Origin: a virus
Taxonomy: Duplodnaviria > Caudoviricetes
Reading direction: 5' to 3' (one strand)
IMG/VR virus record: IMGVR_UViG_3300011339_000704
Coordinates: 1 to 43,788 of that record
Length of the DNA: 43,788 nucleotides
This document shows, piece after piece, positions 1 through 43,788 of this stretch (its first letter is position 1; each line of letters starts with the position of its first letter). The position numbers and the translations under genes were made by a program. The notes beneath the pieces were generated by a model, which saw only the letters and a list, made by a program, of their open reading frames with translations, was not told the DNA's origin and ran no database searches.

Positions 1-1
1 C

Positions 2-271
2 AAACCGATTAAACAGCGTTCAGCTAAACGGGCAAAAGACGACAGGGTGTATTTAAAACTACGTAGCGAGTACCTAACTAATAACCCCTTATGCGAAGCT
101 AGGTTAATGAAATGCACGGGGGTAAGCACCGAAATTCACCACACGCATTCTGGCACTGACAGAAACAAGTATTATCTAATCACTCCGACTTGGTTGGCGG
201 TTTGTAGGAACTGCCATAACGAGATACACGACAACCCGAAACAGGCTAAAACATTAGGGTATTTGAAGTAG
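2..271 (+). CDS. HNH endonuclease-family protein (5' truncated by window edge)
   Basis: Frame is open from position 2 (KPIKQRSAKRAKDDRVYLK...). Motifs CEARLMKC, EIHH and VCRNCHNEIH fit a Zn-binding HNH. Confidence 0.75.
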   Translation, partial: KPIKQRSAKRAKDDRVYLKLRSEYLTNNPLCEARLMKCTGVSTEIHHTHSGTDRNKYYLITPTWLAVCRNCHNEIHDNPKQAKTLGYLK

Positions 272-308
272 TTGAAAATAATTTTAAAAAAGTTTTAGAA
301 AATAGTAC

Positions 309-335
309 TTTGTATTGTTTTTTGGTTTATCTTTG
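309..335 (+). promoter_or_regulatory. Bacteroidota sigma70-type promoter (-33 TTTG / -7 TATCTTTG)
   Basis: TTTG 309-312 and TATCTTTG 328-335 in an AT-rich intergenic gap; the 15-nt spacer is short. Confidence 0.55.
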
Positions 336-372
336 TCAAATAGTTATTCAGTTACCACTAAACAAACCAAAA

Positions 373-627
373 ATGAACATTCACAAAGTAACCGTAGACA
401 GTGCAACTTTTGAAGTTAGCAATGTAATTGCCCGTAAGACCAATAGCTACGGACACTACACTATCCATGCTGATATAGACGGAAAATCATTTACTAGCCG
501 TATGGATGCCAGCTATTTGTACGATGATATGTACCGTGAGGTTAATAGCGACGAAGATGCCGAGAACCAAGCCGATGCGGAAATAGCGGTAGCCAGCATT
601 ATTATCCGTGCTAATCAATTAGTTTAA
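373..627 (+). CDS. hypothetical protein
   Basis: ATG 373 follows the phage leader motif ccactaaacaaaccaaaa. The upstream TTG extension overlaps the promoter. Confidence 0.7.
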   Translation: MNIHKVTVDSATFEVSNVIARKTNSYGHYTIHADIDGKSFTSRMDASYLYDDMYREVNSDEDAENQADAEIAVASIIIRANQLV

Positions 628-646
628 CCAATAAACAAAACCAAAA

Positions 647-838
647 ATGAAAACAGCAACCGCACAAGAATTACGACAAATGTTACGTGACAACGATAAC
701 TTATTTGGGTCATATAACCATCTTCAAATGAGCAATGAAAGCCTAAGAGTTGAATTGCTTACTATGCCCGATTGTACGCTACACTACGTAATCACTGGCG
801 ATTGTCTAATGATTTTCTCAAAACCAAGCCAGCAATGA
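647..838 (+). CDS. hypothetical protein
   Basis: ORF with leader aaccaataaacaaaaccaaaa; ATGA overlap with the next gene. Confidence 0.65.
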   Translation: MKTATAQELRQMLRDNDNLFGSYNHLQMSNESLRVELLTMPDCTLHYVITGDCLMIFSKPSQQ

Positions 839-924
839 AAAGACTGTTAAAAATAATACTAGCCATAGTTATACTGTGGTTGGTTATTGATGCCGCTAAC
901 TCTATAAACCAAGTGATACAATGA
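835..924 (+). CDS. small membrane protein (29 aa, not in ORF track)
   Basis: MKRLLKIILAIVILWLVIDAANSINQVIQ; ATGA overlaps at both ends; one hydrophobic helix. Confidence 0.6.
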   Translation: MKRLLKIILAIVILWLVIDAANSINQVIQ

Positions 925-3071
925 ATGACTACTTAGACTTTTTAGAAACTAAAGCCAAAACCATTATACAAAGTGGGTTTGAGCCAAAAGAATTAAACCC
1001 GTTACTTTTTCCTTTTCAAGACTTTATAGTGCGTAGGGCTTTAAAGGCTGGTAAATATGCAATTTTTGCTGATTGCGGTTTGGGCAAAAGTTTTATGCAA
1101 CTTGAATGGGCGCACCAAGTAAACCTGCACACTGGTAAAAAGGTATGCTTACTAGCCCCGTTAGCGGTTGTAAAGCAAACCCGTAAACAAGCTGCACAAT
1201 TTAATATACCGCTTGAATTTATCGACACCGATAACTACGAGCAACTATCAAACATTGACACGTCAGAATATGCTGGAGTAGTACTCGACGAAAGTTCGAT
1301 ACTTAAAAACTTTGAAGGTGCAACCAAGCAGCTAATACTTGATAAGTTTGCATTGACCCCTTACAAGTTAGCTTGCACCGCAACACCAAGCCCTAACGAC
1401 CCAATGGAAATAGGCAACCATAGCGAATTTTTAGACGTTATGGGGCGCAATGAAATGCTAGCAATGTACTTTGTGCATGATGGTGGCGAAACAGCTAAAT
1501 GGCGTTTAAAAGGTCATGCAGTTGAAACCTTTTACAAGTGGGTAGGAACGTGGGCGGTAATGCTATCCAAACCTTCCGATATTGGTTTTGAAATGGAAGG
1601 GTACGAATTACCAGCCCTTAACTTTATTGAGCACACCATAACCACCCCGAAACGAGATAACGGGCAACTGTTTAACGATGTGGCGATAAGTGCCACTAAC
1701 TTTAATGGTGAACTTCGTATAACATTATTACCCCGTATGGAGTTGGCAGCGGATCTGGTCAACAACTCAAAAGATAATTTTATTGTTTGGGTAAAGCAAA
1801 ATGCAGAAGGCGACCATATCCGTAAATTGATACCCGAAGCCGTGGAGGTTAGCGGTTCAGACAGCCCCGAATATAAAGCTGAAAAGCTATTAGGGTTTGG
1901 AGAAAATGAATTTAGGGTACTAATAACCAAAACCAAGATTGCCAGCTTTGGCATGAATTACCAAAATTGCCACAATCAAATATTTGCATCTTTAGATTTT
2001 AGTTTTGAAGCATTATACCAAGCTATCCGCAGGTCGTATAGGTTCGGGCAAAAGAACGAAGTAAATATTTTTATTATCACAACCGATACAATGACAAACG
2101 TATTGGAAGTGATAAAGCAAAAAGAAACGGCATTTAAAAAGATGCAATACGAGTTATCTAAAACCATTAACCAAAACCTAAACATGGAACGCACAATAGA
2201 ATTAATTGATGGAGAGCAAGAAGTAAAAACAGACCTATACCATATACACCGTGGGGACTGCGTACAAGGGTTATCTAAAGTTGAAAGTGAAAGCATTGGG
2301 TTTTCGGTATTTAGCCCACCATTTGCAGACCTTTATACGTATTCAAACCACATTGAAGATATGGGGAACAGTACCGATTATAACCAATTTTTGGTACAGT
2401 TTGGTTTTTTGGTAAAAGAACTGCACAGGGTAGTAATGAGCGGCAGGAATGTGGGCGTTCATTGTATGGATTTACCAATACAAAAAGGCAAAGAAGGATT
2501 TATCGGACTTCGTGACTTTAGTGGATTGATTATTAAGGCTTTTACCGATGCAGGGTTTATTTACCATAGCAGGGTAACAATTTGGAAAGACCCCGTAGTT
2601 GAAATGCAGCGTACTAAAGCATTGGGGTTGCTTCATAAGCAAGTAAAAAAGGACAGCACCATGAGCCGTGTTGGTATTCCCGATTATGTTTTGATATTCC
2701 GCAAGGATGGGGAACGTGAAAACCCTGTAAAATGTACCATTGATGTTGACACGTGGCAAAAATACGCTTCGCCTGTTTGGATGGATATTAAGTACGGCAA
2801 CACTTTACAGTACATGAGTGCACGTGACGAAAAAGACGAAAAGCATATTTGCCCTTTGCAGCTTGACACAATTGAAAGGTTAATACACCTCTACACTAAC
2901 CCTAATGACACCGTATTAACCCCATTTATGGGTATTGGCAGCGAAGTATATCAAGCCGTTAAAATGGGGCGTAAGGGCGTAGGGTTTGAACTAAAGCAAT
3001 CATACTTTGATGTAGCCGTAAAGAATTGCAGCGCAGCAGCACAATCACTTAACCAACTAACTTTAATGTAA
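921..3071 (+). CDS. SNF2-like helicase fused to N4/N6 DNA methyltransferase
   Basis: Walker A DCGLGKS, Walker B LDESS, TATP and QAIRRSYRFGQ. C-terminal amino-MTase has FSPPF before PFMGIGS (beta-class order) plus HICPLQ. Confidence 0.88.
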   Translation: MNDYLDFLETKAKTIIQSGFEPKELNPLLFPFQDFIVRRALKAGKYAIFADCGLGKSFMQLEWAHQVNLHTGKKVCLLAPLAVVKQTRKQAAQFNIPLEFIDTDNYEQLSNIDTSEYAGVVLDESSILKNFEGATKQLILDKFALTPYKLACTATPSPNDPMEIGNHSEFLDVMGRNEMLAMYFVHDGGETAKWRLKGHAVETFYKWVGTWAVMLSKPSDIGFEMEGYELPALNFIEHTITTPKRDNGQLFNDVAISATNFNGELRITLLPRMELAADLVNNSKDNFIVWVKQNAEGDHIRKLIPEAVEVSGSDSPEYKAEKLLGFGENEFRVLITKTKIASFGMNYQNCHNQIFASLDFSFEALYQAIRRSYRFGQKNEVNIFIITTDTMTNVLEVIKQKETAFKKMQYELSKTINQNLNMERTIELIDGEQEVKTDLYHIHRGDCVQGLSKVESESIGFSVFSPPFADLYTYSNHIEDMGNSTDYNQFLVQFGFLVKELHRVVMSGRNVGVHCMDLPIQKGKEGFIGLRDFSGLIIKAFTDAGFIYHSRVTIWKDPVVEMQRTKALGLLHKQVKKDSTMSRVGIPDYVLIFRKDGERENPVKCTIDVDTWQKYASPVWMDIKYGNTLQYMSARDEKDEKHICPLQLDTIERLIHLYTNPNDTVLTPFMGIGSEVYQAVKMGRKGVGFELKQSYFDVAVKNCSAAAQSLNQLTLM

Positions 3072-3310
3072 TGACACCCGAACAAAAAGCAGAATACAAC
3101 GCAAAGCGATGCAAAGACATCAGCGAGCACTTAGCACGGCAGCGAGCCAATTTAAAAGCCCTTAGAGATAAGAACGCTAACACTGGCAGGGTAATACCCA
3201 AAGACCACCCGTTAAGCCCGCAAATTAGCGATAAAACGGTATTGCCAAAGGTTAAGCCGTTATACGGTACACCCGATTACAAACCTCAAAGAAAAATCAA
3301 TCATGGCTAG
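3071..3310 (+). CDS. hypothetical protein
   Basis: TAATG coupling to the upstream gene; basic 79-aa ORF. Confidence 0.6.
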   Translation: MTPEQKAEYNAKRCKDISEHLARQRANLKALRDKNANTGRVIPKDHPLSPQISDKTVLPKVKPLYGTPDYKPQRKINHG

Positions 3311-3656
3311 GCAATTAGGACAACGAGAGATACCCGATGGCGAAACGTGCAAATGCAATAAATGTAAGTTGACTTTTGATAAAACGCCTGTTAACTTTCA
3401 TTTCCGCAAAGATGGAAGGATAACTCAATACATTTGCAAAGGATGTTATTACCTAGCTACTAAGTCAAGGCTTTACGAATGCAGGGCAAAAGCTAAAGAA
3501 CCCAAACCCGAAAGGAAACAGGATTTATTAGCGGTTGTAAAGGCTCGCACGTTTCCGAAAGGACACCCGATGAACCCGACTAAAGAACAACGGCAGGAAT
3601 TAATGGATAAAATAGACAGCAGGAGGGTGTATAAGAATGAAAGCCGCAACGATTAG
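3303..3656 (+). CDS. putative Zn-finger protein
   Basis: CNKC...FHF...CKGC pattern. Confidence 0.55.
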   Translation: MARQLGQREIPDGETCKCNKCKLTFDKTPVNFHFRKDGRITQYICKGCYYLATKSRLYECRAKAKEPKPERKQDLLAVVKARTFPKGHPMNPTKEQRQELMDKIDSRRVYKNESRND

Positions 3657-3939
3657 AACGTATCGGATAAAGCAATACCCCGAAATTATCAAGTGCTCAC
3701 AATGTGGCGAAGATAAAAGACGTGCTCAATACTATTTTAAAGCCAACGGGGTAATAAGGTCGCACAAGTGTATTGTATGCCATAACACGCCCGTAGTGGA
3801 GTTGAGGATTAGACCGCAGATAGTGTTACCACGTTTTGACAATAAACACAGCGCAATAAATGAGATTGAAAATCTAAACCATAACCCGAAATTTTTTAGC
3901 TGGCTATGTGCTGGCACTAACCAAAACTTTGTAAAATGA
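3637..3939 (+). CDS. putative Zn-finger protein
   Basis: CSQC...YYF...CIVC pattern. Confidence 0.55.
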   Translation: MKAATIRTYRIKQYPEIIKCSQCGEDKRRAQYYFKANGVIRSHKCIVCHNTPVVELRIRPQIVLPRFDNKHSAINEIENLNHNPKFFSWLCAGTNQNFVK

Positions 3940-4214
3940 ACTTTCAAGAATACCATGAACAAAACCCAACCGTGTACCCTCGCTTTTTAAAAATAGCGAT
4001 AGAAATGCATTCTAAAGGCTTTAAAAGATATTCGGCTAAGGCAATCCTTGAAGTAGTAAGATATTTCACCAGCGTTGCTGAAAATGGCGGTAAATTCAAA
4101 ATTAATAACAATGTTACCCCGATGTTTGCAAGGCAAGCGGTAAAAGACCGCCCCGAACTTAACGGGTTCTTTGAGTTGCGCAGAAGTAAATTCGATAACC
4201 GTATAAACGATTAG
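3936..4214 (+). CDS. conserved phage hypothetical protein
   Basis: ATGA-coupled; FKINNN...ARQ...FFELR motif resembles a common phage family. Confidence 0.65.
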   Translation: MNFQEYHEQNPTVYPRFLKIAIEMHSKGFKRYSAKAILEVVRYFTSVAENGGKFKINNNVTPMFARQAVKDRPELNGFFELRRSKFDNRIND

Positions 4215-4216
4215 TT

Positions 4217-4459
4217 ATGAAACCAATACCTTTATTATTTGCATTATTGGCATTGATAAGTTTTTCCGTTGCTATTGGAATAGCAATAGAGCGTGAATTA
4301 AACCCATGCACTTGCCCAGGAAAACTACCAACACAAGTAACGGATATGTTCACTATCAAAGGGGACACTATCTATTTAAAACAAGATGCGGACTTTGTTA
4401 TTTCCACCCGTGGAATTGACATTGACACCGCTGGCATTATTCACCGCAAAAACAAGTAG
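4217..4459 (+). CDS. membrane/exported protein
   Basis: N-terminal hydrophobic helix. Confidence 0.55.
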   Translation: MKPIPLLFALLALISFSVAIGIAIERELNPCTCPGKLPTQVTDMFTIKGDTIYLKQDADFVISTRGIDIDTAGIIHRKNK

Positions 4460-4460
4460 C

Positions 4461-4583
4461 ATGAAGTATTTAATTGCGCTGACAATAGTTGGCTTGAGTG
4501 CCATTGGCTTGCTGTTTGGTAATAACATAGCAAAGCAACAAATTCACCGTCAAAAACTTGCACAAGTGAAAAGTAAAGTGTAA
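4461..4583 (+). CDS. small membrane protein
   Basis: ATG 4461 (MKYLIALTIVGLSAIGLLFG) lies directly after the upstream stop. Confidence 0.55.
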   Translation: MKYLIALTIVGLSAIGLLFGNNIAKQQIHRQKLAQVKSKV

Positions 4584-4588
4584 TTTAG
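4558..4588 (+). promoter_or_regulatory. putative promoter for the replication operon
   Basis: TTG 4558-4560, 20-nt spacer, TAATTTAG 4581-4588 (one mismatch to TAnnTTTG). Confidence 0.5.
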
Positions 4589-4594
4589 CGGTAC

Positions 4595-4720
4595 GATAAT
4601 AAACTAAGGTTGCTGAATGCGAAAAGCAGAACCGTAGTATCACAAACTAACTTATAGCCCTTTTGTTGCCGTAGCCTGTTCGCATCAGGTGAAAGCGCAA
4701 AAGGGCTTTTTAGTTTTATC
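4595..4720 (+). ncRNA. structured leader RNA with complementary hairpin loops and a terminator-like stem
   Basis: Hairpin 1 (4608-4633) has loop ATGCGAA. Hairpin 2 (AGCCCTTTTG/CAAAAGGGCT, 4656-4707) has apical loop TTCGCAT and is followed by a T-tract. Confidence 0.65.
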
Positions 4721-4738
4721 ACTTACTAATTATTAATT

Positions 4739-5065
4739 ATGAGTTACACACGAATGCCGTTCGGCAAATACAAGGGTATTGATATACCCGAACTTCCATC
4801 TAATTACCTACTATACGCATTAGAAACCTTTGATTTGCCAGAGGAGTTGACAATGGTATTAACCACAACATTATATGATAGGCTAATTTCAATGCCTAAT
4901 TGTGGTATGTATTTTGAAAATATTGTTTTAAAAGTTGGAATTGAGGAGCACAAAATAAAAGCAACGTATAAGGCTTTAACTTTAAAATACCACCCAGATA
5001 AAGGCGGTAGCCACGAAGCTATGCAAGCTATTAACGAATTTCGTGACCTATTAAACAATCAATAA
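4739..5065 (+). CDS. DUF3820-like / J-domain (DnaJ-like) fusion protein
   Basis: N-terminal MPFGKYKG motif; C-terminal YKALTLKYHPDKGG...MQAINE truncated J-domain with intact HPD. Confidence 0.75.
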   Translation: MSYTRMPFGKYKGIDIPELPSNYLLYALETFDLPEELTMVLTTTLYDRLISMPNCGMYFENIVLKVGIEEHKIKATYKALTLKYHPDKGGSHEAMQAINEFRDLLNNQ

Positions 5066-5787
5066 TGAACGGTTACGAACTTAGTAGGGTATGGTTTGCC
5101 TATACGTATAACCACCCCGACAAATTTAGCCCGATAGATACTGCCTTATATTTTTGGATAATAGAGGTATTTAATAGGGCTAGGTGGTCAGAAAAAATAT
5201 ACTTGCCATCTGGTCAAGCTATGCAGCATATAGGGTGTAAATCTTATAAGGCTTACATCAATAGTTTCAATAAACTTGAAGCGGAAGGATTTATAAAAGT
5301 AGTTGAACGTAGTAAAAACCAATATACGGCTAATATAATTGCTTTGGTTTCTAATGCTAAAGCACTGACCGAAGCAAGTACTAAAGCAACTACTAATGCA
5401 AGTACTGAAGCAAGTACCGAAGCACTGACCGAAGCAAGTACAGTATATAAGAACATAGAACATACAACAAAGAACATAGAACCTTTTGCATCTGAAGTTC
5501 AATTTCCCGACAACTTTACAGACGATCATAAACAACTTTGGTTTCAATATGAGCAAGTACGGGAAAGTATACCTAAGCCACCTTATTCACCAGCAGCAAG
5601 GCAATTAGCTATTACAGAATTTGTACGTAGTGCGAGTGCTGACCCGAAAAAATATACGCAAGGGTTAAAAGCAAGTATAACGGGTGCATGGGTAACGCCT
5701 AAATGGTTTGCACCTAAAATAGATAAGTACACCCCCGAACCACAACAAAAATCAAGTTACGACCGCAAATTTAAAGGCTATGAATAA
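5065..5787 (+). CDS. phage replication initiator (lambda O-like position)
   Basis: MNGYELSR.WF N-terminus with wHTH-like region, internal iteron repeats, directly upstream of DnaB. Confidence 0.75.
   Translation: MNGYELSRVWFAYTYNHPDKFSPIDTALYFWIIEVFNRARWSEKIYLPSGQAMQHIGCKSYKAYINSFNKLEAEGFIKVVERSKNQYTANIIALVSNAKALTEASTKATTNASTEASTEALTEASTVYKNIEHTTKNIEPFASEVQFPDNFTDDHKQLWFQYEQVRESIPKPPYSPAARQLAITEFVRSASADPKKYTQGLKASITGAWVTPKWFAPKIDKYTPEPQQKSSYDRKFKGYE
5360..5482 (+). repeat. iteron array / probable replication origin
   Basis: Seven tandem 12-bp units (consensus AAGCAAGTACYR, 5360-5443), then two AAGAACATAGAAC copies (5449-5461, 5470-5482). Confidence 0.75.
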
Positions 5788-8128
5788 CCTATACGAAAAA
5801 CAAGTACTTGGCGCAATTGTGCAAAGCGATGAAAGCCTACCCGACCTAATGGCAATGGTGCATGAAGATATGTTCAGCACAAGCGAATACAAAGACATTT
5901 TCAGAAGTGCAAAGTACCTATACGACAGTGGAAGACAAGTAAACATTATTAGCATACTGACACACAACAAAAAGCACGACATAATGAAGCTAACCGATGT
6001 TAGCGGTGCAATAGCTTCAACAGCTCACGTAATGGATTGTGCTAAAATACTTGTGCAGGAATTTATAAGGCATGAAATTGTTTCGCTTGCTGCAAAGATT
6101 AGCAACATGGCACTAGCACAAGACGACGTATTCGACATTTTAAACTACACAGGCACGACCGCTGGCAACTTAGAGCAAACCATAAGCCCGTCAACTATTG
6201 AGCACGTTAGCACCATTGTAAAAGAACAAGCAATCAAACGTGAAAAGGTAGTGGACATGGCAGGCATACCTACGGGTTTTAAAGAACTTGATAAACTTTT
6301 AGGGGGGTTTGTTGACGAATGGCTTATAATCGTAGCAGCGAGGCCAGGCATGGGCAAGTGTCTAGGCAAAGGCACTAAGGTTATAATGTTTGATGGCTCA
6401 GTTAAAAACGTAGAAGATGTTGTTGTTGGCGATAAGCTAATGGGCGATGACTCAACACCTAGAAACGTACTATCTTTAGCAAGGGGGCGTGAAGATATGT
6501 ATTGGATTAGGCAAAATAAAGGTATTGATTACCGTGTAAATAAAAGCCATATTTTGTCTTTGAAAAAAAGCAGGTCAGAGGGCGACCGTGGTAAAGGTGA
6601 AGTGCTTAATATTTCGGTATCTGATTATTTAGATAAGACTAATAAATTCAAATCAAATTACAAAGGTTATAAGGTAGCCGTAGAATTTGAAGCGAAAGCG
6701 GTTAATCTTGACCCGTATTATTTAGGCTTATGGCTTGGTGATGGAACGACAGTAAACCAAAATATAACTAACAGCGATAGTGAGATAATAGAATTTTTAA
6801 GCGGATATGCATCTAAACAAGGGGGCAGATTATCAACTAAGGTTCATGCAGGTAAAGCCCCCACGCATACCCTTTTAGATTGCAAAATGCAACAACAGTT
6901 AAGGGCATTAGGTGTTTTGGGTTTTAAACACATACCTAATGACTACTTAATAAATTCAACTGAAAACAGATTAAGGTTATTGGCAGGGCTACTTGATACA
7001 GATGGGTACTATGATAAAGCAGCTAACGTATTTGAGATAACACAAACCAAAGAACATTTAGCAAAGCAAATTAAATATTTATGCGATTCGCTTGGATTTA
7101 GGACTAACTATAAAAGCAAGATTGCAACTATTAAATCAACAGGCTTTAAAGGCGAGGTATTTAGATTGCAAATATCTGGTGACTTGCATTTAATACCTAC
7201 ATTAGTTGAGCGCAAAAAGGCTAGGATTGGCAGTAAGCAAAAAGACAATAAGGTTACGGGGATTAAAGTTGAATACGACAAAGTAGATGATTATTATGGG
7301 TTTGAAATTGATGGCAATAGGTTATTTCTTTTAGAAGATATGACGGTAACGCATAACACTAGCCTAATGCTATCCTTTGCCTACTACATTGCTAAGGCTG
7401 GCTATGCAGTGGATATTTATTCAATGGAAATGAGTAAAGGACAGTTGACCGATAATTTAATTAGTATGCATTGTGGCGTACCGTTGTGGAAGATACAGCG
7501 CAACAAATTGGAGCACTACGAATTAGAGCAAGTAAAGCAAGCGGAAGCGTTTATATCAAGCCTACCAATACACATTGACGACCAGCCCCGTATAAAGGGC
7601 AGACAGATACGAAGCAGGATAGTGATGGGTAAAAAGAAACGAGATACGAAAATAGTAATGGTTGATTATATTCAGATAATGGGTGAGGAAGGCAAAGGCA
7701 ACCGAGAGCAGGAAATTAGCAATATAAGCGGAAACCTAAAAGCCGCTGCAAAGGAAGCTAAGATACCTATTATCGCATTGGCACAACTAAGTAGGGAGGT
7801 AGAGAAACGAGCCGACAGGCGACCGCAATTAAGCGATTTACGGGAATCGGGCGCAATAGAGCAAGATGCGGATATTATTATGTTTCCTTTTCGGGCTTGG
7901 TACTACCATACAACTGGTGTTGATGGTTTTGAGTATAACGATAAGAACGAAAGCACCGAAAATTTAGGCGAGTTGTTAATTGCCAAAAACAGGCATGGTA
8001 TGGTAGGTGATATTGAGGTAGGTTGGGAAGGTAGTAAAAAGCTATTTTACGACAAAGAACAGGATTTTGAGCCAAAACCTTTATCTAAAATGCAGCGACC
8101 AAGTGAAGATGATTTTGACGTATTTTAA
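5780..8128 (+). CDS. dnaB: replicative DNA helicase DnaB, intein-containing
   Basis: GIPTGF, AARPGMGK|T, SMEM, VDYIQ, LAQLSR, SDLRESGAIEQDAD and AKNRHG motifs. Confidence 0.95.
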   Translation: MNNLYEKQVLGAIVQSDESLPDLMAMVHEDMFSTSEYKDIFRSAKYLYDSGRQVNIISILTHNKKHDIMKLTDVSGAIASTAHVMDCAKILVQEFIRHEIVSLAAKISNMALAQDDVFDILNYTGTTAGNLEQTISPSTIEHVSTIVKEQAIKREKVVDMAGIPTGFKELDKLLGGFVDEWLIIVAARPGMGKCLGKGTKVIMFDGSVKNVEDVVVGDKLMGDDSTPRNVLSLARGREDMYWIRQNKGIDYRVNKSHILSLKKSRSEGDRGKGEVLNISVSDYLDKTNKFKSNYKGYKVAVEFEAKAVNLDPYYLGLWLGDGTTVNQNITNSDSEIIEFLSGYASKQGGRLSTKVHAGKAPTHTLLDCKMQQQLRALGVLGFKHIPNDYLINSTENRLRLLAGLLDTDGYYDKAANVFEITQTKEHLAKQIKYLCDSLGFRTNYKSKIATIKSTGFKGEVFRLQISGDLHLIPTLVERKKARIGSKQKDNKVTGIKVEYDKVDDYYGFEIDGNRLFLLEDMTVTHNTSLMLSFAYYIAKAGYAVDIYSMEMSKGQLTDNLISMHCGVPLWKIQRNKLEHYELEQVKQAEAFISSLPIHIDDQPRIKGRQIRSRIVMGKKKRDTKIVMVDYIQIMGEEGKGNREQEISNISGNLKAAAKEAKIPIIALAQLSREVEKRADRRPQLSDLRESGAIEQDADIIMFPFRAWYYHTTGVDGFEYNDKNESTENLGELLIAKNRHGMVGDIEVGWEGSKKLFYDKEQDFEPKPLSKMQRPSEDDFDVF
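6359..7357 (+). mobile_element. intein with LAGLIDADG homing endonuclease in the DnaB P-loop
   Basis: Begins CLGKGT after GMGK and ends VTHN before +1 Thr. Blocks LGLWLGDG and LLAGLLDTDG present. 333 aa; spliced DnaB would be 449 aa. Confidence 0.93.
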
Positions 8129-8138
8129 AACTATAAAG

Positions 8139-8522
8139 ATGAAAACGCAATTAGAATTAATGCTTGAGGAATTGATTAATAAGACATCAGAAGAAACGAT
8201 GGAAGATTTGATGGCAGCTATTTATGAATTGGTTACCACCCGACAAACAAAACCACTTAATGTGCTGGTTAAAAAATTAAAAAACTACCAACTAACAGAG
8301 GTTATTATAGCCGATAAAAAGGCTTATAAAACCTTAATGCAAATGTTGGAACTACAAGGCAAAACATGGAATGATGGGTTACCAATGGATAGTATAGACC
8401 CGTATGAGGGTATTGAGTTAGGTGATTATTTAGTGCTGTGTATTTACAAAAATGGCGTTGGATATTACGGAGCAAAACAAAAAACCGACCAACTGACAAT
8501 AGGGGAATATGCAAAACTTTAA
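8139..8522 (+). CDS. hypothetical protein
   Basis: ATG 8139 follows an A-rich leader and avoids overlap with dnaB. Confidence 0.6.
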   Translation: MKTQLELMLEELINKTSEETMEDLMAAIYELVTTRQTKPLNVLVKKLKNYQLTEVIIADKKAYKTLMQMLELQGKTWNDGLPMDSIDPYEGIELGDYLVLCIYKNGVGYYGAKQKTDQLTIGEYAKL

Positions 8523-8562
8523 AGCAAGGAAAAGAATATTGGAAAAGTGTAATAAAAACCAA

Positions 8563-8611
8563 AAATAGTTTAAAATAAGTTTTGTAAATTCAAAAGAATA
8601 AATTAATTTTG
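8563..8611 (+). promoter_or_regulatory. Bacteroidota-type promoter with conserved upstream box
   Basis: TTTG 8581-8584, 19-nt spacer, TAATTTTG 8604-8611. Positions 8563-8596 are 31/34 identical to 43141-43174. Confidence 0.75.
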
Positions 8612-8633
8612 TCAGACACTAAAACCAAAACCA

Positions 8634-9005
8634 ATGTATCAAGTAGGACAGGCGGTAATAATCCGATGGAATAAAAACACCGAATATATTGGCACTTTTG
8701 AAATCCAAAAAGGAAACACTATACATACTGGCGGATTGTTTAACGCCACCGATAGCGGATTTTGTAATACTGAATCGGTACGCCCCGCAACCGAGGCCGA
8801 AATACTGGCAGAGGCCGCTAAACACGGGTGGGATGAAACTATTTACAAATCTTACGAATCGCCTTTTGATTACTTTGTTTTAGTAAAACTAGATAAATGG
8901 GAATGGCAAAATAGAACTACCCCATCACAAGTAAATCTTAAAAGGTACTGCGAGGAAGGGCTAGTAGCCCACAGATTGATTCAAGCCTTAAACTTAGCGA
9001 AATGA
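8634..9005 (+). CDS. hypothetical protein
   Basis: Leader aaaaccaaaacca-ATG downstream of the promoter. Confidence 0.65.
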   Translation: MYQVGQAVIIRWNKNTEYIGTFEIQKGNTIHTGGLFNATDSGFCNTESVRPATEAEILAEAAKHGWDETIYKSYESPFDYFVLVKLDKWEWQNRTTPSQVNLKRYCEEGLVAHRLIQALNLAK

Positions 9006-9313
9006 GCCAAACAACATTGTACCGTTATGAGAGGTGCTATACAAGCGACGGTAACGGCAATACGATAAGTAAGACCGTTGAATTGGTGCAGCATAAAGTT
9101 CTAGAGGAAACCCCAAATGGGTACTGGATATTTTTTTATGGGCGAAAACGTTTCCGTAAATGGGTATCTAAATCGGGGAAATCACGATATGCATATCCCG
9201 ACAAAGACCAAGCATGGGTAAACTTCCAAAAAAGGTCTGAAAAGGCTTTAATGATAACAAAACAACAATTTGAAAACGCTAATTTTTTCGCAAAGTGTCA
9301 GCAACCCATTTAG
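9002..9313 (+). CDS. hypothetical protein
   Basis: ATGA-coupled; ETPNGYWI...KWVSK...RYAYP pattern resembles a common phage family. Confidence 0.65.
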   Translation: MSQTTLYRYERCYTSDGNGNTISKTVELVQHKVLEETPNGYWIFFYGRKRFRKWVSKSGKSRYAYPDKDQAWVNFQKRSEKALMITKQQFENANFFAKCQQPI

Positions 9314-9651
9314 AACTACTACAAACCCTCCCCAGCCCTTACAGGGAGCAAGCTATTGAGAACACTAAAAACTATAAAGGCAAAGAATGGTTTTCTGAGA
9401 GCTACCACAATAACCTTGTTGGTATTTTACAAGAAGGCTTTTTGTGGTATCAAACACCTGAGGGCCAAGGCTGGGATTATTGGTTAAAAATTTACAAACG
9501 TGCAAAAGCTGGCGAGTTTGACGACCCAAGCGTTACCCTTACTAGAGAGGATTGGGAATACATACACCATCTATTATTTACCGCTGGTGATTTTGAAAAA
9601 GCAAAAAGCATTATTAAAGCAATACAATCACAACTAAACCTTACAAAATGA
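9295..9651 (+). CDS. hypothetical protein
   Basis: LPSPYREQAIEN...FLWYQTPEGQGWDYW; GTG start uncertain. Confidence 0.6.
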   Translation: MSATHLELLQTLPSPYREQAIENTKNYKGKEWFSESYHNNLVGILQEGFLWYQTPEGQGWDYWLKIYKRAKAGEFDDPSVTLTREDWEYIHHLLFTAGDFEKAKSIIKAIQSQLNLTK

Positions 9652-10118
9652 GCAACCTAGAGCAAGCATTAAAAGCAGCGGCAAAAAGGCTAGATGCAGC
9701 CATTAAACGTGAACTGGAACTGCATGAGCAAAGGAAGCCACAAGGCAACCCAGAAGATGATAAATTCAAGGCTGACTATGAAGCGGCTCAAAAAGCAAAA
9801 CGATTTGAAGCTTGCGTAAACGCCTGTGCTGATTTTTCAGACCCCAAAATAGACATAGGGCTTTTAAAACTCGACAACGAGCAAAAGGCTAAATTGTTGG
9901 CATCTTGCGAAACGGCACTTGCTGAACGTGACACCGAGATAGCCCAGCTAAAGGCTAGGGTAAAAGAACTGGAAACGCAAAGGAATATGTTTATGTATGC
10001 CCTTAGTTCAAACGTAGACGACAATGAAGATGATGGGGAACTTGATAAGGCTGAAATTTATAGACATATTCATAACGAGGCGAGAAAGCATTTCAACCCA
10101 TCAAAACCACAACAATGA
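9648..10118 (+). CDS. coiled-coil hypothetical protein
   Basis: ATGA-coupled; heptad-like EIAQLKARVKELE. Confidence 0.6.
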   Translation: MSNLEQALKAAAKRLDAAIKRELELHEQRKPQGNPEDDKFKADYEAAQKAKRFEACVNACADFSDPKIDIGLLKLDNEQKAKLLASCETALAERDTEIAQLKARVKELETQRNMFMYALSSNVDDNEDDGELDKAEIYRHIHNEARKHFNPSKPQQ

Positions 10119-10381
10119 GCACCCTACCACTTAAATGGGCAGTAGAGATTACTAGCCAACAAGATGCCGAAAGGCTGCAAGCTTTGTTCCCAACATACGA
10201 TTGCAAGTCAAATGAAAATGATTATTTGCTAAGAAGAAAAAGCTATCGTAAAGCTGAAAGGCTGACCTACTGCATAAATAGCGTAAGGGAAATGTTTGAC
10301 TTTGATAGGCGAAAGTATTTTAAAGAAAAAGGCTACACAATATACACCATAACCGAACTGGAAACGCTACTAAATAAGTAG
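10115..10381 (+). CDS. hypothetical protein
   Basis: ATGA-coupled ORF. Confidence 0.6.
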   Translation: MSTLPLKWAVEITSQQDAERLQALFPTYDCKSNENDYLLRRKSYRKAERLTYCINSVREMFDFDRRKYFKEKGYTIYTITELETLLNK

Positions 10382-10436
10382 ATAAATAGTTGATAATTAG
10401 AGTATTAATTACTAATTTTACGTAAAGACTAAGCAA

Positions 10437-10877
10437 ATGAGCACATTAACATTAACAATAGGCATACTAGCCCCTGTAATTACTCTTTTAATCGGTAGGT
10501 ATTTTCGAGCCGTAAAAGTAAAAGAACTTGATAACGTATCTCGAGCCCGTGATTATTGGCGTATGCAATCTAATCACTACTGCAATCTAAATGAGATTAA
10601 GCTTGAGTATATTGCGGCTTTAGAATCGCAAAACGAAACGGTACTGAATGATTTAAAAGGTTGCAGTGGATTATTAGCCGAAGCGCATACCTTTATGCAA
10701 ACCCCACCAAAATTCAAGTTAGTAGCCAACAAAGACAAACACCCTGCCGCTAACGACAATTACCTTTACATTGAAGGTGAGATAAACGGCAACCGTGAAG
10801 CTGGACTTTTGAAGTTAAGCGATTGGAGCAAAGCCAAAGAGAGATTATTAAAGAACCCCGAAGATAAACCGTTATGA
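10437..10877 (+). CDS. membrane-anchored hypothetical protein
   Basis: N-terminal hydrophobic segment. Confidence 0.6.
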   Translation: MSTLTLTIGILAPVITLLIGRYFRAVKVKELDNVSRARDYWRMQSNHYCNLNEIKLEYIAALESQNETVLNDLKGCSGLLAEAHTFMQTPPKFKLVANKDKHPAANDNYLYIEGEINGNREAGLLKLSDWSKAKERLLKNPEDKPL

Positions 10878-11239
10878 ACCAACTAAAACCAAACACATAC
10901 ACTATCTGTGAAACCACGCAGCAGTGCAAAGAACTATTCGATTGGGCAAATAATAATGGCGTTTCGACTTATGCTACCTGCGATAATAATGAAACGGTAT
11001 TATCATTTTCTGATGACTTTGAATTAATATCTGACAAGCAAAATGCAATTCAATCGCTGGACAAAACATATTTTTTCATACCCCTTTACCAATTTACAGC
11101 CCGTTTGAAAGGTGAATGGATAGAGGGTAAGACCGTAACGCTATCAATAGAAGATTGGGAAACCGTAGTTAATTGCCTTTATGGTTGGAATATGCCAAAG
11201 CTGGCGGCAAACATTGACGAACAACTAAACAACCAATAG
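10874..11239 (+). CDS. hypothetical protein
   Basis: ATGA-coupled. C-terminal VTLSIEDWE resembles VTLTREDWE in 9295..9651. Confidence 0.6.
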   Translation: MNQLKPNTYTICETTQQCKELFDWANNNGVSTYATCDNNETVLSFSDDFELISDKQNAIQSLDKTYFFIPLYQFTARLKGEWIEGKTVTLSIEDWETVVNCLYGWNMPKLAANIDEQLNNQ

Positions 11240-11241
11240 TT

Positions 11242-11502
11242 ATGGAATGGATAAGCGTAAAGGATAGATTGCCCGAAACAAATACACAGCATGAGGGCAA
11301 AGAATGGGAATATCAATCAAGCCAAAAGGTTTTAATATGGATTGAAAACGATAATGAACCTTCAATTGCGTGTTATTGTACTGGTCAAAACTTTGAAAAT
11401 TGGGCGGTTGATTTTGGTGATGACTTAATTGAGGTTGAACTAAACGAAGTAACCCACTGGATGCCATTACCCCCTAAACCCATTGAAACAACGCATAAAT
11501 AG
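11242..11502 (+). CDS. DUF551 family protein
   Basis: MEWISVKDRLPE ... VTHWMPLP signature. Confidence 0.85.
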   Translation: MEWISVKDRLPETNTQHEGKEWEYQSSQKVLIWIENDNEPSIACYCTGQNFENWAVDFGDDLIEVELNEVTHWMPLPPKPIETTHK

Positions 11503-11512
11503 TGTATCTTTG
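11483..11512 (+). promoter_or_regulatory. Bacteroidota-type promoter
   Basis: TTG 11483-11485, 19-nt spacer, TATCTTTG 11505-11512. Confidence 0.7.
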
Positions 11513-11533
11513 TATAAACCTAAACCAACCAAA

Positions 11534-11914
11534 ATGAGCAAGTATTTAAAGTCAAAAATTGGAACCCTTATTATAGAATTAGGGGCAATGGACGATAGTG
11601 GCGATTTTTGCGGCACAGTTGTAGCATCGAATAGTGTCGGATATAAAATTGGCGATAAAAATAATTATTATAATAGCCAAGAATTTGAACCCTACACACC
11701 AACACCACAAGAGTTAATTGAATGGAACGAAATAATGTTATCAGCAACAAGCGATAACCCAAATAAGGTAGAAGTTGACGACAAAGATGTTAACCTTCGC
11801 TTAGAGTGCCTTAAATTGACCGTAGCTTCAAATATAGGCTTATTAACCGACATGGGCGATATAACCAAAGAAGCAAACGTAGCGTATAACTGGATTAAAA
11901 CCAATAACCAATGA
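11534..11914 (+). CDS. hypothetical protein
   Basis: ATG 11534 after aaaccaaccaaa leader; C-terminal LRLECLKL motif. Confidence 0.65.
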   Translation: MSKYLKSKIGTLIIELGAMDDSGDFCGTVVASNSVGYKIGDKNNYYNSQEFEPYTPTPQELIEWNEIMLSATSDNPNKVEVDDKDVNLRLECLKLTVASNIGLLTDMGDITKEANVAYNWIKTNNQ

Positions 11915-12147
11915 GATACTTAATAATTTTATTGCTTTTTGCTTCGTGCTATAAAGAGCCAATAAGCACAACGCAAACCGATAATTCAAAATTTCAAGTA
12001 GAGGAATTGTTTACTCATGACTCAATAACCGTATATCGTTTTCAAGATGGTGGTAGGTCACACTACTTTACTAAAAATGAAACCATAAGCGTTTATAGTT
12101 GCGGTAAGGGTTGCTATTACAGCGAGAATGTAAATAATCATAACTAA
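11911..12147 (+). CDS. lipoprotein, DUF4884-like
   Basis: Lipobox LFASC; VEELFTHDSITVYRFQDGG..HYFT. Confidence 0.7.
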   Translation: MRYLIILLLFASCYKEPISTTQTDNSKFQVEELFTHDSITVYRFQDGGRSHYFTKNETISVYSCGKGCYYSENVNNHN

Positions 12148-12163
12148 CCTAAACACCCTCACA

Positions 12164-12364
12164 ATGAATAATTTTAAGAAAATAGCAGTTGTTTTAATAC
12201 TAACGGCAATAGCTTGTTTTATAACTGGCATGGCATTTATACTCACAGCAGCATTAGCCATGAAAATAGGCATGATAAATGCGACATTTTGGGTAATAAT
12301 ATTTGCTTCCGCAGTTTATTTTTCGAGTTTATTTAATAAGATTATAAATAAAACCAATGATTGA
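12164..12364 (+). CDS. membrane protein (2 TM)
   Basis: Two hydrophobic helices. Confidence 0.6.
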   Translation: MNNFKKIAVVLILTAIACFITGMAFILTAALAMKIGMINATFWVIIFASAVYFSSLFNKIINKTND

Positions 12365-12596
12365 ACTAAACAGAAAAACAAAAGTTTGGTTGCTAATTAT
12401 AGCCTTTTGGATAGCTTTTATAATAGTGGTCACGATTGTTATTTTATTTCCAATTATAGGTATAGTAATAGCCTTGGTAGGGATTAGTATTTTAATGACC
12501 TTAGCAATAAAATTATTTGCAGAAGATTTCGTACATAAGCAATTTATAAAAGAATACAGAGCAAATAAAAAACCTAAACCACTAACCAATGAGTGA
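12357..12596 (+). CDS. membrane protein (2 TM)
   Basis: Long hydrophobic hairpin with basic tail. Confidence 0.6.
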   Translation: MIELNRKTKVWLLIIAFWIAFIIVVTIVILFPIIGIVIALVGISILMTLAIKLFAEDFVHKQFIKEYRANKKPKPLTNE

Positions 12597-12675
12597 ACTA
12601 AATGAAATAAAAGCAAAGCAAGACGAAATAGGCAAGATGTTAGCCGAATTACTTAACCTAATAGCTAAACCATAA
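12589..12675 (+). CDS. small protein (28 aa, not in ORF track)
   Basis: MSELNEIKAKQDEIGKMLAELLNLIAKP behind the phage leader ccactaacca. Confidence 0.5.
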   Translation: MSELNEIKAKQDEIGKMLAELLNLIAKP

Positions 12676-12679
12676 GACC

Positions 12680-13303
12680 ATGCCAGCAGGTAGACCAAGC
12701 GAATACAACAAGATGATAATCGAAACAAAGAAAATATCGGAACTACAGCCAGCCCCGTACAACCCAAGACAGAGCACGGCAAAGCAAGAGGAAAAGCTAA
12801 AGGCTTCACTATCTAAATTTGGATTGGTTGAGCCAATAATTTTCAACAAGCAAACGGGCTATATCGTTGGCGGTCACTTCAGAGTAAGGCAGTTAACGAA
12901 ACTAGGCTACGAAGAAATAGAATGCGTTATCGTTGATTTAAACGAAGCTGACGAAAAGGAATTGAATATAAGGCTGAATGCCAACACGGGGCAATGGGAC
13001 TGGGAAATGCTCGCAAATTCGTGGGACAGCGATGAGTTGAGTGAGTGGGGTTTGGACGGCATAGGGTTTGATGTTGATGCTAAAGATATGGGCGATGACT
13101 TTAGTTTGCCCGATGGCGATAAAGCCCCGTTTCAGCAAATGACATTTACATTAGCAGATGAGCAAGCAGAGGTGATACAAAACGCCATAGCGGAAATGAA
13201 GCTAACGGATGAGTACAAGTATGCCGAAACAATGGGCAACGAAAACAGCAACGGTAACGCACTTTATTTAATAGCAGCAGCATGGGCAGGGCAAAGGATA
13301 TAA
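12680..13303 (+). CDS. ParB/Srx-like N-terminal domain protein (alternative start 12713)
   Basis: ISELQPAPYNPR...FGLVEPII...IVGGHFR...LNANTGQWD motifs; overlaps the Mom-like gene. Confidence 0.85.
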   Translation: MPAGRPSEYNKMIIETKKISELQPAPYNPRQSTAKQEEKLKASLSKFGLVEPIIFNKQTGYIVGGHFRVRQLTKLGYEEIECVIVDLNEADEKELNIRLNANTGQWDWEMLANSWDSDELSEWGLDGIGFDVDAKDMGDDFSLPDGDKAPFQQMTFTLADEQAEVIQNAIAEMKLTDEYKYAETMGNENSNGNALYLIAAAWAGQRI

Positions 13304-14085
13304 TCGTTAAGGTAATACCGTCTAAAATCGCTAATGAGTTTGTAAAAAAGCACCATTATAGCGGTAAGGTAGTTCCTAATAGCACATTACATTTTGGTTG
13401 TTTTTTAGATGATAAGCTGCATGGGGTTATGAGTTATGGAAGCCCTTTAAATAAAAATTCAGTTATAGGGTTAGTGCAATATACTCAATGGAATGAAATG
13501 TTAGAATTAAATAGAATGGCATTTGACGAGTACCTACCTAAATATTCTGAAAGTAGGTGTATAGCGGTAACAATAAGGTTGATAAAAAAAAATGCTCCTC
13601 ACATAAAATGGATTTTGAGCTTCTCAAATGCTTGCGAATGTGGCGATGGTACAATTTATAGGGCAAGCGGCTTCAAATTAACCAACATAAAGGCAAATAA
13701 AAACAATTGGGTATTACCTAATGGTAAGGTTGTAAATATACTTAATTTTTCAAACAAGTATATGCTTTTAGATTTTAAAAGGAAGGGATTAAAACAAACT
13801 GATACCCCACACACAAATGCAAAAAAACTAAAAGCTGTTATACAAGAGGGATACCAACTCCAATATATATGCTTAATAGATAAATCCTGTAAAATAACCG
13901 TACCAATTTTACCTTTTTCAAAAATAGATGAGATGGGTGCTGGTATGTACAAAGGAAATAAAGTATCTTTACAGGAGCGGAAAAATAATCATGCGGTATT
14001 AGCACAAGGTAGTGCGTCTGACACCCTGTCAGAAGATGGCGTTCGGAGCGACCATACCGCTCAATCTGGAAGTAATGGCATATAA
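13282..14085 (+). CDS. mom: Mom-like adenine modification enzyme (GNAT fold)
   Basis: ANEFVKKHHYS, GVMSYG, LELNRM, SESRCI, WILSFS and GTIYRASGF motifs of the Mu Mom family. Confidence 0.8.
   Translation: MGRAKDIIVKVIPSKIANEFVKKHHYSGKVVPNSTLHFGCFLDDKLHGVMSYGSPLNKNSVIGLVQYTQWNEMLELNRMAFDEYLPKYSESRCIAVTIRLIKKNAPHIKWILSFSNACECGDGTIYRASGFKLTNIKANKNNWVLPNGKVVNILNFSNKYMLLDFKRKGLKQTDTPHTNAKKLKAVIQEGYQLQYICLIDKSCKITVPILPFSKIDEMGAGMYKGNKVSLQERKNNHAVLAQGSASDTLSEDGVRSDHTAQSGSNGI
13993..14061 (+). tRNA. non-canonical tRNA-Gly(CCC)-like element inside the 3' end of the mom-like gene
   Basis: Acceptor GCGGTAT/ATACCGC, D-arm GCAC-AAGGTA-GTGC, anticodon arm TCTGA-CACCCTG-TCAGA, irregular T-arm GGCG-TTCGGAG-CGACC, discriminator T; CCA not encoded. 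Confidence 0.72.
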
Positions 14086-14455
14086 CACCGCAACACTAAA
14101 GAAACAAGCGTTAGCCGCAATAGAGAAACACAAACTATTCTTTATTGAGGATGTTGTGGCGTTTATACCGTGTGCAAAGCCTACATTTTATGAGCATTTT
14201 CCTAACGAATCTAACGATAGAAAGGAAATAGACGAACTACTGGAACGCAACCGTATTGAAGTTAAAACGAGTATGCGTAGTAAGTGGTACAAAAGCGAAG
14301 CCCCAGCCTTGCAATTAAGCCTATACAAGCTAATAGCCACGACAGACGAACGGAACGCACTAAGCATGAGCAAGGTAGATGTAACCAGCGGAGGGGATAA
14401 GATAGACAACACTATCGTAATTAAGCACGTTGATATGAGTAAGCCCGAAAAGTAG
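14075..14455 (+). CDS. terS: terminase small subunit
   Basis: Directly upstream of TerL; HTH-like FIEDVVAFIPCAKPTFYEHF; C-terminal VDVTSGGDKI typical of TerS. Confidence 0.7.
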   Translation: MAYNTATLKKQALAAIEKHKLFFIEDVVAFIPCAKPTFYEHFPNESNDRKEIDELLERNRIEVKTSMRSKWYKSEAPALQLSLYKLIATTDERNALSMSKVDVTSGGDKIDNTIVIKHVDMSKPEK

Positions 14456-14512
14456 GCATTGATTATCAGTACCCAAACAACTTTCCTCACAGCGTGGAGA
14501 CAACTTGCATAG

Positions 14513-15712
14513 ATGGAATTAGCATTTAACAGCGCATACAATAGGCTAAGGGTAACTCACAAGCGTTACGTATGTTTAGTGGGCGGCAGGGGTTCGGGAA
14601 AAAGTTTTGTAGCTGCACAGGATATTATAATCAACATGGTTGAGCAAGACTATTTCCGTTGCGTTATTGCCCGTGCCAACTTTAGCGATATTCGAGGTTC
14701 GCAGTTCCAACAGCTAAAGGATATTATCAATGGTAGTGGTATGGAGCACCTATTTCACATTCGAGAAAACACAATGGAAATAGAATGCAAGCTAAACAGC
14801 AACAAGATAATTGCTAAAGGGTTTCGTGCCAGCAGCGGCAGCGCAACGGCTAAAATGAAATCCATTACAGAGGTCAACTACGCATGGGTTGAGGAAGCCG
14901 ATGAAGTAGGGTACAGCGATTTTAACAAGTTCGACCTATCGTTAAGAACCACCAAAGGCAAAAAGCTAAAGATAGTTTTAAGCTACAACACCGAGAATGA
15001 GGATTGCTGGTTAAAAACCAAGTTTCACGACACCAACTATTCAGAGTGTGAGTTTATACACACCACCTACCATTGCAATATTCGGAACTTACACCCCGAC
15101 TACATACGCAAAATGGAAAGCCTACTAGAGATTGACCCCGAATATTACAGGGTAGTTGTGTTAGGTGAGTGGGGTAGTGGTAAGCAAGGTAAGATATTCG
15201 ACAAATACGAAACAGGCGAATTTCCGCAACACTTCACAAGCGAAGCCTACGGGCTTGATTTTGGTTTTACTAATGACCCTACCGCTTTAGTACACATACG
15301 CTATTCAGAGGGCGCAATTTACGTTAGGCAACTAATATACGGTTACGGGTTAACTAACTCTGACATTTGCGATAAAATGCGAGGTTTGGGCGTTACACGA
15401 AATGACGTTATCTTTGCTGATAGTGCCGAGCCAAAGAGTATCGAGGAAATATACCGTCAAGGTTTCAACATCAAGCCAACGGTTAAGGGTGCAGATAGCA
15501 TCAACTTAGGCATTCAGCTAATGAAACAATATCCGTTAGTATTTTGTCAAAGCCCCGACATTATGAAGGAATTAAAAAATTACACTTGGGCAAGTGATAA
15601 GATGGGTAATTTGTTAAACAAGCCTATTGATGCGTTTAACCATACAATAGATGCGGCACGTTACGCCTGTACGGGGTTAATGGGTCAACCTAAAAACCAA
15701 ATTTACTACTAA
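14513..15712 (+). CDS. terL: terminase large subunit (PBSX family)
   Basis: Walker A GGRGSGKS, Walker B WVEEA, nuclease motifs GLDFGFTNDP, ADSAEP and NHTIDAARY. Confidence 0.95.
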   Translation: MELAFNSAYNRLRVTHKRYVCLVGGRGSGKSFVAAQDIIINMVEQDYFRCVIARANFSDIRGSQFQQLKDIINGSGMEHLFHIRENTMEIECKLNSNKIIAKGFRASSGSATAKMKSITEVNYAWVEEADEVGYSDFNKFDLSLRTTKGKKLKIVLSYNTENEDCWLKTKFHDTNYSECEFIHTTYHCNIRNLHPDYIRKMESLLEIDPEYYRVVVLGEWGSGKQGKIFDKYETGEFPQHFTSEAYGLDFGFTNDPTALVHIRYSEGAIYVRQLIYGYGLTNSDICDKMRGLGVTRNDVIFADSAEPKSIEEIYRQGFNIKPTVKGADSINLGIQLMKQYPLVFCQSPDIMKELKNYTWASDKMGNLLNKPIDAFNHTIDAARYACTGLMGQPKNQIYY

Positions 15713-16314
15713 TGACATTACGACAGTACATACAAGTAATGGATGCCTTAATAGGCGTTGATATTACAGACGATATGACGGGAACGGATATGTTAGTCAG
15801 TTACCCTAAACAGGCTTATAAAGTACTACTAGCTTGCACGGATAAGACCGAAGCGGAACTACTAGCCAAACCCGTAACGGAGGTCGTAGGTATGCTGGAA
15901 ATAGCCGTACAAGGGTTATACCTTCCAAAGCCTTACGAAGTGCCGTTTATTGAGGTGAACGGCAAAACCTACACAGCTTGTGAGCCGTTGCTAATGGACA
16001 TGGGGGCAAAAAGAATACCGTACGGCAATATCGAATTTGGCAACTGCATCGAAGCGTTAACGATAATGGATAACACCACCCACGTTCACAGGGCTATGCC
16101 AATGGTGTTAGCTTACTTGTACGAAGGTGAGGGACACGTGACTGAAAAGGCAAACGAGTTTTTAGATATGGATGCGAGAGATGCCGCAAGTGCGTTCTTT
16201 TTTTTTGCGAGGTTAGGGCGTGGATATACAATACATTTATCAAACCGACTAGCGGAGATTACCGCACGGCAAAACATAAAGCCGCAGGGCAACGGGCAGG
16301 CGAGGATAAGTTAG
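15712..16314 (+). CDS. putative tail assembly chaperone (G-like), in-frame product
   Basis: TAATG-coupled to terL; contains a T9 slippery run encoding AFFFF. Confidence 0.6.
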   Translation: MTLRQYIQVMDALIGVDITDDMTGTDMLVSYPKQAYKVLLACTDKTEAELLAKPVTEVVGMLEIAVQGLYLPKPYEVPFIEVNGKTYTACEPLLMDMGAKRIPYGNIEFGNCIEALTIMDNTTHVHRAMPMVLAYLYEGEGHVTEKANEFLDMDARDAASAFFFFARLGRGYTIHLSNRLAEITARQNIKPQGNGQARIS

Positions 16315-16484
16315 CCCCGTTTGGGTGGTATGCTACACTAAGAGAGGCAAGCCCCGACATCAGCAAGGATAATACAGTCAAGGCGTTACCCGTTCATGAA
16401 GTGTTTGCCTACATAATGCACAAGCGCATGAGCAGCAAAGTTGAATACAAGATGCAGATTTACATGAGTGAAGTTGTTAAGTAG
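16198..16484 (+). CDS. -1 frameshift extension (GT-like) of the 15712 gene
   Basis: After T9 (16198-16206) the -1 frame is open for 92 codons (CEVRAWIY...APFGWYATL...LPVHEVFAYI...VVK) to TAG 16482-16484, with no ATG near its start. Confidence 0.75.
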
Positions 16485-16504
16485 CAGATAATTAATTATA
16501 TTTG
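16474..16504 (+). promoter_or_regulatory. promoter heading the glycosyltransferase region
   Basis: TTG 16474-16476, 20-nt spacer, TATATTTG 16497-16504; ATG 3 nt downstream. Confidence 0.7.
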
Positions 16505-16507
16505 AGC

Positions 16508-16729
16508 ATGAAAATAGTTGACCGATACTACCCCGAAAGCAAAACATATCAGTACGGTATTACCGAACTTGATGTAATAAACGGCAGGCAGACATACCCG
16601 TATGAGGACAGAGCCGAAGCCGCAGCGCAATTACGACTGGCACGGTTAAAAGAACGTGGCGCACGAAACGGGGGCAGATTTAGAGATAGGGCATTCGAGA
16701 ACGCACTAAGAGCAACCGATAGGATATGA
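16508..16729 (+). CDS. hypothetical protein
   Basis: ATG 16508 right after the -7 box; Arg-rich C-terminus. Confidence 0.6.
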   Translation: MKIVDRYYPESKTYQYGITELDVINGRQTYPYEDRAEAAAQLRLARLKERGARNGGRFRDRAFENALRATDRI

Positions 16730-16863
16730 CGATAGAGCAAGCCAACGAAGCGGATATACAGCAGGCATTATTGAACTGTTACCCCACGTTGTATGCTCAA
16801 TTTAATGCGATAGTACATTACAGACGATACGGGGTGTTCCCGTTTGACCCACAACTAAATTAA
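16726..16863 (+). CDS. small protein (45 aa, not in ORF track)
   Basis: MTIEQANEADIQQALL...PQLN; ATGA-coupled and abuts the next start exactly. Confidence 0.55.
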   Translation: MTIEQANEADIQQALLNCYPTLYAQFNAIVHYRRYGVFPFDPQLN

Positions 16864-17550
16864 GTGATACCCAAAATACTACTCGGAGCACCGATAAACC
16901 AACGCAAGGCATACGTACTTGACGAATGGCTAAAGTTCATTAGAACGCTTACCTATCCTAACTTGCATATTATTCTAGTGGATAACAGCAACGACCCGAA
17001 ATGGCACAAGACAATAAAAGGTTTTGATGTTCGCAGGGTAGAGCCTAAAGGCAGACCCGAAGCGTACATAGCAGCATCGCAGGAAGTGATAAGAGAGTAC
17101 GCACTAACTAACGGGTTTGATTATCTATTTAGTTTGGAGTGCGATAACTTTTGCCCACAAGACACCATTGAACGGTTGCTAGTGTACCGTACCGATAACA
17201 TTAACGTGCCTTACTTTTTGAAGGAGGGTTTAAATACCACCGTTGGCGTTCAATTGATGGGTATTAGCCAAGCCACTTACAGGCGGTTTGATGTACCACC
17301 ACCCGAAAGCTGCATAGGGTTCTTTGATGGCAAACTAAAGACAGGCGTACCGTCAATCGGGTGTAGTTTGTTTAGCCGTAACCTACTCGAAAAGGTGCAA
17401 TTTAGGCACGACCCAAACCAACTAGGTAAGTTTAGCGATAGTTGGTTTCACCTTGACAGCATGAGAGTAGGAATAACCCCCGTAATTGTAACCGATATAA
17501 TTTCAACACATAAACGTAACCCACAATGGAGTTCAATAAAGAACAACTAG
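16864..17550 (+). CDS. glycosyltransferase (GT-A fold)
   Basis: IILVDNS, YLFSLECD (DxD-like), GCSLFSR and FSDSWF motifs. Confidence 0.8.
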   Translation: MIPKILLGAPINQRKAYVLDEWLKFIRTLTYPNLHIILVDNSNDPKWHKTIKGFDVRRVEPKGRPEAYIAASQEVIREYALTNGFDYLFSLECDNFCPQDTIERLLVYRTDNINVPYFLKEGLNTTVGVQLMGISQATYRRFDVPPPESCIGFFDGKLKTGVPSIGCSLFSRNLLEKVQFRHDPNQLGKFSDSWFHLDSMRVGITPVIVTDIISTHKRNPQWSSIKNN

Positions 17551-17993
17551 AACAAGCATGGCAGGAACGCTTTGAACGTGAGCACGAATACCTAACACTT
17601 ATCGAAGGGTATCGCAACGCAAAGCAAAAGGCACTAGACAAAGCCGAACCCGATAGCGTGGAGTACTGGCAGCTAAGTATAGAGATATTCGACCTAGATA
17701 CCAACATCAAAACAAAAGAACATTATATCGAAAGCATGAAACAAGACAAGGCGCAACAACAAGCCTTTCAAGATGCCAAGATGCAATTTATCGAAACGCA
17801 TTCGACGGACATACTTAAAAAGGCAAGGGTATGTATAGAGAGGGGAACGGATAGAGCAACCGTACTCGAAGCCTTGACAAAGGAAATGCCGCAACGAGAA
17901 ACGCCCGAATGGTATGCAAGGATATGGGAGATTAACGAGCACGTGAACGCTGCGAAAGTACCAACAACCGAACAACTAAAAGCGGTTAAATGA
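17526..17993 (+). CDS. alpha-helical hypothetical protein
   Basis: Coupled ORF rich in E/Q/K. Confidence 0.65.
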   Translation: MEFNKEQLEQAWQERFEREHEYLTLIEGYRNAKQKALDKAEPDSVEYWQLSIEIFDLDTNIKTKEHYIESMKQDKAQQQAFQDAKMQFIETHSTDILKKARVCIERGTDRATVLEALTKEMPQRETPEWYARIWEINEHVNAAKVPTTEQLKAVK

Positions 17994-18649
17994 AAGACTT
18001 TGAATATTCAGTAATGCAAACGCATAACCATCTTTATTTTTTTGGGGAATATGTACCAAAGACAAAAGACATACAGAGTTATGGCTATTACAAAGCCGTT
18101 ATGTATGACGGTAATAGCTTTAATTTAAATATGGGGGTAGGGGAATCCAATATGTATGATTTTAAAAAGATTTTCCAAGACATTGAGATTGCCAATTTTT
18201 TAGAAATGCCTTCGCTAGATTTCCAACTTCAAGGCAAAACCATAAAAAATTGGTATGGTGATATTATTGCTAACTCAAAGCAAGCTATAACTACCGATTG
18301 TGAATTTCTTTGTAAAAGTGGAAGCGATAGCCCTTTTATAATACCAACAGGCACAAAGATAGATTTAACACTTAACTCATTTACTTACAAAGGTGAGCGC
18401 AGAGATTGGCGTGGCGTTATAGGGTTACCAAGCCTACCACAAAGTGTATTAGTTAGGAATGAAAATGAATGGGTTAACATAAAGCAAGTTTTAACCGTGT
18501 TAGAACATGACTATGTTGAAATAGATTTATTTCCAAAATCCATTGCTATTGATGAGAATAGCAAAACAATTACAATTAACGAGCCTAATGCAATAGACAT
18601 TAACGGCAAAGAATTTTATAACGATATGTTTTTTAAGATTTGGAGATGA
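17990..18649 (+). CDS. hypothetical protein
   Basis: ATGA-coupled on both sides; visibly more AT-rich than neighbours. Confidence 0.65.
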   Translation: MKDFEYSVMQTHNHLYFFGEYVPKTKDIQSYGYYKAVMYDGNSFNLNMGVGESNMYDFKKIFQDIEIANFLEMPSLDFQLQGKTIKNWYGDIIANSKQAITTDCEFLCKSGSDSPFIIPTGTKIDLTLNSFTYKGERRDWRGVIGLPSLPQSVLVRNENEWVNIKQVLTVLEHDYVEIDLFPKSIAIDENSKTITINEPNAIDINGKEFYNDMFFKIWR

Positions 18650-19323
18650 GAATAAGCCTAATACACCCAAGCCGTAGCCGCCCCGAAATGGCACACGCTA
18701 ACTACCTTAACTGGTTAGCCAAAAGCGAAGCGCACAACAACGGGAATTCAAAGATAATCATTGAGCATATCCTGTCATTGGACTTAGATGAACCGAGATA
18801 CGATGACTATGTACGGTTGTTTGGGGCGCACCACATAGTCCGTGAGAATACAAGCGATGGGTACGTAGTAGGTGCGACCAATGCAGCGGCTAAGTACGCC
18901 ACAGGTGACATTCTGATTTACCTTAGTGATGACTTTGATTGCCCTAAACATTGGGATAAGTTGATAGCGGATAAAATGGATATTAACCTTGAGCAAATAC
19001 TAAAGGTTGATGACTGTTTGCAGCCAATGGGAGTAGCCGTATTAACCATACCCATAATGACTAAAGCGTTTTATAATCGGTTTGGGTATTTCTTCCACCC
19101 CGAATACAAATCAATGTTTTGCGATGAGGACTTGTACCATGTAGCCCGTATAATAAACGGGTTAGTATTTGCACCCGATTTAAAGTTCCCACACTTACAC
19201 CCTAGTAACCCGACAAAGGAACTACAAGGTACAAGCGATAACACTTACAACCGTTCTAATGGTATGTGGACACAAGGGCAAACACTACACACCAAACGAA
19301 GGTTAAATAATTACGGGCTATGA
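18646..19323 (+). CDS. glycosyltransferase family 2-like
   Basis: ISLIHPSRSR, ATNAAAKYATGDILIYLSDD, YKSMFCDED and HLHP motifs. Confidence 0.8.
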   Translation: MRISLIHPSRSRPEMAHANYLNWLAKSEAHNNGNSKIIIEHILSLDLDEPRYDDYVRLFGAHHIVRENTSDGYVVGATNAAAKYATGDILIYLSDDFDCPKHWDKLIADKMDINLEQILKVDDCLQPMGVAVLTIPIMTKAFYNRFGYFFHPEYKSMFCDEDLYHVARIINGLVFAPDLKFPHLHPSNPTKELQGTSDNTYNRSNGMWTQGQTLHTKRRLNNYGL

Positions 19324-19877
19324 AGCTATCAATTTTAATATGCTCAATCGAAAGCCGTAGCCACTTGTTAGCTAGGTTGTTGGCTACACTGGATATGCAA
19401 AGCGATATTAATGCGGAAGTGTTAGTGTCGATTGATAACCGCCAAAAGAAAATAAGCGATAAGCGCAACGAGTTATTGGATAAGGCTAAAGGCGACTATA
19501 TTGTTTTTATAGATGATGACGACCTAGTGCCGAGTTACTACGTTAGCGAACTGTTAAAGGCTATTGAAACCAAACCCGATTGCGTAGGCTTTGACGGCTA
19601 CATGACAACCAACGGCAAAGACCGCCACAACTTCAAGATTAGTAATACGTTTGACAGTTGGTACGAAAAAGACAAGGTTTATTATCGGACTATTAACCAC
19701 CTTTGCCCTGTTAAACGGGAACTCGCTTTAAGGGTAAAATTTCCGAGAGGTATAAATAGCGGTGAAGATGCCGACTATTCAAACAGGCTAAGACCATTAC
19801 TTAAAACAGAGGTTTACATTAACAAAGATATGTACCATTACGATTTTCAAACAGCGATAACTACACAAGGCAAATGA
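19320..19877 (+). CDS. glycosyltransferase family 2
   Basis: LSILICS, KRNELLDKAKGDYIVFIDDDD and GEDADY motifs. Confidence 0.88.
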   Translation: MKLSILICSIESRSHLLARLLATLDMQSDINAEVLVSIDNRQKKISDKRNELLDKAKGDYIVFIDDDDLVPSYYVSELLKAIETKPDCVGFDGYMTTNGKDRHNFKISNTFDSWYEKDKVYYRTINHLCPVKRELALRVKFPRGINSGEDADYSNRLRPLLKTEVYINKDMYHYDFQTAITTQGK

Positions 19878-20473
19878 GATACTCACAAAACAATGAGCAG
19901 CAAGTAATACTAGACTACTTTGGCGAGCACTACATCGGTACGTTTTTAGATTTAGGCTGCAATGACGGGGTAACATTTTCAAACACCCGTGCAATCGCTT
20001 TAAACGGCTGGAGTGGTATGTTAGTAGATGCCAGCGAAACCGCTGCAAACCTAGCGCAAACGCTTTATAAAGACAATGACAGGGTAGAAGTAGTTAACGT
20101 AGCGATAGCACCTTACAAGGGCTTTATTACGTTTTACGAAAGCGGTACGCATTTAGGCGGTCAAGATGTTAGCTTAGTTAGTACGATAATCGAAAGTGAA
20201 AAACAACGATGGGTTAACGATAAATTTACAGAGGTGCAAGTACCTTGCGATACGGTTAAGAGCATAATGAACGGGCGCACGTTTGATTTTATCAATATTG
20301 ACATTGAGGGCATGGACTTTGAGGTGTTGAGTCAAATAGACTTAACTGATGTTAAATGCGTATGCGTGGAGTACAACGGGATAGAGCCAAAAAAGTATAT
20401 TCAGTATTGCGCTGGGTACGGATTAACCGAAATACACCGCAACGGAGAAAACCTAATTTTTGCAGCGATATGA
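19874..20473 (+). CDS. FkbM-family methyltransferase
   Basis: YSQNNE, FLDLGCNDG...SNT, GWSGMLVD, FINIDIEGMD and CVEY motifs. Confidence 0.88.
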   Translation: MRYSQNNEQQVILDYFGEHYIGTFLDLGCNDGVTFSNTRAIALNGWSGMLVDASETAANLAQTLYKDNDRVEVVNVAIAPYKGFITFYESGTHLGGQDVSLVSTIIESEKQRWVNDKFTEVQVPCDTVKSIMNGRTFDFINIDIEGMDFEVLSQIDLTDVKCVCVEYNGIEPKKYIQYCAGYGLTEIHRNGENLIFAAI

Positions 20474-21138
20474 GAAACATAATAGTAACCTTTGCAAAGG
20501 GCAACCCCCGATACATAGCAGCCGCAAAAGCGCAAAAGCAAAGCCTAATCGCTAAAGGCTATACAGGCGAATACATTTGTTACACCAGCGAAAAACAACT
20601 AGGTTGCCCAAACCACAAAGATAACCCATATGCGTTCAAAGCCTATGCGATTAAAAAGGCACTAGACGAAGGGTACGATAATATCCTTTGGCTGGATAGC
20701 GTGGTGCAATGCGTAGCCCCTTTAGATAAGCTATTTGAGCACATACAAGACACGGGGTATTCATTCTTTGACAACTACACCTATGCTATTGGTTCGTACT
20801 GTAACGATAGCTGCAAATCAATTTACGGCATAACGGAAACGGAACTACAAGCCCCTATGATTATGGCTTGCGTAATGGGACTAAATAGAGAAAAGGCTAA
20901 TGTATTTATTGAGCAGTATTACGAAGGTGCTTTAAACGGTTCTTTTGTTGGCAGTTGGGACGACCATAGGCACGACCAAACCGTTGCAAGCCTATTGATA
21001 AATAGGAATAATATACCTATCTTGCAAGGGCATGAAACCTTTTTTATGTACTACTTTATGGTAGGGCTTGAGTTCGAGTATAATAATCAATTAATCAAAC
21101 TAGACAGGGGTTCAGATGTATGCCTGTTATCAATCTAA
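20470..21138 (+). CDS. nucleotide-diphospho-sugar transferase-like protein
   Basis: PYAFKAYAI, ILWLDS and HRHDQT motifs of GT-A-like transferases; ATG 20470 is ATGA-coupled. Confidence 0.7.
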   Translation: MRNIIVTFAKGNPRYIAAAKAQKQSLIAKGYTGEYICYTSEKQLGCPNHKDNPYAFKAYAIKKALDEGYDNILWLDSVVQCVAPLDKLFEHIQDTGYSFFDNYTYAIGSYCNDSCKSIYGITETELQAPMIMACVMGLNREKANVFIEQYYEGALNGSFVGSWDDHRHDQTVASLLINRNNIPILQGHETFFMYYFMVGLEFEYNNQLIKLDRGSDVCLLSI

Positions 21139-21141
21139 CTT

Positions 21142-21759
21142 ATGGGAGTAACAACACACTCAAATAACCTAGTGCAAAAGCACAAAGGCAACGCTAAAAC
21201 AATGCTCGAATTAGGTAGCCAAAACACCTACTTTGATTGTGAGCCTACTGGAGTAGCTAAAGACTACTACACTAAACAAGGCTTTGACCATTATAGCCTT
21301 GATGCAAACGGGGAATACGATAGCGAGATAGTAGATTTGTCAACCGTATTGAATTTAGAGCCGTGCGACATTGTTACCGATTTCGGCACAAGCGAACACG
21401 TTAGCAATTATTATAACTGTTGGCTTAATAAACACAACGGGTGTAACATTGGCGGTTTGATTATAAGCGAAAACCCAAAGGTGAACAACTGGCACGGGCA
21501 CGGTTTTCACTACTTGACCAAAGAATTCTATACCGAACTTTGCAAGGTTGCAGGATATGAACTAATTGAAGTTGGTGAACACGCTGCAATGGGTAACGTA
21601 ACAGATGGGTGGAACGTGTACGGGGTATTGCGAAAAGTTAGCGATGCGTTTCCAAGTGAAAGTGACTTTTGCGCTTTGCCATTTGAAAGTACCAATAGAG
21701 ATAAACAGAAAACTGAAACAACCGCACCTAAAAAACGTGGCAGACCCTCAAAGAAATGA
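21142..21759 (+). CDS. class I SAM-dependent methyltransferase
   Basis: MLELGSQ, SLDANG, VDLS, DIVTDFGTSEHV and GGLII motifs; C-terminal PKKRGRPSKK. Confidence 0.78.
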   Translation: MGVTTHSNNLVQKHKGNAKTMLELGSQNTYFDCEPTGVAKDYYTKQGFDHYSLDANGEYDSEIVDLSTVLNLEPCDIVTDFGTSEHVSNYYNCWLNKHNGCNIGGLIISENPKVNNWHGHGFHYLTKEFYTELCKVAGYELIEVGEHAAMGNVTDGWNVYGVLRKVSDAFPSESDFCALPFESTNRDKQKTETTAPKKRGRPSKK

Positions 21760-22490
21760 AACTAGCAGCAGTTTACAACGTATGGGACGGATTAGAGCAC
21801 TTGGATAAGTCCATAAGCCTAATTTATCCGTTTGTTGACCACGTTATATTAGTGTGGCAAGACCGTAGTAATTTTGGCGAACTGAACCCCGATACTTCGA
21901 TATGCATTCAAGCATTATCGGCTAAGTACTCAAAGGTAACGCATAGCTACTACACCCCCGACATACAGAAAGGCGGTACGCATAACGAGATAGCCAAGCG
22001 GTTTAAAGGTAGCATGATTGCAAAGGATTTAGACTGTACGCATTTCCTGCATATTGATACGGATGAGTATTACGTACCTAGTGATTTTGAAGCTGGCAAA
22101 GCGTTTGTTTTGGAGCACAACCTAGACACTAGCTATTGTAAACTCGTTACCTACTTCAAACAGCCTAATTACAGATTAGAGCCTTTAGAAAGTTACTTTG
22201 TGCCGTTCATTTGCAAAATTACCTCATGCAATATTGGAGGTTTTGGAATATACGTAGACCCAACTAGGGGTACAAGCCCACAAGGTAGATGCAAGGAAGT
22301 ACCGATACTGATGCACCACATGAGTTATATTAGGAATGACATCGCAATGAAGATACGAAACAGCAGCGCACGGGGTAACATAAAGGACATGGCTAAACGG
22401 CTAAAGGAGATAGACGATTGGCAGCTAGGGCAACCACACCCGTTCATGCCACAGTATAGCATAGTGGAAACGAATAATTTATTTGAGTAA
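21756..22490 (+). CDS. glycosyltransferase family 2-like
   Basis: YNVWDG.EHL, HFLHIDTDEYY (DxD) and MHHMSYIR motifs. Confidence 0.75.
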   Translation: MKLAAVYNVWDGLEHLDKSISLIYPFVDHVILVWQDRSNFGELNPDTSICIQALSAKYSKVTHSYYTPDIQKGGTHNEIAKRFKGSMIAKDLDCTHFLHIDTDEYYVPSDFEAGKAFVLEHNLDTSYCKLVTYFKQPNYRLEPLESYFVPFICKITSCNIGGFGIYVDPTRGTSPQGRCKEVPILMHHMSYIRNDIAMKIRNSSARGNIKDMAKRLKEIDDWQLGQPHPFMPQYSIVETNNLFE

Positions 22491-22500
22491 AACATTGGAG

Positions 22501-22530
22501 ACTCAGCCCCGTAAGGTTGGGTTTTTCTTT
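22501..22530 (+). terminator. intrinsic terminator closing the GT cluster
   Basis: ACTCAGCC-ccgtaa-GGTTGGGT stem (with G-U pairs) followed by TTTTCTTT. Confidence 0.65.
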
Positions 22531-22566
22531 GCCTAAAAATAAATTTAGACTACCCTAAAACTATTG

Positions 22567-22594
22567 TTTGGTAAGTCTAAAATAACTATATTTG
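22567..22594 (+). promoter_or_regulatory. promoter for the tail operon
   Basis: TTTG 22567-22570 and TATATTTG 22587-22594; ATG 4 nt downstream. Confidence 0.65.
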
Positions 22595-22598
22595 TAAC

Positions 22599-23072
22599 AT
22601 GGCAACCCTCATTGATGTTATTGATATACTCCAAACAACAGCCGATGCAATGGCAGGGCTGCAAGGCTTTACATACGGCAACCGTTCAGAGATTAACACG
22701 CAAGGCGACAAGCTATACCCACGTTTACTAGTTGACCGCAATTTGAACGTAAATACAATGGACTTTATAAAAGGTCGCAGGGTGTACTCAATGCAGTTCC
22801 AATTCTTTCAGTTGTTTCATAGAGATGTTGAAGCGTTAAACACTGACCAAACAGAGCAGGAAAACTTGTTGAGCATTGCGGAGCAGTACCTAACAGAAAT
22901 ACGGGCACGGTTCAAAACCAATGCCCGTATAAGGATTGTAAACGATACCGCAACGGGTGGCGACTTTGTATTTAATTACAGCAACGATAGGCTATTGAGG
23001 TTGCAATTTCCGCTACAAATAGAAGTATTTACCGATGCTTGCGTAAACGGGGTGTTTAATTATGGAGTTTAA
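22599..23072 (+). CDS. putative tail terminator/completion protein
   Basis: Size, YPRLLV motif, and first position in the tail operon. Confidence 0.5.
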   Translation: MATLIDVIDILQTTADAMAGLQGFTYGNRSEINTQGDKLYPRLLVDRNLNVNTMDFIKGRRVYSMQFQFFQLFHRDVEALNTDQTEQENLLSIAEQYLTEIRARFKTNARIRIVNDTATGGDFVFNYSNDRLLRLQFPLQIEVFTDACVNGVFNYGV

Positions 23073-23535
23073 AGAACTTCAAACGGAACTAGAGATAGTT
23101 GGTCAATTCATGGCTAACATCTTGATAGCCGAAATAGTCGCTAAAAAGAAAGTAGCAAGCGGACAATTACGAGATAGCGTTGAGTATGTGATAAGCCGAA
23201 CCGAAAACAGCTACAAAGTGGATTTATTAGCAGATAGGTACATAAACAATGTAAGCGATGGGCGCAAGGCTGGTTATCCAAGTGGTGGCGACGGTTCATT
23301 TCTAAAAGCACTAATTGAGTGGGTAAAGATTAAAGGATTAGAGAGTGACGATAAGAAAGTAAAGTCGGCAGCGTGGGCAATTCGTGAAGCGATATTCAAA
23401 CGGGGCATACCAGCTACCAATATAATTGAGTTTGCGATTGAGCAAATAGAACGGCAGATTGATGACATGATAACAGCAGCACTTGACAAAGATATAAAGA
23501 ACCATTTTAACGAAATGTTTAATAAGTTAGGATAA
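23062..23535 (+). CDS. HK97 gp10-like tail completion protein
   Basis: ASGQLRDSV...GRKAG...WVKIKG...AIREAIFKRGI motifs. Confidence 0.6.
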   Translation: MEFKELQTELEIVGQFMANILIAEIVAKKKVASGQLRDSVEYVISRTENSYKVDLLADRYINNVSDGRKAGYPSGGDGSFLKALIEWVKIKGLESDDKKVKSAAWAIREAIFKRGIPATNIIEFAIEQIERQIDDMITAALDKDIKNHFNEMFNKLG

Positions 23536-24707
23536 TGGCAATAACACTATTAGGTCAACAAGCTACACCGTTGGAGTCATTTACGAATGCGGTATGGACT
23601 GTATCCAGCAACAACCCGAACGTAAAAAAAATGGTGGGTGTATTTCAAGGCGTTAACGGCAATTCAGTTGCATCTGATATTACCTTACAAGTACAACCAA
23701 GCATAGCAGGCACAGCAGTATTTGAATTTGATTTGCAGGAGTTTTACCGTGATAATGTAAGTTACGATATTCAAACGCCAGCGATTGCAGCACGACAATA
23801 CACCGCACCTAATAGCTACTTTCGTTTGTTATCTTATGAGTTTACAGAGTTGCTTAATAGCAACGGTGTTCTAGTGACTGGCGGCGACTTGCTTGCTATC
23901 GTTGATAAAACGGTTATCAATGCAGCCCGACAGACTTACAACGCAGCAGGATTGCCCAATAAGGTTATAACCGCTGGCGTAGGCTTTGGTGAGTTCCTAA
24001 CGAATAGCCCCCGAACAATAAACATAGCCACAGGAGAAAGCTACGTTTTGAGCCTTTACAGTTCCAATAACAGCCCTAATGCCATAGCCGTATCATTTTT
24101 AAACGAAGCAGGCAGCACAATATCCGTTCAGTATATTGATTACACCGCTAGTATTAGTGGGCGGTATGATATAGCCGTAGGATTAGCCAATTTAGCCACG
24201 GCAGGAATAACACCGCCAGCAGGGGCGTATTCTTATGCAGTAGCCGTTGGTGTTAAGACGGGCATAAATTTTGCCCTGTCAAGTGAAGTGGTATTTTTTA
24301 AGATAGTGACACAATGCGAGGGCGCAGTTAGGGTTCACTTCCTAAATAGGTGGGGCGGTTACGACAGCTACACCTTTACAGGCTTTAATACAAGTTCAGT
24401 AAAACCAAGCAGCACCCAATACGAAAAATACTTACGCAACGGGTTTACACCTAAAGACAGGGGCGCACAGGCTCAATATAGAGATGTGGTACAAACAATG
24501 ACTTTAAATAGTGACATATTGTCACAAGATGAGTCCGAGTGGTTAGCGGAGTTAGTAGGTAGTCCCGTAGCATACATGGAAACCGCAGGGCAACTAATCC
24601 CGATAACGATAGACGATGAGCGGTTCACTTATGACAACCGAAACAAACTAGGCAGCTTGACTTTAGCGATCCGATTGGCTAACAATATCCGCAACCAAAG
24701 GTTATGA
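23535..24707 (+). CDS. tail structural protein (distal tail-like)
   Basis: Beta-rich; FLNRWGGYDSYTF...ELVGSPVAY C-terminal motif typical of Bacteroidota siphophage tail proteins. Confidence 0.6.
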   Translation: MAITLLGQQATPLESFTNAVWTVSSNNPNVKKMVGVFQGVNGNSVASDITLQVQPSIAGTAVFEFDLQEFYRDNVSYDIQTPAIAARQYTAPNSYFRLLSYEFTELLNSNGVLVTGGDLLAIVDKTVINAARQTYNAAGLPNKVITAGVGFGEFLTNSPRTINIATGESYVLSLYSSNNSPNAIAVSFLNEAGSTISVQYIDYTASISGRYDIAVGLANLATAGITPPAGAYSYAVAVGVKTGINFALSSEVVFFKIVTQCEGAVRVHFLNRWGGYDSYTFTGFNTSSVKPSSTQYEKYLRNGFTPKDRGAQAQYRDVVQTMTLNSDILSQDESEWLAELVGSPVAYMETAGQLIPITIDDERFTYDNRNKLGSLTLAIRLANNIRNQRL

Positions 24708-27274
24708 TAGAGGTAACTTTGTACGAAAACGATGCCAATATCGGCACTATTGAGATAAACGATAGTGACACGTTCCCTTTGTCGCTAACCAAGTCAAATA
24801 GCGATATTAGAGATATTACCAAAAGGCAGGGCGTTTATACAAAGGACTTCAAAGTATTAGCCACGGCTAAAAACAACCGTTTCTTAAAGTACATTTACAA
24901 CGCTAACGCAACCGGAATAGGTGGGCGTGACTGCTCAGTAAGCTATAACGGTATGCCAATCTTAACGGGCATTATTTTTGCCATCAATATCGGGCAACGC
25001 AACCAAGCTGACGAGTACACGCTACGCATTTACAGCGATAACGTGGATTGGTACACCTTGCTAGGCGCAGCCACTATAAACAGCTACGATTACGGCAACT
25101 TAGAGGTTGCAAGTTTTGGCATGAGCAATGGAAGTTTAAGCGGTGTATTGCCAGCAAGTACTACGCAATCAACTTTGAGCCGTGCGTATATCGAAGCTAG
25201 TTGGAGGTTTCCAGCCTTATTTGATTATGTTTACCCTTTGATAAGTTACGGGCAACCCGACAACGGGCAATTCGTATCGGAGGTGGATATGCGCCCAGCT
25301 ATCTATATCGGCAAAATGCTAACAAAAGCGTTTGCAAGTATTGGCTATATCTTACAAAGTGATTTCTTTAGCACGGGCATAGGTTCAAAATTAATACTAC
25401 CGTTTACGGGCGATGCGTTCAGTAAAGGCGGTTTGTTTGATTTCGATGTTCGTGCTGGTGGTAATGTGATAGTTGATAGTAGCGTATTACCCCCTAGTGG
25501 CATGGGTACAACGCAAGCCTATATTTATGAAAGGCTAATACCCAATGTAGAATTTGACGACCAAAGCAACGTTTACAATAATACGACAGGTATAATAACC
25601 ATAACAGAGCAAGGCGATTACCAATACGGGGTTGAAGCTGAAATAAGTTTTGAAACTGCTGGCAACTCGTTTTTGTTAGGTGACTTTAGCGTTATTGTTC
25701 GAGATACAGCCACATTACAAGAATACATAAATTTACCACTAACTCCGCCAGTAGTTTTAGTTATAGGCGGTGGCGCATTTCCTAATTTGGGTACGATAGC
25801 ATTTAGCAACCAAAGCACTGTACAAAACATACCGATAGGACAATATGAAATAGTATTGCGGTATGGGTATATTGGTGCAGGTGGACAGTTGACTGTTACC
25901 CTACTGAATGAGTCCACATTTACTCAAACATTTCAAAGGAACATTACCACAGGGCGAACTTACGTTTTATCTAGTGTCTTAAAAGATGTTAAGGTATTGG
26001 ATATTTTAGGGGGTATGCAAAACATATTTAACCTATACTTTGAAACGAATAACGATGACCGTGTAGTTAGGATTGAGCCAAAGATAGCGTTAATCAAACC
26101 AATCTCGCAAGGCGTTGACTTGACGGATAAATTAGATGTTGACAATAGGATAACAACGGACATAATACAATCGTATAACCGAAACTTACAATTTCAGTAC
26201 GCAACGGACAGCAACGATAAATGGCAGCAAAATTACAATCAAGAGCAAGGTAGTGTATTTGGTAGTGCCTTATACGATTTAGGCAGCAACTTCAAAGATG
26301 GGGTTACTTCGTTAGGCACTAAAATATTTGCAGCAACGGTAAGCTACAATGTACACCCGTGGAGTCCAAGCGGTTGCCCTATACCTGTTATGTGGAACGT
26401 GAACGCACCAAGCCCTCCAAAGTCATTTGATTTTTTACCTCGCATATTATACTACAAAGGCTATGTTGATGTGTTTCAATCGGGCGGCGTTAAGGCTAGT
26501 TGGAAGTGGATTAATAGCATCTTAACCACTATGCCTAGTTGTTTTATGATTGACCCCGACACGGTAGCCCCTGTTAGCGTTAATCTGTTATACAATGACA
26601 GCACGAACCGCAACGGATTAGTAAGAACTTACTATAATGGAGATGTAGCGGTAATAAGTGATAGAAGGGTACACAAAGCCTATTTTCAGATAACGGGATT
26701 AGACTTTAGAAACTTGGATTTATTCAAGCCTATCTATCTTGAGCACGTCAACTTACAAGGGTGGTACTATGTAAACCAAGTAATAGACTTCACCCCCAAC
26801 AAAAACAAAACCACTATTTACGAGTTGGTGAAAGCGTTTGATACTTTGCCGTTTGATAGACCGATAGTAACGGAGATACCAACCATACAAGGGGGCACAA
26901 GGCAACTAAGCGCAATAGGTGGCGGTACGTTAACCGCAGGCGGCAAACAGTCCTTTGAGTCGTTAGTCGGGTTTAACGGCAGCGGCAACGTGGGCATTAT
27001 TCGTGGTGGTGGTACGGTGCTAGGTAACGGCAACATTCAAACCGAAAGCAATCAACATATTTTCGGCAACTACAATTTTGGAAACGATAGCGTATGGATT
27101 ATCGGAATAGGTGAAAGCGATGACAGTAGATACAACGGTTTGCAGCTAACGCCAGCAGGGGTATTCAAAGTACACGGGGGTACGGTAAGGACAATAGTAA
27201 ACAGCACGATACAAGACGTTTACGCAACGATTGGGGGTAATTACGAAACAATACACTTATTAGGCAATGGCTGA
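24704..27274 (+). CDS. tail tip/hub protein
   Basis: 856 aa; DIRDITKRQGVYTKDF...N, YVYPLISYG and MRPAIY motifs; lies before the tape measure gene. Confidence 0.65.
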   Translation: MIEVTLYENDANIGTIEINDSDTFPLSLTKSNSDIRDITKRQGVYTKDFKVLATAKNNRFLKYIYNANATGIGGRDCSVSYNGMPILTGIIFAINIGQRNQADEYTLRIYSDNVDWYTLLGAATINSYDYGNLEVASFGMSNGSLSGVLPASTTQSTLSRAYIEASWRFPALFDYVYPLISYGQPDNGQFVSEVDMRPAIYIGKMLTKAFASIGYILQSDFFSTGIGSKLILPFTGDAFSKGGLFDFDVRAGGNVIVDSSVLPPSGMGTTQAYIYERLIPNVEFDDQSNVYNNTTGIITITEQGDYQYGVEAEISFETAGNSFLLGDFSVIVRDTATLQEYINLPLTPPVVLVIGGGAFPNLGTIAFSNQSTVQNIPIGQYEIVLRYGYIGAGGQLTVTLLNESTFTQTFQRNITTGRTYVLSSVLKDVKVLDILGGMQNIFNLYFETNNDDRVVRIEPKIALIKPISQGVDLTDKLDVDNRITTDIIQSYNRNLQFQYATDSNDKWQQNYNQEQGSVFGSALYDLGSNFKDGVTSLGTKIFAATVSYNVHPWSPSGCPIPVMWNVNAPSPPKSFDFLPRILYYKGYVDVFQSGGVKASWKWINSILTTMPSCFMIDPDTVAPVSVNLLYNDSTNRNGLVRTYYNGDVAVISDRRVHKAYFQITGLDFRNLDLFKPIYLEHVNLQGWYYVNQVIDFTPNKNKTTIYELVKAFDTLPFDRPIVTEIPTIQGGTRQLSAIGGGTLTAGGKQSFESLVGFNGSGNVGIIRGGGTVLGNGNIQTESNQHIFGNYNFGNDSVWIIGIGESDDSRYNGLQLTPAGVFKVHGGTVRTIVNSTIQDVYATIGGNYETIHLLGNG

Positions 27275-30200
27275 AAAAACATTAGTATATCGAATTAACT
27301 TTGACGGACTTGAAGCCCAAGCCGCAGCTATTGGTAAGGTTGACGGGCAGTTAACTGCTTTGAACCAAACCGTAAAAGAACAACGAGAGGAGTTAAGCAA
27401 ACAACGGGCAGCCAATCAAGATAACACCCAAGCCTATGCAGACTTAACAGCTAAGTTAGGCGAAAATATAGTACAACAACGCAACCTATCCAAAGCCAAA
27501 GGCGACCTAATAAGGGAAACGCAAAACGAAGCGAAAGTACTAAAAGAAAACGAGGGCAGTATTGTTTCCTTACGGGCGCAGCTATCGAACCTTACCAAAG
27601 AATACAATAATTTAACAAGGGCTGAACGTGAAAGCGCAAAAGGCAAAGATGTACAAAACCAAGCCAAAGCGATTAGTGATGAACTAAAGAAACTCGAAAG
27701 CGCAGTAGGTAACACAAGCAGGAACGTAGGTAACTATAAGGAAGCATTAGGGGAACTCGAAACAAGCCTAAAACAATTATTACAAGCGCAAGCGGCAGCC
27801 CGTAAAAGCGGACAAGAAAATAACGCAGTTTTTGTAGCCAACGAAGCCGCTATACAAGCCCTTGCAGAAGAATATCAGATATTAGCCAAATCCGAAAAGG
27901 AAGTTGACAATCAATTAAAAGCGTTAACCCAAACCGAAAACGAAGCAGGTGCATCAGCGGATAGTCTTAAAAGCAAACTAAGGGCATTAAAGGAAGCCGC
28001 AGCGGTAGCTGGCGAGGGTACAGAAGACTTTAAAAGATTGACAGCGGAAGCCGCTAAATTACAAGACCAAATAGAGGATACCAACGAAGCTATAAAGCAG
28101 GAAAAGGGTACGGAGTTTGAGAAATTCAGAGAGCAACTAGGGGGCGTTGGGCAATCACTCGGCAACCTTGATTTTAAGCAAGCTAACGAAAGGATAGCGC
28201 AATTAGGCACGACCTTAAAGGGTTTAACTTTTAGTAGCTTAAAAGACGGTTTAAAGGGTGCGGCTAGTTCGTTTAGTGCATTCGGTAAAGTACTACTGAC
28301 TAACCCTATATTTTTAATAGCGGCTATTGCGGCAGCCGTTGGCATAGCGTTGTTTGCGCTTAAAGACAAAGTAAAGATAATCGGGCAGGCGTTTGAATTG
28401 GCTACACTAGGTCCGAGGTTGTTAATTCAAGCGTTCAAAGATTTAGGCGATGCGATTGGCGTTACAAGTTTCGCAGCCGACAAAGCAGCAGAGGAAACAG
28501 CTAAGGCATTAAAAAAGCAAGCTGAGGACGGTAAAGAATATACCGATACACGGATTAAGCAATTAGACCGTGAGATTGCATTTTTAAAAGCCGCTGGCAA
28601 TGACGCATCAAAATTGGAGTTGGAAAGGCTACAAGAAATAAAACGCTTTGCGAGGGAGCAAGAAAACATACAAGAACAACAACTAAAGAACCTAGAGAAA
28701 AAACTAAATGATGGCAGGGTAATAAGTGAGGAGGAGCAAAAGCTACTAAAAGAGGAGAAAAATAGGTTAACTGAACTGTCCGAGGCATATAAAGACTCTA
28801 TAAGTGCTATAACCAATTTTTTTGCAGCTAAATCCAAAGCTGCAAGAGATGATGCTGATGAAGATAAAAAGGTAAAAGAGAAACAAGCCGAAGATGATAA
28901 AAAAGCAGCAGACGAAGCCATAGCCAACGCTAAAAGGAAACGTGATGAAATTGAAGCCGCTAACAAACAACTGATAGAACAAACCAAAATATCAAATGCT
29001 AATTTAATTGCCGATGAGAAACTAAAAGCCGAAGCCCTTGCTAAAATTGCTTTTGATGCGGAAGTAAAAAATATCAACAATTCAAAAGCAAGTAAGACCG
29101 CAAAAGATAACGCACTTTTAGCAGCCGAAAAAACGTATCAAGCTCAATTAATCAAGATTAACGAAGATGCAAACGCAAAGATATTAGCCGATGATGCGCA
29201 AGCCGATGCCGATGCTAAAGCCCTTAGATTAGCCGCTTTAAACGAAGAGTTAACCGAAATAGATATTAGGTTGCTTAAAGTTGAACAAGGTTCAGAAGAG
29301 GAATTAACTATACTACAAGAACGACTAGATAAGGAACTAGAGATTAAATTGCAATCGGTTAAGGCAGGGTCAGCTGCTGAAAAATTACTAATTGAACAAG
29401 CCATTGCCGATGGGACTAAACTAGAAGAAGATGCAGCAGTTAAACGAAACGAACAAAAAGCAAAGGTATTAACAGAGAGAGAAGAAGAACGAGTAAAGAA
29501 TGCGGAAAATGCCGCCATTGCCTTAGAACTTGCTAGTAATACTATCAACACGTTAGCGCAATTAAAGGATATGGAAACGGAGCAGAATTTAGCCCGTATC
29601 AATAAAGACCGAGATGCGCAAATAGCAGCTATTCAAAACAGCACACTAAGCGAGGAGGCTAAGGCTAAAAAGATAGCCGAGATAAATGCACAGGCACAAG
29701 CTAAAGCAGATGCAGAACGCAAAAAGCAAGCGGAAAGCCAAAAGCGTTTAGCATTAATTCAGATTGCATTAGATACGGGCGTAGCGATTGCATCAACGGT
29801 TGTACAAGCTACTAAAGCAGGGTGGCCAGCAATGATACCAGCGATTGCAACTGGCATAGCAGCAGTATTAGCTGGTATAGTAAGCGCAACGGCAGCGGTT
29901 AATTCAGCAAAATTTGCGTTAGGTGGTGAGATACCAATGGATGGTGGGTTTATCACAGGCAACTCACACTCACAAGGCGGTGTTAAGTTTTCCGCAGGCG
30001 GTAGGCTAATGGAAGCCGAAGGGGGCGAGATAATCGTAAACAAAGGCATACAGAAACGCCCCGACTTTGTACGGGCTATAAGCCAAATGAACTACATGAC
30101 GGGTGGTAAAAAGTTTGAAACAGGCGGTATTGTAGCCCCCGTGTTTAGCGCAGCAGGAGCGAGCCTTGCAGCTAGTGAGCAAAGTTTTGGTTCGGGCTTT

Positions 30201-30305
30201 ACGTTTGAGATGCCACCTATCCAAGTATTAAACAACGTAGTGGACACAACGAGCCAACAAACATCTATTATTCAAATCCAAAATCAGACCAGCATTGGAG
30301 GTTAA
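27267..30305 (+). CDS. tape measure protein
   Basis: 1012 aa, Ala/Glu/Lys-rich coiled coil with hydrophobic segments, RNVGNY motif, C-terminal FALGG...HSQGGV...EAEGGE. Confidence 0.88.
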   Translation: MAEKTLVYRINFDGLEAQAAAIGKVDGQLTALNQTVKEQREELSKQRAANQDNTQAYADLTAKLGENIVQQRNLSKAKGDLIRETQNEAKVLKENEGSIVSLRAQLSNLTKEYNNLTRAERESAKGKDVQNQAKAISDELKKLESAVGNTSRNVGNYKEALGELETSLKQLLQAQAAARKSGQENNAVFVANEAAIQALAEEYQILAKSEKEVDNQLKALTQTENEAGASADSLKSKLRALKEAAAVAGEGTEDFKRLTAEAAKLQDQIEDTNEAIKQEKGTEFEKFREQLGGVGQSLGNLDFKQANERIAQLGTTLKGLTFSSLKDGLKGAASSFSAFGKVLLTNPIFLIAAIAAAVGIALFALKDKVKIIGQAFELATLGPRLLIQAFKDLGDAIGVTSFAADKAAEETAKALKKQAEDGKEYTDTRIKQLDREIAFLKAAGNDASKLELERLQEIKRFAREQENIQEQQLKNLEKKLNDGRVISEEEQKLLKEEKNRLTELSEAYKDSISAITNFFAAKSKAARDDADEDKKVKEKQAEDDKKAADEAIANAKRKRDEIEAANKQLIEQTKISNANLIADEKLKAEALAKIAFDAEVKNINNSKASKTAKDNALLAAEKTYQAQLIKINEDANAKILADDAQADADAKALRLAALNEELTEIDIRLLKVEQGSEEELTILQERLDKELEIKLQSVKAGSAAEKLLIEQAIADGTKLEEDAAVKRNEQKAKVLTEREEERVKNAENAAIALELASNTINTLAQLKDMETEQNLARINKDRDAQIAAIQNSTLSEEAKAKKIAEINAQAQAKADAERKKQAESQKRLALIQIALDTGVAIASTVVQATKAGWPAMIPAIATGIAAVLAGIVSATAAVNSAKFALGGEIPMDGGFITGNSHSQGGVKFSAGGRLMEAEGGEIIVNKGIQKRPDFVRAISQMNYMTGGKKFETGGIVAPVFSAAGASLAASEQSFGSGFTFEMPPIQVLNNVVDTTSQQTSIIQIQNQTSIGG

Positions 30306-30474
30306 AACAGATAACAGGACTAAGGCGATACGTGAAAAGATATGCGATAAGTGCGAGCACAAAGAGTACGTAGTGCCAATCGTAAATTTGTTGCCGCAAT
30401 GTAATGAGTGCAGATGTTTTTTAAAAGCTAAGATAGCATGGAAATTCAGCAGTTGCCCAGTAGGGAAGTGGTAG
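30295..30474 (+). CDS. small Cys-rich Zn-binding protein (59 aa, not in ORF track)
   Basis: TTG start; ICDKC...QCNECRCFLKAK...SCPVGKW pattern fills the gap after the tape measure gene. Confidence 0.7.
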   Translation: MEVKTDNRTKAIREKICDKCEHKEYVVPIVNLLPQCNECRCFLKAKIAWKFSSCPVGKW

Positions 30475-30650
30475 AGCAATTACGGAGGTTCGTGTTCAAA
30501 GACAGTTGGAGTGCAGCCGAACTGAACACGGCGTACGTAGCTTACAAGGCAATGGGGTTCAAGTACCCTAAAAACACAAGCTGCCCGAGTTGCATGGTTG
30601 ATATTATTAAGTTTTGGAGGGCGTACATAATAGAGCATGGCAACAGATAA
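30438..30650 (+). CDS. hypothetical protein with CxxC
   Basis: NTSCPSC motif; overlaps neighbours in operon fashion. Confidence 0.6.
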   Translation: MEIQQLPSREVVEQLRRFVFKDSWSAAELNTAYVAYKAMGFKYPKNTSCPSCMVDIIKFWRAYIIEHGNR

Positions 30651-30825
30651 GGAACTAATTGAGTTAGCCGAAAAAGGGCTATTATCGAAGGAAACAAGGG
30701 TAAAAGCTATCAAGGCTTATTATCGGGCTTTGTTGCCGATTACCCACACAATCAAAGATGCGGTACTAACCACCGCTAATAAGTTTGGCATTGACGAAAG
30801 CACGGTAAGGCGCACCGTTAGATAA
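30637..30825 (+). CDS. small HTH DNA-binding protein
   Basis: TANKFGIDESTVRRTV helix-turn-helix at the C-terminus. Confidence 0.65.
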   Translation: MATDKELIELAEKGLLSKETRVKAIKAYYRALLPITHTIKDAVLTTANKFGIDESTVRRTVR

Positions 30826-30873
30826 TATTCATTTTGCCCACACTATAAGCCGTTCTATTCTCAATTTCGTAGC

Positions 30874-32304
30874 ATGGAACGTGTAATAAACGTCATGGGG
30901 GATATTGGCAGTGACATCACTAGTAAGATGTTCATTGAGCAATTGCAAGCCTATGGCTATTCACTTCCAATAACTGTAAACATTAATAGCAACGGTGGCA
31001 GCTTAGTTGATGCCTTTTCTATTTACGACTATTTACAGACACCAAGCGGTAAGAACTACAAGTTTGAAGCCAATATTGTAGGTATGGCTGCAAGTGCCGC
31101 CACCGTTATTGCATTGGCTTGTAACGCAAAGATTGGCGAGAATAGCGGTTTCCTAATACACGATGCGTACTATCCCGAATACGACCCCAACACGGGCGAG
31201 TTAGTGATATTGGAAACAATGAACGCACGTTTAGCATCTATCTATAACGTACATACAGGCTTAGAGATAAACAGGGTTCGTGCTCTAATGAAAGCCGAAA
31301 CATTTATGGATGCTGAAGGTGCGATGGAGTTAGGTTTTGTAAAAGGCATTAACACACAAGTACGGATAGCAGCCAAAGCGGTTGACCAAATAGCGGAATG
31401 GCGTTTACTTATCGAAGATAGGACATTTACCGATTACCCCGAAAGCGCAAGTAACAACGCACGTAAGGCATTGGATTGGATTGAAGAGTACGGGCGTGAC
31501 ATAGTCGAAGCAGGTACTGAGGTAGGACTAGCACGGGCAAGGCAGTTAGCCAACAAAGAACCGATAAGCGATGACACGGTTAAACGTATGGCATCGTTTA
31601 ACCGCCACAAGCAAAACAGCGAGGTAGCACCCGAATTTAAAGATGAACCGTGGAAGGATAAGGGCTATGTAGCATGGTTGATGTGGGGCGGTACAAGCGG
31701 TGTAAATTGGGCAATCGAAAAATCAAACACAATAACAAATTTTATTAATCTATTCAAAAACGCAGACATGAGTCTATTCACAAAGTTGAAAAACACAATC
31801 CAAGGCATCCAATCTAAATTGATTGACGGTGAACTTGAAGACGGTACAAAAATCCGTATTGAGTCATTTGGTGAAACTATCGCTGTTGGCGATTTGGTAG
31901 CCGTATTAACAGAAGATGGCGAAGTGCCAGCACCAAACGGTGAACACATTTTGAGCGACGGTTATACCGTTGTTGTTACAGAGGGCGGTAAAATTACCGA
32001 AATCAAAGAAATGCAAATCGAAGCCAAAGTAGACACGACCCCCGAAATGGAAAACGTGCTTACAATGTTCGCAGAAGAATTGAAGGCTATCCGTGAGGAA
32101 CTAGCTACAATCAAAGCACAAGGCGCACCAGCACCAGTAGCAGCAGCCGCACCAGTAGCCCGTAGAGTAGCCCAAACGATTGCAGCTAAAGCACCAGCAG
32201 CCGACCCATCATTGGACAAAACGGTTAAAGTGCAAAGCGGTGTAGATGTGGTTTCAAACCACTTCCGTTCTGTAATGGCAAAGAAAAACATCAAAATTAA
32301 CTAA
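30874..32304 (+). CDS. ClpP-like prohead protease fused to an accessory domain and scaffold
   Basis: INSNGGS, GMAASAAT (Ser), LIHD (His), ETFMDAEGAMELGFV; acidic/Ala-Pro C-terminal scaffold-like region. Confidence 0.85.
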   Translation: MERVINVMGDIGSDITSKMFIEQLQAYGYSLPITVNINSNGGSLVDAFSIYDYLQTPSGKNYKFEANIVGMAASAATVIALACNAKIGENSGFLIHDAYYPEYDPNTGELVILETMNARLASIYNVHTGLEINRVRALMKAETFMDAEGAMELGFVKGINTQVRIAAKAVDQIAEWRLLIEDRTFTDYPESASNNARKALDWIEEYGRDIVEAGTEVGLARARQLANKEPISDDTVKRMASFNRHKQNSEVAPEFKDEPWKDKGYVAWLMWGGTSGVNWAIEKSNTITNFINLFKNADMSLFTKLKNTIQGIQSKLIDGELEDGTKIRIESFGETIAVGDLVAVLTEDGEVPAPNGEHILSDGYTVVVTEGGKITEIKEMQIEAKVDTTPEMENVLTMFAEELKAIREELATIKAQGAPAPVAAAAPVARRVAQTIAAKAPAADPSLDKTVKVQSGVDVVSNHFRSVMAKKNIKIN

Positions 32305-32328
32305 CAAGAAAAAGAAAAAGCTAAAGTT

Positions 32329-33282
32329 ATGGCAAGCGCAATTACAATCGTATCAACATGGACTAGTGAATACTTTGCAGAAGTGTTCCTTACTCCAGCA
32401 CTCGTGTCAAACGGGTTATTTAATGGCGGCTATGATGTTGACCCGTTGGTTAACAAGTCAAAGACCGTTTATGTAGGTTCAGAAATGAAAGGCATCGTGC
32501 AAAAGAAATCAACTTGCGGATTTAACCCCGTTGGTACTTTTGCTTTGTCAGAAGTGGTATTGAGCACTGAGCCGTTGGCAATCAACGTTGAGCAATGTGC
32601 CGCTACTTTTTACGATACCGTGTTCAAGAAAGAACTTAAAAAGGGTACAGCCGTTACAGACCTTAGCGGTACAATCATAGTGCCTTACATCGTTGAAAAT
32701 TATCAACGTGCTTTGGTTAACGATACCTTTGCTTTGGCATGGTTCGGCAACACTTCACTAGCTACCACCGCATTTTTGAGCAAGATACAAGGTTGGTTTC
32801 CACGTTTTGAAGCTGATGCCAATGTATCTAAAATCTCTATCGGTTCAACAGGCAACTACGGTGTTGAAGCCTTGAAAACCGCTTACGAAAGCGAAACAGG
32901 ACAGCTTATCCGTCAAACAGGCACACCAGCTATTCACGTTACGCCTCAGATGTATTACAACATTTTGAGCACGTTTGAAAACAGCAACACCGACTACGGT
33001 CTAACTCGTTTGTCTAACGGTGGCGCACTTACTTACCGTGGCATACCTGTTATCGAAGAAACCACATGGGCGGTAACTATCAATGACTACTCATTGTCTA
33101 ACGCAAAACGTATGTTCTTTGGTAACCTTGGGAACTTGCACGTTGGTACTGACATTGCCAATCCTGGCAGCGATGCTAAATTGTTCTTTGACGAACTAGA
33201 GGAAAAATACTACTTCAAAGCCAACTTCGACTTGGGTGTAAACTACACTCATGCAGAGTTGATTGTTTACGGTCGTGGTTAA
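32329..33282 (+). CDS. major capsid protein
   Basis: 317 aa directly after the protease/scaffold; strongly biased codons; YRGIPV motif; followed by a terminator. Confidence 0.8.
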   Translation: MASAITIVSTWTSEYFAEVFLTPALVSNGLFNGGYDVDPLVNKSKTVYVGSEMKGIVQKKSTCGFNPVGTFALSEVVLSTEPLAINVEQCAATFYDTVFKKELKKGTAVTDLSGTIIVPYIVENYQRALVNDTFALAWFGNTSLATTAFLSKIQGWFPRFEADANVSKISIGSTGNYGVEALKTAYESETGQLIRQTGTPAIHVTPQMYYNILSTFENSNTDYGLTRLSNGGALTYRGIPVIEETTWAVTINDYSLSNAKRMFFGNLGNLHVGTDIANPGSDAKLFFDELEEKYYFKANFDLGVNYTHAELIVYGRG

Positions 33283-33291
33283 TTAAATAAT

Positions 33292-33315
33292 AAGGGGGTG
33301 TAATAGCCCCCTTTT
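33292..33315 (+). terminator. intrinsic terminator after the capsid gene
   Basis: AAGGGGG-tgtaatag-CCCCCTT followed by TT. Confidence 0.7.
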
Positions 33316-33329
33316 AAAAAACTTTCAAT

Positions 33330-33881
33330 ATGTGCTTAACAGCGAGTATTACAATACTATGTGTGGATGAGTCCGCAGTAGGTGGGTTTAAAAACCTATA
33401 CGTTGCCAGCCGTGATAGCGTGGTTTCGTTCACTAAAGGTGCGTTGCACTTGTACGATGCCGTAAGCATGGCTAGTACCGCAGTAGCAGACCAATGGCAC
33501 GAAATCGGCAGCAAAGACTATACAATAGCTTTGGAAGCTACTAACGAACTTAGCGACAATGGTCCTAATTTCGTAAACACTTCATTGACCTTGACTGTAC
33601 CTAAGATTGACAAAACCAAATCAGCCCAACTTAACGCACTAAAAGAGTGCTGCAAAGTGGTTGTAATTGCGGTTACTAACGAAGGTAACGCATTTGTGTA
33701 TGGATGGGACGACCGAGTGGAAGAAAAAGGCGCACTAAGGACACAGGTCAACACCACAGTTGGCGCTGGATTGGGCGACCCGAACCAATACACTTTGACC
33801 TTCACAGGACAGCAAGTTGAACTACCTTACAATTTCGAGGGTACTATACTTGTAAGCGGTTCGCCAGTGGTTATTAGCTAA
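33330..33881 (+). CDS. major tail (tube) protein
   Basis: MCL...C..SAVGGFKNLY N-terminus and TGAGLGD-like/YTLTFTG C-terminus typical of Bacteroidota phage tube proteins. Confidence 0.65.
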   Translation: MCLTASITILCVDESAVGGFKNLYVASRDSVVSFTKGALHLYDAVSMASTAVADQWHEIGSKDYTIALEATNELSDNGPNFVNTSLTLTVPKIDKTKSAQLNALKECCKVVVIAVTNEGNAFVYGWDDRVEEKGALRTQVNTTVGAGLGDPNQYTLTFTGQQVELPYNFEGTILVSGSPVVIS

Positions 33882-33905
33882 GGCTAAAAATATTTTTAGA
33901 CCAAT

Positions 33906-33948
33906 CTAAAATAGCCCTGCAATTTGTGGGGCTATTTAGTTATATTTG
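33906..33948 (+). promoter_or_regulatory. hairpin/terminator overlapping a -7 promoter box before the portal gene
   Basis: AAATAGCCC...GGGCTATTT inverted repeat followed by TATATTTG 33941-33948. Confidence 0.55.
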
Positions 33949-33955
33949 TAACAGT

Positions 33956-35419
33956 ATGGCACGAAATAGACGCACTCCATCAGTACAAGCCAAAATGCCG
34001 CAGATATTAGCGTTATCTCGGTACAATAACACAAGCGTAATGCCAACGGTGGCGGCTTTTGATGACAAGCTACCGATAGTACCGTATTACAAGGAAGACG
34101 GCAACGGGTTCATGACTACGCTAATACAGATAAAAGACCGTAGCGCAATGCATAAGGCTTGTATCTTGATTAAGCACGTTATCGCTTGTGGTGATGGTGT
34201 AATTATCAAGCGCAAAGACGGTGAACCTTATGCGGAAAACAAATCCTTAGAAGCATTTTTGGCAAAGGTGAACGATAAAAACGAAAGTGCGCAAGATGTT
34301 ATTCAAAAAATGCTATTCGATGAGATAATGACCCGTATGCACACGGTAGCGATTACCTTGCAAACGATAGGCGAAGGTGAAGAGCAGCAAGTTATCAGAG
34401 AGGAGTTATCGGTAACGCACGAGGATATAAGCACGTTTAGGTTAGGCAAGCCAATCGAAAACAAACTAAAGGAATGTTACCTAAGTTACCGATGGACAAC
34501 CGACCTAGTAAAGTACGAGCAGAAAAAGCTAATGGACTTTGCTGAACGGTTGCCGTTATTTGACGGGCAGGACTACGCAAAATCAGTTATTTATTCAACT
34601 ACCTACGAAACGGGAACGTATTACTACGCTATACCCGACTACTTTACTTTGGAGTTCAAAAGGTGGGCAGATATTAGCTATGCTATACCTACTTACAACC
34701 ATTCGAGGATAGAAAACCAATTCAGACCTAGTGGCTCAATGACCTTGATTGGTAGACCGCCCGAAGGTAAAGACCCCGAAGATTACGTAAACGAGGTGCA
34801 AAATAGGTTTACGGGCGAGGGTAATAACAGTTCAATGGTTATCAGTATAGTTGACCAAAAAGATGCAGCCCCAATAATCGAGATATTCAATGATGCGCCC
34901 GAAGGTATCTTTGAAAGCCTTAGTACTTTAGCAACCGAAAGCGTATTAAGGGCACATAGGTTGCACCCTAGCATACTAATGGCAACCGCTGGCAGCTTAG
35001 GACAGGCAAGCGAGTTAAAAACCATCTTTGAACTGTTTTATAAAAACGTAATTGAGGGTTATCAATCGTCAGTGTTAAAGACATGGGACACTATATTGGA
35101 ATATGCAGGGTTTGGAGAATACACGCTAGAGATAGCGAATAACAGCCCTATATCTTTACTCAATAACATTGACCTATCGAATATCCTAAGCATAAACGAG
35201 ATAAGAGAGGAGTTAGGCTACGCACCGTTAGACACGGAGCAAGGGCAAACAAAAACACTAGCCGAAATAATCGGAGTAGGTGGTTTAACAGCTATGAAAG
35301 ATATTATAGCAGATGTTAACCTAAGCGATGCTAGTAAACGTGGCTTGTTAGCCGTGGCGTTTAATCTCAATGCCGAACAAATAAACAGTATTTTACCACC
35401 TTTAACACCTACGGTATGA
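33956..35419 (+). CDS. portal protein
   Basis: SAMHKACI, YYAIPDY, NQFRPSG, FTGEGN, AHRLHPSIL and LSINEIREELGYAPL portal motifs; start ATG 33956. Confidence 0.82.
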   Translation: MARNRRTPSVQAKMPQILALSRYNNTSVMPTVAAFDDKLPIVPYYKEDGNGFMTTLIQIKDRSAMHKACILIKHVIACGDGVIIKRKDGEPYAENKSLEAFLAKVNDKNESAQDVIQKMLFDEIMTRMHTVAITLQTIGEGEEQQVIREELSVTHEDISTFRLGKPIENKLKECYLSYRWTTDLVKYEQKKLMDFAERLPLFDGQDYAKSVIYSTTYETGTYYYAIPDYFTLEFKRWADISYAIPTYNHSRIENQFRPSGSMTLIGRPPEGKDPEDYVNEVQNRFTGEGNNSSMVISIVDQKDAAPIIEIFNDAPEGIFESLSTLATESVLRAHRLHPSILMATAGSLGQASELKTIFELFYKNVIEGYQSSVLKTWDTILEYAGFGEYTLEIANNSPISLLNNIDLSNILSINEIREELGYAPLDTEQGQTKTLAEIIGVGGLTAMKDIIADVNLSDASKRGLLAVAFNLNAEQINSILPPLTPTV

Positions 35420-35916
35420 TAACGGTTAAACAGATACTCGCATATTTTCCAAACAAGTCAGATGATCCTGCATTTTTTACAAGCCGTTTGCCGATTGTTT
35501 ACGTTCAATATATCAGACCGTTTTTAGGTGCTAGTTTTTACAACGAGTTGCTGACACAGTACAATACAGACACGCTAACAGTAGCAAACAAAGAGTTCAT
35601 GCAAGACTATCTGCAGCCGATTATAGCGCATTACGCTATGTATAGTGGGCTTGCATTACGAAGGGCAGAACCAGCGGCAAACGGTATATTACAAACCTTA
35701 CCCGAATTTGGGCAAAACCCGACTGAGGCGCAAATGTCACTAAGCACGAATGCGGTATTATCGGCAGCCGAAAGCCTTGTAAAGTACGCAAAGGACTTTT
35801 TAAGAGAAAACGCTAATTCATATCCTTTGTACACTTGCACCGATAAAATAAGTGGCGGTTTTGGTTTGTATTTGGGCGATAGTAATTCACAGGTTTTCCT
35901 AGACAAAAACAGATAA
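35416..35916 (+). CDS. head-tail adaptor protein
   Basis: YIRPFLGASFYNEL...YLQPIIAHY...FLREN...YPLY; directly after the portal. Confidence 0.65.
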   Translation: MITVKQILAYFPNKSDDPAFFTSRLPIVYVQYIRPFLGASFYNELLTQYNTDTLTVANKEFMQDYLQPIIAHYAMYSGLALRRAEPAANGILQTLPEFGQNPTEAQMSLSTNAVLSAAESLVKYAKDFLRENANSYPLYTCTDKISGGFGLYLGDSNSQVFLDKNR

Positions 35917-35917
35917 G

Positions 35918-36712
35918 ATGCCAGTTATACCACCAGTTAGGACAATCTTATTAAACGACCACAAAGACTTAGTCGAGGGTGAATTACACTACCCTAAAGG
36001 CTATACGTTGGCAGGGCGTGAAAGCTACCCCGTTAGGAACGTACACGCTGAACTAGAATGGCAGTTTAAATACTATCAAGAACCTGTTATCGGGTTTACA
36101 AGCGTAGCGAGTAGCGCACCAAGTGACGGAGATAGATACATTTATACGGGCGTTGGAAGTTCAGCAGAGTTTGGCGGTGCAACAACCAATTCAATAGTAA
36201 GTTATCTAACGGTTGATAGTTACGGGCTTAATTATAACTCATGGGACTTTATCGCACCACAGGCAGGGACTTTGATTTACGCCACAAGTGTTGACACGTT
36301 TTACTACTATGATGGCTCAATATGGAAGGACTTATCAGCAGGAATAAACCCGACAGACAAAGACAATGCCACGGTAACATTAAACGGAGGTGCAAACAAC
36401 GGGTTAATAAATAACTACGTTAATTTATTCACGCCAGTGGTGGGCAAAATGTTCGAGTCCGTATTGTTAAAAAGCACGGGTTTATTACCCAGCAACGGCA
36501 GCACGTTAATTAAAGTGGTATTACACGACGGTACACCAGCTAATGACGTAGAGATAATGCCAAGTGTAAGCACGGCAGAGTTAAACGGCATACTGTTTAA
36601 GTACGGGTGCAATGGCGAGGTAGTAAGCGGTGGGTATTCATTGAAATTATTAATCACAGGCAACACGGTAACGGCAGGAACGGTATTGGTTGTCGCAAAC
36701 TATTTGATATGA
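35918..36712 (+). CDS. virion structural protein with DUF2793-like domain
   Basis: APSDGDRYI...WDFIAPQAGTLIY...YYYDGSIW motif. Confidence 0.6.
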   Translation: MPVIPPVRTILLNDHKDLVEGELHYPKGYTLAGRESYPVRNVHAELEWQFKYYQEPVIGFTSVASSAPSDGDRYIYTGVGSSAEFGGATTNSIVSYLTVDSYGLNYNSWDFIAPQAGTLIYATSVDTFYYYDGSIWKDLSAGINPTDKDNATVTLNGGANNGLINNYVNLFTPVVGKMFESVLLKSTGLLPSNGSTLIKVVLHDGTPANDVEIMPSVSTAELNGILFKYGCNGEVVSGGYSLKLLITGNTVTAGTVLVVANYLI

Positions 36713-37605
36713 GGTATTTATTTATTATTGGTTTATTGGTTAGCTTAAATGTTCAAGCGCAAAAAACAATGCGTATTGATAGGATTTATCTTAACGAAAG
36801 TTTAGAACTAAAAAAGATTTTTAGCGGTGATACAGTAGTTTTTTTAATTCAAAACAAAGTGGGCGGTGCTGGATTAGCTATTTCAATTAATAGCCCTTCC
36901 GTTAAATTTGATTTTTCAGCCAACGATTTAGGTTTCTTTTTGAACTACACAAACAGCGACACTAATACGCTTGATGTTCGAGATGGTGGGGTATTACTAC
37001 AATGGGGGGCTAATGATGGCAACGTAGGCATAGGCACGGAAATACCTACCGAAAAGCTACACGTAATTGGCACGAGCATATTTACCGACACGCTAACATA
37101 CGACATACCAAGTGCCGCCAGCGGTTACGTATTGACCTCACAAGATGCGTTAGGGAATTCTAAATGGCAAGACCACACCGCATACGGTGAAATGGGTTTT
37201 GGCGATAGCACCCGTACAATAGCTTTAACTCAAAACGTGTTTAGCGTTGTAACCAACACCGCAAAGGATTTACTAAGCGCAGGGGCTACCACCTTGCGCA
37301 ACGTAACCTATCAAGGCGACAGCTTGAAGGTAGACAGCGCAGGAACTTATCAGATAATAGTTAACCTATCGGTTGATGGAACAAATGCATCTGTTTTGAA
37401 ATTAGGTATATTTAAGAACGGGGTAATAATGAACGGCAACACGGGGCATATTGAATTGACTAATAACCACACCGTACAAATTAGCTACAACGACATAGCA
37501 CCGTTAGCCGTTGGCGATGGGTTGAGGGTAGTGATAATGAACACCGCTAGTAATGACGATGTAGATGCTAGAAACGGCAAGATAACAATCAATAAGCTAC
37601 GATAA
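36709..37605 (+). CDS. fibre-like protein with signal peptide and C1q/TNF-like C-terminus
   Basis: ATG 36709 (ATGA-coupled); MRYLFIIGLLVSLNVQA|Q; GNVGIGT..P.EKLHVIG, GYVLTS...W and GTYQIIVNLS motifs. Confidence 0.65.
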   Translation: MRYLFIIGLLVSLNVQAQKTMRIDRIYLNESLELKKIFSGDTVVFLIQNKVGGAGLAISINSPSVKFDFSANDLGFFLNYTNSDTNTLDVRDGGVLLQWGANDGNVGIGTEIPTEKLHVIGTSIFTDTLTYDIPSAASGYVLTSQDALGNSKWQDHTAYGEMGFGDSTRTIALTQNVFSVVTNTAKDLLSAGATTLRNVTYQGDSLKVDSAGTYQIIVNLSVDGTNASVLKLGIFKNGVIMNGNTGHIELTNNHTVQISYNDIAPLAVGDGLRVVIMNTASNDDVDARNGKITINKLR

Positions 37606-37934
37606 TGGGCAGACAGATAACAAGCCAAAAGGGCACGCAATATACTTTGACGTTTGCGGCTAGCGAACAAAACAGCAGCGGCAACACGGTACCGACTAAC
37701 ATAACGGGCGCAACTATTGTGTTTAGTGTTTACGATAGCAATGTTAATCTGAACCTAATCTTTAGCGAAACTTGCACCATAACCGATGCAGCCAACGGCA
37801 CATTTGAGTTCTTATTGACTTTAGCCAATACGAAACGTGCCGGTAGTTTTATTTGGAAAATAGTAGCAACATACGCTAACGGTAACGTAGTGCCGTGGGG
37901 TAATGGTATCTTTAAAATTGAGGACTTAGGATGA
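37605..37934 (+). CDS. BppU-like structural protein
   Basis: NITGATIVFSV...ITDAANGTFEF...G.F.I beta-sandwich pattern. Confidence 0.55.
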   Translation: MGRQITSQKGTQYTLTFAASEQNSSGNTVPTNITGATIVFSVYDSNVNLNLIFSETCTITDAANGTFEFLLTLANTKRAGSFIWKIVATYANGNVVPWGNGIFKIEDLG

Positions 37935-39679
37935 TAACGGTAGAGGTAATTGATAGGAATTTCCAAATAGAGATTGGCGCAAAGAACATCGTAAGCGGTG
38001 GCACTAGCGGCACGGCAACGGCAACCAACTCGTTAAGTACCGTTATTGGAACGGTAAGCGTACCTAGTGGCGGCACTGCTAATATACCTATTACTGATAG
38101 CCTTGCAAGGCGTTCAGACCTAACTACTATCGTAAGCATACCAGCGGAAACGGATTACACGGTAGCCGATAGCGTTGTTACTTTAAAAAACACATTAGCA
38201 GCCACTTTAAGCACTACAAACGTAAAAGCGGATAGTAGTACTAATATAACCGCACCAAACGGCACAGCGACCGTTAAAAACAGTTTAAACACCACAATAG
38301 ACACGGCTAATGTTCCGAGTGGCGCAAATGTTGATGTGTCAATAACGGACAGCACTATTAAGCGTTCAGACACCACGAATATAGCAAGTGTGCCAGCGGA
38401 AACTAACTATACCGTAGCGGATAGTGTGGTAACATTAGTTAACACCGTACCCACAACACTAAGTACTACAAACGTATTAGCTGACAAAGCCACCACAATA
38501 ACAGCACCTAATGGAACGGCTAACGCAAGGAACAGCGCAAATACGACAGTAGGCACGGCAGCCATACCAAGCGGTGCAACGGCTAACGTAAGCGTTGGAG
38601 ATAGCACTATACTACGTTCAGATGCCACCACAATAGCAACCACGCCAGCAACGGTAGCCTACACGGTAGCGGACACACCTGTTAGGGTTGAATACCTTAA
38701 CGGTACTTTGATAAGCAACACCAACGTAAAGGCAGCAAGCACCGCAACGATACAAGTACCAAACCAATTAACATTACAGGATAATGTAGATGCAAGTACA
38801 AGCACTCAAATAGTAACTGCCATTACCAATGCTGGTAAAGAGTGCGATGTGCAAGGTCAATTACTTGATCGCTATAAAGTAGGGGGGTTTGCTTCAATCG
38901 GTTCATTCGGCACGTTAGCAGGTTCTAACGGTGCGGCAATGGTGTACAATGGCTTAATCTATATTACAAGCCTAAACAACGTACTAATTTATAATGCCAC
39001 AACTTACGCACTACAAACAACCGTAACGGGCTTTAATGGTGCAGTAGAAATGGCAATGAGTCCCGATGGGTCACAGTATGCCGTTGTTAACTTTACAGGC
39101 AACACGGTGCGTATAATGGACACAGCCACCAATACTCAAATAACTAGTTTTGCAACTATTACTAACCCGTGGACAGTATCGTATAATGCCGCTGGAACGG
39201 AGTTATACATTTCGACTCTTACCACATCAACTATCACCCGTTATAATTTAACAGGGTCAACACTAGGCACGGTAACGGGCTTTGACGGAAGGATATTAGA
39301 AGTAAGGCGAGTAGGGTTAAATTACCATGTATTAACCGCCACAGGCACGGCAGGGGCAAGCACCCAACGTGTTAGGGTTATGGACTTTGCCACCAATACG
39401 GAACAATCTAGTAACCCGTTAGGCACGGTAACTACAATAGGCACGGTGCAATCTATCGCAATTGAGGGTAGTAGTGCTTATTTATGTACTTTAAAAGGTT
39501 CGGGTAACAGCACTACTTTGTTCGTGTACGAATACAACCTAAGCTACGCATTGCAACGTGGCGAAAACACTTGTATCAACGGTACTAATTTATGGGGTGT
39601 GGCGTATAACCCGGCTAATTGCGGCACACTAGTATTGCCTTGCACTACTTTAACCACCACTATAAATTTAATCGTATGA
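37931..39679 (+). CDS. tail fibre / receptor-binding protein with beta-propeller head
   Basis: Thr/Ser/Ala-rich repeats, then YVTN-like blades (MSPDGSQYAVVN...VRIMDTATN). Confidence 0.7.
   Translation: MITVEVIDRNFQIEIGAKNIVSGGTSGTATATNSLSTVIGTVSVPSGGTANIPITDSLARRSDLTTIVSIPAETDYTVADSVVTLKNTLAATLSTTNVKADSSTNITAPNGTATVKNSLNTTIDTANVPSGANVDVSITDSTIKRSDTTNIASVPAETNYTVADSVVTLVNTVPTTLSTTNVLADKATTITAPNGTANARNSANTTVGTAAIPSGATANVSVGDSTILRSDATTIATTPATVAYTVADTPVRVEYLNGTLISNTNVKAASTATIQVPNQLTLQDNVDASTSTQIVTAITNAGKECDVQGQLLDRYKVGGFASIGSFGTLAGSNGAAMVYNGLIYITSLNNVLIYNATTYALQTTVTGFNGAVEMAMSPDGSQYAVVNFTGNTVRIMDTATNTQITSFATITNPWTVSYNAAGTELYISTLTTSTITRYNLTGSTLGTVTGFDGRILEVRRVGLNYHVLTATGTAGASTQRVRVMDFATNTEQSSNPLGTVTTIGTVQSIAIEGSSAYLCTLKGSGNSTTLFVYEYNLSYALQRGENTCINGTNLWGVAYNPANCGTLVLPCTTLTTTINLIV
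38009..38764 (+). repeat. three tandem 84-aa (252-bp) repeats in the fibre stalk
   Basis: Units start at 38009, 38261 and 38513 (GTAT..NS...PSG...DS...RSD...YTVAD...TNV.A...I.AP). Confidence 0.85.
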
Positions 39680-39834
39680 CCTTTTGGATAGTAGCAGACA
39701 GCGAAGATATTTTATTAGTACATACGATCCCACAAGACGGGGCAGTTGAAGTTGACGCACCCGATGACTTTATTGATTGCGGAGATACCGCTAATAAATA
39801 CAAGTACGTAAACGGATTAATCGAAACAAAATAA
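39676..39834 (+). CDS. small fibre-associated protein
   Basis: ATGA-coupled; VEVDAPDDF...KYKYVNG motif. Confidence 0.55.
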   Translation: MTFWIVADSEDILLVHTIPQDGAVEVDAPDDFIDCGDTANKYKYVNGLIETK

Positions 39835-39840
39835 TAAGCA

Positions 39841-40068
39841 ATGCACAAAATGGAAATTAGAAATTTACTCGGTATATTTTGGAGTGCTTTTGGTGCATTG
39901 TACATTATTGGTATTACCTTTATAAATATACCGATAAACAATCACAGGGCAGTTGATACTGTTTTGGGCTTCATATTAGGTACGATAGTATCAACTATTA
40001 TCAACTTTTATTTTGGGAGCAGTAAAGGTAGTGCGGATAAAAACGAAATGATTAAGAACAAAGATTAG
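39841..40068 (+). CDS. holin-like membrane protein
   Basis: Two TM helices, IINFYFGSSKGS motif, lysis-module position. Confidence 0.65.
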   Translation: MHKMEIRNLLGIFWSAFGALYIIGITFINIPINNHRAVDTVLGFILGTIVSTIINFYFGSSKGSADKNEMIKNKD

Positions 40069-40094
40069 CTAACAAGCCTTTGGGGGGCGCAAAC

Positions 40095-40313
40095 ATGAAT
40101 AGAGTGGAAGATTTTTTACGCAAACATCCTACGTTGGGTTTTGTAACTAGCTTTTGGGCGTTTTTGCAGCCGTTTCTAGACACGCTTACCCCCATACTTC
40201 AGTTTGTGGCGTTGGTTATTGGCGTAATGATTGGCGGTATTACGCTACGCTTAAAGCTAATGGAGTACAACGAGAAACGGGCTAAAAAAGACTTGCACAA
40301 TTCGCAGGAATAA
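40095..40313 (+). CDS. second holin-like membrane protein
   Basis: Hydrophobic helices with a basic tail; ATG 40095. Confidence 0.55.
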   Translation: MNRVEDFLRKHPTLGFVTSFWAFLQPFLDTLTPILQFVALVIGVMIGGITLRLKLMEYNEKRAKKDLHNSQE

Positions 40314-40378
40314 GTATGGTTAGTCGGAAATACCGACAGACCCTATTTTGTTTAAGCATTAATACTTATCTTCACAGC

Positions 40379-40813
40379 ATGGAATTAAGAGTAGACCGAT
40401 ACGCCCACTTAGAAAACGAAACCATTGGTAGGTTCTATATTGATGGAGTTTACCAATGCTACACCCTAGAAGATGAACACAGGGAAGTAAAGGTAAAAGG
40501 CGATACACGAATACCAGCAGGGCGGTACGAAGTCGTATTAAGGCGTGAGGGCGGTTTTCACATGAACTACGCTAAACGGTTTGCAGACATACACAAAGGA
40601 ATGTTACACGTTACGAATGTGCCGAACTTCCAATTTATCCTTATCCACGTAGGCAATACCGAACTAGATACGATGGGTTGCTTATTGGTAGGCTTGACTA
40701 AGGTAGGCAAAACAATCGGGCAAAGCGTAGCAGCTTACAAAAAGATATACCCACCAATTGCAGCAGCACTTACCGCAGGGCAGAAGGTTTTCATTACATA
40801 CAATGACTTATGA
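40379..40813 (+). CDS. DUF5675-family putative endolysin
   Basis: TIG...CYTLED...RIPAGRY...ILIHVGN...DTMGCLLVG (His/Cys, L,D-transpeptidase-like). Confidence 0.75.
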   Translation: MELRVDRYAHLENETIGRFYIDGVYQCYTLEDEHREVKVKGDTRIPAGRYEVVLRREGGFHMNYAKRFADIHKGMLHVTNVPNFQFILIHVGNTELDTMGCLLVGLTKVGKTIGQSVAAYKKIYPPIAAALTAGQKVFITYNDL

Positions 40814-41067
40814 GTGATAACCATCTTACTAATGTTGGCAGCGATAAAGTTAATCCAAACCACTATAAAGGCTATTCTAAGGAAACTATCGAAATGATGG
40901 TAGCTATTTACGGTGCGGAAAAGGTAGCCACATATTGCGAGTGCAACGCTTTTAAATACCGCATGAGAATGGGTAAGAAACAAGGCGAAAGCATTACAGA
41001 CGACCTAGCAAAAGAACGCTGGTATCTTGACAAAGCAAAGGAATTGCGTGATAGCTTACATTTGTAG
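40810..41067 (+). CDS. DUF3310 (SaV-like) protein
   Basis: DKVNPNHY...ETI...NAFKYRMR.GKK...DDLAK..WYL. Confidence 0.85.
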   Translation: MSDNHLTNVGSDKVNPNHYKGYSKETIEMMVAIYGAEKVATYCECNAFKYRMRMGKKQGESITDDLAKERWYLDKAKELRDSLHL

Positions 41068-41094
41068 GCTATTTTCATTTTAAACCACTAACCA

Positions 41095-42510
41095 ATGGAA
41101 TTTGCATTTGAAAAGCAAAACGTAACCGATAAGATACGCATTGAACTAGCTAAATACGAAGCCCCGAAAGCCGCAGAATTTAGGATTATAGCCGACTTAG
41201 TAGGTTCGACCGATAAGTACGTTAAGATGGTGTATTATCGGGAGCGTGATAAACAGACCGTACAAGTAGAAGTTGAAGGGAGTGAAACGTGGGAAGTAAA
41301 AAACGGTAAGTACATTTGGCAAACCAAACACGGGGTAATTAACTTAGCGGTTGAGTTTATTGACCAGCTATTTTTTGAATACTCGCAACACGGGCGCAAC
41401 TATGACAGCACCCGAATAAGAAACAAACACAATTTAAAGCCGTGGGAATGGAACTCTATAAAGTCCCGTTTGCAGCTTTACAAGAACGCTAACATCTTCA
41501 GTCCGTACACATGGGACAACACCCCACTAAGTGAACGTGAGGGCATGGTAGCGGCTAAAATAACCCACAAGCTGCAGGATAGCGGACACGTTGTAACCGA
41601 CCAATACAACAAGGCACTACAAAAGGCGTATAAAGCGGAACTTGAAAAGGGCAACAAAGCAAAGTTTTTCGGGGACGAACTAAAAGCAGCACTACTTGAC
41701 CATTTGCCGACAATAGAAAAGTACCGGATTAGCCGAATACCCGAACCTTATAAGATAGATTGCATAGCAGCTACCATAACCGACCTACACATAGGGGCGC
41801 AAGTAGAAGGGTTAAGAGCAACACAAGACTACAACAACGAGGTATGTAAAGCCAAACTAAAAGAGATAGCCGAGATAATCAACCAGCAAGGGGCAAAGGA
41901 AGTACACATAAACATATTAGGCGACTTGATAGAGAGTTTCACAGGACTTAACCACCCGAATAGCTGGAAGTCAATGCAATCTAAAATGTACGGGGTAACG
42001 GTAGTTATTGAAGCGTACAAAATGCTACTTGAATTTCTTTGCTCAATACATAATTTAAGCCAAGTAAACAGCGTAGGCGGCAACCACGACAGACCCACTG
42101 CAAGCAACAAAGAGGAAACCAATGGAGAGATAGCCGAACTAATCAACTTCATGCTATCAGAGTCGCTAAAAACCATCAAATTTACCTACAATCATAGTTT
42201 GAACGCACAAGTGATTGACGGTATTAACTACATTTTAGTACATGGCGACAAAGGACACAGTAAAGATAGCAAGATAGGCACGCTAGTATTCAACCACGGC
42301 AAACAGGATATGTTTAACCTAGTGTTGGCAGGGCATTTACACAGCCGTATAACGGGGTGCGACAGTAGTAAATACCGAAAGATAACAGTTCCTAGCGTGT
42401 TTACAGGCAATGCGTATTCAGACGACTTAGGTTTTAGCGGTACGGCTGGCTTTATTATCATTTCCAACCGTAACGGGTTGCCTTTAATAACGGATTATAC
42501 ACTATCTTAG
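41095..42510 (+). CDS. calcineurin-like metallophosphoesterase with N-terminal extension
   Basis: DLHIG, GDLIE, GNHD, HGD and GHLH motifs. Confidence 0.85.
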   Translation: MEFAFEKQNVTDKIRIELAKYEAPKAAEFRIIADLVGSTDKYVKMVYYRERDKQTVQVEVEGSETWEVKNGKYIWQTKHGVINLAVEFIDQLFFEYSQHGRNYDSTRIRNKHNLKPWEWNSIKSRLQLYKNANIFSPYTWDNTPLSEREGMVAAKITHKLQDSGHVVTDQYNKALQKAYKAELEKGNKAKFFGDELKAALLDHLPTIEKYRISRIPEPYKIDCIAATITDLHIGAQVEGLRATQDYNNEVCKAKLKEIAEIINQQGAKEVHINILGDLIESFTGLNHPNSWKSMQSKMYGVTVVIEAYKMLLEFLCSIHNLSQVNSVGGNHDRPTASNKEETNGEIAELINFMLSESLKTIKFTYNHSLNAQVIDGINYILVHGDKGHSKDSKIGTLVFNHGKQDMFNLVLAGHLHSRITGCDSSKYRKITVPSVFTGNAYSDDLGFSGTAGFIIISNRNGLPLITDYTLS

Positions 42511-42514
42511 CAAT

Positions 42515-43030
42515 ATGAGATACCTAATACTACTAATCTTATTCAGCGGTTGCGCTGTAATGGATATGCCAAAAGCACGAGCCATAAAGAAAATACAAAA
42601 GCTACAAGCCCGACAGGAACGGTTAGCCGAAAAGTACGACATCGGCACTAAAGACACGGTTGTATTTCGAGATACGATAATAACAGGCGGCTACAAGACC
42701 GACACGTTAGTTCAATGGCGTTTTGATATAGACACTATTTACAGCCAACCTAACGAGGTTATTAAATGGAGAATAGCACGAGGTAAGACAGATAGTATTT
42801 ACGTGCCTTACAGCGTTAGTATTGAGTGCCCGACAGATACCACGTTCATATCGGTAAAAATACCTTGCCCAGAAATAAAAATATCTCGATGGGAGAAAGT
42901 TTATTCAAAAGTTTTCCTAACTTTACGTACATGGTGGCGGTGGTTAATCGCTTTAATCATAATCATTGGCACTGTTTACTTGCTGGTGAAGTTTTGGAAA
43001 AACATAAAGGCTTACGTGCCTTTCATATAA
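42515..43030 (+). CDS. putative unimolecular spanin
   Basis: N-terminal lipobox LFSG|C, beta-rich middle, C-terminal TM helix with basic tail. Confidence 0.6.
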   Translation: MRYLILLILFSGCAVMDMPKARAIKKIQKLQARQERLAEKYDIGTKDTVVFRDTIITGGYKTDTLVQWRFDIDTIYSQPNEVIKWRIARGKTDSIYVPYSVSIECPTDTTFISVKIPCPEIKISRWEKVYSKVFLTLRTWWRWLIALIIIIGTVYLLVKFWKNIKAYVPFI

Positions 43031-43054
43031 TTTGGTTGTTTATTGGTTAGTGTT

Positions 43055-43085
43055 GGGGGTGTGGTGGTTCGCACCCCCTTTTTTT
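43055..43085 (+). terminator. intrinsic terminator ending the late operon
   Basis: GGGGGTGTG/CGCACCCCC stem followed by T7. Confidence 0.85.
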
Positions 43086-43114
43086 ATGCCTAACCGTAAA
43101 TTAAACACGTTGAT

Positions 43115-43127
43115 AATCAATAAGTTA
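43115..43127 (+). promoter_or_regulatory. IHF-consensus site
   Basis: AATCAATAAGTTA matches WATCAANNNNTTR, just upstream of the early promoter. Confidence 0.45.
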
Positions 43128-43140
43128 GCTAATTAGCCAT

Positions 43141-43189
43141 AAATACTTTAAAATAAGTTTGGTAAATTAAAAAGGTTGGTGTATCTTTG
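43141..43189 (+). promoter_or_regulatory. probable early promoter
   Basis: TTTG 43158-43161, 20-nt spacer, TATCTTTG 43182-43189; upstream box shared with 8563-8596. Confidence 0.78.
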
Positions 43190-43228
43190 ATGTATAGAAA
43201 TTAACTAACCAAGTAAAACAAACCAAAA

Positions 43229-43438
43229 ATGACAACTTTTAGCAAAAACATCAACGACATCAAGGTAGGCAGTAAATTACTAGGTCAATTCCCAGTAGAA
43301 GTAATCGAGTGGAACGGTAAGACCGCAAAAGTAAGGGCTTTAGGAAACAAAAGTAACTTTCAAAAGTTTTACTCTTTACGTGCTACTGTAATACAACGTG
43401 AGATTAATAACGGCTACATGGGTATATCGAATAATTAA
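43229..43438 (+). CDS. hypothetical protein
   Basis: Leader aaaacaaaccaaaa-ATG; first gene after the promoter. Confidence 0.65.
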   Translation: MTTFSKNINDIKVGSKLLGQFPVEVIEWNGKTAKVRALGNKSNFQKFYSLRATVIQREINNGYMGISNN

Positions 43439-43491
43439 AAACAAAGGGGTGCAGCATCTTAACAACTGCATTAACCACTAAACAAACCACA

Positions 43492-43644
43492 ATGAAAGCA
43501 TTAGTAAAAGTAAACGGAGAGTCAGTAGGTATGTTCTACCAAATGTCAGACACCGAAACGCAAGCGGAAATGCACACAAGGATATTAAACGTAATTGTTT
43601 ATCGTTTTGGAATATGCGGCATTGATATTCAATGGCAAGCCTAA
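43492..43644 (+). CDS. small protein (50 aa, not in ORF track)
   Basis: MKALVKVNGESVGMFY...QWQA behind leader ccactaaacaaaccaca. Confidence 0.6.
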   Translation: MKALVKVNGESVGMFYQMSDTETQAEMHTRILNVIVYRFGICGIDIQWQA

Positions 43645-43645
43645 C

Positions 43646-43656
43646 AGTTCTTTGAA
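43646..43656 (+). promoter_or_regulatory. boxA-like antitermination signal
   Basis: AGTTCTTTGAA resembles rrn/tRNA-leader boxA and precedes a structured non-coding region. Confidence 0.55.
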
Positions 43657-43658
43657 GA

Positions 43659-43779
43659 TATGGGGCATGATTGAAAAAATACGTGTGGATTAGGTGGAGC
43701 AACTAGATGTGGCTGCCGAAGTCAGCGTACATACGCAACTGGTAAGCTAGTTAACTCTAGTTGCGCTATCATGCCTATA
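43659..43779 (+). ncRNA. unidentified multi-stem structured RNA
   Basis: Nested stems GGGCATGAT/ATCATGCCT and GCAACTAGA/TCTAGTTGC enclosing two hairpins. Confidence 0.55.
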
Positions 43780-43788
43780 ATACAGGGG

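Follow-up and report, generated by a model that had tools for sequence, protein, structure and literature searches.

RNA-RNA pairing that decides whether downstream genes are expressed has been described in several systems. In the guanidine-IV riboswitch, according to the accessible part of PMC11611296, a kissing loop makes it harder for the whole terminator stem to form during a narrow window of transcription, and elongation of this stem in turn strains the kiss. In phage P4, as described in the accessible part of PMC4825925, the CI RNA is processed from the same transcript that it controls and terminates transcription of the replication genes. Among plasmids, the closest cases are the attenuators of pT181 and pIP501 and the repZ system of ColIb-P9, in which the Inc RNA blocks a cis pseudoknot required by repZ (accessible part of PMC8383071). 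On the other hand, little is known about how Bacteroidota phages in which no repressor or antiterminator is obvious time the expression of their replication genes. Here we describe a conserved kissing-loop RNA design, not found in Rfam, from a leader that likely attenuates the replication operon of a phage.

Setting and anatomy of the leader

The window, meaning the whole stretch of DNA analysed (43,788 nucleotides), is the 43.8 kb record of an uncultured phage with a completeness estimate of 64%. The leader is placed between a 40-aa ORF (4461-4583) and a module of J-domain protein, initiator and DnaB genes, so that the position ahead of the initiator and dnaB given in an earlier note on this DNA is upheld. 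The features are the following:

4558..4588, + strand: predicted promoter of the Bacteroidota -33/-7 type, TTG (4558) to TAATTTAG (4581-4588), by consensus match
4603..4638, + strand: hairpin A, with the conserved closing scaffold GCTGA-[7 nt]-AAGC; predicted fold of about -9 kcal/mol
4617..4623, + strand: loop code a, ATGCGAA, within the loop of hairpin A; covaries with a'
4639..4655, + strand: A/U-rich linker, single-stranded in the predicted fold
4656..4707, + strand: hairpin B, terminator-like; predicted fold of -25.6 kcal/mol
4679..4685, + strand: loop code a', TTCGCAT, the whole loop of hairpin B, by sequence and fold
4707..4717, + strand: U-tract U5-AG-U4, the predicted termination site
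4739..5065, + strand: 108-aa protein with a PF12843 N-terminus and a DnaJ domain, by domain match; first gene after the leader
5065..5787, + strand: likely replication initiator of 240 aa, by homology, with a presumed role at the origin
5780..8128, + strand: DnaB-like helicase with a Hint/LAGLIDADG intein, by domain matches

The N-terminus of the initiator has 34% identity to a protein annotated as a DnaD-like replication initiation protein. Its gene contains 12-bp tandem repeats (5357-5453) that are likely iterons, by analogy with lambda O. The likely origin would lie inside the initiator gene, so read-through from the leader would cross it too. The relatives of the initiator are found mostly in Bacteroidota genomes, plus the Polaribacter phages Danklef 1-5, which supports a Bacteroidota host and agrees with the assignment of the earlier note. 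No match was found for the initiator in plasmids or for the J-domain protein among cultured phages, and the window has no tRNA. The helicase gene (5780-8128) is split by its intein, which carries both Hint and LAGLIDADG homing-endonuclease domains. Elsewhere in the window there are a 716-aa fusion of a helicase-like domain with an N6/N4 DNA methylase (921-3071) and a series of genes (16864-22490) that lie between the terminase region and the head-tail region and have, by eye, a glycosyltransferase/methyltransferase look. The hydrophobic 40-aa ORF (4461-4583) might suggest a type I toxin-antitoxin pair; this reading was set aside, since ORF and RNA share one strand and a consensus scan found no antisense promoter near the leader.

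The promoter is identical in the related locus L086. Its 3' end is at 4588, it overlaps the end of the 40-aa ORF and it has one mismatch to the TAnnTTTG consensus. The mismatch falls at the -7 position, called nearly invariant in the accessible part of PMC6847099, and this counts against the mechanism proposed below. With the numbering of the same source, we infer a transcription start at about 4593. Hairpin A is the weaker of the two hairpins. The complementarity that the earlier note had seen between ATGCGAA and TTCGCAT is found exactly where it was placed; its 7-nt loop in hairpin A is, however, a loop of 10-11 nt that contains AUGCGAA. Hairpin B is predicted to have a base stem of 10 bp (AGCCCTTTTG/CAAAAGGGCT), an internal loop CGUA/GAAA (4670-4673 / 4691-4694) and an upper stem of 5 bp (4674-4678 / 4686-4690), with the 3' end of a' 21 nt ahead of the end of the hairpin. 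This G+C-containing stem (4656-4707), directly followed by the U-tract, has the layout of an intrinsic terminator, bearing out the terminator look that had been proposed. A simple terminator scan left hairpin B unflagged because its rule wants a loop of 3-8 nt and the interrupted stem misfits. The fold of the whole leader (-39.4 kcal/mol, z = -4.05) was equalled in stability by none of 200 shuffles.

Loop-loop complementarity across the family

Homology searches with the initiator or the J-domain protein gave 151 loci, and as leader of each one we took the nearest upstream promoter-plus-terminator, picked blind to complementarity. A leader was detected in 47 loci. Among the 104 without one are 36 of the 39 loci from bacterial genomes, contig ends and detector misses, for instance L003 and L007, in which the leader is visible by eye. 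Even allowing for such misses and contig ends, these 104 loci show that the initiator can occur without the leader, which counts against the mechanism proposed below. A Watson-Crick match of at least 7 nt between the unpaired segment of the terminator and its own upstream 70 nt was found in 21 of 31 non-redundant leaders, versus 7 of 930 cross-pairs and 96 of 6,200 shuffles. Further controls gave 0/31 for same-sense and for reversed matches and 1/31 for complement-only and for downstream matches. Promoter-linked terminators matched in 20 of 37 cases and the others in 14 of 138 (both strands, all loci of at most 50% G+C), several of these 14 belonging to the family but having a variant promoter. 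The 37 unique leaders carry 30 distinct codes, and no sequence is common to the whole family. The complementarity of the two loops across the family is far beyond chance, and the loops covary in homologous leaders, the check that the earlier note had set for its kissing loops. A chance match beside an ordinary terminator might still be argued from the window locus alone, where a complement of the 7-mer appears in 151 of 20,000 shuffles (0.75%) of the upstream 68 nt, but it is refuted by the family-wide covariation and we give it practically no credit.

The position of the code is also constrained. It ends 16-21 nt ahead of the U-tract in 19 of 20 leaders versus 12 of 104 control terminators, whose distances were measured from the last loop. 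In three long hairpins with the apical loop 29-31 nt away the code is found instead at 18-20 nt, in a 3' bulge. Part of this fixed spacing comes from shared ancestry and from hairpin length. The leader is always 7-48 nt ahead of a same-strand start codon. No promoter motif follows the terminator before the start codon in any of 27 leaders, so expression of the replication genes likely requires read-through, in line with the terminator-like hairpin of the earlier note.

Close relatives show the codes being exchanged on a constant background. The scaffold of the window, GCTGA-[7]-AAGCAG ... GTAG ... GAAAG, was found again with the codes AATGCAA/TTGCATT in L302/L318 and L328 and ACCGCAA/TTGCGGT in L319, compared with ATGCGAA/TTCGCAT in the window. 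Between L319 and L328 there are differences at 4 of 14 code positions and at only 2 of 107 elsewhere. In public DNA contigs from close relatives G4619A is accompanied by C4683T on the other side of the same kiss pair, with equal contig depth in at least two runs among the 40 of 91 rows listed. A 137-nt contig has CTCGGAA upstream and TTCCGAG in the terminator loop, the latter read from matching depths. At least three codes are present within the window's own lineage. A second sub-family gave an alignment of 12 members in which 84 of 84 cells pair (32-43% in slid controls), with five of the seven kiss pairs varying on both sides and two invariant. These 12 members were pre-selected for having a match, so the independent test is the blind one (21/31).

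L086 has the same code as the window and 2 differences in 111 non-code positions. In this locus (2045-3372) the leader is kept and the first gene is replaced by a different one of 174 aa; its second gene is also different and has only a C-terminal tail in common with the window initiator. The first gene after the leader is exchangeable among relatives, and public contigs diverge exactly at 4579 and 4719. A promoter, a structured RNA and a strong terminator moving as a self-contained cassette between flanks, as in L086 and these contigs, would also suit a gene for a stable small RNA that brings its own terminator. In such a gene the kiss would do no more than compact or protect the finished RNA, and polymerase would get to the replication genes through constant leak or a separate antitermination system. 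The constant place of the leader before a start codon with no promoter downstream, the fixed distance from code to U-tract and the lack of conserved free sequence left for another target all speak against such a gene, and we find it quite improbable.

The scaffold pattern scan gave 21 loci, 8 true leaders and 13 chance matches. A second pattern gave 8 loci, among which this leader is found twice, in L086 and in the window's own sequence, and a third gave 9 loci with no kissing leader on inspection, its gap excluding the spacing of the window itself. One more pattern matched only the window's own sequence and another gave 5 matches. The leader DNA had only short chance matches to cultured phages. 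The design itself is present in a cultured one, the Polaribacter phage Danklef_1 (MT732458.1, L336), where GGTGGAA/TTCCACC follow TATATTTG and the leader (about 28530-28680), the only one of its kind among four terminators detected there, precedes a hypothetical gene and the initiator. Direct testing is possible because this phage is in culture. Nine scanned records contained one leader in six cases, two in one and none detected in two, and in these last two a leader was seen by other inspection. The complete genome G003 has two leaders with different codes. The second one (L343, minus strand near 12534, code CCACTAC) is located before a NUMOD4/HNH endonuclease-like gene. At the G+C-rich locus L022, upstream of 3001, the J-domain gene is preceded by a different structured leader, presumably similar to C4/Ash-type sequences.

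Other parts of the leader turned out to be less constant. GUA opposite GAA, which the earlier note had likened to loop E, is present in the window and, by sequence, in 9 of 30 leaders, and it is gone in a close variant, so we consider it optional; the likeness to the loop E/bulged-G consensus is at the sequence level. The proposed switch between AAACTAA and TTAGTTT exists as sequence but was rejected because TTAGTTT (4710-4716) is not conserved, being missing in L086 and altered by G4713T in contigs of at least three runs. The CTG/CAG pairing also exists as sequence, but a strand-invading extension of the kiss by at least 3 bp on this side is found in only 4 of 27 leaders and was rejected too; from the sequences the kiss pairing appears to halt at the loops.

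The search for a known family in Rfam that the earlier note had suggested gave 0 matches at the gathering threshold for the window and 10 related loci, with eight weak matches (E 1.2-8.2), each far under its threshold. The C4-type models did not match in the window or the 10 related loci, nor did the guanidine-IV model at E up to 10 in 4400-4900. We found no description of the kissing-loop leader in the literature searched, subscription papers aside, a comparison that took in the motif table and the accessible part of PMC2864571. A catalogue of 8,495 unnamed RNAs from IMG/VR has been published by Fremin et al. 2023 (PMC10690425, accessible part). Six short leader motifs are absent from its readable supplements other than file 4, and members of this family may be listed, unnamed, in its alignment archives.

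Proposed action of the leader

On balance, we favour the view that the leader is a transcription attenuator in which the kiss between a and a' hinders closure of the terminator, so that part of the polymerases reads on. Transcription would start near 4593, and the upper stem of hairpin B would present a' with the polymerase still about 20 nt short of the U-tract. Code a would then pair with a' during transcription, just before the lower stem can close. The kiss would close a ring, and the 3' arm of the lower stem, still bound to the polymerase, would have to wind through it; with the stem hindered in this way a fraction of polymerases would continue into the initiator and helicase genes. Without the kiss, termination would be the default and an RNA of about 120 nt would be released. 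In energy the a-a' helix (about -7 kcal/mol) is no match for the full terminator (-25.6), and its action would therefore be kinetic or topological. Against this view, nested folds of growing transcripts gave no alternative antiterminator helix once hairpin B begins to zip (ViennaRNA omits the kiss). The direction, with the kiss favouring read-through, is drawn from analogy and geometry; covariation by itself fits equally a kiss that merely compacts the released RNA. The gate might be tipped by polymerase speed or pausing, by competing leader RNA or by a factor.

This last input leads to an alternative, namely that the kissed fold is the landing shape for a protein or small ligand and that this factor, not the RNA alone, sets read-through. 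Candidates would be a phage or host antiterminator, or a binder of kissing complexes such as Rop. A factor would account for the recurrent non-canonical internal loop under the code (GUA/GAA), for the invariant flanks within sub-families (GCTGA-7-AAGC) and for the two invariant kiss pairs of the 12-member alignment, and the guanidine-IV kiss does require stabilisation by its ligand (accessible part of PMC11611296). However, such a factor would find no sequence common to the whole family, a NusG/UpxY-type gene was found in none of 15 records, and the free swapping of the first downstream gene leaves no constant autoregulatory partner there. We consider this alternative unlikely.

Competing leader RNA leads to an explanation that adds an input to the attenuator and replaces nothing in it. 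The cis kiss would read through, while leader RNA, once released or processed, would build up, pair in trans with a or a' of newly made transcripts, keep the cis kiss from forming and force termination. This would turn the leader into a timer or genome counter made of RNA only, its code being specific to the phage, following the logic of P4 CI or ColIb Inc, and we regard it as tentative. It is favoured by the diversity of the codes and their swapping in near-identical leaders (L319 versus L328; at least three in the window lineage), by the two different codes carried by the complete genome G003 and by the precedents of P4 CI and Inc RNA described above. Among nearest neighbours, code positions differ slightly more than the terminator stem (26.7% versus 21.2%, nominal P 0.048, with non-independent pairs). 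On the contrary, in the 12 closest pairs the code changed at the same rate as the rest (10/184 versus 65/1,199), so diversifying selection is unsupported. The released RNA might also satisfy its own loops in cis. A second target is rare as well, since a further copy of code a of at least 6 nt near the start codon is found in only 3 of 27 leaders, and that of the window has none (best match 4 nt). In L101 (1340-1470) the second copy, CTCCTGA, lies just before the start codon, in a two-target layout like that of C4, and L276 and L283 have similar 6-nt copies near the start codon.

Lysogenic immunity would probably not be the usual setting of such a switch. A tyrosine integrase (PF00589) was found in 0 of 14 IMG/VR records, most of them incomplete (0/5 of those at least 90% complete), and an HTH_3 repressor in 0 of 15 records. 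Lysogenic immunity is therefore unlikely as a rule, which weakens the immunity label in the earlier note. Danklef_1 is called potentially temperate in the accessible part of PMC8776804. Its integrase match (41006-41455) has one in-frame stop inside, and by its sequence the gene may be broken.

Three further readings of the leader were considered. An antisense RNA has little to point to, the antisense promoter motif being unenriched in a consensus scan (6 of 27 leaders versus a background of 17.6%). Translational sequestration was rejected: the start codon is outside hairpin B, and Bacteroidota do not use Shine-Dalgarno sequences (accessible part of PMC6847099). Several a' loops resemble anticodon loops (YU-NNN-R), and a T-box-like reading of them was dropped because the partner of a' is in cis and covaries.

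Comparison with known systems

These results do not place the leader in guanidine-IV, in P4 CI/C4 or in the pT181/pIP501 antisense attenuators, and each of them shares part of its logic. The guanidine-IV riboswitch (mepA motif) is like the leader in that a 5' hairpin and the terminator hairpin kiss through their loops (accessible part of PMC11611296). Unlike it, the leader is without an Rfam match, its pairing letters vary freely (the 30 codes) and there is no conserved ligand pocket. The genes that follow are also different, guanidine exporters there and phage replication or HNH genes here (J-domain protein, initiator and DnaB in the window).

With P4 CI (seqA/seqB/seqC) and P1/P7 C4 the leader has in common that the RNA is encoded within the leader it would control, with short loop-based pairing and premature termination before replication genes (accessible part of PMC4825925). 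The analogy drawn in the earlier note holds to the extent that this is probably a leader of the premature-termination type; it does not extend to an Rfam match or to the second target. The leader has one partner, not two flanking targets, and unlike CI and C4 it carries its code in the loop of the intrinsic terminator itself, in carriers mostly without a tyrosine integrase match.

The attenuators of pT181 and pIP501 also let RNA-RNA pairing decide termination before a rep gene (accessible part of PMC8383071). They need a countertranscript, whereas the two partners of the leader are on one strand and an antisense promoter is unenriched. In the repZ pseudoknot of ColIb-P9, rep expression requires a pairing in cis, with which the Inc RNA competes (accessible part of PMC8383071). 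That system, unlike the leader, acts on translation at the ribosome-binding site and with a separate antisense RNA, while the second loop of the leader caps a terminator and leaves the start codon uncovered.

By analogy, the leader likely works like a kissing antiterminator of the guanidine-IV type and possibly like P4 CI. A broader proposal, which we put forward as speculative, is that these are widespread attenuators of Bacteroidota phages, free of protein and ligand, in which a swappable code of 7-9 nt antiterminates in cis and the terminated leader titrates in trans. If true, replication-gene expression would run on a clock or genome counter made of RNA only, co-infecting phages would interfere with each other in a code-specific way, and the codes would be a natural set of orthogonal transcription switches for engineering Bacteroidota. 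Titration in trans, if it holds, would give phages a novel means of counting or timing themselves. The design recurs in dozens of unrelated sequence versions without an Rfam model, and the logic of kissing loop versus terminator, known from a ligand riboswitch, is found here with interchangeable codes and no evident ligand.

What the first reader, a model, noticed from the sequence alone, without database searches (positions are those of the whole stretch)
13282..14085. Mom-like DNA-modifying enzyme carries its own translation-disabled tRNA-Gly: a candidate dedicated glycyl donor
Seen: 13993-14061, inside the last codons of the mom-like ORF, folds into a cloverleaf with perfect acceptor (7 bp), D (4 bp) and anticodon (5 bp) stems. 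The bacterial GlyRS identity elements are intact: G1-C72, C2-G71, G3-C70, U73 and anticodon C35/C36 (CCC). Features needed for translation are lost: A33 replaces U33, U37 replaces a purine, C32-G38 can pair, the T-loop lacks A58, and the T-stem is short/bulged (GGCG vs CGACC) around the 49-65/51-63 pairs read by EF-Tu. A -7-like box (TATCTTTA, 13964-13971) lies just upstream. Established: Mom is a GNAT-fold enzyme making N6-carbamoylmethyl-adenine, a glycinamide-type adduct. GNAT-fold FemXAB ligases use Gly-tRNA, and staphylococci keep non-proteinogenic tRNA-Gly with weakened EF-Tu determinants for them. As I recall, recent work reports Gly-tRNA as the Mom donor; this should be verified. Inference: the phage encodes an enzyme-plus-private-tRNA module that diverts host GlyRS output into anti-restriction DNA hypermodification.
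Basis: partly seen in the sequence, partly recalled or inferred. Interest (0 to 1): 0.92.

Follow-up and report, generated by a model that had tools for sequence, protein, structure and literature searches.

The report
Mom enzyme's private glycine-tRNA look-alike
Right behind its gene for the DNA-disguising enzyme Mom, this phage carries a conserved, reshaped glycine-tRNA look-alike that travels with Mom genes in many phages and likely serves as the enzyme's own glycine carrier rather than as a tRNA for protein synthesis (untested at the bench).

Summary
The cloverleaf at 13993-14064 is real and is one member of a conserved RNA family. It follows mom in 79 of 79 close viral loci with sequence there, on either strand, with strong covariation. 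Glycine identity bases (G1-C72, C2-G71, U73, C35, C36) and a bulged A in the T-stem are invariant (65/65). The link is to Mom: 112 of 120 pattern-found copies lie within 300 nt of a mom gene, against 0 of 120 ordinary tRNA-Gly genes; in the same genomic slot, 3/3 loci with Mom have it and 0/21 without. Antisense copies have a terminator (24/24) and a promoter box (22/24). Mom's use of Gly-tRNA is published (PMC13219725). Best reading: a likely host-charged, EF-Tu-avoiding glycyl donor for Mom (0.7); expression, charging and transfer are untested. Against: Mu lacks the RNA; this Mom has Asn at Mu D149. A tRNA-Gly-like locus inside a mom homologue was noted in 2011 without a function, and this scan found the idea before on other genomes.

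The parts
12680..13303 (+). ParB-N-domain protein whose end overlaps the mom start; usual upstream partner
   Evidence: Pfam PF02195 E 2.3e-7; a ParB-like ORF in 79 of 79 close loci and 66 of 72 pattern-found Mom loci with room upstream
13282..14085 (+). Mom-family GNAT (267 aa; conserved part ends near 13980, the rest is read-through across the RNA)
   Evidence: PF25680 E 3.6e-44, PHROG 1384, 8bv8 by sequence and fold (pLDDT 90.7, Foldseek E 4.6e-16). H25, Y26, R78, S91, Y126 match Mu H58, Y59, R111, S124, Y159; N116 stands at D149, C118 at R151
13964..13971 (+). Imperfect Bacteroidota -7-type box (TAnnTTTA) inside mom codons; possible promoter of the RNA and of the genes behind it
   Evidence: Sequence; TAnnTTTG within 40 nt upstream in 18 of 32 sense and 22 of 24 antisense copies, background 2.5%; consensus from PMC6847099
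13993..14064 (+). tRNA-Gly-like RNA: G1-C72, C2-G71, G3-C70, U73 (14061), anticodon CCC (14024-14026), 4-bp T-stem with bulged A (14051); CCA not encoded
   Evidence: only match of model R1 in the 43.8-kb record (the window copy is in the model's seed)
14075..14455 (+). Putative terminase small subunit (by position; no family hit)
   Evidence: No Pfam, PHROG or NCBIfam match; lies before terL; the gene at this place in phage Y8A is annotated terminase small subunit
14513..15712 (+). Terminase large subunit
   Evidence: Pfam Terminase_3 E 2.7e-32, TIGR01547

Best explanation
The element is a conserved, Mom-linked tRNA-Gly look-alike that is likely transcribed, trimmed, given CCA and loaded with glycine by host enzymes, is predicted to escape EF-Tu through its bulged T-stem, and would then hand its glycine to Mom for anti-restriction modification of phage DNA. 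Shown here: the fold, its covariation, the invariant glycine identity bases, the invariant T-stem bulge, the tie to Mom in both directions, and promoter and terminator motifs around the antisense copies. Taken from the literature: Mu Mom transfers glycine from Gly-tRNA-Gly to adenine N6; GlyRS reads G1-C72, C2-G71, U73, C35, C36; EF-Tu affinity is set by T-stem pairs 49-65, 50-64, 51-63; EF-Tu sequestration inhibits a tRNA-using transferase (FmhB). Inferred: expression, CCA addition, charging, weak EF-Tu binding, use by this Mom, and that this Mom (Asn at Mu D149) makes the same adduct as Mu Mom.
For: (1) Presence: 79 of 79 close viral mom loci with sequence past the gene (best 80 of 559); 79 of 80 in a second, partly overlapping set; 20 of 30 GTDB loci directly behind a mom copy, in bins of several phyla; 38 of 77 distant 50%-cluster representatives carry the read-through peptide of the T-arm and acceptor (GGxxPTxxL), 0 matches in 15,092 core residues. 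(2) Selection on the fold: 99.4% of cells paired, 18 of 20 pairs with double changes, 0 of 500 shuffles, slid controls 36-55%; window against L033/L072: four compensatory double changes among 12 differences; further compensatory or pair-keeping changes in runs X17, X15, X13. (3) What never changes: G1-C72, C2-G71, U73, C74, C35, C36 and the bulged A, 65 of 65 in an unanchored parse; base 34, which GlyRS does not need, varies (U 56, A 8, C 1). (4) What is lost: 8-nt anticodon loop in 30 of 56; 50 of 56 lack at least one further canonical hallmark; 12 of 12 host tRNA-Gly genes away from mom have an unbulged 5-bp T-stem. (5) Tie to Mom: 112 of 120 pattern-found copies have Mom within 300 nt, against 0 of 120 ordinary tRNA-Gly(UCC) genes; the Moms fall in three groups under 40% identity (58, 17, 1); terS-first test 3 of 3 with Mom, 0 of 21 without. 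(6) Acts in trans: 24 of 56 distinct copies are antisense, 24 of 24 with a terminator, 22 of 24 with TAnnTTTG. (7) Papers: PMC13219725, PMC9976931, PMC3239215, PMC7826273.
Against: No expression, charging, EF-Tu or transfer data. Mu, JD024 and pAEv1818 have Mom and no such RNA in the whole record; none lies within 1.5 kb of mom in five further annotated phages; 8 of 30 GTDB loci and L443 lack it; all E. coli tRNA-Gly isoacceptors support Mu Mom. The window's Mom has Asn at Mu D149 (Asp in 101 of 105 seed rows; D149A is reported to cut activity strongly), although the gene is under purifying selection (dN/dS 0.05-0.06 against L002, L004, L005) and L005 has an internal stop. No measured EF-Tu value for a bulged T-stem was found; G49-C65 and G50-C64 are in themselves not weak pairs in that table. 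U34 is kept in 52 of 56 and 6 of 56 keep all other hallmarks, as a decoding tRNA would. L129 has the RNA before terS with no mom in a 54% complete record. The discriminator did not follow the bin's own tRNA-Gly in two cases (L110 A73 against U73; L101 U73 against A73), which may be mis-binning. The terS-first positives are only two independent loci (L375 and L376 are near copies). The window's own -7 box is imperfect and sense copies have no terminator (0 of 32).
Confidence: 0.7

Rival explanations
1. The RNA is a Mom-binding regulator or RNA antidote: a tRNA-Gly-shaped decoy that sits in Mom's donor site and restrains or times the enzyme, rather than feeding it.
For: Same tight link to Mom and trans action; Mu Mom reads the tRNA body, since glycine on tRNA-Ala is not used, so acceptor-stem conservation could be for Mom alone; D-armless forms exist (L081, L111).
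Against: C35 and C36 are invariant although Mu Mom accepts all isoacceptors and is thought to read the acceptor end; these are GlyRS determinants. C74 is invariant and many distant copies encode CCA. A charged copy would be a substrate.
Confidence: 0.11
2. It is an unusual but working decoding tRNA-Gly that replaces the host Gly-tRNA that Mom drains late in infection.
For: U34 in 52 of 56; 6 of 56 keep every other hallmark; Rfam tRNA scores of 34-49 bits in 7 of 8 relatives; a bulged 8/4 selC* tRNA-Cys is reported to work in translation (PMC5389517, PMC7609411).
Against: 8-nt anticodon loops in 30 of 56, loss of U8, D-loop GG, TTC or A58 in most, A33 with U37 here, D-armless forms, and a bulge never seen in 12 host tRNA-Gly genes; ordinary phage tRNA-Gly genes do not sit beside mom (0 of 120).
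Confidence: 0.09
3. It is a cis-acting RNA processing or antisense signal that cuts or tunes the parB-mom-terS transcript.
For: In the window, a cut at G1 would remove mom's stop codon and free terS 10 nt behind the RNA; L129 keeps the RNA before terS without mom.
Against: The same fold occurs on either strand (24 of 56 antisense) with its own terminator; it is absent from 21 of 21 terS loci without mom; a cleavage signal would not need C35 and C36.
Confidence: 0.05
4. It is a decoy for host defences or toxins that attack tRNA-Gly, or a decaying tRNA relic carried along with the cassette.
For: TacT reads U73 and G71 of tRNA-Gly (PMC9976931); a few Clostridia copies have lost C35 or C36 (L106, L117 second copies).
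Against: A decoy would not need to sit beside mom; decay is excluded by the covariation and invariant bases.
Confidence: 0.05

Closest known systems
Phage Mu Mom with host Gly-tRNA-Gly (Silva et al. 2026, PMC13219725; PDB 8bv8; Pfam PF25680)
   Same: Same enzyme family and fold; H58, Y59, R111, S124, Y159 equivalents kept; donor is Gly-tRNA-Gly.
   Different: Mu uses host tRNAs and encodes no tRNA-like RNA; here Mom has a ParB-like partner, Asn at D149, Cys at R151, and an adjacent RNA. Word searches of the paper's main text and two supplements found no mention of phage-encoded tRNA partners (one supplement is a scan and was not searched).
Staphylococcal non-proteogenic tRNA-Gly NP1-NP3, donors for FmhB, FemA, FemB (PMC7826273, PMC3239215)
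   Same: tRNA-Gly body with identity bases kept and D/T regions altered, serving a GNAT-fold transferase outside the ribosome; EF-Tu sequestration is the reason such tRNAs help.
   Different: Those are chromosomal, have a regular T-stem with weak pairs (A49-U65, U50-A64, A51-U63) and serve cell-wall synthesis; this one is mobile, gene-linked to its enzyme, has a bulged A, and would serve DNA modification. Their weak EF-Tu binding is measured; here it is predicted.
76-bp tRNA-Gly-like locus inside the mom homologue of Dehalococcoides ssrA islands (McMurdie et al. 2011, PMC3146451)
   Same: ParB plus Mom module with a conserved tRNA-Gly-like fold, anticodon 'DCC'.
   Different: It lies in the first 150 bp of mom, not at the 3' end; no function was proposed in the passages read; the alignment is a picture I could not see, so a T-stem bulge is unchecked.
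selC* tRNA-Cys and allo-tRNAs with 8/4 branch (Mukai et al. 2017, PMC5389517)
   Same: Short T-stem with a bulged A.
   Different: 8-bp acceptor, bulge on the 5' strand (51a), Cys/Ser/Sec identity, works in translation; here 7-bp acceptor, bulge on the 3' strand, glycine identity.

Membership tests
Mom family (PF25680) | Profile match over the curated cut-off | tested here: met
   151 bits against 27.1
Mom family (PF25680) | GNAT fold like Mu Mom 8bv8 | tested here: met
   AF2 model pLDDT 90.7; best Foldseek hit 8bv8, E 4.6e-16, TM 0.64
Mom family (PF25680) | Essential residues R111 and S124 | tested here: met
   R78, S91
Mom family (PF25680) | D149 and R151 of Mu Mom | tested here: not met
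   N116 and C118; R151 is not conserved in this part of the family (T 53, C 27 of 105), D149 is (101 of 105); N116 is shared with L001-L004, and L005 by translation
Mom family (PF25680) | Forms 6-NcmdA from Gly-tRNA-Gly | not testable with these tools
   Needs an enzyme assay
Bacterial tRNA-Gly (GlyRS substrate) | G1-C72, C2-G71, G3-C70, U73, C35, C36 | tested here: met
   All in the window copy; 65 of 65 for all but G3-C70 (62 of 65); identity set from PMC9976931
Bacterial tRNA-Gly (GlyRS substrate) | Mature CCA end and glycylation | not testable with these tools
   Genomic end is C-A-A; no RNA holder listed
Canonical elongator tRNA | Regular 5-bp T-stem | tested here: not met
   Bulged A in 56 of 56 and 65 of 65; 0 of 12 host tRNA-Gly
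Canonical elongator tRNA | 7-nt loop with U33 and purine 37; A58 | tested here: not met
   Window: A33, U37, G58, unchanged in four near relatives; family 8-nt loop 30 of 56
Non-proteogenic tRNA-Gly (staphylococcal NP type) | A49-U65, U50-A64, A51-U63 T-stem; staphylococcal lineage | tested here: not met
   G49-C65, G50-C64, bulge; so not a member, only an analogue
Non-proteogenic tRNA-Gly (staphylococcal NP type) | Weak EF-Tu binding and preferred use by a transferase | not testable with these tools
   The published table covers no bulged stems
allo-tRNA / selC* (8/4, 9/3) | 12-bp acceptor branch with 8- or 9-bp acceptor stem | tested here: not met
   7-bp acceptor plus 4 bp

The most novel reading that the evidence does not exclude
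Many phage Mom enzymes form a two-part enzyme-plus-RNA system: a widespread, so far undescribed family of phage glycyl-carrier RNAs, kept off EF-Tu by a bulged A in the T-stem and shrinking to D-armless forms, borrows host GlyRS to run a private activated-glycine supply for DNA hypermodification.
Probability: 0.6. Interest if true: 0.9.

Novelty: new variant of a known kind. Interest (0 to 1): 0.8.

Why it matters
It would be a case of a virus encoding a tRNA not to read codons but to feed a DNA-modifying enzyme, extending the staphylococcal idea of non-ribosomal tRNA-Gly to phage anti-restriction. It answers a point left open in the 2026 Mom paper, how Mom gets Gly-tRNA without fighting translation, and can be tested at once in that paper's coupled assay; the cultured Psychrobacter phage Y8A carries two minimal copies. 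The bulged T-stem is a candidate natural EF-Tu antideterminant, useful for orthogonal aminoacyl carriers. Annotation misses these RNAs (ARAGORN of 60 relatives, 7 of them without an anticodon) and they distort Mom C-termini by read-through.

Tried and rejected
An unanchored first parser was too loose and picked false folds; replaced. RNA evidence: no RNA holder listed; a metagenome scan for copies ending in CCA gave 110 chance matches of 120, 6 real elements (4 with Mom, 2 near contig ends), and no contig ending at CCA. Repeated inversion of the RNA: orientation is not clustered on the Mom tree (18 changes against 19 shuffled; quick tree), but clades follow Mom's variable middle and one contig has that middle replaced (table 5), so cassette exchange explains it and the number of inversions is unknown. 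Frameshift suppressor for poly-G switches in mom: no G run of 6 or more in 55 in-frame mom genes, whatever the loop size. Discriminator following the host: not seen in two bins. Packaging RNA tied to terS: rejected. Scans with distant representatives gave few loci; one of five has the RNA (L465). The alignment-driven scan returned close relatives again. Literature: ten searches found no paper proposing a Mom-dedicated tRNA; the library lacks most subscription papers.

Full report
What is there. The window is a 43.8-kb phage record (64% complete by CheckV); only 2 of 31 ORFs checked have a Shine-Dalgarno motif, as in Bacteroidota. The region reads ParB-like gene (12680-13303), mom (13282-14085), putative terS (14075-14455), terL (14513-15712). 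The protein is a Mom by profile, sequence and fold. The cloverleaf is as described: G1 at 13993, U73 at 14061, anticodon CCC, a 4-bp T-stem with an unpaired A at 14051. It beats chance and is missed by ARAGORN and Rfam.

It is a conserved family. Of the best 80 of 559 viral loci with a related Mom, one ends before the site and the other 79 carry the element within about 40 nt of Mom's conserved end. With the window there are 56 distinct sequences, 32 sense and 24 antisense to mom. On their alignment 99.4% of cells pair, 18 of 20 pairs show double changes, no shuffle of 500 reaches this and slid registers pair 36-55% (related sequences can beat shuffles, so the slid control and the 99.4% carry the weight). 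A covariance model finds it in 79 of 80 further, partly overlapping loci and directly behind mom in 20 of 30 GTDB loci. At protein level 38 of 77 distant representatives show its read-through peptide.

What is kept and what is lost. The first parse forced GC at both acceptor ends, so I repeated it unanchored: G1-C72, C2-G71, U73, C74, C35, C36 and the bulged A are present in 65 of 65, G3-C70 in 62. These are the bacterial glycine identity elements (PMC9976931, passages read). Base 34 varies, also among near relatives of the window (C to A in run X15). The bulge lies on the 3' strand just inside pair 50-64, in the stretch that sets EF-Tu affinity (pairs 49-65, 50-64, 51-63; PMC3239215, passages); covariation supports this register. 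In Bacteroidota-type copies the stem has 4 pairs, in others 5. Twelve host tRNA-Gly genes away from mom, from five genomes, have no bulge. Other hallmarks are lost patchily: 8-nt loop 30 of 56, U33 kept in 41, A37 in 54, A58 in 42, and only 6 of 56 keep all seven marks tested. The window copy is not decaying: against L033/L072 it has four compensatory double changes.

It goes with Mom. A pattern for the RNA's 3' half, with no reference to mom, returned 120 of about 470 viral stretches; 112 have Mom within 300 nt by HMM. Of the 8 misses, two have Mom in the record, one has a tblastn hit, one shows a Mom-like C-terminus by eye, three are cut by contig ends, and L129 is a true exception. A pattern for ordinary tRNA-Gly(UCC) gave 0 of 120 within 300 nt and one weak hit at 1.3 kb. 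The neighbouring Moms form three groups below 40% identity. Starting from terS, 3 of 24 loci have Mom and all three have the RNA; the other 21 hold mostly methyltransferase-like or other genes in this slot and none has it (two of the three are near copies). The pattern was drawn from mom-adjacent copies, so forms that live without mom and differ from it would be missed.

It looks like a free RNA. All 24 antisense copies are followed by a hairpin and T-run written into mom's last codons, and 22 have TAnnTTTG within 40 nt upstream (mostly 4-12 nt; background 2.5%); sense copies have the box in 18 of 32 (26 allowing a final A) and no terminator. TAnnTTTG is the Bacteroidota -7 element (PMC6847099, passages). 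The window's box has A at the nearly invariant G, so this copy may instead be cut out of the longer transcript.

Mechanism. Silva et al. (PMC13219725; abstract, discussion, part 1 of 4 of results, the structure section, one methods section and word searches read) show that Mu Mom moves glycine from Gly-tRNA-Gly to adenine N6, accepts all three E. coli isoacceptors and rejects glycine on tRNA-Ala. Rietmeyer et al. (PMC7826273, passages) show that EF-Tu-GTP starves a tRNA-using transferase by sequestration, less so with non-proteogenic tRNA-Gly. Putting these beside the anatomy: the RNA is likely charged by host GlyRS, is predicted to be ignored by EF-Tu, and would give Mom an unsequestered glycine supply. 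I put this at 0.7. Rivals: Mom-binding regulator 0.11, odd decoding tRNA 0.09, cis processing signal 0.05, decoy or relic 0.05.

Against. Nothing here shows expression, charging or transfer. Mu, JD024 and pAEv1818 lack the RNA altogether (Listeria phage A511 has two model hits about 100 kb from mom, not inspected), as do 8 of 30 GTDB loci and L443. The window's Mom has Asn for Mu D149 and Gln for a conserved Arg (N116, Q194), shared by a small clade under purifying selection (dN/dS 0.05-0.06), so its activity or product may differ. No EF-Tu data on bulged stems were found, and a differently bulged selC* tRNA translates (PMC5389517 and PMC7609411, passages). The discriminator did not match the bin's tRNA-Gly in two cases.

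Known and new. McMurdie et al. 2011 (PMC3146451, passages and the legend of supplement 1; the figure is a picture) saw a conserved tRNA-Gly-like locus in the first 150 bp of a mom homologue and gave it no function in what I read. Karambelkar 2020 (PMC7261163), the 2023 preprint and Iyer 2021 (PMC7824862), searched by words, do not mention such an RNA. Ten searches found no paper proposing a Mom-dedicated tRNA. This scan's earlier notes hold the same idea for at least 15 other genomes; my reading was written down before I looked and the counts above are my own. I class it as a new variant of a known kind, a non-ribosomal aminoacyl-tRNA donor for a GNAT transferase, with a new carrier design, a viral setting and DNA as the acceptor.

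Noticed in passing
window 13627-13629 and 13861-13863; L001-L005: A small Mom clade has Asn at the near-invariant Asp (Mu D149) and Gln at a conserved Arg, under strong purifying selection; perhaps a paired change or a different product.
   Followed up: partly
window 13439-13876; run X13 contig; tree: Mom's variable middle (the HTH-like insertion region) appears to be exchanged between conserved flanks, which could change the DNA motif modified.
   Followed up: partly
L081:3162-3302 (Psychrobacter phage vB_PmaS_Y8A, OQ059336.1 7786-7926): Two tandem D-armless copies with a long anticodon arm, bulged T-stem and encoded CCA behind mom in a cultured phage; unannotated. Similar D-armless forms at L111, L115, L116, L119.
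   Followed up: partly
L360-L383, upstream of terS: The slot between the ParB-like gene and terS holds Mom plus RNA, methyltransferase-like genes, a RadC-like or a dioxygenase-like gene in different phages (names judged by eye): a swappable cassette. L360/L361 hold only a methyltransferase-like fragment.
   Followed up: no
L106, L107, L108, L112, L113, L117: Clostridia prophages have two mom genes in tandem followed by one or two look-alikes; some have no bulge but an odd anticodon loop, and two second copies have lost C35 or C36.
   Followed up: partly
L102:315-388, L114:695-769: Unbulged but atypical tRNA-Gly(UCC) genes (U50.G64, C55; a 51-63 mismatch in L114) 1.3 kb upstream of mom genes that lack the 3' element.
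   Followed up: no
L118 near 2138-2146: mom is frameshifted at a long G run, like the poly-G switches noted earlier in this scan.
   Followed up: no
L129:1501-1539: The RNA stands before terS with no mom in the 35-kb record (54% complete).
   Followed up: partly
L110:2743-2818: The one copy seen with A73 instead of U73; the bin's own tRNA-Gly genes have U73.
   Followed up: yes
window 5780-8128: DnaB helicase with an intein carrying a LAGLIDADG endonuclease.
   Followed up: no
window 921-3071: Helicase-C domain fused to an N6/N4 DNA methyltransferase.
   Followed up: no
window 16864-22490: A run of genes behind the terminase with GT2 glycosyltransferase and FkbM methyltransferase hits; target unknown.
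   Followed up: no
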